Shown here in pieces: positions 1 through 32,000 of a DNA stretch of 32,000 nucleotides. The stretch's first letter is position 1. Each line of letters starts with the position of its first letter. The stretch lies in NCBI GenBank assembly GCA_048882505.1, contig JBHLRO010000012.1, forward strand, positions 77,923-109,922, read 5' to 3'. The stretch is from Candidatus Thorarchaeota archaeon. Its GTDB lineage: Archaea; Asgardarchaeota; Heimdallarchaeia; Hodarchaeales; Hodarchaeaceae. Position numbers and translations under genes: made by a program. The notes beneath the pieces are model-generated. The model was not told the DNA's origin. It ran no database searches and saw only the letters and a list, made by a program, of their open reading frames with translations.

Positions 1-1227
1 GCGGGCTTTCTCAATGTTACAAACGCGTGGGAAAAACTGAGATCTGCTCCCACTGAAAATAATCGGCCTGATCTGGTTTATCTACACCCCAAACAGTTAC
101 CAATTGATCCCTACGAAGTCTTGTTCAAGGGGAGTTCCATTGCTCTTAATCTGACCGTAATAACTGGACTGGAGAAGAAAGTTCAGGATACAATTCTATC
201 GTCCACTCTAATCCCGTATATAAGCCTAGAAGGAACTCCAATCGACATAAACAATTCCTTTCTATTACGTGTCAATTTTACAATCCCACTTAGTGCTGAA
301 GAACAATTGGTACAAGGTAATCTGACAATTGGCACCCAAAAAATACTAATCAGCTTTGAGATAAGATCGCCACAAGCGCGGGTTCTATTTGATGAGACCC
401 TTAATAGGATTGTACAACATGGGATTGGAACCACTTCTGCGGAAGTTAAAGGAGATACATCAAGTACGATAGGAATGTTCGCAGAGTTTACTAAATTTCT
501 CGCTTACGATAACAATTACAGCGTAACGCCGCACGTCAAAGGTGATTTAACGATAGAGGAATTATCCAAGTTTGACGTTCTTATTCTTCCTAACCCATTT
601 TCCCTCGCTAGTGATATCTATATGGATTGGGTAAGTAATCCAGGAAATTCCTATCTTATAGCCTCGCAAGAAAGCATTGATGCGATCCATCAGTTTGTTT
701 CAAAGGGAGGTGGCCTTTTGGTTTTAAGTACAGATCAGGAAAACTACAATTTAACGGCACTAAATGATTTCTTAACTCCATTTAATATTCAGATTCAATC
801 CACCGCCCCTGAGATTGTGACCGAGGCTATGATTATTGACAATTCGTTTAATTTCACTCAGAATGTCAATTCTTACCTGCATTGGGGTAATTATCTCTCA
901 AAGATTGGAAATTCATCCAATGAACGAATATTAGCCACTTCGAACGGGGAACCAACACTTATCGCACATCTAAATCCCTCAGGGGGAAGGGTTGTCGTTT
1001 TTGGATCTGATCTGGTATTCGACAATATCGGGTTTTCTTCGGAGTTGTACGGTAACCAAGAAAAAAACAGGATATTTGCCTTCAATACGGTAGCCTGGTT
1101 AAGTCAAAAAAGCCTAAAACCAACCACAACCGATTTACCGGAATTTCCCCTCCCCTTGATGCTTTTTTTACTTTTTTCAGCTATCGCTATATGCTATATT
1201 ATTTATACAAAAAAAAGCAATTCATAG
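1..1227 (+). CDS. 5'-truncated membrane-anchored protein; probable C-terminal part of an S8 (subtilisin-like) peptidase followed by a GATase-like/DUF4350-type domain and a C-terminal TM helix
   Basis: Frame 1 is open from base 1 (AGFLNVTNAWEKL..., resembling the GAG-x-[LIV]-[ND] motif that ends subtilase domains), so the TTG start at 121 is probably internal. DVLILPNP...FVSKGGGLLVL...LNDFLTPFNI...GRVVVFGSD...NTVAWL is typical of DUF4350/GldG/IFT52-like domains. Hydrophobic C-terminus followed by KK. Confidence 0.6.
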   Translation, partial: AGFLNVTNAWEKLRSAPTENNRPDLVYLHPKQLPIDPYEVLFKGSSIALNLTVITGLEKKVQDTILSSTLIPYISLEGTPIDINNSFLLRVNFTIPLSAEEQLVQGNLTIGTQKILISFEIRSPQARVLFDETLNRIVQHGIGTTSAEVKGDTSSTIGMFAEFTKFLAYDNNYSVTPHVKGDLTIEELSKFDVLILPNPFSLASDIYMDWVSNPGNSYLIASQESIDAIHQFVSKGGGLLVLSTDQENYNLTALNDFLTPFNIQIQSTAPEIVTEAMIIDNSFNFTQNVNSYLHWGNYLSKIGNSSNERILATSNGEPTLIAHLNPSGGRVVVFGSDLVFDNIGFSSELYGNQEKNRIFAFNTVAWLSQKSLKPTTTDLPEFPLPLMLFLLFSAIAICYIIYTKKSNS

Positions 1228-1287
1228 TGAAATAGGATGTTCATTAACGAACCTCTATTCCTTATCGTTCGGTGACTTACAGTTAGA

Positions 1288-2379
1288 ATGAGAGCCTCCG
1301 AAATGTCTGAGACGCAATCCGATCGCCTCCGTACAGTTCTAATGCGTATCATTGAAGGATTTTCTGACTATTTCGTTTCTCGGGTTGCAGCTACCTATAA
1401 TGAAACGCCTTCTAAGGTCAATGTTCGAAACATATCCGCTGAAAGAAAATTAGGGACCACCGGAATCCATATCGTTAAGGTCGCCCTTGAGTCTGATCTG
1501 GGGGAAGATGAGGCAAGCATAGCTGTCAAAATATACGAACAAAAAGACCAAGCTGCGGAAGTGGTAAAACGGATTAACTCCCTTCAGCAGCGCATCACTC
1601 CGTATCGTAATTTGGGTGTTTCTTCCGCGGCAGTTATCTTCTTCTCCGGTAGTGTGGTTATTATGGAAGGTATTCCAGGTGATGTATTTCGTGACTCAAA
1701 AATTCCTAGACCACAGAAGTATAGATATGCTGGAAAGGCGCTAGCTGTGTTCCATGGAAACAAAAGGGAAAAAGTGTGGTTTGATAAGTATAAATTATTA
1801 CTAAATCGTAGTTTGCAGAGCTTGCCAAATATTATTTCAAACTCTGGAAAAATTACCCTGAGAGATCGATTTAATGAAGTTTTACCTGCTGTAGAACGAG
1901 TTTCCGTGAACTCGGGGGCGATTACATTTGGTGATTTCCACCCAGGAAATGTGATTTTCGATATCAAATTGGGGAGAGCTCCCATGATTCAGACACATTT
2001 AATTGATCCGGAGTTCCTAGATATGACTAGTACTGATCATGAACGGCTCGAAGATATTTGTAACTTTTTTGCTGTAGAAACGGTGGATGTTTACAGGCAA
2101 GATCCAGAACTAAGAACGCTTCGTTTAAATTTAAAGTCTTTTTTATCTGGATATAAGGAATTTCTGGCGCTAGGGCAATCTTCCTTGGCTGAAATGTATC
2201 CAAATGATAAGAATTATATTCCCATTAATTTTCATTTAGCATTGATGGTTTTAATGTCCATACTCAACATTCAAGGGATGCCTGAATTGTTTGGGGGTGA
2301 TCAGGGACTAAAGAAGGAAATATTATTACGGCAGGAGCTAATTGAGCGGCTTTTAACGTGGGAGTCTTTCCCCGATTGA
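1288..2379 (+). CDS. Aminoglycoside phosphotransferase/choline kinase-like (protein-kinase-fold) small-molecule kinase
   Basis: AVKIY lysine, VIMEGIPG hinge, catalytic loop GDFHPGNV, metal-binding LIDPE. Confidence 0.75.
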   Translation: MRASEMSETQSDRLRTVLMRIIEGFSDYFVSRVAATYNETPSKVNVRNISAERKLGTTGIHIVKVALESDLGEDEASIAVKIYEQKDQAAEVVKRINSLQQRITPYRNLGVSSAAVIFFSGSVVIMEGIPGDVFRDSKIPRPQKYRYAGKALAVFHGNKREKVWFDKYKLLLNRSLQSLPNIISNSGKITLRDRFNEVLPAVERVSVNSGAITFGDFHPGNVIFDIKLGRAPMIQTHLIDPEFLDMTSTDHERLEDICNFFAVETVDVYRQDPELRTLRLNLKSFLSGYKEFLALGQSSLAEMYPNDKNYIPINFHLALMVLMSILNIQGMPELFGGDQGLKKEILLRQELIERLLTWESFPD

Positions 2380-2660
2380 GCAAACCGTTTTTTCTTATAA
2401 TAAAGAACAGAAACACAAAGAGAAAAGCCAAAATTCATTGAGTGTGGGAGAATTAAGCATTTTCCCGATTTGAGTCTGAAAGGTAATTTAAGGGGGAATA
2501 TGTGATAATCGTTCCTCAACAACGACTGGATCCGATTATCGAGTAAGTATTTAAATAAAATTTGATCACATAGATTAATCTAGGTAAAAGCACACTACAG
2601 ATCTAAGGGTTTAAACCTTGGTAGGAGTTAATCCTTGGTTCCTTTCTGATGGCCTGTTAA

Positions 2661-3656
2661 ATGCTCTCGAATAGCTTTGTGAAAGATGTGGACAAAATTC
2701 GACGTGACACCGCAAGTGGTGCTGCAAAGATCGCAGAAGATTGCTTGCAAACATTGAAACGGGAGTGTGTTCGAAGGCCGATACTTTCGTTGAATCGGAG
2801 TTTGCTGAAAACTGCCATCCAGATGTTACTGAACACTCATCCAATGGCTACTATCGAAAACGCCCTTTTTCCTGTTTATTTGCGGCTGGCAGAGATACTT
2901 CGTGCCAACGAAAATAGTAACCGTCGAGGGGTTGTCGAAATGGTCTTTAATACTCATATCGACCATTTGAGGCAAGGAGAGAAGAGAACCATAAACACAT
3001 TGGCTGAAATTTTAAGACCTATTGACAAATTACTCACTTTTTCTTACTCGTCAACGGTTATTAAGGCTCTACTCCAGCTCGCGAGTTCAGAAGATCACGA
3101 TAAAGACATTTATGTATTGGAATCACGACCGTTAAAAGAAGGTGAGAGGACCGCTAGAACCTTGGCCAACGCAGGATTTAACGTAACCCTAGGCGTTGAT
3201 TTCGCAGTCAATGAATTCTCTCAACAAGTAACAACTGCTGTTCTGGGTTGTGACACAATTCATACTCATAATGGTAATATTTTAAATAAAATCGGTTCTG
3301 CTACTATTGCCCAAGTATTTAACACGCAATCCAAAGATGTAATTGTAGCAGGCTCATTTTCGAAGGTTTGTCTTTCTGGCCTGCTTTTCTCTCATGATCC
3401 AACCTGGGATATGCCGATTACAGAACGCAATCCCAAAGAAGTTTCTTCCATTGTTGGCCCCAATCTCGTCGTCTGGAACAAATATTTCGAGTTAATACCC
3501 CCAGAATATGTTACGTTATTGGTATTAGACAAATTCGAAATCCCATCCCCAATTACAGATCACATACCCAAATTCGTCGAGAAGAATTATGGTGTTGCCT
3601 CACACATTGATGACCTGAGAGAAGTGTGGCTTGGTGCTGAATACTCTGTTGTGTAA
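2661..3656 (+). CDS. eIF-2B alpha/beta/delta family (IF-2B) protein, regulatory-subunit-like
   Basis: D-x-x-SGA, LTFSYSSTV, VLESRPLKEG, LGCD, NKIGS and YFELIP motifs. It lacks the TH-C catalytic Cys of MtnA/ribose-1,5-bisphosphate isomerase. Confidence 0.85.
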   Translation: MLSNSFVKDVDKIRRDTASGAAKIAEDCLQTLKRECVRRPILSLNRSLLKTAIQMLLNTHPMATIENALFPVYLRLAEILRANENSNRRGVVEMVFNTHIDHLRQGEKRTINTLAEILRPIDKLLTFSYSSTVIKALLQLASSEDHDKDIYVLESRPLKEGERTARTLANAGFNVTLGVDFAVNEFSQQVTTAVLGCDTIHTHNGNILNKIGSATIAQVFNTQSKDVIVAGSFSKVCLSGLLFSHDPTWDMPITERNPKEVSSIVGPNLVVWNKYFELIPPEYVTLLVLDKFEIPSPITDHIPKFVEKNYGVASHIDDLREVWLGAEYSVV

Positions 3657-3686
3657 TATCCTGCTATAGAGTCAACACAAGGTAGA

Positions 3687-5507
3687 TTACCACGGTTTTA
3701 CCAGCTCAGGCTGGATAACGGGATTCTCAAAAACCAATGTACCACGATAAGGATCACGTTTCCGTCTAGGACGTATTTTGACAATAGTACCGGAAGTAAT
3801 CATTAATTTCACGCTATCTTCGAGAACAGGTTTGAATCCACTGTCAAAAACGAGGTTCCAGGTTGAGTTGTTTCCTTCATTCCAAGCAATCAGATGAATT
3901 TCATCTCTTTCAGGTGAATCTATTAGATCTAAAACATGATAAAATCCTTTGAACTGCCTAGCTGGGCCTTCCTCCTCATCATGTGAATTAATTTCGATGG
4001 GAATCTCCTTGAGTAGAAGAGTCGGGATCCCACGTTTTGAATTATCTTTTGCTCTGTTTTTTAATTCCTTTTTAAAGAGATCTAGAACTTTCAGATCGAG
4101 TTCAACCAGATCTGGTCTGAGTCTCGAAAACACAAATAGTCGATAAAGAGACCTAGGCCCTTCTTCCGTCTTTTCAAAGTTTTTCACAACGAACTTGAGA
4201 ATTTGGATTGCCAGCTCACGCTGACCATGAGTATATAGGTCCACAGCATAAGTATGGACAGAAGAAAGTACCCCTTCAATCAGATCTGGATACCTTTTCA
4301 CCAGAACTGCTGCGTTATTCTCTTGTCCTATCGCAACAAGTGAAACAGCAAGTCCTAGAAGTTGGGTGGATGACAATTCAGGGTCCATTGCGGGAATGCT
4401 CTTAAAAAGAGATAGAGCTTGTTCATATTCCCCTAACAATAGATAGAGAAGTCCTTGTAACGAAATAACATTTTCGATGGCTTCCTTACCAACGGAGATA
4501 AAATTCATAAACACTCTGCATGCTTCGGCATGGACGAGCGCTTCAGTGACCTGATTTCGGGTTAACTTATAGTCTAGTAGCCAGGAGTGATGTTCAAATA
4601 GTTCTGAGCGCAGCATCCTCTCAACAATGACGCGTTGTTCAAGACTTCCGATCTGGTAAATTAGCTGTGAACTTGTTGCCAGGATTTCTGTAATTATATT
4701 TTCTGCCTCTTGGATGTTAAAACTTTCACGTGCATCTCTTGCTTTTATAACGAGCTGTTGAGCTACCAGCAATGCATCCTCAGGGGTGAGAATCTCTAAT
4801 TGGTTTTTAATGGGAGAAGATTCAGCGGATATAATGTCCCCTTTCTCCCCTTTGTCACCAGAACTGAATTGCGCAGCGGTTCGAACGAACCGGGCCGTAT
4901 CGCCCAGGTCCTTAATCAACATTGCTACATCAATATATCTTCTGGTTCGCTTTTTATAACTCCAAGAAGCGTGAAACACCCTTTCAACAGTTTTATCAAG
5001 TATCTGACGCATTTTTGGATCTTTAACGGATGCTGAGAGAACCGAGACAAAAGATCCACATGAAAGATGGTCAATTCCCCGAAAGATGGCATTTTCTTTG
5101 ATAATTCGGGCTACACCTTCGTCATCAGAAACACAGGCAACTTTGTTGTTGTCTATTAGTGTGAATTTTTTTGCCAGGATTACTACATCTATATCTGCTG
5201 GATCCTTGTCGGCCCTTACCATGTGCTCCTTTTGAGAGTATGCCGCAATTTGAGTCCAGAGGTTAGATTTTCGATTAACCGGTTCAAGTCTTACATATTT
5301 TGGTATACTGGTTCGCAGTTCCCGAAATTTCCCTGGAATGTCAGACTTAGGGATTTCTGCCGGGACCATGATTTCCATCCCTACGGATCGTGCAATCTCC
5401 TGCAACTTCGGTAAAAGAGAGTTGATGACACCGGCGTTTAATAGTGAGATGAAAAAATTGGTATCTATTACAACAATATCAAATACGGGCTTAGAATCAG
5501 CTGCCAT
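3687..5507 (-). CDS. PIN-domain protein with TPR-like helical region and beta-rich C-terminal domain
   Basis: VVIDTNFFISLL ... DPADIDVVILA ... VSDDEGV acidic PIN motifs. TPR-like LQGLLYLLLGEYEQALSLFKSI. Long clean ORF of 606 aa. Confidence 0.7.
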   Translation of the reverse strand: MAADSKPVFDIVVIDTNFFISLLNAGVINSLLPKLQEIARSVGMEIMVPAEIPKSDIPGKFRELRTSIPKYVRLEPVNRKSNLWTQIAAYSQKEHMVRADKDPADIDVVILAKKFTLIDNNKVACVSDDEGVARIIKENAIFRGIDHLSCGSFVSVLSASVKDPKMRQILDKTVERVFHASWSYKKRTRRYIDVAMLIKDLGDTARFVRTAAQFSSGDKGEKGDIISAESSPIKNQLEILTPEDALLVAQQLVIKARDARESFNIQEAENIITEILATSSQLIYQIGSLEQRVIVERMLRSELFEHHSWLLDYKLTRNQVTEALVHAEACRVFMNFISVGKEAIENVISLQGLLYLLLGEYEQALSLFKSIPAMDPELSSTQLLGLAVSLVAIGQENNAAVLVKRYPDLIEGVLSSVHTYAVDLYTHGQRELAIQILKFVVKNFEKTEEGPRSLYRLFVFSRLRPDLVELDLKVLDLFKKELKNRAKDNSKRGIPTLLLKEIPIEINSHDEEEGPARQFKGFYHVLDLIDSPERDEIHLIAWNEGNNSTWNLVFDSGFKPVLEDSVKLMITSGTIVKIRPRRKRDPYRGTLVFENPVIQPELVKPW

Positions 5508-5620
5508 TTATTAGGAACTCCAAGGAAATCTGTCTTCTCACCTTCAACAATTCACCCAGGAGCCGTTGGGAATATAGGAAGGTTTTTCTTTAAAAAGCCT
5601 GACATAGTTATCTAGAAAGT

Positions 5621-5626
5621 AAAAAA
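5621..5626 (-). terminator. Oligo-U tract directly after tRNA-Cys (archaeal-type terminator candidate)
   Basis: Plus-strand A6 reads as U6 on the tRNA strand at the tRNA 3' end. Confidence 0.4.
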
Positions 5627-5697
5627 GCGGAGGGCGTGATTTGAACACGCGTTAAACTGCTTTGCAGGCAGCCCCATAACCACTTTGGTACCTCCGC
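5626..5697 (-). tRNA. tRNA-Cys (GCA), intronless, CCA not encoded
   Basis: Reverse complement GCGGAGG-TA-CCAAAGTGGTTATGG-G-GCTGC-CTGCAAA-GCAGT-TTAAC-GCGTG-TTCAAAT-CACGC-CCTCCGC-T: 7-bp acceptor stem, GCA anticodon (plus-strand 5663-5665), canonical T-arm, U73 discriminator typical of tRNA-Cys. Confidence 0.95.
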
Positions 5698-5932
5698 AGG
5701 AGGATCAACGTTTGTTTAATGATTTTCTGTAAATTCAATTTTCAATTAATTCAATAGATTAGGAACCCTGACTTGAGACGGTTCTCATTTTCAGCGGTAC
5801 TAAAACTTTTTCCTCCATATGTGAAAAGGATTATTTATAGGAGGATATGGGTTTGGATAAAATACTTAGAAATCACTGATTCACAATTTTTCGACAGATT
5901 AAATTATCAATATTTAGTCAAATGAAGGTAAG

Positions 5933-6820
5933 ATGATGTCTACACAACGTCTGTTCGTTTACTCTCCCTCTCTTGATGGGGAATACGTCCCCATAAAGTT
6001 TAATCCTGAAAAAGATATGATCGAATCCGAAGTACTTATTTTCTTGGACGATGAGGAGCGGCAGATTTTTATCTGGACGGGGTCAGAAGCACCCGTTAGG
6101 AAGAGGTTTATCTCAAGCCAGATCGCTCGTCAAATGCGCCTCGAAAAGGGAATGACCTTTAGAGTTAGCACAGTTGACGAAGGTAATGAAACCAAAGAAT
6201 TTAATGCCCTGATTATGAGGATTGGCGCCGAAGGCATTAATCCAGGGCCGCTTCTGGAAGTTTCCCCGCCTCTTGGGGCTGCAGATCTTCCAGTACCCAC
6301 TCCTGATGATTTAAAACCATCTAAGAAAGATCGAAAGAAAAAGAAATCAAAAGTAACAAAGGCAAAGACTTTAGCTGCCCTAAGAACGCCAACCTCGTCC
6401 AAACAAGCACCTCCCTCATTTCAGACACCAATCATCTCTTCTTCGCCAACAGTTAGCTCGCTAGCTTCTATTCCGTCCTCAAGCAATTCCAGGGGTTTTT
6501 ATTATTCGGTTGACCAAGAGTCTGAGGTAACAAGAGATGAGGCTAAGATCATATTCCCTGCCGAAAGCCAAGATGTAATCTTTACAACGTTATTGGTATC
6601 TACTCCATCGGAAAGCGGAAAAATTGAATTTTTCTCTTTAGCTGGAAAATCAAAAACAATTGAAGTAGAAAAAACGGAGGATCCCTTCCTGGTCATATAC
6701 CTGACTCCCAAGGCACGTCCAGTTTATGAGCTAGATGATCTATATATTCCTATACCGAAAGGGAATTCTGTTTATCTCACATGTCCTTCTCAAACATTTA
6801 TAGGGATAAATTTGAAATAA
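5933..6820 (+). CDS. Gelsolin/villin-like domain protein (one gelsolin domain + Pro/Lys/Ser-rich linker + unknown C-terminal domain)
   Basis: EVLIFLDDEERQIFIWTGSEA...RVSTVDEGNETKEF matches the gelsolin-fold pattern (strand-D, I-x-I-W-x-G, [DE]-EG-x-E-x-x-EF). Confidence 0.8.
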   Translation: MMSTQRLFVYSPSLDGEYVPIKFNPEKDMIESEVLIFLDDEERQIFIWTGSEAPVRKRFISSQIARQMRLEKGMTFRVSTVDEGNETKEFNALIMRIGAEGINPGPLLEVSPPLGAADLPVPTPDDLKPSKKDRKKKKSKVTKAKTLAALRTPTSSKQAPPSFQTPIISSSPTVSSLASIPSSSNSRGFYYSVDQESEVTRDEAKIIFPAESQDVIFTTLLVSTPSESGKIEFFSLAGKSKTIEVEKTEDPFLVIYLTPKARPVYELDDLYIPIPKGNSVYLTCPSQTFIGINLK

Positions 6821-7023
6821 TTGGATCTAACGATGACACCTATATGGCAGTAAGTCATTTGTACAGATTTGTTTGTCAGGTGGGGAGATTTAATCAAAGT
6901 CTTTCTTGACAATCCCCGGTAAGGTTACTCGGGGCCGAAATCTTCAAAATTATCAAATATAATTCGAAATTATTCCAAATACTCTCTGGACATATAATTT
7001 ACGAAGATGCTGAGGCTTCCTTT

Positions 7024-8337
7024 ATGAGTAAACAGAAGACAAGTTCGAGACTCTCTGGATTTTTCAAGCTGAGTATTGAAGAGCGTCAAGTAAAAATCCA
7101 AAATTTGTGTAACTTAACGAAAGATGAGATCGAGTATCTAGCTTTGTCCACGGCAACCTTGGATAAAGCAGGCAAAGGATATTACATCGAAAACCCGATC
7201 ACTGTAATGCAGGTGCCGCTTGGGATTGCTCCCAATTTCAGGATAAATGGAGAGGATGTGTTGGTACCAATGGCAGTGGAAGAAGCCTCGGTAGTTGCAG
7301 CAGCTGCGAATTCAGCTAAGGTTGCTCGGGAAAGTGGGGGATTTTCGACCAGCGCGACAGATCCTATCATGATCGGACAAATACAATTGGTTGAGGTACC
7401 TGATCCCTTTGCAGCAAAGGCAAAAATCTTGGAAAGCAAGCAAAAGATCGTTGAACTAGCCAACCAACAAGATCCAATGCTGGTGAAATTCGGAGGCGGA
7501 TGTCGAGATGTCAGGGTTAAAGTTCTAGAAGATACACTTCAGGGGCCTATGGTTATCACAGAACTTCTTGTAGACGTCCGGGATGCGATGGGGGCAAATG
7601 CCGTTAATACGATGAATGAAGCTGTCGCTCCTTTATTGGGTAATATTGCCGGAGGAAAACCGTTACTTCGAATAATTTCCAATTTAGCAGATAAGCGACT
7701 AGTACGTGCTACTGCACGATTTAAGGCAACTGAGTTGGCAACTGCGTCTCTTTCTGGAGAGGAAGTAGTCGAAGGAATTTTAAACGCGTACGCATTTGCT
7801 GATGCGGATCCTTACAGATGTAGTACACATAATAAGGGGATAATGAATGGCATTGACGCAGTCGCTCTGGCAACGGCCCAGGACTGGCGAGCGATTGAGG
7901 CAGGTGCACATACTTATGCAGCCATGAAGGTTCCTGGAAAATATTCGTCTCTCACAACCTGGGAAAAGGATTCAAACGGAGATTTAGTGGGAACTATTGA
8001 ACTCCCTCTTGCAGTTGGTGTGGTGGGTGGTATTGCCAGTATACATCCCCTAGCACAGATTTCGTTCAAAATCATGGGATTAAGCGTCCCTGGTGGTGCT
8101 CAAAAGCTTGCTGAGACCATGGCTGCCGTGGGGTTAGCCCAGAATCTTGGTGCACTTCGTGCTTTGGCCACTGTAGGAATACAGGCAGGCCATATGCGCC
8201 TTCATGCTAGAAATCTGGCCGCAAGCATGGGAGCTGAGGGCAATATTCTAGATAGGATCGTAGAGGAAGTAACAAAACAGAATATCAAGGTAACATTCGA
8301 TAACGTCAAAAAGATATATGATAAACTCAAAGACTAG
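7024..8337 (+). CDS. mvaA: 3-hydroxy-3-methylglutaryl-CoA reductase, class II (bacterial/degradative type)
   Basis: MAVEEASVVAA (catalytic Glu), DAMGAN, THNKGIMNG (catalytic Lys), GIQAGHMRLH (catalytic His). N-terminal SRLSGFFKLSIEER is typical of class II. Confidence 0.95.
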   Translation: MSKQKTSSRLSGFFKLSIEERQVKIQNLCNLTKDEIEYLALSTATLDKAGKGYYIENPITVMQVPLGIAPNFRINGEDVLVPMAVEEASVVAAAANSAKVARESGGFSTSATDPIMIGQIQLVEVPDPFAAKAKILESKQKIVELANQQDPMLVKFGGGCRDVRVKVLEDTLQGPMVITELLVDVRDAMGANAVNTMNEAVAPLLGNIAGGKPLLRIISNLADKRLVRATARFKATELATASLSGEEVVEGILNAYAFADADPYRCSTHNKGIMNGIDAVALATAQDWRAIEAGAHTYAAMKVPGKYSSLTTWEKDSNGDLVGTIELPLAVGVVGGIASIHPLAQISFKIMGLSVPGGAQKLAETMAAVGLAQNLGALRALATVGIQAGHMRLHARNLAASMGAEGNILDRIVEEVTKQNIKVTFDNVKKIYDKLKD

Positions 8338-8519
8338 CACCCTAGGCGAATGAACTCCCTAGTTCTTCTCCTGAAAAGCGAAGCAGTTGGCTTTGCTTCG
8401 CGAAATTCAGTCCATGATGAGCTCTGGAATCGGTAATTCCAATATAACGTAGTTATTTTTTTCTCACCAAGACCTTTTATTATTGGTTCATGGATTTGTC
8501 CCCGCTCATTTAGGGTGCA

Positions 8520-9173
8520 TTGATTATGGATATCCTCAGTACTGTCTTACTTCTAATAACTGGAATCCTTGCCCTCGTCATGGGCGCTCTTCTCATTAAG
8601 GAATACCTCTCGAGCAAGAATTTAGCTCATTTGGCCTGGAGTATAGGGTTTATAGTGCTATTTGCTTCCGGACTTCTTATTATCATATTCGATTTCGCAA
8701 TACTGACCGAACCTTTGGTACCTGTGGTGGCTGCCTTAATACCTGGTACTTTAGCAATCGGGCTGCTGTTTGCTGTTTGGCCAGATAAACCTTACGGGCT
8801 ACTTTACACTATATATACCGTTGTGGTTGTTGGGTCGCTAGCAATAGTTCGAATAGCCCCTGAACTTTCAAGTTTCTCTACTCCTGTACTAATGGCAATT
8901 CATATCCCCAGTGGATTATTGATTGTCATCATTCCCATCATCACGGCTTGGCAAAAGGAAACAGAGATCACTAGTATATTTTTCGGGATAGGCGGCCTTC
9001 TAATAAGCACAGGAGGAATACTACTAGCTTTTCTTAAGCTTGGTAGCCCCATACTAACTCAGGAACAGATTTTTGCTGTTCTCCCGTTACTTCTTGTATT
9101 GGTAGGGATTTTTTTTGTATTAGGGATAATCCTTCCTTCGAAATGGAAGATAGAAATCCCCTTGCTTGGCTAA
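8520..9173 (+). CDS. Hypothetical polytopic membrane protein (about 7 TM helices)
   Basis: Seven hydrophobic segments separated by short loops. No retinal-binding Lys in helix 7. Confidence 0.7.
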   Translation: MIMDILSTVLLLITGILALVMGALLIKEYLSSKNLAHLAWSIGFIVLFASGLLIIIFDFAILTEPLVPVVAALIPGTLAIGLLFAVWPDKPYGLLYTIYTVVVVGSLAIVRIAPELSSFSTPVLMAIHIPSGLLIVIIPIITAWQKETEITSIFFGIGGLLISTGGILLAFLKLGSPILTQEQIFAVLPLLLVLVGIFFVLGIILPSKWKIEIPLLG

Positions 9174-9289
9174 ACGGTAGTTTCAAGAGAACTTCTCGTG
9201 AGAGAGCAGCCCTTACCTCTTTTCCCATGATCTTAAAATTTGATATAAATTAAGCGTCTTTAAATAACTGAAAGCATACCATATTCAAT

Positions 9290-9973
9290 TTAGAATTCCA
9301 GGATACCACGTTTTCTTAGTGTTTCTAGATCTTGGTCAGCTAGCTCCACGGGCAACCAACGGAATAGGCCAAATATCTCGGATTGACAATTTTTGTCCAA
9401 AAGAAAGAAACGATTTAGAAAATCAACCAATATCCTTCCAGTTGCCCCCCAAATCTCTTCTTTCTTATAATAAAAAAAGGGAACCAGGAATTTGTTTCCT
9501 TGCCATTCACGAGTTCTTAAAGTAAAGTGATCTGGATTGGCCAGATGGGAAACAGGAACCTCCAAAATATACTCAATCTCGTTATGATTAATATTTTTGG
9601 CTTTTACATCCTCTTCGCTTACCACCCCGACAAATGGGGTGACAATATATTGGCTAATCGTCAAAATGTCATTAATAGAGCCAATAATCTGGACCTCATT
9701 TATGCCAATTTCTTCATATGTTTCTCTAAGAGCAGTATGGACAACATTTTCATCTGATTCATCTAATCTACCTCCTGGGAAAGAGATTTGACCAGGATGA
9801 TTCCGTACATGCTCGGTTCTACGAGTAAATAGAAGATACCACTCATTTTTTCTTAAAAACAAAGGAATAAGTACTGCGGCCCGTTTAAATCCTTTGGGGA
9901 GAAGACCTCCAAGACGTTCCTCCTTATAGAGCACTCTACCAAATAATTGTAAGCATCTGGGGAGGGTCGCCAC
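9290..9973 (-). CDS. Nudix hydrolase, CoA pyrophosphatase (NudL/NUDT7/PCD1-like)
   Basis: AAVLIPL...LLFTRRTEHVRNHPGQISFPGG (CoA-Nudix motif) followed by the Nudix box ALRETYEEIG. C-terminal IWGATGRIL. Confidence 0.9.
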   Translation of the reverse strand: MATLPRCLQLFGRVLYKEERLGGLLPKGFKRAAVLIPLFLRKNEWYLLFTRRTEHVRNHPGQISFPGGRLDESDENVVHTALRETYEEIGINEVQIIGSINDILTISQYIVTPFVGVVSEEDVKAKNINHNEIEYILEVPVSHLANPDHFTLRTREWQGNKFLVPFFYYKKEEIWGATGRILVDFLNRFFLLDKNCQSEIFGLFRWLPVELADQDLETLRKRGILEF

Positions 9974-10110
9974 GCACGTATCACATCGAACTATTTTTTA
10001 AGAAAGTCATACTCAAACTCCCCCAGTCATAGAACTAAATAATAGGAATGAGCCTCAGGGGACTAACTTCATTGATTGTGAATAATATAATAAGTATGCG
10101 CCAAATCTAG

Positions 10111-10506
10111 GTGGATGAGGAGTCGATACTGCCTTTCATTAATGTTTCTTATATGGACGTTCTTGAGTCTCTTGGTAGCCCAGAAAGTGTAATTAGGTTA
10201 CTAAAAACCAAGAAAATAAATCCAAAGGAGGCCGATTTTCTAGAAATTTTAGGTAGTTACATAAAGAGTCAAAATGAAACCATTTTAAATACCATACGAG
10301 ATTTATGTAACATACATTTTGGGGATCAAGGGGACGATGCATTCGAGAAGATTAAACGTTTTCTCGAAGGGCAAACCAGGGTTGCCTGGGTTATTTTCAG
10401 TCGACATTACCATAAAATCGATTTTGATGACCGTAACCCCCTCGAAGATTATCATCCCCGTATGTCAGAAGTCATTATTGTCCATTTCAAATACAAGGTA
10501 ATGTGA
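10111..10506 (+). CDS. Hypothetical protein (131 aa), first gene of a probable three-gene unit
   Basis: Protein-like composition. Its TGA stop overlaps the GTG start of the next ORF by 4 nt (GTGA). Confidence 0.6.
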   Translation: MDEESILPFINVSYMDVLESLGSPESVIRLLKTKKINPKEADFLEILGSYIKSQNETILNTIRDLCNIHFGDQGDDAFEKIKRFLEGQTRVAWVIFSRHYHKIDFDDRNPLEDYHPRMSEVIIVHFKYKVM

Positions 10507-12317
10507 ATGCCATGGGTTCTGAAAAGTGTTCTGCCCTAGCCAACGAGGCAGAAGCAGCTTCCAAACATTCGCTGGACATCGCTTCGAGTATTTATGAGGA
10601 AGCAGCAAGCTGTTATGATAAAGAAGGAGATAGACGTAAATCAGGTCAATTCCTGACGTTAGCAGGGGATCTGTTCCTTGAAATTAATAAGCATGATCAG
10701 GCTGCAACCTGTTATGGAAAAGCCATTTTACGATACCTGATGTCAGGGGATATTGAGACAGCCCAAATCCTCATAAATAAAGGCGGAGAATATGGCTTCT
10801 CCTCTGCGAACCACCATTATAGAATCGCGATTGATTCATTGGAACGGCGGAAGGAGACGAAATTAGAAACAGAGGCCGCATTAGAAGAAAGTACGGCTGA
10901 AGAATGGATGATTGAAGAGGAATCTCTTCCAGAAGTGGAAATCATGCCGCTCGACGATGAAGAGCAGTTGATTACCCTGGAAATGGATGATATTCTCGAT
11001 AAAGAGGATATTCAGATAAGGAAGCAGAATTTTGTCATCCCCCAGCTCGAAGTTGAGGATCCTTCGAGGGTGGGATCGTTTGCGGTTTTGGCTGCAGTTT
11101 CCCGAACTACTCGGGAATTGACCAGCCAAGACCAGCAGTTTATCCAAACCAATGCCGTGATACAGGATGCTTTAGGAGAGACCAAAATAATAGAACCGAA
11201 AATCACCATGTCACCAGTTAAGATAGCAGAAAGCGAAAGATCGGAGTTCTTTGAACTTTCCGAAACAATCACGACCGAAATCATGGGGGTTTCGTCTTTA
11301 GAGAATGAGGATTCAATAACAGATTCTTTAAATGGAACTTCAAACCTTGAATATCCTGATACATTAGATTTCGAGTATTCAGGAAAAACTGAGATTGTAA
11401 ACGAATATGCAGAAGAAATACATAACATTGAAGTAGTTGATACGATTCCCTTTCAGTGGCAGGTAATCGATGTTAAATCAGATTTTGATCTAGAGAAGAA
11501 ACACCGAACAAGTGAGGGATTAATCTATACATGGAAAAAAGATAGGATCTTACCTGGAAGAAAAATGGGAGTTGAATACACACTACGAAAACGGGTTGAA
11601 AGGTCAATTGTCCTGAGAAAGGAGAACCAAGTATCAGTGTTGAATCTTTATCATTCTGTTCAAAAGGATTTAAAAGCCCAAATGGAGTTTGTTAACACAA
11701 CGGGGAACTATTTCGAGGAAATTTTGATAGAAGATGTAATTCCGCCCGAATTGGTTGTGGTTCAGGCGACATCGGCTCAAGATATCAAACCAATTGCACT
11801 TCCAACTAATGATTCCACGTTATATCGATGGATTTTTAGCAGGTTACCTCCAGGTGAAACCTTTTCTGTAACCTACTTGTTTCGTGAAAAACCTATAACC
11901 AGATGGTATATACAGGAGATTGAATCTGAAAAAGGGATAGTAAAAGTAGAGAAGATTTCTCAACCTTTTGTTGATTCGAGACGATCCGAATATATCTGGA
12001 TGTATCGAATCACTAATCCGATTTTAGATGAACTGCATATCGATGACAGGATTCCAGGTGATTATGAGATTGCCCTTGTAGAACCACCTCATTTGAGACC
12101 TTCGTTAACCATGAATGGAACTCATAAGGTTCTTAGTTGGAAGTTACCTCAGGAGTCAACAAACGAAGTCGTATTGATTCGGATCTCTGGAAGCGAGTCT
12201 TTCACGCCCTTGGCGCCCGAAATTCATTTTTCACGGCTCGGAAAACCCCAGCTGGTTGAGAGAGGGGCTCAATCCCACCGAAAGGTAATCGATTTTCGTA
12301 AAATACAAGAAGAATAG
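10503..12317 (+). CDS. SNAP/TPR-like solenoid + acidic linker + three DUF11-like Ig-fold repeats
   Basis: N-terminal ASSIYEEAASCYDKEG...AGDLFLE...AATCYGKA (alpha-SNAP-type repeat pattern), a D/E-rich middle, and three repeats with D-x-IP...W cores. No signal peptide or TM segment. The start may be ATG 10512. Confidence 0.7.
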   Translation: MNAMGSEKCSALANEAEAASKHSLDIASSIYEEAASCYDKEGDRRKSGQFLTLAGDLFLEINKHDQAATCYGKAILRYLMSGDIETAQILINKGGEYGFSSANHHYRIAIDSLERRKETKLETEAALEESTAEEWMIEEESLPEVEIMPLDDEEQLITLEMDDILDKEDIQIRKQNFVIPQLEVEDPSRVGSFAVLAAVSRTTRELTSQDQQFIQTNAVIQDALGETKIIEPKITMSPVKIAESERSEFFELSETITTEIMGVSSLENEDSITDSLNGTSNLEYPDTLDFEYSGKTEIVNEYAEEIHNIEVVDTIPFQWQVIDVKSDFDLEKKHRTSEGLIYTWKKDRILPGRKMGVEYTLRKRVERSIVLRKENQVSVLNLYHSVQKDLKAQMEFVNTTGNYFEEILIEDVIPPELVVVQATSAQDIKPIALPTNDSTLYRWIFSRLPPGETFSVTYLFREKPITRWYIQEIESEKGIVKVEKISQPFVDSRRSEYIWMYRITNPILDELHIDDRIPGDYEIALVEPPHLRPSLTMNGTHKVLSWKLPQESTNEVVLIRISGSESFTPLAPEIHFSRLGKPQLVERGAQSHRKVIDFRKIQEE

Positions 12318-12434
12318 AAGGAGACCATACTAACGTCCGAATCGATAAATAAACCAGGTATAGATTTAGCTGTTCTGGCTGTCCAATGGGATGAAATTAG
12401 TGGCCCCTCCATTATTTCCCTGTTCCCTCCTTCG

Positions 12435-14264
12435 GTGCTGAAAGACCCGGAATCAGTGGCCCTACAGATATATTTAGCATCAGTAACAGTGTTTGGACAA
12501 CATGGCCAGTCACAAAGAACTGAATTCTCTGTTCCTTTACTAAGCCTTGGTCAGGACGTTATTGCTCGTGTTGCCTTTGATTCATGGGAAGATGCGGATA
12601 TTCGTGGCAAAGAGAGACCATTCTTTCTAGCATTCATTACTGGGGGTCAAACTAACGACTTATTGGGTCCTCATCTAGATATTAATATTTTCGATTATTT
12701 AAACCAACTTAAGACTAAGGAAACCAATTTTGTTGCCAAGGAAATTTGGACTGTGCTTTCTGAACGAGTTTTAACAAATGTTCCAGTTGAATCGATAGAT
12801 AATAAAGATTTATCATATGAGACTTACTCCATTAAGGATGCACTTCAAGATCTGAAAACAGCGCATGAAGCTTGGGATAAAACACAAGATAGAAACCAGT
12901 TGTGGACTGCCATACGCGTCGCAAATAAATTAGAAAACATAGATGACAATGCCGCCGGTCAGGCTTTCAATTTGGTTGGTACCATTTTCTTAGCTGGCAA
13001 GAACTACCACGAGGCCAAGGAGGCATTTGAACAGGCTACTAGTGCTTTTGGTCGTGCCCGTTTGTTCAATGATTCGGGCCAATCATCAGCATTAGCAGGA
13101 AAGTGTGCGTTTTATCTGGCTAATCTAGATGAAGCAATCGAATTTCTTCAGGGTGGAGTTCTGTGGGTAAAAGGAGAGGACAAACTTGCCTCGATTAATT
13201 TTGATATGGCAAGTGCATTGCATGCTAAAGAGCGATTCGAAGAATCCTATGTATATTTTGAAAAAGCAATCACCGCTGCCACGGGAGTAGATCCACACAT
13301 CGCAGCTGAATATTCTGCAACCTACGCTAGCAGACTTATGAGTCATGCGGATAGTGTAAGAAACAAGAATCTTACTCTGAGCCAAGATTTAATTAGACGA
13401 TCTGCAACCCAACGTGTCTCAGCAGCTCGCCTCTTATCCAAATCAGGAAACCCCCGTGAAGCAGCTAGTTCGTTAATTCTAGCGGGTAATGCGTTGCTAT
13501 CGTTGAAAGATATAAGGGAAGGATGCGATAAGTTAAGAGAAGCTGCAGATCTATTTATTGAAGCGAACGATTATTCTTCCGCTGCAAGGGCTTTATACAA
13601 TGGTGCCCGTAATATCAAGGATCCCAAAAGTTCTGACGAACTCCTTAGCAGAGCCATCAATCTATTGAAAGAGCATGAAACAGAGCAAAATTATCATACG
13701 TTGGGTCTCCTATTCTTTGAAAAGGGAAAAATCGAAACCAAGCGGCAGCAAATTGTCAAATCTATCCTATCTTTTGAACAATCATCCGAATTTTTGACTC
13801 AGGCCCAAATAAAGGGTATTGAACTCTTCTCCATATATATCCAATTGGCCAACAATCATTTCAAATTAGAATCCTTTGAACGAGCCGCATTATCATTTTT
13901 TAAGGCCCATAATTCCTTAGCGGAGGCACCTAGACGGGGAAACTTAGAGGATCAGTACCAAAAAGCGTTTCTAAATGGCTTGATAAGTTTACGTCGTGCA
14001 AGTACCGTATACCACAATGCAGGAATCGTGGCTCTTCAAAATAAGGAAGAAGGTCGAGCACTCGATTTGTTTGGTCGATCAATAGCATTACTTGTTGAAT
14101 GGGTAAGAAAAAACCGTTTGATGCATGAAGAAGAAGTCAAAAAGACAATATATGAACGTGTGGAAGCATTAGAGCTGAAATTAGGAATATTTGTCAAAGC
14201 TGAATCCAAATATAGGTTGAACGTTGAGATTTCAAGGTTAAAAAACGCAATGAAGTCTTTTTAG
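12435..14264 (+). CDS. Longin/uDENN-like N-terminal domain + TPR/SNAP-like alpha-solenoid (true start probably upstream, about 12327-12360)
   Basis: The in-frame upstream sequence reads IDLAVLAVQWDEISGPSIISLFPP, the typical first strand-GP-strand-P motif of longin/uDENN domains. The rest is TPR/SNAP-like helical repeats (e.g. REAASSLILAGNALL...REAADLFIEANDYSSAARAL). Confidence 0.7.
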   Translation: MLKDPESVALQIYLASVTVFGQHGQSQRTEFSVPLLSLGQDVIARVAFDSWEDADIRGKERPFFLAFITGGQTNDLLGPHLDINIFDYLNQLKTKETNFVAKEIWTVLSERVLTNVPVESIDNKDLSYETYSIKDALQDLKTAHEAWDKTQDRNQLWTAIRVANKLENIDDNAAGQAFNLVGTIFLAGKNYHEAKEAFEQATSAFGRARLFNDSGQSSALAGKCAFYLANLDEAIEFLQGGVLWVKGEDKLASINFDMASALHAKERFEESYVYFEKAITAATGVDPHIAAEYSATYASRLMSHADSVRNKNLTLSQDLIRRSATQRVSAARLLSKSGNPREAASSLILAGNALLSLKDIREGCDKLREAADLFIEANDYSSAARALYNGARNIKDPKSSDELLSRAINLLKEHETEQNYHTLGLLFFEKGKIETKRQQIVKSILSFEQSSEFLTQAQIKGIELFSIYIQLANNHFKLESFERAALSFFKAHNSLAEAPRRGNLEDQYQKAFLNGLISLRRASTVYHNAGIVALQNKEEGRALDLFGRSIALLVEWVRKNRLMHEEEVKKTIYERVEALELKLGIFVKAESKYRLNVEISRLKNAMKSF

Positions 14265-14297
14265 GTCGATCTTATCGAACATGTCAAAATCGCACGA

Positions 14298-16526
14298 TCA
14301 TTCATTTGATGAACTAGATAGTCGTTCCCTTTTTTCGAGCAGTTTTTTTTCTTTGGTTTTAAGGCGACTTATCATGTCTGAATGTTTTTTACTGTCTATC
14401 TCATTTGCGAGGAATTTCTCATCAATTTTATCTATCGAAGTTTGGATATTCTCTAGGGCTTTATCAATTCCCTTGAGTCCTACATCGATTCCTTCAGTTT
14501 GGCGTTGGAAATCATCGCCATATTGAGACCCCTCTGGTTTGTGTAAGGCAGACCAGGTGATATCTATGGCTCGTCGCTTACTAGATTGCTTTTTAAGGGG
14601 AGGAGTGGGAGGACTGGGAGGGGACGGAGGCGTGGGTTCTCTTTTCCTTCTATCAGTTCTAAGACTTTTTCGAGATGAAGTATCTTCTAATGATTCGTCT
14701 TCTCCGATTATCCATCCTTTAGTTTCCCCTTTTAGCTCGGCCAGAATCACGTTAGGATCTTCTTGAAATATGGAGGTAATTCTTTCAGAGAATAAGGCAT
14801 TGAACCTTTCCTGATCCCGTAATATCTTTTCCCTGGCCTCCTCTAAGTTGATCTTTTCCCCCTCTTGGATATCTATACCAAAAACCCTGACCATTTCGCC
14901 TTGTGGCGTTTCTACAACACTTACAAAAGGCGTTCGAACAAAAGAATATTCTTTGGTTTCCAATACGGTCACGAATCCTCCAAAAATTCGAACAAAGCTC
15001 CCGATCCCCTTCATTTCAATTACCTTCACTGCTCCACCCAGAATGTTAACCAGTTCCAGATCACTTGACTCGAATACGTAAACTCCAGGCAATCGAACTA
15101 AAGAATAGTCTTTAGTTTCTCTTATTGCGTATTTAGAGGGGGTTGGATCTAAGACTGAAGAAAAGATGTCTCTAGGGCCCCTCCACTGTTTCAGGTTATT
15201 GAGAGCTGCTTCAGCCTTGTTAAAAACCTCCATAATATCCCCTATGCCAGCCATGCTTAACTCTTGATTTGTTAATTCATTCATATCTTTTGGATTCAAA
15301 TTAACACGAATATCCTCCCATTCCTCAGGAGGTAACCAAATCGTGGTCGTTCCCTCAACTTCTTGTGTCTGTGATTCTTGATTAGTAGAATCAGTTTGCA
15401 TTTCGGATTTACCCATTAGAACTACTGCGGTTCCTTTTTCCGTGACTGCAGGTACGGCTATTGTACCATGTTTTGCGGAAACTTTCGTCTTACCCTTGGA
15501 TACAAGGGTTAAACCGCCCGTAGGAATGGTATAGACTGTTTCTGGCTTGTGAAACTCGACCCCCTTGATATCTCGGGCAAAAGTCTGAACTCGTGAGGCG
15601 AGCTGACTAGAAGGGTCTATTTCTCTTCCTGCTCCAGAAATAGAACTCACCAGCGATTCAAAACGTGAGGCCGATTTCTCGCGGGGAGCGAGCGATAGAA
15701 TAATTCCAAAAATAATACCGATTAGTGATAGATATGAAAAAAAGTCGCGAGACGAGACAATCCAATTCGGTAACCACAGAAACAGCAATAGTAACAATCC
15801 CCCAGTAAAACAAGCATCACGAAACCGCTCCATCCTCGTATTCATTGCTGAATACTGTTCTAATATCGAACCAACGCTCATTGAGAGTTGTACAGGCGTC
15901 CTAGGAAGAAGAGTCCCCACTATAAACGATGCAAATCCTAAGAGAACAAAGAGCTCTTTTTGTAAAATCAGTTCTGTTGAGAATAGGTATATATTTCGAA
16001 AAATGAACAAAATTAAACATGAATGCCAGATTCCTTTTAGAATTCGGCTCAGATAAAAATCATATCCCAATTGTAAATTGGTGAACGAGAAAGAACCGAA
16101 GAAAACTGCCGCAGGGAGCATTAGGGCGATAAACAACCGTTCAAATTCGGCATAAGTAAGTGGAGAGATAAATGTATCGATTCCATGGAAAACAGGAGGA
16201 ACCTGTCCAGTAAATAAATCAATCAATAATAAGAAAACAACCGCCTTCATGGCCCTATTCACAGAGGTAGCAGCCATTCTTAGTTCCTTGGTTTTTAGCA
16301 GACGAACGTAAATAGGGATTAAAATATACAATCCTGAAGCAACCAGAAATAGAGTCACACGAAACTCTGGCTGAAATGCAAATAGTGTCGATGTAATGAA
16401 CCAAAAAACCAGGATTAAAAGGTATATCGAATCAAGAAAGGTTCTTGGACGAAGGAATTGTTCAGTCTGATCAAGTGCAAAGCTCTCAAGAGATGAGTAT
16501 TTTGAGAGGGAGTTTATATTCTTCAT
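14298..16526 (-). CDS. Hypothetical membrane protein: about 8 N-terminal TM helices, cytosolic domain with short beta-repeats, poly-proline stretch and C-terminal coiled coil
   Basis: Hydrophobic segments in aa ~30-280, repeats such as LVNILGGAVKVIE / FVRIFGGFVTVLE, PTPPSPPSPPTPP, and a charged heptad-like C-terminus. Confidence 0.75.
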   Translation of the reverse strand: MKNINSLSKYSSLESFALDQTEQFLRPRTFLDSIYLLILVFWFITSTLFAFQPEFRVTLFLVASGLYILIPIYVRLLKTKELRMAATSVNRAMKAVVFLLLIDLFTGQVPPVFHGIDTFISPLTYAEFERLFIALMLPAAVFFGSFSFTNLQLGYDFYLSRILKGIWHSCLILFIFRNIYLFSTELILQKELFVLLGFASFIVGTLLPRTPVQLSMSVGSILEQYSAMNTRMERFRDACFTGGLLLLLFLWLPNWIVSSRDFFSYLSLIGIIFGIILSLAPREKSASRFESLVSSISGAGREIDPSSQLASRVQTFARDIKGVEFHKPETVYTIPTGGLTLVSKGKTKVSAKHGTIAVPAVTEKGTAVVLMGKSEMQTDSTNQESQTQEVEGTTTIWLPPEEWEDIRVNLNPKDMNELTNQELSMAGIGDIMEVFNKAEAALNNLKQWRGPRDIFSSVLDPTPSKYAIRETKDYSLVRLPGVYVFESSDLELVNILGGAVKVIEMKGIGSFVRIFGGFVTVLETKEYSFVRTPFVSVVETPQGEMVRVFGIDIQEGEKINLEEAREKILRDQERFNALFSERITSIFQEDPNVILAELKGETKGWIIGEDESLEDTSSRKSLRTDRRKREPTPPSPPSPPTPPLKKQSSKRRAIDITWSALHKPEGSQYGDDFQRQTEGIDVGLKGIDKALENIQTSIDKIDEKFLANEIDSKKHSDMISRLKTKEKKLLEKRERLSSSSNE

Positions 16527-16698
16527 TTGAGATGTTCCTAGAGTTTATTGTACCCAGAAGCTAGTTTGTGTTTCGCCCAATGATTCCAATTTATGAATTT
16601 CACTTTTGGGGAGCTACTTCGGATAACTGTTAAACGTTATGAATACAGTGTAGGAGGTTCCCACAAAGTGAAAATGCCGCCGATACATCAAAGGCGAG

Positions 16699-19600
16699 TT
16701 ATTCATCAAAAAACAGTTTCTGGCCACCACAAATCCTACAGCCCTCGTCAGAAAGTTCTTGGGGGCTCACAATAGATCCGCATTCGGAACAGAAAATGTT
16801 TTCATCATCGAAGGGTTCAGGTTCCGCTTGGATTGCCTTCTTACTTTCCAGATTACCATTGATGAAAACGTCCGTTCCAGTCACAATACCCTCCTCGTTG
16901 AGTTCAAATCTTGTGTTAGATGACCGCCCTTTGTCATCTACATTTGAAGATAAATTTGTGACGAGCACCTGCTCAGAAAATGAATCTGTCTCTCGAACAG
17001 AGGCTATATGATCTTTCTCTTCTAGATCAGGTTTAGGGTTTAAAGCAGAATCTACAGGTTCGCCTTCCATTTGGATTTCTTTCAGTTCAGCTTTAATCGG
17101 GCTCTTGGAAGGTATATCAAAGATTTCCTCTAAGCTTCTGACCTTTGGTTTCCTGAAAGAAGTCCGCCCCTTAGTTTTCTTTATGTTGGAATCCCCAAGA
17201 GACTTTTTCTTTCTTAATTTTTGATTTAACGTCGGTTTATTACCCAGAACAAATTCCTTTCTTTCAACGCCTTGATGAACAGTCTGTTTCAAAGATTTAA
17301 GCTTGTTTTCGTACTCTGCTTCAAGATCTGTCTTCTGTACTCTGGATATATTCTGGGTGATCATTGGGTACTTTACCATTCGATCGTGAATCCTCCCAGG
17401 TCCGAAAATATCGTCAATATATTGTTGTATATCAATGAGCTTTCTTAAATCCTCTTTAGATTTCAGTTCACCCAGCATGAAGCTTAAAGTTCCTATTCCG
17501 TGCCTAATTAAAACTGGCTTAACGACATTAAATTCCAAATCAAAAATCTGTTTCGGGAGGACGTGGTTACCTTTGCCCTTGATATTTAGCATCTCAACTC
17601 TGGTACCAGGGCCCACTCTGTAATTTAGATCTTCCAATATCCTTGCACAAGTCACTTGGGGTAATTCTGACTTATACGAGTCTAATTGTTTATTTATTGC
17701 CTTGGGTTTAACAAAATATGATATGTCCATGGATCCTGATGTTATTTCTTCCCTTATTGATTCCGAGGTTTGCATTGCATGTTTATACAGTTCTCTTAGG
17801 GTAATCGGGTTTTCTGAGTCATAATCGTCTAGATAAGCATCAATTATCCGTTCCTGATAATATTTTTGGAGTTTCGAGAAGTCAGCACGCTTTGATTCAA
17901 GGCCGGTCAGTTCCTCCTCAATCCATTTGGTGTTTGGGTTATTCTCCAAATAGTTGTATACGATATACTTTTTCTTCCCCATCACAAATTGAAAATCATA
18001 ACCTCCGTCCTGCTCAAACTTTATCAGACTCTTGGTCTTTCTCTGAATTGTGTTCCCATCATTAATCCAATAATTCTCATTAATAAATCCTGATTCTTCC
18101 ACCTGGGAATTCAAAATTTTATCGATAAGGGTAACCTGATGGGTCTCCATATCATTACTATTCTTAGAGCCAATGAAAACAGGAAAATCAATAGGAAACG
18201 CCTTAGGAAGCCATAACCAAATTCCATCCGTGTCAAGCTCCGTCACCCATCCTATCTGTTCCAATTGATCAGCTGCCCATTGAATTAAATCTGCGGATAG
18301 CTTGGTAGTAATTCCTGCGGAGGGTGTACTCGCGTTACGAACTCCGCCCTTCATGCCCAATAATCCGTATATCGAATTTAATGGAACTTTCATTCCCAAT
18401 TGAGTACTATCATGGAATTTCTGTTGTCTTAACAACTCTGCGGATACGTGTTCATTCCTTTTCGTTTTTTGTACTATTCTTTGTTCAAGCTGTTGAGCTT
18501 GCTTTTTGTGAGAGAGTCGCGTATTAAAGAAATCGTCCATTATTCGGGCTAGGAAATTATAAGCCTTTTGGCATACCCGAGAACGTACTGAGAGGAAAAC
18601 GACCAGGTTTTTGGTCCTAACATCTAAACTGAGATACGTTTCTTCGGGAAGCTTAAGATCTGAAGATTGATCCTCAAATAAATCAATCTGTGAAAAGCCT
18701 AAGGATCTTGTTAATTCAGTTGCCTCGACCGATTTTTCTAACCATTCTTGTATCGTACGGAACGGATCATCGTTCAAAACGGAGCCTAGGTAGCTCTTCC
18801 TTATAGGGATTGATTCAAGCTCCGATCTTTTCCGTAACCTGTATACACGAGTTTTTTCACCATCAAAAGCGTATACTTCCTGAAATCGTGATTGAGAGGT
18901 CTGTAAAGGTTCATAATTCTTACAATTTTCAGCTTTTGCATTTGTACAAACAGAAGGATCGCATTTATTAGTTTCTTGGATGAGATGACGACACGGTCGT
19001 CGCCCAGAGAGTTTTACTATCCAATCTCCCTCGAAATAACAACTTTGATCAGGCTCATAAAATTCACAGCTCGAACACTGTTTTTTAGACACAATTCCCG
19101 ATGGTTGCAGTTTGTATTGCCTTATCTGGGAGGGATACATCGAGGTTACATCGACATGAAGTCCGCGTAGCTGGATTCTACCCCGATTTTCAGCAATATA
19201 GTCTATATTCTCTAAAATCTCCATTTTTACTTTTTCGGAGTCAACAATGTGAAGTGATTTTATTTCATCTAAAATCTCTTCCGCTGCATCTATTTTTTCG
19301 GAAACTTCTTTTTCTCCGAGGCCATTCTTGGATAAAGCTCTTTTAATTTTCCGAATACAATCCTTATGATTATCAGAATATGGTATATTCAAATTATCTA
19401 GTTCTGAAGACACAAAAGCTTCAAATCTTTCTGTAGCGGTCTTTTGTAGAATCGATTCACTCTCATCCTCTATTATCTTCGCGATTACGGGCTTGAGGTT
19501 TTTCAGACTTGTTTTGTTTGGCGTAAAATCGTAGTATATATCAGATCGGAATATTCCAGGCCTTCTCGCCTCCACGAGGCCACCCGTGAATGCAAGAGAC

Positions 19601-21213
19601 TCAATCGTTATATTTGGTGAAAAGCTGCCTCTATTTTTCTGACTAAATCGTCTTTTACCAACGATATTATGTTTATAGTCCTCTGCATCAATGAGAAGGT
19701 CATCCAGAGATCCAGATCTTCTCGATAGAAGTTCCGCGGCTGAAACTGGGAACATCTGCCCTAGCGAAATAAAGAAACCTAAAACGATTTCTCGAGCATA
19801 TTTCCATGTTATATATCCGTCACTGGCGGCATAGGTTGCAGCTAGAACTGGATCATCCCCAAAAAGAGCTTCCCTCCCAATGGGAAGGATTTTTAGTTTT
19901 TTCTCTACGCTCTGTTTTAATCCGAGATCCTTTTTAGGAAGATAGGAATATTTCTCGTTGAAATCAAAACTATCCAAATGAATTATTCCAGCGCCCGTCA
20001 CATGATCAATTTGAGAAGCAGAATATCCCTGAATGATTTTACTTCGTTTTCCAGTTGCTCCCCTGTCTTCAAACTGACTTTTCAAAACAATCTTAAATCC
20101 TGTTTCCTTTTGTAGAGATAATCGATGTTTCTCAGCTCTAACGGTCAAAAATGGTATGTCAAAACGACCACCAAAAAAGTCAGCTAAGACATCAGGTTGA
20201 TAATCTCTTATAAACTGGAAAAATACACGAAGAAGTTCTGCTTCGCCGTTGATTGACAAAACTTGAACAGGAAATCGTTCTAAAATGTTGGCTGAGGATT
20301 CTATCGTGTCACCGGGGATCCAATCAACCCAAGGTTTAGAGTGTTTATCATCCTTTTGCCTTAGGACTATATCGAAATTTCTGATGTTGCTAGAGTCCAC
20401 TACCTGGGAATTAATCAACAAAAGATTTCCCGTTCGATCAGTATCTCCTGTAAAGAGGGAAATCATGGTTATAACATCGAGGTTCGGATTCGGTTCACGA
20501 TTCCGTTCAAAAGTCGTTTCAATATCAAAGGCAATGACTCGTAGCTCTGGTGGTGCTCGATTTGGTATGGAACTTAGTTTTACTATTTCTCCGCCATCGA
20601 TTTCTGCTTCATACCAACATCCCACGCGTATATCATGATCAATGGCTACTCGATGGTGGAACAGGACATCAGCTTCGCGCCATTCAATGATACCTTCAAT
20701 TCGTTCGAGTTGCTCTCTTAAAGAAGGAACTGACCCAGGATGATCTACGGTGACACGTATGAATGGTTTTTGTTTCAAAAAAGTAAGTTCTTCAGCGTCA
20801 TAAGATTCTGTCATTTCAACATTAACAATCTTATTTCCTCCCTGGTGCCAGATTTCATTTTGAATTCGTGACAAATTTAAGGATGAAATGCCAACATCCA
20901 CCAACAAATAAAAATATGGTGAATGTCGCAGGAACGCTTTCCTCTTCACATGGTCCTGATCCAAAAAATAGATTTGGATTCCGTTTATTCGATTCCCCCG
21001 TGCTCCAGTTTCTGGACTGTCCTGATCATAAAATCCCGTATTTTGACTTTCTTCCCACTTACTGTCTGGTTCGAAATCCAAAATAAAAATTGGTGTTCTG
21101 ACCCGCTGACGATACCTAAAAGGTTTAAACCAGGACCGATATCCTGGAAACGAACTTGAATCTCGACTTGCACTGGCCAATATGATCTTCTCGTTATTAA
21201 AGTTCAAATTCAC
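16699..21213 (-). CDS. polB: Family B DNA polymerase, DNA polymerase epsilon-like (single catalytic module) with C-terminal Zn-ribbon
   Basis: Exo I AFDIETT, Exo II FDIPFL, Exo III YAASDG. Pol motif A HVDVTSMYP, motif B KVPLNSIYG, motif C ELDTDGIW. Pol-epsilon-specific features: GIFRSD, the CysX motif CSSC-x8-C...VCQK, and FEQDGGY...KKKYIVYN. C-terminal CSEC-x13-CRIC. Confidence 0.92.
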   Translation of the reverse strand: MNLNFNNEKIILASASRDSSSFPGYRSWFKPFRYRQRVRTPIFILDFEPDSKWEESQNTGFYDQDSPETGARGNRINGIQIYFLDQDHVKRKAFLRHSPYFYLLVDVGISSLNLSRIQNEIWHQGGNKIVNVEMTESYDAEELTFLKQKPFIRVTVDHPGSVPSLREQLERIEGIIEWREADVLFHHRVAIDHDIRVGCWYEAEIDGGEIVKLSSIPNRAPPELRVIAFDIETTFERNREPNPNLDVITMISLFTGDTDRTGNLLLINSQVVDSSNIRNFDIVLRQKDDKHSKPWVDWIPGDTIESSANILERFPVQVLSINGEAELLRVFFQFIRDYQPDVLADFFGGRFDIPFLTVRAEKHRLSLQKETGFKIVLKSQFEDRGATGKRSKIIQGYSASQIDHVTGAGIIHLDSFDFNEKYSYLPKKDLGLKQSVEKKLKILPIGREALFGDDPVLAATYAASDGYITWKYAREIVLGFFISLGQMFPVSAAELLSRRSGSLDDLLIDAEDYKHNIVGKRRFSQKNRGSFSPNITIESLAFTGGLVEARRPGIFRSDIYYDFTPNKTSLKNLKPVIAKIIEDESESILQKTATERFEAFVSSELDNLNIPYSDNHKDCIRKIKRALSKNGLGEKEVSEKIDAAEEILDEIKSLHIVDSEKVKMEILENIDYIAENRGRIQLRGLHVDVTSMYPSQIRQYKLQPSGIVSKKQCSSCEFYEPDQSCYFEGDWIVKLSGRRPCRHLIQETNKCDPSVCTNAKAENCKNYEPLQTSQSRFQEVYAFDGEKTRVYRLRKRSELESIPIRKSYLGSVLNDDPFRTIQEWLEKSVEATELTRSLGFSQIDLFEDQSSDLKLPEETYLSLDVRTKNLVVFLSVRSRVCQKAYNFLARIMDDFFNTRLSHKKQAQQLEQRIVQKTKRNEHVSAELLRQQKFHDSTQLGMKVPLNSIYGLLGMKGGVRNASTPSAGITTKLSADLIQWAADQLEQIGWVTELDTDGIWLWLPKAFPIDFPVFIGSKNSNDMETHQVTLIDKILNSQVEESGFINENYWINDGNTIQRKTKSLIKFEQDGGYDFQFVMGKKKYIVYNYLENNPNTKWIEEELTGLESKRADFSKLQKYYQERIIDAYLDDYDSENPITLRELYKHAMQTSESIREEITSGSMDISYFVKPKAINKQLDSYKSELPQVTCARILEDLNYRVGPGTRVEMLNIKGKGNHVLPKQIFDLEFNVVKPVLIRHGIGTLSFMLGELKSKEDLRKLIDIQQYIDDIFGPGRIHDRMVKYPMITQNISRVQKTDLEAEYENKLKSLKQTVHQGVERKEFVLGNKPTLNQKLRKKKSLGDSNIKKTKGRTSFRKPKVRSLEEIFDIPSKSPIKAELKEIQMEGEPVDSALNPKPDLEEKDHIASVRETDSFSEQVLVTNLSSNVDDKGRSSNTRFELNEEGIVTGTDVFINGNLESKKAIQAEPEPFDDENIFCSECGSIVSPQELSDEGCRICGGQKLFFDE

Positions 21214-21728
21214 TGAAATTTAAATTACTTGAAAGATTCCTGTTTTTAACCTCTCTACTATTTTCTCCATTGGTGTTCCCGTTCGCTATAAAATCATCTG
21301 GAACATCGGAGGCGAGGAGAAAACTTTAATCAATTAGGCCCATTACGGGATAAGCAACGAAATATTCAAGCATTGAGCGATTTATAAACTTATGCTTGGA
21401 CTCCCGAACCCGCTTCGCTTTTAAAGGCAGGTATTCAGATATTTATAAAGATAGTTGGTTAAAATCCGATTTTATAAAGGCCATTCGGGTTGTTTATAAT
21501 AGCGATATCGTTCTCAAGAAAAACGATCATAATTTTCGCATAATTCCCGACAATAAAGGTTCAATTAATATTATTAGGATATAATCTTAACTAAGAGATT
21601 TTTGTTATCACTAAATACGAACAGAAGAAATAGGTGGACACAAACAAAAGAAGCTTACAATATGTGAGCATTATATCATTGTATAACTTCTTAATCTTCC
21701 GGCAATGGAATAACGAGGTAATCAATAT

Positions 21729-21989
21729 ATGTCCTTGAATCTATTGGAGAAATATAGAATTGAGATCCTTGCTACCTTAATAGCTCTCATCCTAATTTTG
21801 GCTGGTATCTTCCTTCCATTCTTCCTTCCCGATCAACTACCTATGGCGCCGGCTGGATTTGAAGATGCCACATGGTTTAAACAACTTATTCAAGTGCTAT
21901 TTATTGGAATGGGAGTCCTCTGTTTTATTTGGCTTATCGTGATTAACAGATTCATCAGGAAAAGCAAAAAGAGCGATCTCGTATACTAG
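21729..21989 (+). CDS. Small hypothetical membrane protein (2 TM)
   Basis: Two hydrophobic helices and a basic C-terminus. GAGGT ribosome-binding-like site about 9 nt upstream of the ATG. Confidence 0.65.
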   Translation: MSLNLLEKYRIEILATLIALILILAGIFLPFFLPDQLPMAPAGFEDATWFKQLIQVLFIGMGVLCFIWLIVINRFIRKSKKSDLVY

Positions 21990-21999
21990 GGGCTATGCG

Positions 22000-24549
22000 T
22001 TACCTAATTACAGATCGGGCCTTGAGAAGACGCATTTCCACAATCCTCTGAAGCTCCATATGAACCTTGGTGATAACTTCGACGTCTACCCCAAATAAAC
22101 TGGCCATAAAATCATTAATATCCTTTAACACTTGACTCTGCTTCCTGGAGCTCAGGATGAAAGGCGAAGAACCGTAAAAATTTCCTATCATTTCATATAG
22201 AGATGAATGCCCTTTCATTGTGCCATATGATTTGATTCTTTCAATTTTAGGTACTTTTAGAAGTGAATATTCATAAACTTTGATATCCAAACCTCCTTCT
22301 CCCAAATTGTTCCTTCCCAACAATTCTATCTGAAATGCAGAAAAGCTCGAATTCAGCACTAATAAATAGATCAATAGAATCCAAGATGGAAGATCGTTTC
22401 TAAATCGGATACCATAAAATCGAGCATCGAATCTAAAACCTCGTGGATTATCAAAGAAGGGAAACCTATCATTCATGGTCATTAAGCAGAGGAATCTGAA
22501 CTGCGATGGATCTATTAATGGAAGTTCAAACCATTTTCTTCGGGATCTGCACGTAGGGCGTAGAGGATATTTTTGTCCTATAACTGGTTCCCAATTCTCT
22601 CCCCAATTGATATATTCAGAAACTCCCGGCTTTAATTTCTCTCCCATCCTACTATTGATTACCAAAACAACATGGTTAACATCTTTTTCTTGGATTTCAT
22701 ATGATTTAATTTGACGGGGTGATTTAATAAGATAATTCGGGATCCATCTCTCTCCATTATTCGCTAAATGCTGATATTCATAAGAAAATTCTTCATCATC
22801 TTCTGTTACTATATTCATCCAGTATTCTCTCTCTATTACAAACATGGGGTCTTTAACCTGAAAACCTTGGTTGAGGAATTCATTTTTGATGGAATCATCT
22901 TTTAGATGCAGCATTAGATTTCCATTTGATGTATCCAGTGAAGCCCGAAATATACTATTCGCCTTTCCTGGTTTCGGGAGATAAAAAAATGCATTTGCGC
23001 CACTTGTAAACCCCCGCTTAATAGAAGTGATTTCCCCCAAAGATATTAGGGTGTCATTAACCTTCCTCAGTAGTCCCCTAAAAATGGGAATCTGACGAAA
23101 GAAAACGCTCCATTTTGGCGTGTTAGCGAGTTCCTGTCGATCAATTAAAGCGGAGGCAACCTGTTTACTTTTTACCTCTTGGCTGTTCCCTAGATCCTTC
23201 CTAGCACTAATCGATATAAATTTTACCGGTTTTAAATGCCATTCAAGGTCGGGATCTATTTTGGCAAGGTTTAGTATGATTGTGTTAACTTCAACTTCGG
23301 GGATCAACTTTTCCAAAGGGCAGTTCAGTAAGAAGCTGATGTGATAATGGGTTAAAAAACAGGTTTTTAGGATTTGGCCATACCTTACATCTAACCATGA
23401 ATTTGGAATAATCAATCCTAATCTATCCCCTGGTTTTAAAAAAGTAGTAAGGTGAATAATAAAATAAACATAGATGCTGGCACGGCCCAATAAATTCCGT
23501 CTTGTCAGGGGGAGATGTAGATATTCACAGTCTGCTTTCATTCTTTCATAAATGCGCTCTTTATAGTCATCTGCTAGCAGTTCTTGACGGGTGTACGGAG
23601 GATTCACTAAAAAAACCGTTTCATCGTTGGAACTTGTATTTAAACCAGGTGAATCTTGAGCAAAGTCAAAAAAATCTGCAATGATAATAGTAAAATTGAT
23701 TGAAAAAAAATTTACCGAAGTAAAATAACTCAAAGCACTTTTTGCAATCCCCCCGAGTATTGGATCTTTCTCTATTCCGATAAATGTTATTCCCGACGGA
23801 ATCAATTCTCTCTGAATCAGAAGGTTCAAGCTACGCAGCAACATGATCCCCGTTCCGCAGGCCGGATCCACTATTCGAGTTACTTTAGCTGGAATTAGTC
23901 TTCTACATAGAAAATCGGCAACCAAAACTGGTGTAAACACCTGACCCTTTGCTTGCTTGTCATTGTGAGCTATTGCCGATTCGAATACATAAGGTAGCAT
24001 CATGTGGTGACGTATGGATTCTGTGTTCCCAGATGAAAACTGCACTAGATTCTTTGAAAGTACCCATGATATTGATTTATTGTCAAGTAAAATGTCGTCT
24101 AGGGCATTGAGGGGAAATCCTTCTCTGTTCATTATTGGGAATCGGGAAGATACACGCCCAGCCTTTCTAAAAAAGGTTTTCAGAAGCCTATTGAAACTTT
24201 CAGACCCTGTTACCTTATCTCTTTTCTTGTTATAGACTGAATATTTCAGATTTTCTAAAGCTGAAGATAAATTCTTATCGCTCTGACTCAATAAGAGGCC
24301 AATCAGGATTTTATCATGGTATAAAGCACCAATAACGTTATTTAGCGATAGAATCCTTTTTTCCGAAAAACTTACTTCTTTCTCCCCGATTAAAACTTTT
24401 TTGAGTGATAAGGATAGTTTTTCGCCACAATAATCATGGCGAAGGATTTCTATGAGCAAATTTCGAACCAATGGATATAATTCCTCGGTCAAGCAAGTGT
24501 AAAGTGGAGAAAAGTTACTTAAATCCTTCCTTGCAGAGTGCGAAATCAA
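22000..24549 (-). CDS. N6-adenine DNA methyltransferase (gamma class, Eco57I/TaqI-like) with large C-terminal target-recognition region
   Basis: GQVFTP (motif X), VDPACGTG (motif I, SAM binding), LVNPPY (motif IV), LGLIIPNSWLDVRYG, IKRGFTSGANAFF. Confidence 0.88.
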   Translation of the reverse strand: MISHSARKDLSNFSPLYTCLTEELYPLVRNLLIEILRHDYCGEKLSLSLKKVLIGEKEVSFSEKRILSLNNVIGALYHDKILIGLLLSQSDKNLSSALENLKYSVYNKKRDKVTGSESFNRLLKTFFRKAGRVSSRFPIMNREGFPLNALDDILLDNKSISWVLSKNLVQFSSGNTESIRHHMMLPYVFESAIAHNDKQAKGQVFTPVLVADFLCRRLIPAKVTRIVDPACGTGIMLLRSLNLLIQRELIPSGITFIGIEKDPILGGIAKSALSYFTSVNFFSINFTIIIADFFDFAQDSPGLNTSSNDETVFLVNPPYTRQELLADDYKERIYERMKADCEYLHLPLTRRNLLGRASIYVYFIIHLTTFLKPGDRLGLIIPNSWLDVRYGQILKTCFLTHYHISFLLNCPLEKLIPEVEVNTIILNLAKIDPDLEWHLKPVKFISISARKDLGNSQEVKSKQVASALIDRQELANTPKWSVFFRQIPIFRGLLRKVNDTLISLGEITSIKRGFTSGANAFFYLPKPGKANSIFRASLDTSNGNLMLHLKDDSIKNEFLNQGFQVKDPMFVIEREYWMNIVTEDDEEFSYEYQHLANNGERWIPNYLIKSPRQIKSYEIQEKDVNHVVLVINSRMGEKLKPGVSEYINWGENWEPVIGQKYPLRPTCRSRRKWFELPLIDPSQFRFLCLMTMNDRFPFFDNPRGFRFDARFYGIRFRNDLPSWILLIYLLVLNSSFSAFQIELLGRNNLGEGGLDIKVYEYSLLKVPKIERIKSYGTMKGHSSLYEMIGNFYGSSPFILSSRKQSQVLKDINDFMASLFGVDVEVITKVHMELQRIVEMRLLKARSVIR

Positions 24550-24650
24550 AATTTTTCCTCAATCTACTTTTTTTTAGTTTGTTTAACCAGAATGATTCAA
24601 ACAATTTCTCATAGTTTTCCTCAATTTTATATGGATTAAACAGAGTTTGG

Positions 24651-25385
24651 TCAAGAGAAGAATGACTCGAGCGGAACTAATTTTGGAATTATCTGTATAT
24701 AATATTCACAAGATGCTTTTATAGGACATATATGACATTTTGGTTTCTGAGAAACGCATATCGTGGCTCCTAGATCCAATAATCCTTGATTTATGGTCCA
24801 CGAATCTTTCGAACTAACAGTAATGTTTTCGGCAACCATCCAAATCTCCTTTTCCAAGGCAGCATTTTTTTCCCTATCCCATAACGCGAAAGCCCTAATA
24901 ATAATCCGCTCGACGTTTACGTCCACAATTGCCGCATCCTTGTCTTGTAGTTCATAGGCAAAACTTAGAATTGCGCCTGCAGTATATCTCCCGATTCCCT
25001 TCAAACTAATCAGACCCTCCAACGTTGCAGGTATAATTCCTCCCTTTTCAGAGACAATCTGGCGTGCTATCTGTTGGAGATATAACCCACGACGTTTATA
25101 GCCAAGCTGATCAGTGATGGCACGAATGTCGCTGATTTTGCCCCTCGCCAGACTTTGGATCGTAGGAAATTTCTTTAGAAATCGCTTGAAAATCGGGATA
25201 ACTAAATCTACGTTAGTTTGTTGTAGCATAATTTCACTGATAAGAATTTGATATGGATCCCGAGTATGTCTCCATGGTAGATCTCGTCCATAGAGCCTGA
25301 ACCACTCGATAAGATCATTTACAATATCGGGAATACGTTTCTCGATGATCGAATGATTAGGAGCGGAAATCTTGTGATTATTCAT
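24651..25385 (-). CDS. mutY: HhH-GPD DNA glycosylase, short MutY/MIG-like, with [4Fe-4S] motif
   Basis: LPWRHTRDPYQILISEIMLQQT, HhH LKGIGRYTAGAI, catalytic VDVNVER, C-x6-C-x2-C-x5-C (CVSQKPKCHICPIKASC). No MutT-like C-terminal domain. Confidence 0.85.
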   Translation of the reverse strand: MNNHKISAPNHSIIEKRIPDIVNDLIEWFRLYGRDLPWRHTRDPYQILISEIMLQQTNVDLVIPIFKRFLKKFPTIQSLARGKISDIRAITDQLGYKRRGLYLQQIARQIVSEKGGIIPATLEGLISLKGIGRYTAGAILSFAYELQDKDAAIVDVNVERIIIRAFALWDREKNAALEKEIWMVAENITVSSKDSWTINQGLLDLGATICVSQKPKCHICPIKASCEYYIQIIPKLVPLESFFS

Positions 25386-25474
25386 CAGTCAATTCCTATC
25401 TAGGTGATGATACAAGAATTTAAAAAAAGACTCCTAGTTGAATGTCCCAATAGCCTTTGTGGAGGTTTCTGAGA

Positions 25475-26293
25475 ATGTCTGATAAGAAAGAAAGCAAATC
25501 CAAGAAATTCGGAAGAACCCTTGGAAAAAAAATTGTTGAAGCTGGAAATATTATAGACAGAGAAATCAGAAAAGCCGGAAAGATTGCTCGAGATGAGTTT
25601 AAGGAATTCGATATTGGAAATGTCGTAGTAGAACCTCTTAAGAGACCAAAAAATGAGAAATACGTCGAATTCACGACCCGAGCTAGGCCTACCAAGACTT
25701 TTACTCAAGCGAATCGTACTGTCCAATTTTTTGCACGAAATCCGGATAGAAATGAAATAAATCCAGGGATTGATGGATTGGTTAGTTTTTCTATTCTTAT
25801 TGCGCCTGCGGCTGCACTACTAGGCCTTTTAATCATTACAACGAGCTTCGATGAATTTCTTGCTCTCATACTCTTCCTCCTGTATGCTATCCTAATCGCT
25901 ATTCCTGGTGCCTATTTGGGTCTGGATTCCTTGGTTGCAGGAGCTAGATTAGTAATCAAGGGAGGAACCGCGACCGCAATAGCTGTTGGCAGAGGTTTTG
26001 CAGAGTTTATTTACCTGATTCTCTTGGGATTCTGGGAAATTCTTGTCCTCGTGGCTGATGGGCTTTTCGGATTCGCAAAGGGGGCATTTGAGACTATCTC
26101 AGATTATATTGCATTTATCGTTGTATATCTGGCATTCGCACTAGGGATTTGGGTTGTGATCCAAGGTTTTTCAATCCAAATTAATTCCTTAGTAGTCCTT
26201 TCGTTTATTGTATTCTTGCCCGCCCTTCTTCCAGCAAGTATTGCCCATAGATACTGGCTTTTGTGGAGAATCAGTCGTCAAGAAACCACCTAA
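25475..26293 (+). CDS. Hypothetical polytopic membrane protein with basic, charged N-terminus
   Basis: ATG 25475 is preceded by GGAGG at 25461-25465 (preferred over GTG 25457). Several Gly/Ala-rich hydrophobic segments. Confidence 0.7.
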   Translation: MSDKKESKSKKFGRTLGKKIVEAGNIIDREIRKAGKIARDEFKEFDIGNVVVEPLKRPKNEKYVEFTTRARPTKTFTQANRTVQFFARNPDRNEINPGIDGLVSFSILIAPAAALLGLLIITTSFDEFLALILFLLYAILIAIPGAYLGLDSLVAGARLVIKGGTATAIAVGRGFAEFIYLILLGFWEILVLVADGLFGFAKGAFETISDYIAFIVVYLAFALGIWVVIQGFSIQINSLVVLSFIVFLPALLPASIAHRYWLLWRISRQETT

Positions 26294-26360
26294 GGTTCAT
26301 CTTGAGGAAACGGATTGGCGAATTTTTGTTTATGCGAATAGACACGGGAGAATGTAATAA

Positions 26361-26828
26361 ATGGAAGAGACATCATTAGATGAAATAGATCGGGCGATCT
26401 TACATTGGTTAAGCAAGGATGGGAGAATGCGTTATACGATTCTAGCTAAAAACCTAAATGTCACCTCACAGACTATTTCGGATCGGATTGATAAGCTTAA
26501 GAAAAAACAGGTTATTGAACGCTTCAGTGTAGCATTAAATCCGGAAAAAATTGGAGCAACGATAGAATTCATTACCGAAGTAGATGTCGATGTGAATGCC
26601 ATGGAAGCCATCATTCCAAAACTCGAGAAAATTCCAGAAATCCATGCCATTAGAATTACAACTGGTATACATGACATTTTTTGCATGGGGTACGCAACTT
26701 CAATCGAAAACCTGCATGATATCGTTGAAAAACGAATTTCATCCATTCTAGGAGTTAAAAAAACATATACGTCCATTATACTTAGGAATGTGAAAAATTC
26801 GCAGATTTTGACATTGGATAGAGATTGA
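26361..26828 (+). CDS. Lrp/AsnC family transcriptional regulator
   Basis: LDEIDRAILHWLSKDGRMRYTILAKNLNVTSQTISDRIDKL HTH and C-terminal RAM domain (TTGIHDIF). Confidence 0.93.
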   Translation: MEETSLDEIDRAILHWLSKDGRMRYTILAKNLNVTSQTISDRIDKLKKKQVIERFSVALNPEKIGATIEFITEVDVDVNAMEAIIPKLEKIPEIHAIRITTGIHDIFCMGYATSIENLHDIVEKRISSILGVKKTYTSIILRNVKNSQILTLDRD

Positions 26829-26830
26829 AT

Positions 26831-26853
26831 TCAAGTTTCATATTTAAACTTGA
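26831..26853. promoter_or_regulatory. Perfect 8-bp inverted repeat between lrp and the aminotransferase (candidate operator or terminator hairpin)
   Basis: TCAAGTTT-catattt-AAACTTGA. A TATA-like TTTATAA lies at 26905-26911 with a purine-rich BRE-like stretch upstream. Confidence 0.4.
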
Positions 26854-26963
26854 TTTACGTGATTCATGTATTCCATTTGGTTTACTATCATAAAAGCAAG
26901 GGTATTTATAATTTGGTTAAGCTTAGTCAAGCATCATCAGGATTTTGAAGAAGTGAACTACAT

Positions 26964-28319
26964 ATGGATCCCTCGCATTTAGAACTGTTAAAAACCCTTG
27001 TTGATGATATAGGTGATGTTACCAGCACGCGTTACTGGATTGAACGCAGCCAGAAAGCATTAGCAATTACAACTCAAGACAGAGAGCTTTTTCCCGTTAT
27101 TGATCACACTCAATGTGGTCCAGGGCCATGGCTACGCGACTTAGAAGGCACTCAATATTATGATCTGACCTCAGGGGTTGCAGTTCGTCCCCTTGGTTTT
27201 CGTCCTCCAGAGCTTAAGGCATTCGAGGCCAAACTTGCTGATATTCCACGAGAACTTCCCGGTATGGACTTTGACAACATCCCTCATGTCCTTCTTGCGG
27301 AAAGACTTGCGAGCATCACTCCGGGCGGCCATTCCAAACGGGTTGTTTTTACTACTTCAGGCGGAAGGGCCGTTGAAGGGGCTATGAAGGCTGCCATGGA
27401 TTTAACGGGTCGTTCTCGTTTTCTAGCATTTCGACCTGCCTTTCATGGCCGGACAGGATACGCGCTCGCCGTCACAGCTTCGAATCACTTACACAAAAAT
27501 CATTTCCCTCAAGGTGTAGACGTCGTCCGAATTCCGTACCATTACCCCTATCGGAACAAATACGATGATACTGAAGGAACGGTTGATAGTTATTATAGCC
27601 AAATTGATGATATGTTGAAATATGAGGCCACAGATTTTGCTGCCATCATTATGGAACCCTTGGCAGGCGAAGGCGGACTCATTGTGCCAAACAGCAATTT
27701 TGTAAAGGCAGTAAGAAAAATCGCAGACGATTATGGGGCCTATATGATTGCAGATGAAGTTCAATCAGGCCTCGGACGGACGGGAAAATGGTGGGCGATT
27801 GAACATCATGAAACGATTCCTGATTTCATTGCAACCGCAAAAGCTTTAGGAGGGGGGTATGCGCTTGGAGCAACCATAGGCAAGGCCGATGAACCTGGCT
27901 TATTCACACGAGGCTCGCGACATTCCCAAACTGTCTCTGCGGAACCATTTCAAGCATTGGTTAGCTTGTTCATGTTGAAAGAAATCGAAAAAAGGCTGTC
28001 CTCTAATGAAAAAATGGGTACCTATCTCATGAAAGGGCTAAAAGATTTTCAGGAAGATTCAAAGGTCATTGGGGATGTTAGGGGACTTGGATTAATGATC
28101 GGTATTGAAATTGTTAAAGATCCGGTTTCCAAAACACATGCCACCGAGCTACGACACAGGATACTCAAAAATCTAGTTCAAAAACAACATCTTTGGACCC
28201 TTGGGGCAGGTAGGAGCGCGATTCGTTTACTTCCGTGGTTTCGAATAACAGAGGAAGAAGCGGAGATGATCCTGGAAAAATTCTCTACGGCGATTAAAGA
28301 GGAAGAAAGGGCCGTTTAG
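26964..28319 (+). CDS. Class III PLP-dependent aminotransferase (ornithine/lysine/4-aminobutyrate omega-aminotransferase-like)
   Basis: AFHGRT, EPLAGEGG, ADEVQSGLGRTG, PLP lysine in TAKALGGG, GDVRGLGLMIGIEIVKD. Confidence 0.9.
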   Translation: MDPSHLELLKTLVDDIGDVTSTRYWIERSQKALAITTQDRELFPVIDHTQCGPGPWLRDLEGTQYYDLTSGVAVRPLGFRPPELKAFEAKLADIPRELPGMDFDNIPHVLLAERLASITPGGHSKRVVFTTSGGRAVEGAMKAAMDLTGRSRFLAFRPAFHGRTGYALAVTASNHLHKNHFPQGVDVVRIPYHYPYRNKYDDTEGTVDSYYSQIDDMLKYEATDFAAIIMEPLAGEGGLIVPNSNFVKAVRKIADDYGAYMIADEVQSGLGRTGKWWAIEHHETIPDFIATAKALGGGYALGATIGKADEPGLFTRGSRHSQTVSAEPFQALVSLFMLKEIEKRLSSNEKMGTYLMKGLKDFQEDSKVIGDVRGLGLMIGIEIVKDPVSKTHATELRHRILKNLVQKQHLWTLGAGRSAIRLLPWFRITEEEAEMILEKFSTAIKEEERAV

Positions 28320-28331
28320 GCCCACGATCGG

Positions 28332-29072
28332 TCACAAAATTACCATAAATATAAGAAGAGCAATTCCTAACGCACCAGATATGAGACCACTAAAGAACAA
28401 CCACCATCGCGACGTGTGGAGTGGGAAAGTTCTTCTAATCTCGATAAATTTATCCTTCTTTTCGCTTTTAACTGGCAATCGGAAAGGTAAATGTATCAAA
28501 TAGGTTCCCTGTAAGGCCTTAATAGTTTCGATCCCAGTCAAGCCAGACACAAACCCACCAAGCAGTGTAGCAGTCGTCTTAGTAATTCCTTTTTCCTTAA
28601 CTTCTTTTTCGGGATCGACACTGGGGAATAGATCCAGCAACAGATGCGAGGCAAAACCTACGAGAAACGGTGTAAATACCAGTGCAAGTGGGGCTAAAGT
28701 TGGATCTGAAGGATCCGCGAATTTTTGGTAGAAAAAAATCGCAGTTATTCCAATTGGAATGAATATGCTATGTGTAATAATATCCCTATGATGCATCCAA
28801 TTGATGAGTAAATCCCAATCAGGGGCTTCCGCTCCAATCAATCCCATCAAAAAGCCAAGAGTCATCCATAACGGAGCAATGTCTGTCAGGCCCAGATCTG
28901 GGATATTGGTATCTACAGCCCAGTAGGTAACCAAATAAATTGTGTAAACAAGAATAGCCGTTATCATGTGCCATTTTCGATTTGCCATTGCTTTAACCAA
29001 CCAAGAAGATCGATTAGGGCGATCTACTAACGATCTGCCTGAATTACTATCGGCTTTATCTCTCTCTCCCAT
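28332..29072 (-). CDS. Membrane-bound metal-dependent hydrolase-like protein (YdjM/LexA-binding type)
   Basis: H near TM1, GAEAPDWD, HHRDIITHS and SHLLLDL motifs embedded in TM segments. Confidence 0.7.
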   Translation of the reverse strand: MGERDKADSNSGRSLVDRPNRSSWLVKAMANRKWHMITAILVYTIYLVTYWAVDTNIPDLGLTDIAPLWMTLGFLMGLIGAEAPDWDLLINWMHHRDIITHSIFIPIGITAIFFYQKFADPSDPTLAPLALVFTPFLVGFASHLLLDLFPSVDPEKEVKEKGITKTTATLLGGFVSGLTGIETIKALQGTYLIHLPFRLPVKSEKKDKFIEIRRTFPLHTSRWWLFFSGLISGALGIALLIFMVIL

Positions 29073-29115
29073 TTTGCTTTAAACAATTTCGATATCCTCC
29101 CAGCTGAGCCCCAAA

Positions 29116-29544
29116 TTGAAATCGATGAGAATAAAAATCCTAAAAATTGATACTAGAGCAAGAATCCCTAAAAAAGCCCATGTAAGCGACGCTGCCTCTG
29201 ACATCTATGCCATCGAAGATGTTATGGTTCCTCCTGGCAGTACAGCGATACTTAGGACAGGATTTTGTTTAGAGATCCCTGCGGGAGTCTACGGCCGAAT
29301 CGAAACACGAAGTTCCATGGCTGCGAAGGGCTTATATACAACTGGGGGCATTATCGACTCAGGTTATAGGGATGAAGTCTTTGTGATCTTGAATAATGGA
29401 AGTCAAGAGAAATATCATATTCACGAGGGGGAGCGGATCGCCCAGATAATATTTCATGAAACAGATAACTGTGATTTCATCGAAGTAACGCGGATCGATA
29501 CGCGCGAGGATCGTAAGGGCGGCTTGGGTAGTACTGGTGAGTAA
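29116..29544 (+). CDS. dut: Trimeric dUTP diphosphatase
   Basis: Five dUTPase motifs: DAASDIY, RSSMA, GIIDSGYR, ERIAQII, RKGGLGSTG. The start may be ATG 29125. Confidence 0.93.
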   Translation: MKSMRIKILKIDTRARIPKKAHVSDAASDIYAIEDVMVPPGSTAILRTGFCLEIPAGVYGRIETRSSMAAKGLYTTGGIIDSGYRDEVFVILNNGSQEKYHIHEGERIAQIIFHETDNCDFIEVTRIDTREDRKGGLGSTGE

Positions 29545-29550
29545 AACTCA

Positions 29551-29844
29551 TCAAGATTGAGAAATCCGAAATCCTTGAGGTTCAATTTGCTCGGAATGGC
29601 ACTTGGGGCACTTGGTGGGATCCGAGATTCTTGTACGGCCAGAAAATATGAAATTACACTTAAGACATACAGCTGGACGAACTTCGATATGCCTATCTTC
29701 CCGTCTAAGAGTCTTCCTTATGCTATCTATATCTTCTATGACGGTTTTCACCGAAATTTTTAACACATCTGACATTTCTAGCAGAGTCATATCGACTCCT
29801 GGTTTAGAAAGCAGTTCTACTAATCTCTCTCTACGCGTTATCAT
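29551..29844 (-). CDS. HTH + Zn-ribbon transcriptional regulator (COG3357-type)
   Basis: MITRRERLVELL start (ATG 29844), HTH, then PAVCLKCNF...CPKCHSEQI. Confidence 0.85.
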   Translation of the reverse strand: MITRRERLVELLSKPGVDMTLLEMSDVLKISVKTVIEDIDSIRKTLRREDRHIEVRPAVCLKCNFIFSGRTRISDPTKCPKCHSEQIEPQGFRISQS

Positions 29845-30482
29845 ATAATCAACTCTACATAATTCAAGGCTCATATATGTTAACCAATATAGCCTATTTC
29901 TTGTTGATAACCCCGTGAAAGCCTTCTCTATTAAACTGTAAAACCTTGTTCTTATTCGATTTGTCTCTTTTAATAGAACATCACAAGAACGTGAATTTCT
30001 AAATTATAACATTATCATTTTAACAAGCCTACTGCGTGTATTGTAAAGAAAAACGGCTTCGTGACTACAATAGGGTTTCGACTTCCTCATGGAAATCAAT
30101 TTAATCTTTTCTATTAATTCATTTCCCTCTTCAAGCCTCTTCCTATTAATGATTGTCCCTTTTTTTATAAAATTTGACCCTATAATGAAGATGAAAAAAT
30201 AATTTATTTCAAACCAAACAATTACATGATCTAGACAAGTATTTGGTGGCATTGCATATTGGCAATAATATCTGGGGAAAACCTCCATGATACCTATGCT
30301 TATGACGTTATCAAAGTATAATCGAAAACACAATTATCGAACGATTTCTATAGAAACACCTTTAATTAATGCTCCCTAAAGACAAACGGTAAACAATCAA
30401 AGTAGGGAAAAAACCACTCTTAAATGAATTAGGAAATCAATATGAGTGGTAGGATCCTGAAAACCAAAGAAAGTGACTCACA

Positions 30483-31094
30483 ATGACCGTACTCAAAATT
30501 GTATTGATTGGAGACGGAGGGGTGGGGAAAACCGCTATTCGTGAGCGCTATCTGGGAAAAGGCTTCAAGGCCCAATATCTTCTTACGATTGGGGCTGATT
30601 TTGCCATGCGGGACGATAACATAAATAGCCAAGCCGTTAGATTCCAAATATGGGATCTTGCAGGACAGCAACGATTTGATGCTGTCCGAGAGGTCTACTA
30701 TAAAGGATCAGTAGGTGCCCTCCTAGTGTATGATGTTACTCGCCCCGATAGCTATTTCAACACCCCCAAGTGGATTAACGAGCTATGGACAAATAATGGA
30801 CGGGGGCGTGTACCAATCGTCGTAGTCGCCAATAAGATCGATATGCGCGAACTATCCGATGACACGGTGTCATCGGAGCAGGGAAGGATCTTTACGGAGA
30901 GACTAACCAAGTTAACTGCCCCCGAAGGTTTTACGTGTCATTTCATTGAAACTAGTGCAAAAACAGGTGTAAATATCCAAGCTGCCTTCGCCCTACTAGG
31001 CTCGAATATCATGGCCTTTGTGGATAAACAGCGAAGGATGCGAAAAACTACCAGTCGAATCAGATCAACTATTCCTAGACAAAGACAGTTCTAG
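30483..31094 (+). CDS. Rab-like small GTPase (Ras superfamily)
   Basis: G1 GDGGVGKT, G2/RabF1 TIGADF, G3 WDLAGQQRF, RabF4-like YYKGSVG, RabF5-like LLVYDVT, G4 NKID, G5 ETSAKT. No C-terminal Cys. Confidence 0.93.
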   Translation: MTVLKIVLIGDGGVGKTAIRERYLGKGFKAQYLLTIGADFAMRDDNINSQAVRFQIWDLAGQQRFDAVREVYYKGSVGALLVYDVTRPDSYFNTPKWINELWTNNGRGRVPIVVVANKIDMRELSDDTVSSEQGRIFTERLTKLTAPEGFTCHFIETSAKTGVNIQAAFALLGSNIMAFVDKQRRMRKTTSRIRSTIPRQRQF

Positions 31095-31176
31095 ACGGGA
31101 GAGAGGAGATTCTTATACTATTTAACGACCATAGAGTTCCTTTTCAAACTTCCAATTTTCCAAGATTATTGTCAAT

Positions 31177-31896
31177 CTAGAAAAGCGAGCGAAAAAAAAT
31201 CATCATCTGTTTTTTTCCCATTTTTGATGTACCTTGATCTCGCCCCTTAAAGGTATAAAAAAACTCGCCAACGCGGGCGTTTCTGGGAATTACTTTCAAG
31301 AGGTCAAAAAGTATCTTATATCCCTTTGGAGCAACGGTTTGAGGGTTATTAACCAAGATTTCCGATACGAATTCCGTTTTTCCTCCAAAAAAGCCACTCA
31401 TAATATCCTTGGGCCGCGGCCTTCTTCTTAACATAAGAGAGAATTTCCCAAGGGTTGAAGCACCCCATGAAATTACCTTTCTGGTTATACTCCAGCTTTT
31501 TACTTTTCGACGGGTACCGATTACGAGAGGGAAATCTTCCCTCACCATAAGGGCGAATCCCTCTTCTATTCTATCTGGCGGATGTTGAAAATCACAATCA
31601 ATAACAAAGAAATAGGGAGTTTTGACAATTTTAACTGCATCGACGATTGATATACTCAATCCTTTTACGGGCTGGCCTTTTCTATCCAAAAGTTGTATCC
31701 TGGGATTTTTTTGACTCCATTCAACAATTACTTCAGCTGTACCGTCTTTGGATCCATCATCACTAACCAAAATTGAAATATCTTTATATCTCTCTAATAA
31801 CTTAGAAATCATTTTTCCTATGTTATCATATTCATTTAGTGTGGGAATAATCACCGTTAACTCGCGGAAGGAACTGAGGGGGATTTCCGATGCCAT
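31177..31896 (-). CDS. GT2 glycosyltransferase, polyprenol/dolichol-phosphate mannosyltransferase (DPM1-like)
   Basis: LTVIIPTLNE, VSDDGSKDGT, IDCDFQHPP, DIMSGFF, R-x-x-GTSKM. ATG 31896 is preferred over 31998 at the window edge. Confidence 0.88.
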   Translation of the reverse strand: MASEIPLSSFRELTVIIPTLNEYDNIGKMISKLLERYKDISILVSDDGSKDGTAEVIVEWSQKNPRIQLLDRKGQPVKGLSISIVDAVKIVKTPYFFVIDCDFQHPPDRIEEGFALMVREDFPLVIGTRRKVKSWSITRKVISWGASTLGKFSLMLRRRPRPKDIMSGFFGGKTEFVSEILVNNPQTVAPKGYKILFDLLKVIPRNARVGEFFYTFKGRDQGTSKMGKKQMMIFFRSLF

Positions 31897-32000
31897 TTTT
31901 GTTGAAGGGTTATTTTTGAAAAGGGCTTGAAAGGATTTCTTTTTTAAATTCAGTCTTTTTTCTTCTATCGCGTAAATTCTTTGATCCCAGATATCCATTT

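Follow-up and report, generated by a model that had tools for sequence, protein, structure and literature searches.

Three tightly packed, co-directional genes (g1, g2 and g3) on the plus strand of the 32,000-nucleotide stretch analysed here, the window, are best explained as encoding a regulator that acts in the cytoplasm on a small GTPase of the Ras superfamily, probably one of Arf- or Rag-like type. We give this reading, in which a GAP-type activity is favoured, about an even chance of being right; it makes the operon a testable candidate for a missing regulator of archaeal Ras-, Arf- and Rag-like switches.

The layout proposed in the initial annotation, three plus-strand genes with a 4-nt overlap followed by an in-frame g2-g3 junction, is borne out, and the gene starts can be refined (Table 1). 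The g1/g2 overlap follows from taking the GTG at 10503 as the g2 start; g2 relatives in the databases begin at the ATG at 10512, and g1 relatives start with MPFIN..., equivalent in the alignment to window position 10129 and to a protein of about 127 aa. The existence of g3 was correctly predicted but its start was not: the listed ORF, 12435-14264, is truncated. Following its frame upstream as far as the TAG at 12315-12317 gives a sequence of which 57 homologues cover 98%; their N-terminus, MDLTILAV.WDDISGPS, aligns from 12360, an ATA codon. The g2 and g3 genes share one reading frame, but since in relatives they are separate genes, terminated by TAA, TAG or TGA, there is no need to invoke read-through between them. 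In none of the three proteins does a 19-residue segment reach a Kyte-Doolittle mean above 1.2, and so none has a TM segment, as first annotated.

Table 1. Positions of genes, domains and motifs in the window
Feature	Position	Strand	Remarks
g1	10111..10506	+	GTG start; 131 aa; first in operon
g2	10503..12317	+	604 aa from GTG 10503; 601 aa from ATG 10512
g2 N-terminal helical-hairpin domain, residues 1-115	10503..10847	+	SNAP/TPR-like
g2 acidic linker, residues 116-282	10848..11348	+	24% D+E, net charge -27
g2 C-terminal triple beta-sandwich, residues 283-604	11349..12314	+	DUF11-type, AF2 model
g3	12360..14264	+	~634 aa; ATA start codon, ATG in relatives
g3 longin domain, P0001 residues 15-150	12360..12767	+	FLCN/NPRL2/C9orf72/SMCR8 type; model pLDDT 87.5
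W-D-E-I-S-G-P motif, P0001 W24 to P30	12387..12407	+	end of beta1/start of beta2
R-G, P0001 R96-G97	12603..12608	+	beta4-beta5 loop (DSSP); candidate arginine finger
g3 TPR/SNAP-like alpha-solenoid, P0001 residues ~165-648	12810..14261	+	Pfam

The N-terminal domain of g3 has the element order of a longin, beta-beta-alpha-beta-beta-beta-alpha-alpha, and its model indicates a longin of the uDENN/FLCN kind, in agreement with the initial annotation. Among 48,161 solved chains compared by VIA-align, the top match is a Lokiarchaeal longin, 8yqg (Z 13.4 over 131 residues, rmsd 2.8 Å), and the nearest eukaryotic structures come from the C9orf72-SMCR8(-WDR41), FLCN-FNIP and GATOR1 (NPRL2-NPRL3-DEPDC5) complexes, whose longins have the same fold: FLCN scores Z 10.9, Lst4 10.8, NPRL2 10.0, FNIP2 9.1 and C9orf72 8.8, SMCR8 only 8.0. 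CPLANE, Mon1-Ccz1, BLOC-3, Ragulator and MglB lie at Z 7-8.5, and most VAMP7, Sec22, TRAPP, AP-sigma and Roadblock longins at 6.4-8.5. Foldseek retrieves NPRL2 in GATOR1 and the same Loki longin at E 2e-5, and SMCR8, NPRL2, LST7, C9orf72, AVL9 and DENND6/11 at E 7e-6 to 7e-4, with DENND1 also among the matches; ESM-Atlas clusters carrying the NPR2 or Folliculin Pfam domains, and eukaryotic SMCR8, match at TM 0.67-0.76. In sequence the domain is 12-18% identical to eukaryotic longins, and a profile built from g3 orthologues only finds no match in Pfam or among PDB sequences. When the profile is built from 26 divergent Asgard longins instead, the best match in the PDB is human C9orf72, over the whole domain at a marginal E of 0.023. 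The Loki protein, a dimer according to its PDB entry, is 14% identical to the g3 longin and differs from g3 in architecture, being a Roadblock joined to a longin.

Two motifs in this domain are strongly conserved. In 30 g3 orthologues the W, D, G and P of the first and the R and G of the second are invariant; in the 26 divergent Asgard longins the W, D and G of WD..GP and the G of the R-G pair are invariant, and the R is kept in at least 90%. The W-D-x3-G-P of g3 aligns exactly, with identical spacing, to W33-D34...G38-P39 of C9orf72. Compared with the eukaryotic GAP complexes, the Arg-Gly pair lies in the loop where an arginine finger would be expected; from this position and from the FLCN sequence, R96 may be the counterpart of the finger of FLCN, SMCR8 and NPRL2. 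In the single tool alignment that covers both, R96 faces an Asn of C9orf72. The GP of g3 sits where it is described for GAP-type longins, and the non-GAP longins of DENND, TRAPP and adaptor proteins reportedly do not have it (PMC12290439). The conserved WD..GP and R-G motifs favour a GAP-type longin over a GEF.

A single g3 chain unites the WD of C9orf72 with the putative Arg of SMCR8, which suggests a homodimer rather than a heterodimer of catalytic and non-catalytic chains. There are other departures from the eukaryotic GAP systems: g3 lacks the DENN half that all eukaryotic GAP longins have, carrying instead a TPR/SNAP-like solenoid of about 480 aa, and in place of WDR41 or DEPDC5 its proposed partners are an orphan of 127 aa and a protein of SNAP-like/DUF11 make-up. 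The g3 longin belongs to the same sequence family as the published Asgard longins of FLCN/SMCR8-type/NPRL2-like (GAP) character, whose described GP and Arg features it shares (Liu et al., bioRxiv 10.1101/2020.10.19.343400; Traffic 2025, PMC12290439); with the orthologue profile, receiver-longin proteins and Arf-longin-PAS-kinase proteins are retrieved at E values of 1e-8 to 1e-16. The searchable texts of those publications make no mention of the longin-TPR architecture or of the g1-g2-g3 operon, which sets g3 apart by description, while the sequences may overlap. Counting against our reading, two Asgard C9orf72-SMCR8-like candidates, possibly from a family other than that of g3, were judged to lack the Arf-contacting regions (Zhu et al., PMC11914678).

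The link to small GTPases that the initial annotation put forward is made plausible by paralogous longins, which are fused to GTPases or encoded beside them. Paralogues that the profile of orthologues alone picks up at E 1e-12 to 1e-16 have the order Arf-type GTPase-longin-PAS domains-histidine kinase, with genes for Rag-like or Ras-like GTPases adjoining; in the same genome as g3, the gene of a receiver-longin protein neighbours those of a histidine kinase and a GTPase of Ras-like type; and the g3 longin matches, at TM 0.76, an Atlas cluster made up of 274 Asgard proteins in which a GTPase is fused to a longin. The Ras-family GTPase gene of the window (30483-31094, about 16 kb from the operon), first cited in support as Rab-like, carries no weight: with 51 Ras-family loci spread over 4.32 Mb, the chance that one falls within about 17 kb to the left or right is roughly one in three. 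Candidate substrates in the genome are these 51 loci together with about 12 Arf-type and about 10 Rag-type ones. A point against our reading is that no GTPase gene lies in or adjoins the operon at the loci seen, L001 in a complete relative genome and L002 in a MAG.

In the mechanism that we propose, g3 would be the active subunit, its longin falling structurally into one class with the catalytic longins of FLCN, NPRL2, SMCR8 and C9orf72. By analogy with these, the longin would pair through the edge of its beta-sheet, probably with that of a second g3 copy, and the paired domain would bring two neighbouring loops, beta1-beta2 (W-D-x3-G-P) and beta4-beta5 (R-G), up to the GTPase's nucleotide pocket, where Arg96 could act as an arginine finger, speeding GTP hydrolysis. 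We infer that the three proteins form a complex, in which the g3 solenoid and the SNAP-like head of g2 may provide the scaffold. Our guess is that g2 uses its acidic linker and its three DUF11-type beta-sandwiches to engage a further partner or a surface, and that g1 accompanies g2 as a small accessory subunit.

What counts against a GAP is that platforms built of longin or Roadblock domains more often work as GEFs or as scaffolds that bind GTPases passively. The operon might regulate or read a GTPase in another way: the longin would serve as an exchange platform, as in DENN, Mon1-Ccz1, TRAPP and Ragulator, or as a docking site specific for one nucleotide state, with g3, g2 and g1 an effector or scaffold downstream. 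The matches of the g3 longin to DENND1 and to the CPLANE, Mon1-Ccz1, BLOC-3, Ragulator and MglB group are consistent with this, as are TPR solenoids and beta-sandwiches, typical binding modules, and in the paralogues the longin has an Arf-like GTPase on one side and PAS-histidine-kinase modules on the other, an arrangement that suggests signal relay. We nevertheless consider it rather unlikely. The closest eukaryotic structures are longins of GAP complexes, not of GEFs; the GP motif is, according to the published description, confined to GAP longins; and an Arg so widely kept in the loop adjoining that motif fits a finger. Resemblance to the DENN-family Rab GEFs (uDENN-cDENN-dDENN) is confined to uDENN, with DENND1, DENND6, DENND11 and AVL9 among the matches: g3 has neither cDENN nor dDENN, TPR repeats following the longin instead, and in the DENND1B-Rab35 structure it is cDENN that reportedly gives most of the Rab contacts.

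The rest of g3 is the TPR/SNAP solenoid initially annotated. Pfam recognises TPR_8, TPR_12 and TPR_2 in it, and SNAP with 29 bits, above the family cut-off of 25; in a PDB profile search, further TPR proteins are returned along with Sec17 and alpha-SNAP, which match at E 6e-5. Other TPR families score near SNAP, and the Atlas neighbours of the solenoid are bacterial TPR proteins, which match Pfam SNAP as well. The head of g2 also matches Pfam SNAP, below the family cut-off (E 0.0017, 18.4 bits), and alpha-SNAPs are its only PDB sequence matches (E 0.05-0.14). Helical-hairpin repeats are common to alpha-SNAP/Sec17, g3 and g2, but g3 is twice the length of SNAP and bears a longin. Three Cys of the g2 head (C9, C37 and C70) are invariant in the orthologue alignment, and the linker keeps the short motifs LPxIxILP, FxIPQLE and SFAVLAAVS amid variable columns.

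The remainder of g2 is all-beta and forms three sandwiches in the AF2 model (pLDDT 79.2), the first two significantly similar to each other in sequence (z 8.7 against shuffles). Foldseek against AFDB clusters likens them to prokaryotic DUF11 proteins at E values from 6e-7 downwards, in order of magnitude 1e-6 to 1e-11; on Pfam DUF11 g2 itself scores only 12.9 bits, and its relative at locus L040 clears the cut-off (26.5 against 24.6 bits). The initial description of g2 as SNAP/TPR head, acidic linker and three beta-sandwiches therefore stands, but not the likening of the sandwiches to eukaryotic adaptor ears and TRAPP: matches of the third to mu-homology domains are at background level, VIA-align Z 6.3-7.5, a range that the tool rates as uninformative. 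DUF11 repeats are mostly found in secreted or surface proteins. From such DUF11/CARDB-type repeat proteins of bacteria and archaea, g2 differs in having no signal peptide or TM segment and in the TPR head and acidic linker upstream. The g1 protein has no match in Pfam or NCBIfam and matches only 21 clusters among 1.84 billion representatives; it is a predicted cytoplasmic protein that belongs to no established family. Its gene adjoins g2 in L001, L002 and L040.

Orthologues of g3 are present in all 22 Hodarchaeales genomes searched, and those of g1 and g2 in 21 each (for g1, 19/20 in one family of the order and 2/2 in the other). The claim that the three genes form one unit is upheld by synteny: the order g1-g2-g3 is kept in L001, and in L002 at 31-39% identity between unrelated flanks; g2-g3 adjacency is supported by locus tags as well as by these loci. 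Another Asgard family has a duplicated version, in which two g2-like and two g3-like genes follow one another in the same direction; of the g3-like genes, one has WD..GP and R-G, the other lacks the Arg. One family has a g1-g2-like pair without any g3-like gene. The operon has an HMG-CoA reductase gene nearby in L001 as it does in the window, and genes of geranylgeranyl-reductase-like type lie beside the related family of ~525 aa.

Such neighbours would suit a lineage-specific cytoplasmic scaffold with no connection to GTPases, serving for example lipid or envelope biosynthesis or signalling, its longin binding a small ligand or protein in the manner of PAS/GAF and its TPR and DUF11 parts binding clients. 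Isoprenoid-lipid genes are close by twice, the operon lacks a GTPase gene in L001 and L002, the g1-g2-like pair can occur without g3, and LOV and PAS domains are among the weaker Foldseek matches of the g3 longin. These last matches, however, are of low probability and high rmsd, and the conservation of the motifs, together with the recurrent fusion or adjacency of such longins to Arf-, Rag- and Ras-like GTPases, makes this explanation improbable.

Very improbable indeed is a prokaryotic fore-runner of TRAPP or AP/COPI coats that tethers or sorts cargo at a membrane, with the longin as small-subunit equivalent, the solenoids as trunks, the linker as hinge and the sandwiches as Ig-like appendages: the domain inventory is superficially parallel, for both solenoids alpha-SNAP/Sec17 ranks with the best matches to natural proteins by PDB sequence, and they could possibly touch the SNARE-like proteins reported in Hodarchaeales (whose SNARE homologues are reported to form complexes in vitro), and several mu-homology domains figure among the background matches, but g1-g3 show no membrane anchor or amphipathic signal and the window holds no Bet3-type, adaptin, adaptor or coat gene. 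The analogies to TRAPP, AP/COPI and DENN GEFs first drawn for this operon are likewise not supported by the domains themselves, the longin ranking with FLCN, Lst4, NPRL2, FNIP2 and C9orf72 above most TRAPP and adaptor longins, the solenoids being TPR/SNAP-like, not HEAT/ARM, and the g2 beta-sandwiches matching DUF11 far better than anything eukaryotic.

The three genes of the triplet, g1 (an orphan), g2 (a SNAP-like TPR head, an acidic linker and three beta-sandwiches) and g3 (a longin domain followed by a TPR/SNAP-like solenoid), are as tightly packed on the forward strand as the initial annotation had described, and the 4-nt overlap of g1 with g2 arises from the GTG start of g2; database relatives of g2 use the start that corresponds to the ATG at 10512, and relatives of g1, of about 127 aa, begin MPFIN. 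The proposed absence of transmembrane segments also held, no hydrophobic stretch of transmembrane strength occurring in g1, g2 or g3. The ORF listed for g3 is too short: when its frame is extended back to the TAG of g2, 98% of it is covered by 57 homologues. Homologues of g3 begin MDLTILAV.WDDISGPS, and alignment places that start at window position 12360. The codon there is ATA; of 13 relatives examined, 10 carry ATG at this point, one (G241, another species) shares ATA and one has TTG. This suggests initiation of g3 at ATA, or re-initiation after the g2 stop 42 nt upstream. A fusion of g2 to g3 by read-through of the TAG was considered and rejected: in relatives the two are separate genes, g2 ending in TAA, TAG or TGA and g3 having its own ATG, so that read-through is unneeded. 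The closest public relative is likewise annotated short, from MQIYLAS (window 12315-12362; L015, L012).

Positions of the genes and loci discussed in the text (window positions, unless a locus or contig is named)
Feature	Position	Strand	Remarks
ORF, 606 aa	3687-5507	-	no Pfam match at thresholds used
ORF, 295 aa	5933-6820	-	no Pfam match at thresholds used
HMG-CoA reductase	7024-8337		two genes upstream of g1
NUDIX gene	9290-9973	-	divergent; upstream flank of triplet
g1	10111-10506	+	GTG start; 131 aa
g2	10503-12317	+	GTG start
Conserved Cys/His of g2 head	10527-10712
g3	12435-14264	+	listed ORF; true frame longer
Membrane protein, 742 aa	14298-16526	-	convergent; downstream flank of triplet
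Ras-like GTPase	30483-31094
Arf GTPase-longin-PAS(-kinase) paralogues	L047 2978-6361; L048 2190-4745; L049 2300-5203
Receiver-longin locus of the window's genome	L004 (G000:C6:53366-56776)
Run of 767, 770, 656, 682 and 690 aa	L044 1122-12073 (= L041)		co-directional; genome G282, another Asgard family
~525-aa family beside geranylgeranyl-reductase-like gene	L037 5846-9503; L038 4730-8318

The window's genome (4.32 Mb in 83 contigs, 94.6% complete) has close homologues that public records label Hodarchaeales or Heimdallarchaeota, and by NCBI locus tags the homologues of g1, g2 and g3 are neighbours of one another in several MAGs. A complete 4.9-Mb relative has the entire neighbourhood as in the window; in a MAG whose proteins are 31-39% identical the triplet is adjacent and co-directional and both flanks differ. 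Among 301 genomes sampled from the phylum, orthologues of g3 were found in 20 of 20 and two of two genomes in the two families of the window's order; the remaining families of that class yielded none (0/29, 0/11, 0/1, 0/3 and 0/11). For g1 and full-length g2 the counts in the two families are 19/20 and 2/2, the single miss being a genome that is 74% complete.

An AlphaFold2 model of the g3 longin (residues 15-160 of the extended protein, with 30 orthologues as input; pLDDT 87.5) has the beta-beta-alpha-beta-beta-beta-alpha(-alpha) order of a longin, with DSSP strands at 3-11, 15-22, 54-59, 67-77 and 85-95 of the model and helices at 30-45, 96-123 and 126-136. When this model was compared by VIA-align with one representative per PDB sequence cluster, the top match was 8yqg, the dimeric longin of a Lokiarchaeal Roadblock-Longin protein (Z 13.4 over 131 residues, rmsd 2.8 A), for which a literature search found no paper. 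Next came FLCN (Z 10.9), Lst4 (10.8), NPRL2 (10.0), FNIP2 (9.1), C9orf72 (8.8) and a chain of the SEA complex (8.6); SMCR8, at Z 8.0 only, fell below the other GAP-complex longins. VAMP7, Sec22, Ykt6, TRAPP, AP/COPI sigma/zeta, Mon1-Ccz1, BLOC-3 and Roadblock were for the most part at Z 6.4-8.5. Foldseek gave the same ranking against the PDB, Swiss-Prot models and the ESM Atlas, the Swiss-Prot matches including SMCR8 (E 7e-6), NPRL2, LST7, C9orf72, AVL9 and DENND6/11. As modelled, the g3 longin is structurally nearer to the GAP-type longins (those of FLCN, SMCR8, NPRL2 and C9orf72) than to the longins of SNARE, TRAPP, adaptor or Roadblock proteins.

Sequence comparison reached less far. A profile built from the 30 g3 orthologues alone had no PDB match at E up to 10, nothing meaningful in Pfam and noise only in NCBIfam; it detects paralogous longins in the window's genome and in another Asgard family. 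With a profile of 26 divergent Asgard longins the top PDB match was human C9orf72, at a marginal E of 0.023 and spanning the whole domain, and the W-D-x3-G-P of the g3 family aligned on W33-D34...G38-P39 of C9orf72. Invariant among the 30 orthologues are W24, D25, G29, P30, R96, G97 and R100. Across the 26 divergent longins the sole invariants are the W, the D, the G of GP, P23 and F73 (alignment numbering, P37 and F87 in the extended g3 protein) and the G of RG, and the R of RG reaches a conservation of at least 90%.

On the model, WD..GP occupies the beta1-beta2 turn, with G29-P30 beginning beta2, and R96-G97 lie in the beta4-beta5 loop. Strands beta1 and beta5 are antiparallel neighbours in the longin sheet, so that the two loops should stand side by side. 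From the loop position, and from an R-G-x-x-R stretch in FLCN, we infer that R96 of g3 corresponds exactly to FLCN R164; SMCR8 R147 and NPRL2 R78 are further candidate counterparts. In the C9orf72 alignment the Arg of the g3 family faces an Asn, which fits C9orf72 as the finger-less partner of SMCR8. In the published description the GP motif and the arginine finger are likewise adjacent; the motif, located where the beta1-beta2 loop ends or beta2 starts, is reported as specific to the longins of C9orf72, SMCR8, FLCN and NPRL2, as lacking in FNIP2, NPRL3, adaptins, TRAPP and DENND proteins, and as accompanied in some Asgard longins by an arginine finger (PMC12290439).

The main reason to tie g3 to a small GTPase is the fusion of paralogous longins to GTPases. 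The paralogues that the orthologue-only profile detects at E 1e-12 to 1e-16 are parts of proteins of 850-1130 aa from another Asgard family, in which an Arf-family GTPase is followed by a longin with the GP motif and then by PAS domains, two or three in number; after these, two of the three proteins also have a histidine-kinase ATPase. Genes for Rag/Gtr1-like or Ras-like GTPases adjoin them. The window's genome has a paralogue of its own, a 299-aa receiver-longin protein (WDEAYGP...VRGGKR) whose gene adjoins a histidine kinase and is convergent with a Ras-like GTPase gene, with Arf-, Rag- and Ras-like genes all within 8 kb of it (G000:C6 47-56 kb). Liu et al. described an 'NPRL2-like longin fused to two-component domains', with which these paralogues agree. 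In the Atlas, a cluster of 274 Asgard GTPase-longin fusions matches the g3 longin model at TM 0.76. No GTPase gene is found within the g1-g2-g3 operon in the relatives' loci viewed. The Rab-like GTPase 16 kb from the triplet, which had been offered as a hint, carries no weight as evidence for a partner, because it is one of 51 Ras-family loci in the genome. Arf-type GTPases number about 12 in this genome and Rag-type ones about 10.

Our preferred reading, held with middling confidence, is that g1-g2-g3 forms a cytoplasmic regulator of a small GTPase, most likely a GAP, with the g3 longin as its active part and the g3 solenoid, g2 and g1 as scaffold or adaptor. A role linked to a GTPase other than that of a GAP, as exchange factor, docking platform or signal relay, we consider unlikely. 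The N-terminus of g3 does model as a longin, as the initial annotation proposed in calling it longin/uDENN-like, but there is no cDENN or dDENN: where DENN Rab GEFs have a tripartite uDENN-cDENN-dDENN module, g3 has the uDENN-like longin only. The GAP-type longin proteins themselves have a C-terminal DENN domain, whereas the region of g3 that follows the longin matches TPR and SNAP families of Pfam and no DENN family.

These matches are to TPR_8, TPR_12, TPR_2 and SNAP, the last (PF14938) at 29.0 bits, above the cut-off of 25, over profile positions 22-208 of 282; g2 reaches 18.4 bits, under the cut-off. In a profile search of the PDB, Sec17 and alpha-SNAP (E 6e-5) were among the first natural proteins to match the g3 solenoid; ahead of them were designed TPRs and a bacterial kinesin-light-chain-like protein, and an archaeal TPR sensor, APC subunits, Rap phosphatases and LGN were further natural TPR matches at E 1e-4 to 1e-2. 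In the Atlas the solenoid has bacterial TPR proteins as its neighbours, and some of them match SNAP as well. Since the SNAP model also catches such proteins, its match to g3 denotes likeness of repeats, not orthology. The head of g2 (residues 1-115) has a repeat signature in common with the g3 solenoid and in the PDB matches alpha-SNAPs alone, weakly (E 0.05-0.14). 'SNAP-type solenoids' is thus a fair name for the repeats, but does not count as evidence for a SNARE-related role. The g2 head also has an invariant C9, C37 and C70 and a nearly invariant H22, which may form a metal site.

After its head, g2 continues with an acidic, variable linker that has a few conserved short motifs, and its C-terminal 322 residues are modelled as three beta-sandwiches (pLDDT 79). 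In the AlphaFold cluster library these match many DUF11 proteins, the best named one at E 5.9e-7; eight of the top 10 rows have E values no higher than 1e-5, and the first is an unnamed 521-aa protein (E 2e-11). Pfam DUF11 (PF01345, cut-off 24.6) is reached by the g2-like protein of L040, a locus with g1 next to a g2-like gene, at 26.5 bits, g2 itself staying below at 12.9. Solved structures gave a Foldseek TM of 0.26 at most and, by VIA-align, assorted beta-sandwiches at Z 7.5 or less; the third sandwich matched several mu-homology domains at Z 6.3-7.5, a background level that is uninformative by the tool's own scale. The matches listed for this region include no TRAPPC, adaptin-ear or ASH chain. 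From the DUF11 matches and the generic nature of the structural ones, we see nothing that would link g2 specifically to adaptor ears, to mu-homology domains or to the ASH domains of TRAPP.

The analogy to TRAPP and to AP/COPI adaptors drawn in the initial annotation accordingly finds little support, given the TPR solenoids, the DUF11-type sandwiches and the lack of any Bet3 or TRAPP Pfam family in the window ORFs scanned. In TRAPP, Bet3-family core subunits go together with longins of the TRAPPC2/C4 type; TRAPP longins match that of g3 at Z 6.8-8.1, beneath the GAP-type group. The large subunits of TRAPP combine an alpha-solenoid with ASH/Ig-like domains; in g2 a brief TPR head goes with three sandwiches best matched by DUF11, with no TRAPPC8-11 among the matches listed. 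AP and COPI combine a HEAT/ARM trunk and sigma/mu longins with a beta-sandwich ear or a mu-homology domain; the solenoids here are TPR, and sigma and mu longins are at Z 6.4-7.7. A tether or adaptor of either kind is an unlikely reading.

For g1 there is no Pfam or NCBIfam family. When 1.84 billion representatives were searched exhaustively with a profile, 21 clusters matched, nearly all of stand-alone proteins of 120-150 aa; matches to a 1093-aa and a 380-aa protein were treated as spurious, these being repetitive proteins matched over a short helical stretch. A likeness to annexin in the Atlas (0.79) was set aside, being below the noise level of the tool and based on a poor Atlas model (pLDDT 0.47). 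Complex prediction of g1 with g3 (634 aa) and residues 1-215 of g2 returned a score of 0.00, that is, no answer from the tool, and is evidence neither way.

The module has parts that predate the order. A triple beta-sandwich like that of g2 is found in proteins of ~525 aa from the other Heimdallarchaeia families (23% identity over 321 residues), whose genes come after a tightly coupled gene of 201-206 aa; the latter was examined as a relative of g1 or of the g2 head and rejected (hhalign probability <1%). In a further family, which has no g3-like longin, a g1-like gene stands immediately before one of the g2 type (SNAP-like head and DUF11); the 589-aa and 616-aa genes adjoining the g2-like pair of G144 were tested as g3-like and are not. 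Pairing of g2-like with g3-like genes does recur outside the order, in the run of five genes of genome G282, which is present in two further assemblies: the 770-aa and 656-aa proteins are g2-like, and those of 682 and 690 aa, encoded at L044 7941-9989 and 10001-12073, are g3-like longin-TPR proteins. WDDELGP and IRGG are present in the 690-aa protein, and the 682-aa protein has WD..GS, with Asn-Asn replacing Arg-Gly. Such a pair, one longin with the Arg and one without, recalls SMCR8/C9orf72, FLCN/FNIP and NPRL2/NPRL3, in one species only. The remaining, 767-aa protein of the run has a sub-threshold match to the Pfam adaptor medium subunit (E 0.007, 16 bits against a cut-off of 31.6).

A bolder proposal, which we regard as unlikely, is that in g3 the ancestor of C9orf72-SMCR8, FLCN-FNIP and GATOR1 survives as a single chain: it would act as a homodimer, each chain retaining both a WD..GP loop of the C9orf72 type and an arginine finger of the SMCR8/FLCN type, and be a native Hodarchaeales GAP of Arf- or Rag-like GTPases on a scaffold of SNAP-like/TPR and beta-sandwich proteins. 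Were this so, the duplicated pair with and without Arg would represent the first step to the catalytic/non-catalytic heterodimers of eukaryotes.

Asgard archaea have dozens of Ras-, Arf- and Rag-like GTPases, and we know of no native GAP or GEF for them. A 2025 search for look-alikes of Arf GAPs and GEFs in Asgard found none that convinced (PMC11914678). Asgard longins of the present class are already published, their GP and Arg features having been pointed out and the question of their partners posed (PMC12290439); the longin-TPR fusion, the order-wide three-gene operon and its duplicated version were not found in the searchable literature, which does not extend to the sequence list of PMC12290439. 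The locus provides a concrete, order-wide member of the class, with defined candidate catalytic residues and candidate partners, and so makes the question of native Asgard GTPase regulators directly testable; its proteins are short and soluble and therefore can be expressed and assayed against GTPases of the same genome. Activity would link the GAPs of eukaryotic lysosomal nutrient signalling and of Arf to a prokaryotic complex and show the origin of the catalytic/non-catalytic longin pair; inactivity would be a warning against inferring function from longin likeness.

Some features of the surroundings may be added. Both in the window and in L001, a relative's locus with all three genes, the second gene upstream of g1 encodes HMG-CoA reductase, and the ~525-aa family adjoins a geranylgeranyl-reductase-like gene in two genomes; an isoprenoid-lipid neighbourhood around the module is possible, and may be due to chance. 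The 742-aa protein downstream, which belongs to no Pfam family, combines an N-terminal half that is hydrophobic and multi-pass with a Pro/Ser-rich stretch and a coiled-coil-like tail; 33 nt separate the stop of its gene from that of g3, and L001 has a 753-aa gene in that place.

Follow-up and report, generated by a model that had tools for sequence, protein, structure and literature searches.

The window analyzed here, a 32,000-nucleotide stretch of a Hodarchaeales genome that is 94.5% complete, carries on its reverse strand a gene for a long family-B DNA polymerase (PolB) that resembles Pol epsilon. This raises the questions of how the enzyme is related to the catalytic subunit of eukaryotic Pol epsilon (Pol2/POLE1) and what it does in an archaeal cell. 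A first-pass annotation, made from the sequence alone, took it for a pre-fusion form of Pol epsilon. Taken as a whole, the evidence is very probably explained by a proofreading PolB of group B10, a Hodarchaeales protein homologous to the N-terminal catalytic module of Pol2/POLE1. The gene belongs to a published family, already identified as nearest among archaea to the catalytic half of Pol epsilon, and is not a new discovery: the archaeal PolB group B10 was described by Kazlauskas et al. in 2020 in NAR (PMC7544198), Eme et al. reported in 2023 an epsilon DNA polymerase in Hodarchaeales only (PMC10307638), and a 2025 study in Nat Ecol Evol names it ‘Pol-epsilon1-NTD-containing PolB’ (PMC12680538). 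The pre-fusion hypothesis has likewise been published, in 2020 and 2025 (PMC7544198, PMC12680538).

Catalytic core and family membership

On re-checking, the coordinates annotated earlier for the open reading frame, CysX, ribbon and VRSLEEIF were all correct. The features of the gene and its core are as follows.

16699-21213 (-), Pol-epsilon-like family-B DNA polymerase gene (group B10); longest open reading frame 1504 aa, from GTG 21213
19924-20679 (-), 3'-5' exonuclease domain, residues 179-430 (Pfam PF03104, E 3e-25; motif alignment)
19039-19152 (-), motif A DVTSMYPS (D688), then CysX cysteines 1-3 (C713, C716, C725), by alignment
18574-19038 (-), enlarged P-domain-equivalent insert from CysX cysteine 3 to cysteine 4, 155 aa (model pLDDT about 70-90)
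18922-18993 (-), second Cys4 cluster within that insert, C741-x9-C751-x4-C756-x7-C764, by alignment
18571-18573 (-), CysX cysteine 4, C881 in SRVCQKAY, aligned with yeast C763
18223-18390 (-), motif B KVPLNSIYG (942-950) to motif C E992-LDTDG (D994/D996), by alignment

Because of database entries and the N-termini of homologues, the real start is probably the TTG at 21180, giving a protein of 1493 aa. A Heimdallarchaeota MAG protein in GenBank is 91% identical, and the B3_Heim MAG orthologue named by Kazlauskas et al. (locus L018) is 57% identical over 1190 residues.

In the motif alignment, Exo I FDIET (D230, E232) and Exo II D352 fall inside the exonuclease domain and Exo III Y461/D465 lies just downstream of the domain match; the key residues of motif B (K942/N946/Y949) and KKKY at 1080-1083 are both intact. 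The earlier claim of intact proofreading and polymerase residues is borne out. They are conserved in 45 full-length archaeal homologues, and conservation of each feature in all of these means that the features are not due to chance. The polymerase is predicted from its sequence to be catalytically competent and proofreading. The Glu of motif C (E992) is invariant in the 45 archaeal and six eukaryotic sequences aligned; a Glu preceding DTD is a synapomorphy of PolE-N, B10 and bacterial G3 (PMC7544198).

Searches by sequence and by fold point the same way. With phmmer against the PDB, E values were 1e-56 for Pol epsilon cores, 1e-16 for archaeal PolBs and 0.0025 for Pol delta, and among 1.84 billion representatives searched, the best 150 matches outside the protein's own family were all long, Pol-epsilon-sized eukaryotic proteins. 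An AF2 model (pLDDT 86, pTM 0.83) had Pol epsilon catalytic cores as its top 36 Foldseek matches in the PDB, with TM 0.66-0.69 by query, followed by archaeal PolBs at TM 0.48. The polymerase has the Pol epsilon core fold with intact exonuclease and polymerase motifs. Against the main reading, Exo II in the window's subgroup (FFGGRFD) is without the usual Asn, which bears on how efficient the exonuclease may be.

In a PolB phylogeny sampled without Pol alpha/delta/zeta and viral PolBs, B10 (21 archaeal sequences) and eukaryotic PolE-N (16 sequences) each received support of 100/100 and formed sister clades (100/98). The family thus groups with POLE, as the first-pass annotation had expected. 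The split persisted, with support of 97, on the 632 columns common to all rows. Next to them branch G3-like sequences from bacteria and B9-like sequences from archaea (Deinococcus, Chloroflexota, Thermoplasmatales and Bathyarchaeia). Members of this EpsilonN-like clade (Kazlauskas 2020) have the motif C Glu in common with B10, but they are about 780-840 aa long and 23-30% identical to the window's protein over short stretches only.

Within the window's order, 23 of 24 genomes carry the gene, and none of 59 genomes from the other families in its class does; 16-18 of the 23 loci keep the same synteny. The 23 GTDB loci bear Heimdall-, Hod-, Hermod- or Promethearchaeota titles or are labelled simply as archaeal MAGs. 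B10 is stably chromosomal and limited to a single order of archaea. The window's protein has no family-level difference from published B10: it has the same sister position to PolE-N, motif C Glu and one-order restriction, and likewise a single cysteine-rich C-terminal metal-binding motif unrelated to the C-terminal domains of PolE/PolA/DP2.

CysX and the P-domain insert

The archaeal enzyme has in common with Pol2 1-1187/POLE1 the core fold (TM about 0.68-0.72, about 25% identity) and the exonuclease and polymerase motifs including ELDTDG. In both, the CysX tetrad frames an insert, P-domain-like in the archaeal enzyme, and in the archaeal protein a PIP-like motif follows shortly after the thumb. 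CysX had been placed earlier at 19077/19068/19041/18573, and the alignment confirms it: Cys713/716/725/881 correspond to C665/C668/C677/C763 of yeast Pol2 (residue numbers from PMC6582351), and all four are invariant across the 45 archaeal homologues. By analogy with yeast and human Pol epsilon, CysX would hold a [4Fe-4S] cluster on which DNA binding and polymerization depend.

The insert between the third and fourth cysteines spans 149-186 aa in archaeal homologues versus 83-85 aa in six eukaryotes, so that it is about 70 aa longer in the window's enzyme. It lies at the site of the eukaryotic P-domain and may be its counterpart, the fold match (TM 0.68) being for the whole core. Within it lie four extra cysteines, the second Cys4 cluster, present in 45 of 45 archaeal members and in none of the eukaryotes examined, which may form a second structural metal site of the processivity domain. 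Residues ~577-645 form another helical insertion that sets the protein apart from the eukaryotic enzymes. The introduction of Kazlauskas 2020 describes CysX and the P-domain as absent from other PolBs (PMC7544198); we did not find CysX conservation in B10, or the second Cys4 cluster, stated in PMC7544198, PMC10307638 or PMC12680538.

Linker, PIP-like motif and C-terminal ribbon

The archaeal protein ends about 215 aa past the thumb in a tail without Pfam match; it has neither the inactivated second PolB module (DUF1744) of Pol2/POLE1 nor the CysA/CysB domain at the C-terminus of that enzyme. Eukaryotic Pol epsilon matches carry PF08490, PF22634 and PF23250; a search of the window's genome with PF08490, run without a positive control, gave no match. 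The archaeal tail consists of a disordered linker and one Zn ribbon, and there are no known Dpb2/3/4 partners. Its features are:

16792-17343 (-), basic, predicted-disordered, poorly conserved linker past the thumb, residues ~1291-1474, no Pfam match
17119-17142 (-), PIP-like short linear motif VRSLEEIF, residues 1358-1365, identified by its conservation in the family
16855-16905 (-), second linker motif, degenerate here (ELNEEGIVTGTDVFING), residues 1437-1453, with E1440 and G1453 invariant
16729-16791 (-), C-terminal C4 Zn ribbon (C1475, C1478, C1492, C1495), pLDDT about 87

This arrangement agrees with the earlier description of a linker of ~200 aa and one C4 Zn ribbon after the core, the disordered linker measuring ~185 aa. 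VRSLEEIF was correctly located as PIP-like, but the label ‘degenerate’ does not hold, as all 32 members of the subgroup to which the window's protein belongs keep the motif, with the consensus of a basic run plus xQSL[D/E]x[I/L]F. It sits after the thumb at a position equivalent to the PIP box of Pol2/POLE; compared with a canonical PIP box, the Q is shifted by one position and I/L replaces the first aromatic residue. Docking to PCNA scored 0.32 versus 0.01 for the best control and lends the interaction weak support: of 80 solved complexes 58 reached the docking mark, as did 2 of 110 mismatched pairs, with passes at 0.60 or under made by 7 of the 80 solved complexes but by both passing mismatches. 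Runs agreed in at least 83% of contacts, with a partner pLDDT of at least 44, and because PCNA-PIP complexes are solved, the pass may reflect the model's prior exposure to them. By analogy with the Pol2 PIP box, the motif may tether the enzyme to PCNA. We did not find it stated as a conserved feature in PMC7544198, PMC10307638 or PMC12680538.

The first-pass annotation also suggested that the Zn ribbon binds a DP1/Dpb2-like subunit. If so, the ribbon would be a minimal CysA/CysB-type C-terminal domain recruiting DP1 as B subunit, making a two-subunit proto-Pol-epsilon. Eukaryotic PolBs and the catalytic subunit of PolD do use C-terminal Zn modules to bind the B subunit or DP1 (PMC7544198), the genome encodes a DP1 of 523 aa carrying Metallophos and DNA_pol_E_B domains, and Kazlauskas 2020 speculated on co-evolution of B10 and DP1 (PMC7544198). 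However, a yeast two-hybrid assay of the B10 C-terminal domain with Hodarchaeal DP1 detected no interaction (PMC12680538), and the domain does not cluster with those of PolE/PolA/DP2 (Kazlauskas 2020, PMC7544198). A profile search of the ribbon against the PDB returned generic Zn ribbons only (TFIIS, RPA12, L37a, Spt4) at non-significant E values (>= 0.006), and nothing resembling CysA/CysB or the C-terminal domain of DP2. In the AF2 model the ribbon of ~25 aa is the sole folded element of the tail, and the helical bundle that forms the eukaryotic B-subunit interface is not present. All four ribbon cysteines are invariant among 35 aligned tails; two subgroup-b members lack the ribbon entirely. 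Moreover, DP2 occurs in 23 of the 24 genomes of the order, and DP1 therefore has its usual partner. DP1 binding by the ribbon is thus not borne out, and we consider it very improbable. Together with the second linker motif, whose family consensus is acidic (E[L/I]xELExxx[I/L]FxNG), the ribbon could instead form a small docking or DNA-contact module.

The archaeal PolB-DP2CTD fusions of Baldrarchaeia and Aenigmatarchaeota likewise end in a Zn module and have been discussed as forerunners of the replicative polymerases of eukaryotes (PMC12680538). Their C-terminal domain is DP2-derived and bound DP1 in yeast two-hybrid assays, whereas the ribbon of the Hodarchaeales enzyme is unrelated to it and gave no interaction (PMC12680538); their catalytic cores lie on the delta-like rather than the epsilon side of the tree.

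Evolutionary history and role beside PolD

The protein is a standalone epsilon-type module with CysX and a single ribbon, as the first-pass annotation described; its reading as a pre-fusion form is the published hypothesis, but the direction of transfer is disputed (PMC12395588). The same protein could have the opposite history, having been passed from eukaryotes to the archaeal order, as Forterre argued in 2025 (PMC12395588), and Kazlauskas 2020 left the origin of B10 open (PMC7544198). In our tree, B10 and eukaryotes each come out as a monophyletic group on a long stem (about 2.1 and 2.4 changes per column, respectively), and eukaryotes therefore do not branch from within B10. The absence of the family from the remaining 59 genomes of the class, and the strong divergence of the enzyme from the B1/B2/B3 PolBs of the same genome, would also fit a transfer into the order. 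Against this, the gene is present nearly throughout the order with its synteny kept, its GC resembles that of its flanks, and no mobile-element genes were seen beside it, so that any transfer would be ancient and date back to the origin of the order. The enzyme furthermore lacks the eukaryote-specific fusion partner and carries the extra Cys4 module. We regard transfer from eukaryotes as unlikely, though far from negligible.

Sequence-level support suggests that the Fe-S motif, second Cys4 site and PIP-like tether are ancestral to the B10 family. We tentatively propose, at somewhat less than even confidence, an enlarged processivity domain with two metal centres (the CysX [4Fe-4S] cluster and a Cys4 site lost by eukaryotes), plus a PCNA tether. 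If true, an Fe-S-dependent P-domain and PCNA tether predate the fusion that made eukaryotic Pol epsilon, and the published restriction of CysX and the P-domain to Pol epsilon orthologues would need correcting. B10 is among the few informational genes common to Hodarchaeales and eukaryotes only; its bearing on the branching point of eukaryotes and the origin of the leading-strand polymerase is already in the literature. The single-chain B10 enzyme would give a route to the role of the Pol epsilon Fe-S cluster without the eukaryotic holoenzyme.

The window adds one intact full-length orthologue, from a genome that keeps PolD, PCNA and three other PolBs (B1-, B2- and B3-like) and is thus a usable protein source for biochemistry. 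The PolD is complete: DP2 (1111 aa) has its N, central and catalytic domains, and the DP1 gene adjoins Orc1/Cdc6. LC3/B3 were reported without active DP2 (Kazlauskas 2020, PMC7544198), and we did not find the occurrence of DP2 throughout the order stated in PMC7544198, PMC10307638 or PMC12680538. Given PolD and three further PolBs, the B10 enzyme need not be the main replicase, and it would work alongside them. It could be a specialized polymerase (repair, translesion-restart or lagging/leading-strand auxiliary) with PolD remaining the replicase, which the complete, order-wide PolD, the location of DP1 by Orc1/Cdc6 and the three other PolBs favor, as does an HhH-GPD glycosylase gene 3.4 kb upstream of the polymerase gene. 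We see this specialized role as possible but on the doubtful side: strong purifying conservation of the processivity domain, Fe-S motif and PIP-like tether is what one typically sees in a replicative enzyme, DP1 is inactivated in LC3 (Kazlauskas 2020, PMC7544198), and the DP1 of the window's genome has GEHD in place of the GNHD metal-binding motif.

A lone Pol-epsilon-type polymerase module

The window's Pol-epsilon-like family-B polymerase is encoded by a single long open reading frame on the minus strand (16699-21213; 1504 aa counted from the GTG), and rechecking of the frame, cysteine and ribbon positions found all coordinates for polymerase features in the first-pass annotation to be correct. 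In databases, the identical protein and a second one of 91% identity both begin 11 codons later, at TTG 21180, which gives 1493 aa. This start is backed by the N-termini of homologues, because their conserved GYRSWF motif lies 12-14 residues after the first Met, a distance that fits TTG 21180. The Pfam matches are to the exonuclease and polymerase domains of PolB, and NCBIfam holds no model for the B10-type family (B10 being the archaeal PolB group to which the protein belongs), its top matches lying far under cut-off. When 45 full-length archaeal homologues were aligned with six Pol epsilon sequences from eukaryotes, Exo I (FDIET), the Exo II Asp, Exo III (YxxxD), motif A (DVTSMYPS), motif B (KVPLNSIYG), motif C (ELDTDG) and also KKKY proved invariant, and the Exo II Asn is substituted in the window's subgroup (FFGGRFD). 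In several orthologues (P0022, P0025, P0030; genomes G002, G007, G069, G070, G073) the polymerase domain is interrupted by an intein, which has LAGLIDADG and intein-splicing domains and lengthens the frame to 1900-2020 aa; the window's copy has none.

Sequence, fold and tree agree that the protein is a lone Pol-epsilon-type module, as the first-pass annotation had proposed in reading it as a pre-fusion Pol epsilon, and that it is the already known B10/Hodarchaeales polymerase. Catalytic cores of Pol epsilon lead the matches to PDB sequences (E 1e-56), ahead of archaeal PolBs (1e-16) and Pol delta (0.0025). Among 1.84 billion representative proteins, the best 150 matches are members of its own family, followed exclusively by long proteins from eukaryotes that are as large as Pol epsilon. 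The AlphaFold2 model built for residues 100-1299 is confident (pLDDT 86, pTM 0.83) and has Pol epsilon cores as all of its 36 best PDB fold matches (TM ~0.68 by query, 0.72 by target), with Thermococcales PolBs next at TM 0.48. A maximum-likelihood tree (LG+C20+F+G4 PMSF, 49 rows, 1063 columns) gives support of 100/100 both to the archaeal B10 family and to PolE-N, the N-terminal catalytic module of eukaryotic Pol epsilon. Because the tree joins the two at 100/98, the polymerase groups with PolE-N, the placement set beforehand as the test, and not with archaeal PolB1/B3. The next branches are Deinococcus/Chloroflexota and Thermoplasmatales/Bathyarchaeia PolBs, while the genome's own B1-, B2- and B3-like PolBs, an Aenigmatarchaeota PolB and E. 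coli Pol II fall outside. The split uniting B10 and PolE-N, whose stems are both long in this tree drawn up without Pol alpha/delta/zeta and viral PolBs, is retained with support of 97 when the alignment is cut down to the 632 columns occupied in 92% or more of its rows. A profile search of the genome for PF08490 (DUF1744) gave no match, but control genomes gave none either.

The B10 group was set up by Kazlauskas et al. (2020) from Heimdallarchaeota LC3 and B3 and placed sister to PolE-N; these authors noted its motif C Glu and a single metal-binding motif at the C-terminus, and proposed that PolE-N derived from such an archaeon (PMC7544198). The B3_Heim locus (L018) encodes a protein 57% identical to the window's. 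Eme et al. (2023) reported that the epsilon polymerase occurs only in Hodarchaeales (PMC10307638), and a 2025 study in Nat Ecol Evol described it as a PolB that contains a Pol-epsilon1-NTD and has a zinc-finger C-terminal domain of poor prediction quality, proposing that fusion of this PolB with a PolB-DP2CTD gave rise to Pol epsilon (PMC12680538). Forterre (2025) holds the contrary view that the gene was acquired laterally, with proto-eukaryotes or a mobile element as the donor (PMC12395588). Modest additions to this published work, as read from sequence, would be that CysX is conserved, that there is a second Cys4 cluster, that a PIP-like motif keeps its position and that the enzyme coexists with PolD.

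CysX and an additional cysteine cluster

In HMMER alignments to solved Pol epsilon structures, Cys713, 716, 725 and 881 (19077, 19068, 19041 and 18573) correspond to yeast Pol2 C665, C668, C677 and C763, the CysX ligands of a [4Fe-4S] cluster (PMC6582351). All four are invariant in 45/45 full-length archaeal homologues, which supports the predicted CysX tetrad at the place given to it by the first-pass annotation. The stretch from the third to the fourth CysX cysteine spans 149-186 residues in the archaeal proteins compared with 83-85 in the six eukaryotes. Four additional cysteines are present in 45/45 archaeal members, the first exactly 16 residues past the third CysX cysteine:

18922-18993, minus strand: second Cys4 cluster (C741, C751, C756, C764), from the alignment

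The pattern in the window's subgroup is C-x9-C-x(2,4)-C-x7-C, and the spacings differ in the second subgroup. Because the cysteine count is kept while the spacing changes, the cluster argues for a putative second metal site in the P-domain region. It is absent from all six eukaryotic Pol epsilon sequences compared, and we found no mention of it in the literature searched.

The C-terminal tail

Past the end of the thumb, near residue 1290, a basic and poorly conserved linker of ~185 aa leads up to the terminal ribbon:

16729-16791, minus strand: C4 Zn ribbon (C1475, C1478, C1492, C1495), invariant in 35 aligned tails

The otherwise variable linker holds two short conserved motifs. The first, xQSL[D/E]x[I/L]F preceded by a basic run (VRSLEEIF in the window's protein), is present in 32/32 subgroup members, and the second, an acidic E[L/I]xELExxx[I/L]FxNG ahead of the ribbon, is degenerate in the window's protein. 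Linker motifs of the second subgroup read xxxLxxF[F/Y/L], such as GDLTKFF; its members P0047 and P0048 lack the terminal Zn ribbon and end in a near-canonical PIP-like box, ITDLR[V/A]FF, with another PIP-like box mid-linker. In eukaryotic Pol epsilon the PIP box, of the QxxIxxFF type, occupies the equivalent place, ~30 residues past the thumb. A canonical PIP (Qxx[LIM]xx[FY][FY]) was not found anywhere in the tail of the window's protein. Docking of a 43-residue linker segment on the genome's PCNA scored 0.32, against 0.01 for the best control, which weakly supports binding. Since PCNA-PIP complexes have been solved, the score may come from structures already known to the predictor. The docking runs share at least 83% of contacts, with partner pLDDT of at least 44. 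In calibration, 58 of 80 solved complexes passed the docking mark, as did 2 of 110 mismatched pairs; only 7 of the 80 solved complexes, but both passing mismatches, did so with a score of 0.60 or under.

When the last 80 residues were modeled with AlphaFold2, the ribbon alone folded (pLDDT ~87). We considered and rejected a likeness of this tail to CysA/CysB, the C-terminal metal motifs of eukaryotic Pol epsilon, or to DP2: a tail profile searched against PDB returned generic ribbons only, none significant, and Pfam was blank on the tail. Kazlauskas et al. (2020) likewise saw no clustering of the B10 C-terminal domain with those of PolE/PolA/DP2, and a likeness to RpoP-type ribbons (PMC7544198). 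The suggestion of the first-pass annotation that the ribbon binds a DP1-like subunit is unlikely, given these generic matches and a published yeast two-hybrid assay in which Hodarchaeales PolB and Hodarchaeal DP1 did not interact (PMC12680538).

Replication partners and genomic setting

The genome (4.3 Mb, 94.5% complete) encodes B1-, B2- and B3-like PolBs besides B10, together with the following replication genes:

L044:1240-4575 (contig C15), minus strand: DP2, 1111 aa, with N-terminal, central and catalytic Pfam domains
L006:1321-2892 (contig C24), minus strand: DP1, 523 aa, beside Orc1/Cdc6
L045:1489-2361, plus strand: PCNA-like gene
L046:970-1812, minus strand: PCNA-like gene

The DP2 catalytic domain occurs in 23/24 genomes of the order, and the polymerase therefore coexists with PolD instead of replacing it. 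This contrasts with the report that LC3 and B3 are without an active DP2 (Kazlauskas et al. 2020; PMC7544198). Since the match to the catalytic-domain profile stops at about position 215 of 299, in this and most genomes of the order, the C-terminal DP1-binding part of DP2 may be divergent. DP1 retains the DxH, GDxxD and GHxH phosphoesterase motifs, and its nuclease activity is uncertain because GEHD replaces the usual GNHD. The better PCNA-like protein (290 aa, contig C67) has a poly-acidic C-terminal tail of ~35 residues; the other, of 280 aa, has diverged strongly and matches PCNA_N at E 3.6e-5.

The polymerase family is present in 23/24 GTDB species genomes of the order, the exception being a genome 71% complete, and in 0/59 GTDB genomes of other families of the class. 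Its surroundings in the window are:

10111-14264, plus strand: operon of SNAP-like/TPR proteins on the opposite strand, syntenic in 15-16 of 23 related loci
14298-16526, minus strand: 742-aa protein directly downstream, on the same strand as the polymerase, syntenic in 18/23 related loci
21729-21989, plus strand: 86-aa membrane ORF with two helices, oriented divergently to the polymerase gene and adjoining it in 18/23 related loci
22000-24549, minus strand: 849-aa N6-DNA-methylase / Eco57I-type (type IIG-like) restriction-modification protein, upstream
24651-25385, minus strand: HhH-GPD base-excision glycosylase, 244 aa, 3.4 kb upstream of the polymerase, kept there in only 3/23 loci

The 742-aa membrane protein, the operon (10503-14264) and the 86-aa ORF are conserved neighbours in 15-18 of 23 loci, and the GC of the locus equals that of its flanks; the polymerase therefore belongs to the order's stable chromosomal genes. 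A mobile-element origin of the locus was rejected on this GC, the order-wide synteny and the lack of any integrase or transposase among the neighbours scanned. Synteny in 18/23 loci might suggest the 742-aa protein as an accessory subunit, a role we rejected despite that arrangement since it is a multi-pass membrane protein matching no Pfam family and no replication domain. After its membrane-spanning N-terminal half (~280 aa) come a repetitive middle rich in beta structure, a Pro-rich stretch and a tail resembling a coiled coil. The Eco57I-like methylase is a variable neighbour, found in only some related loci at 36-76% identity.
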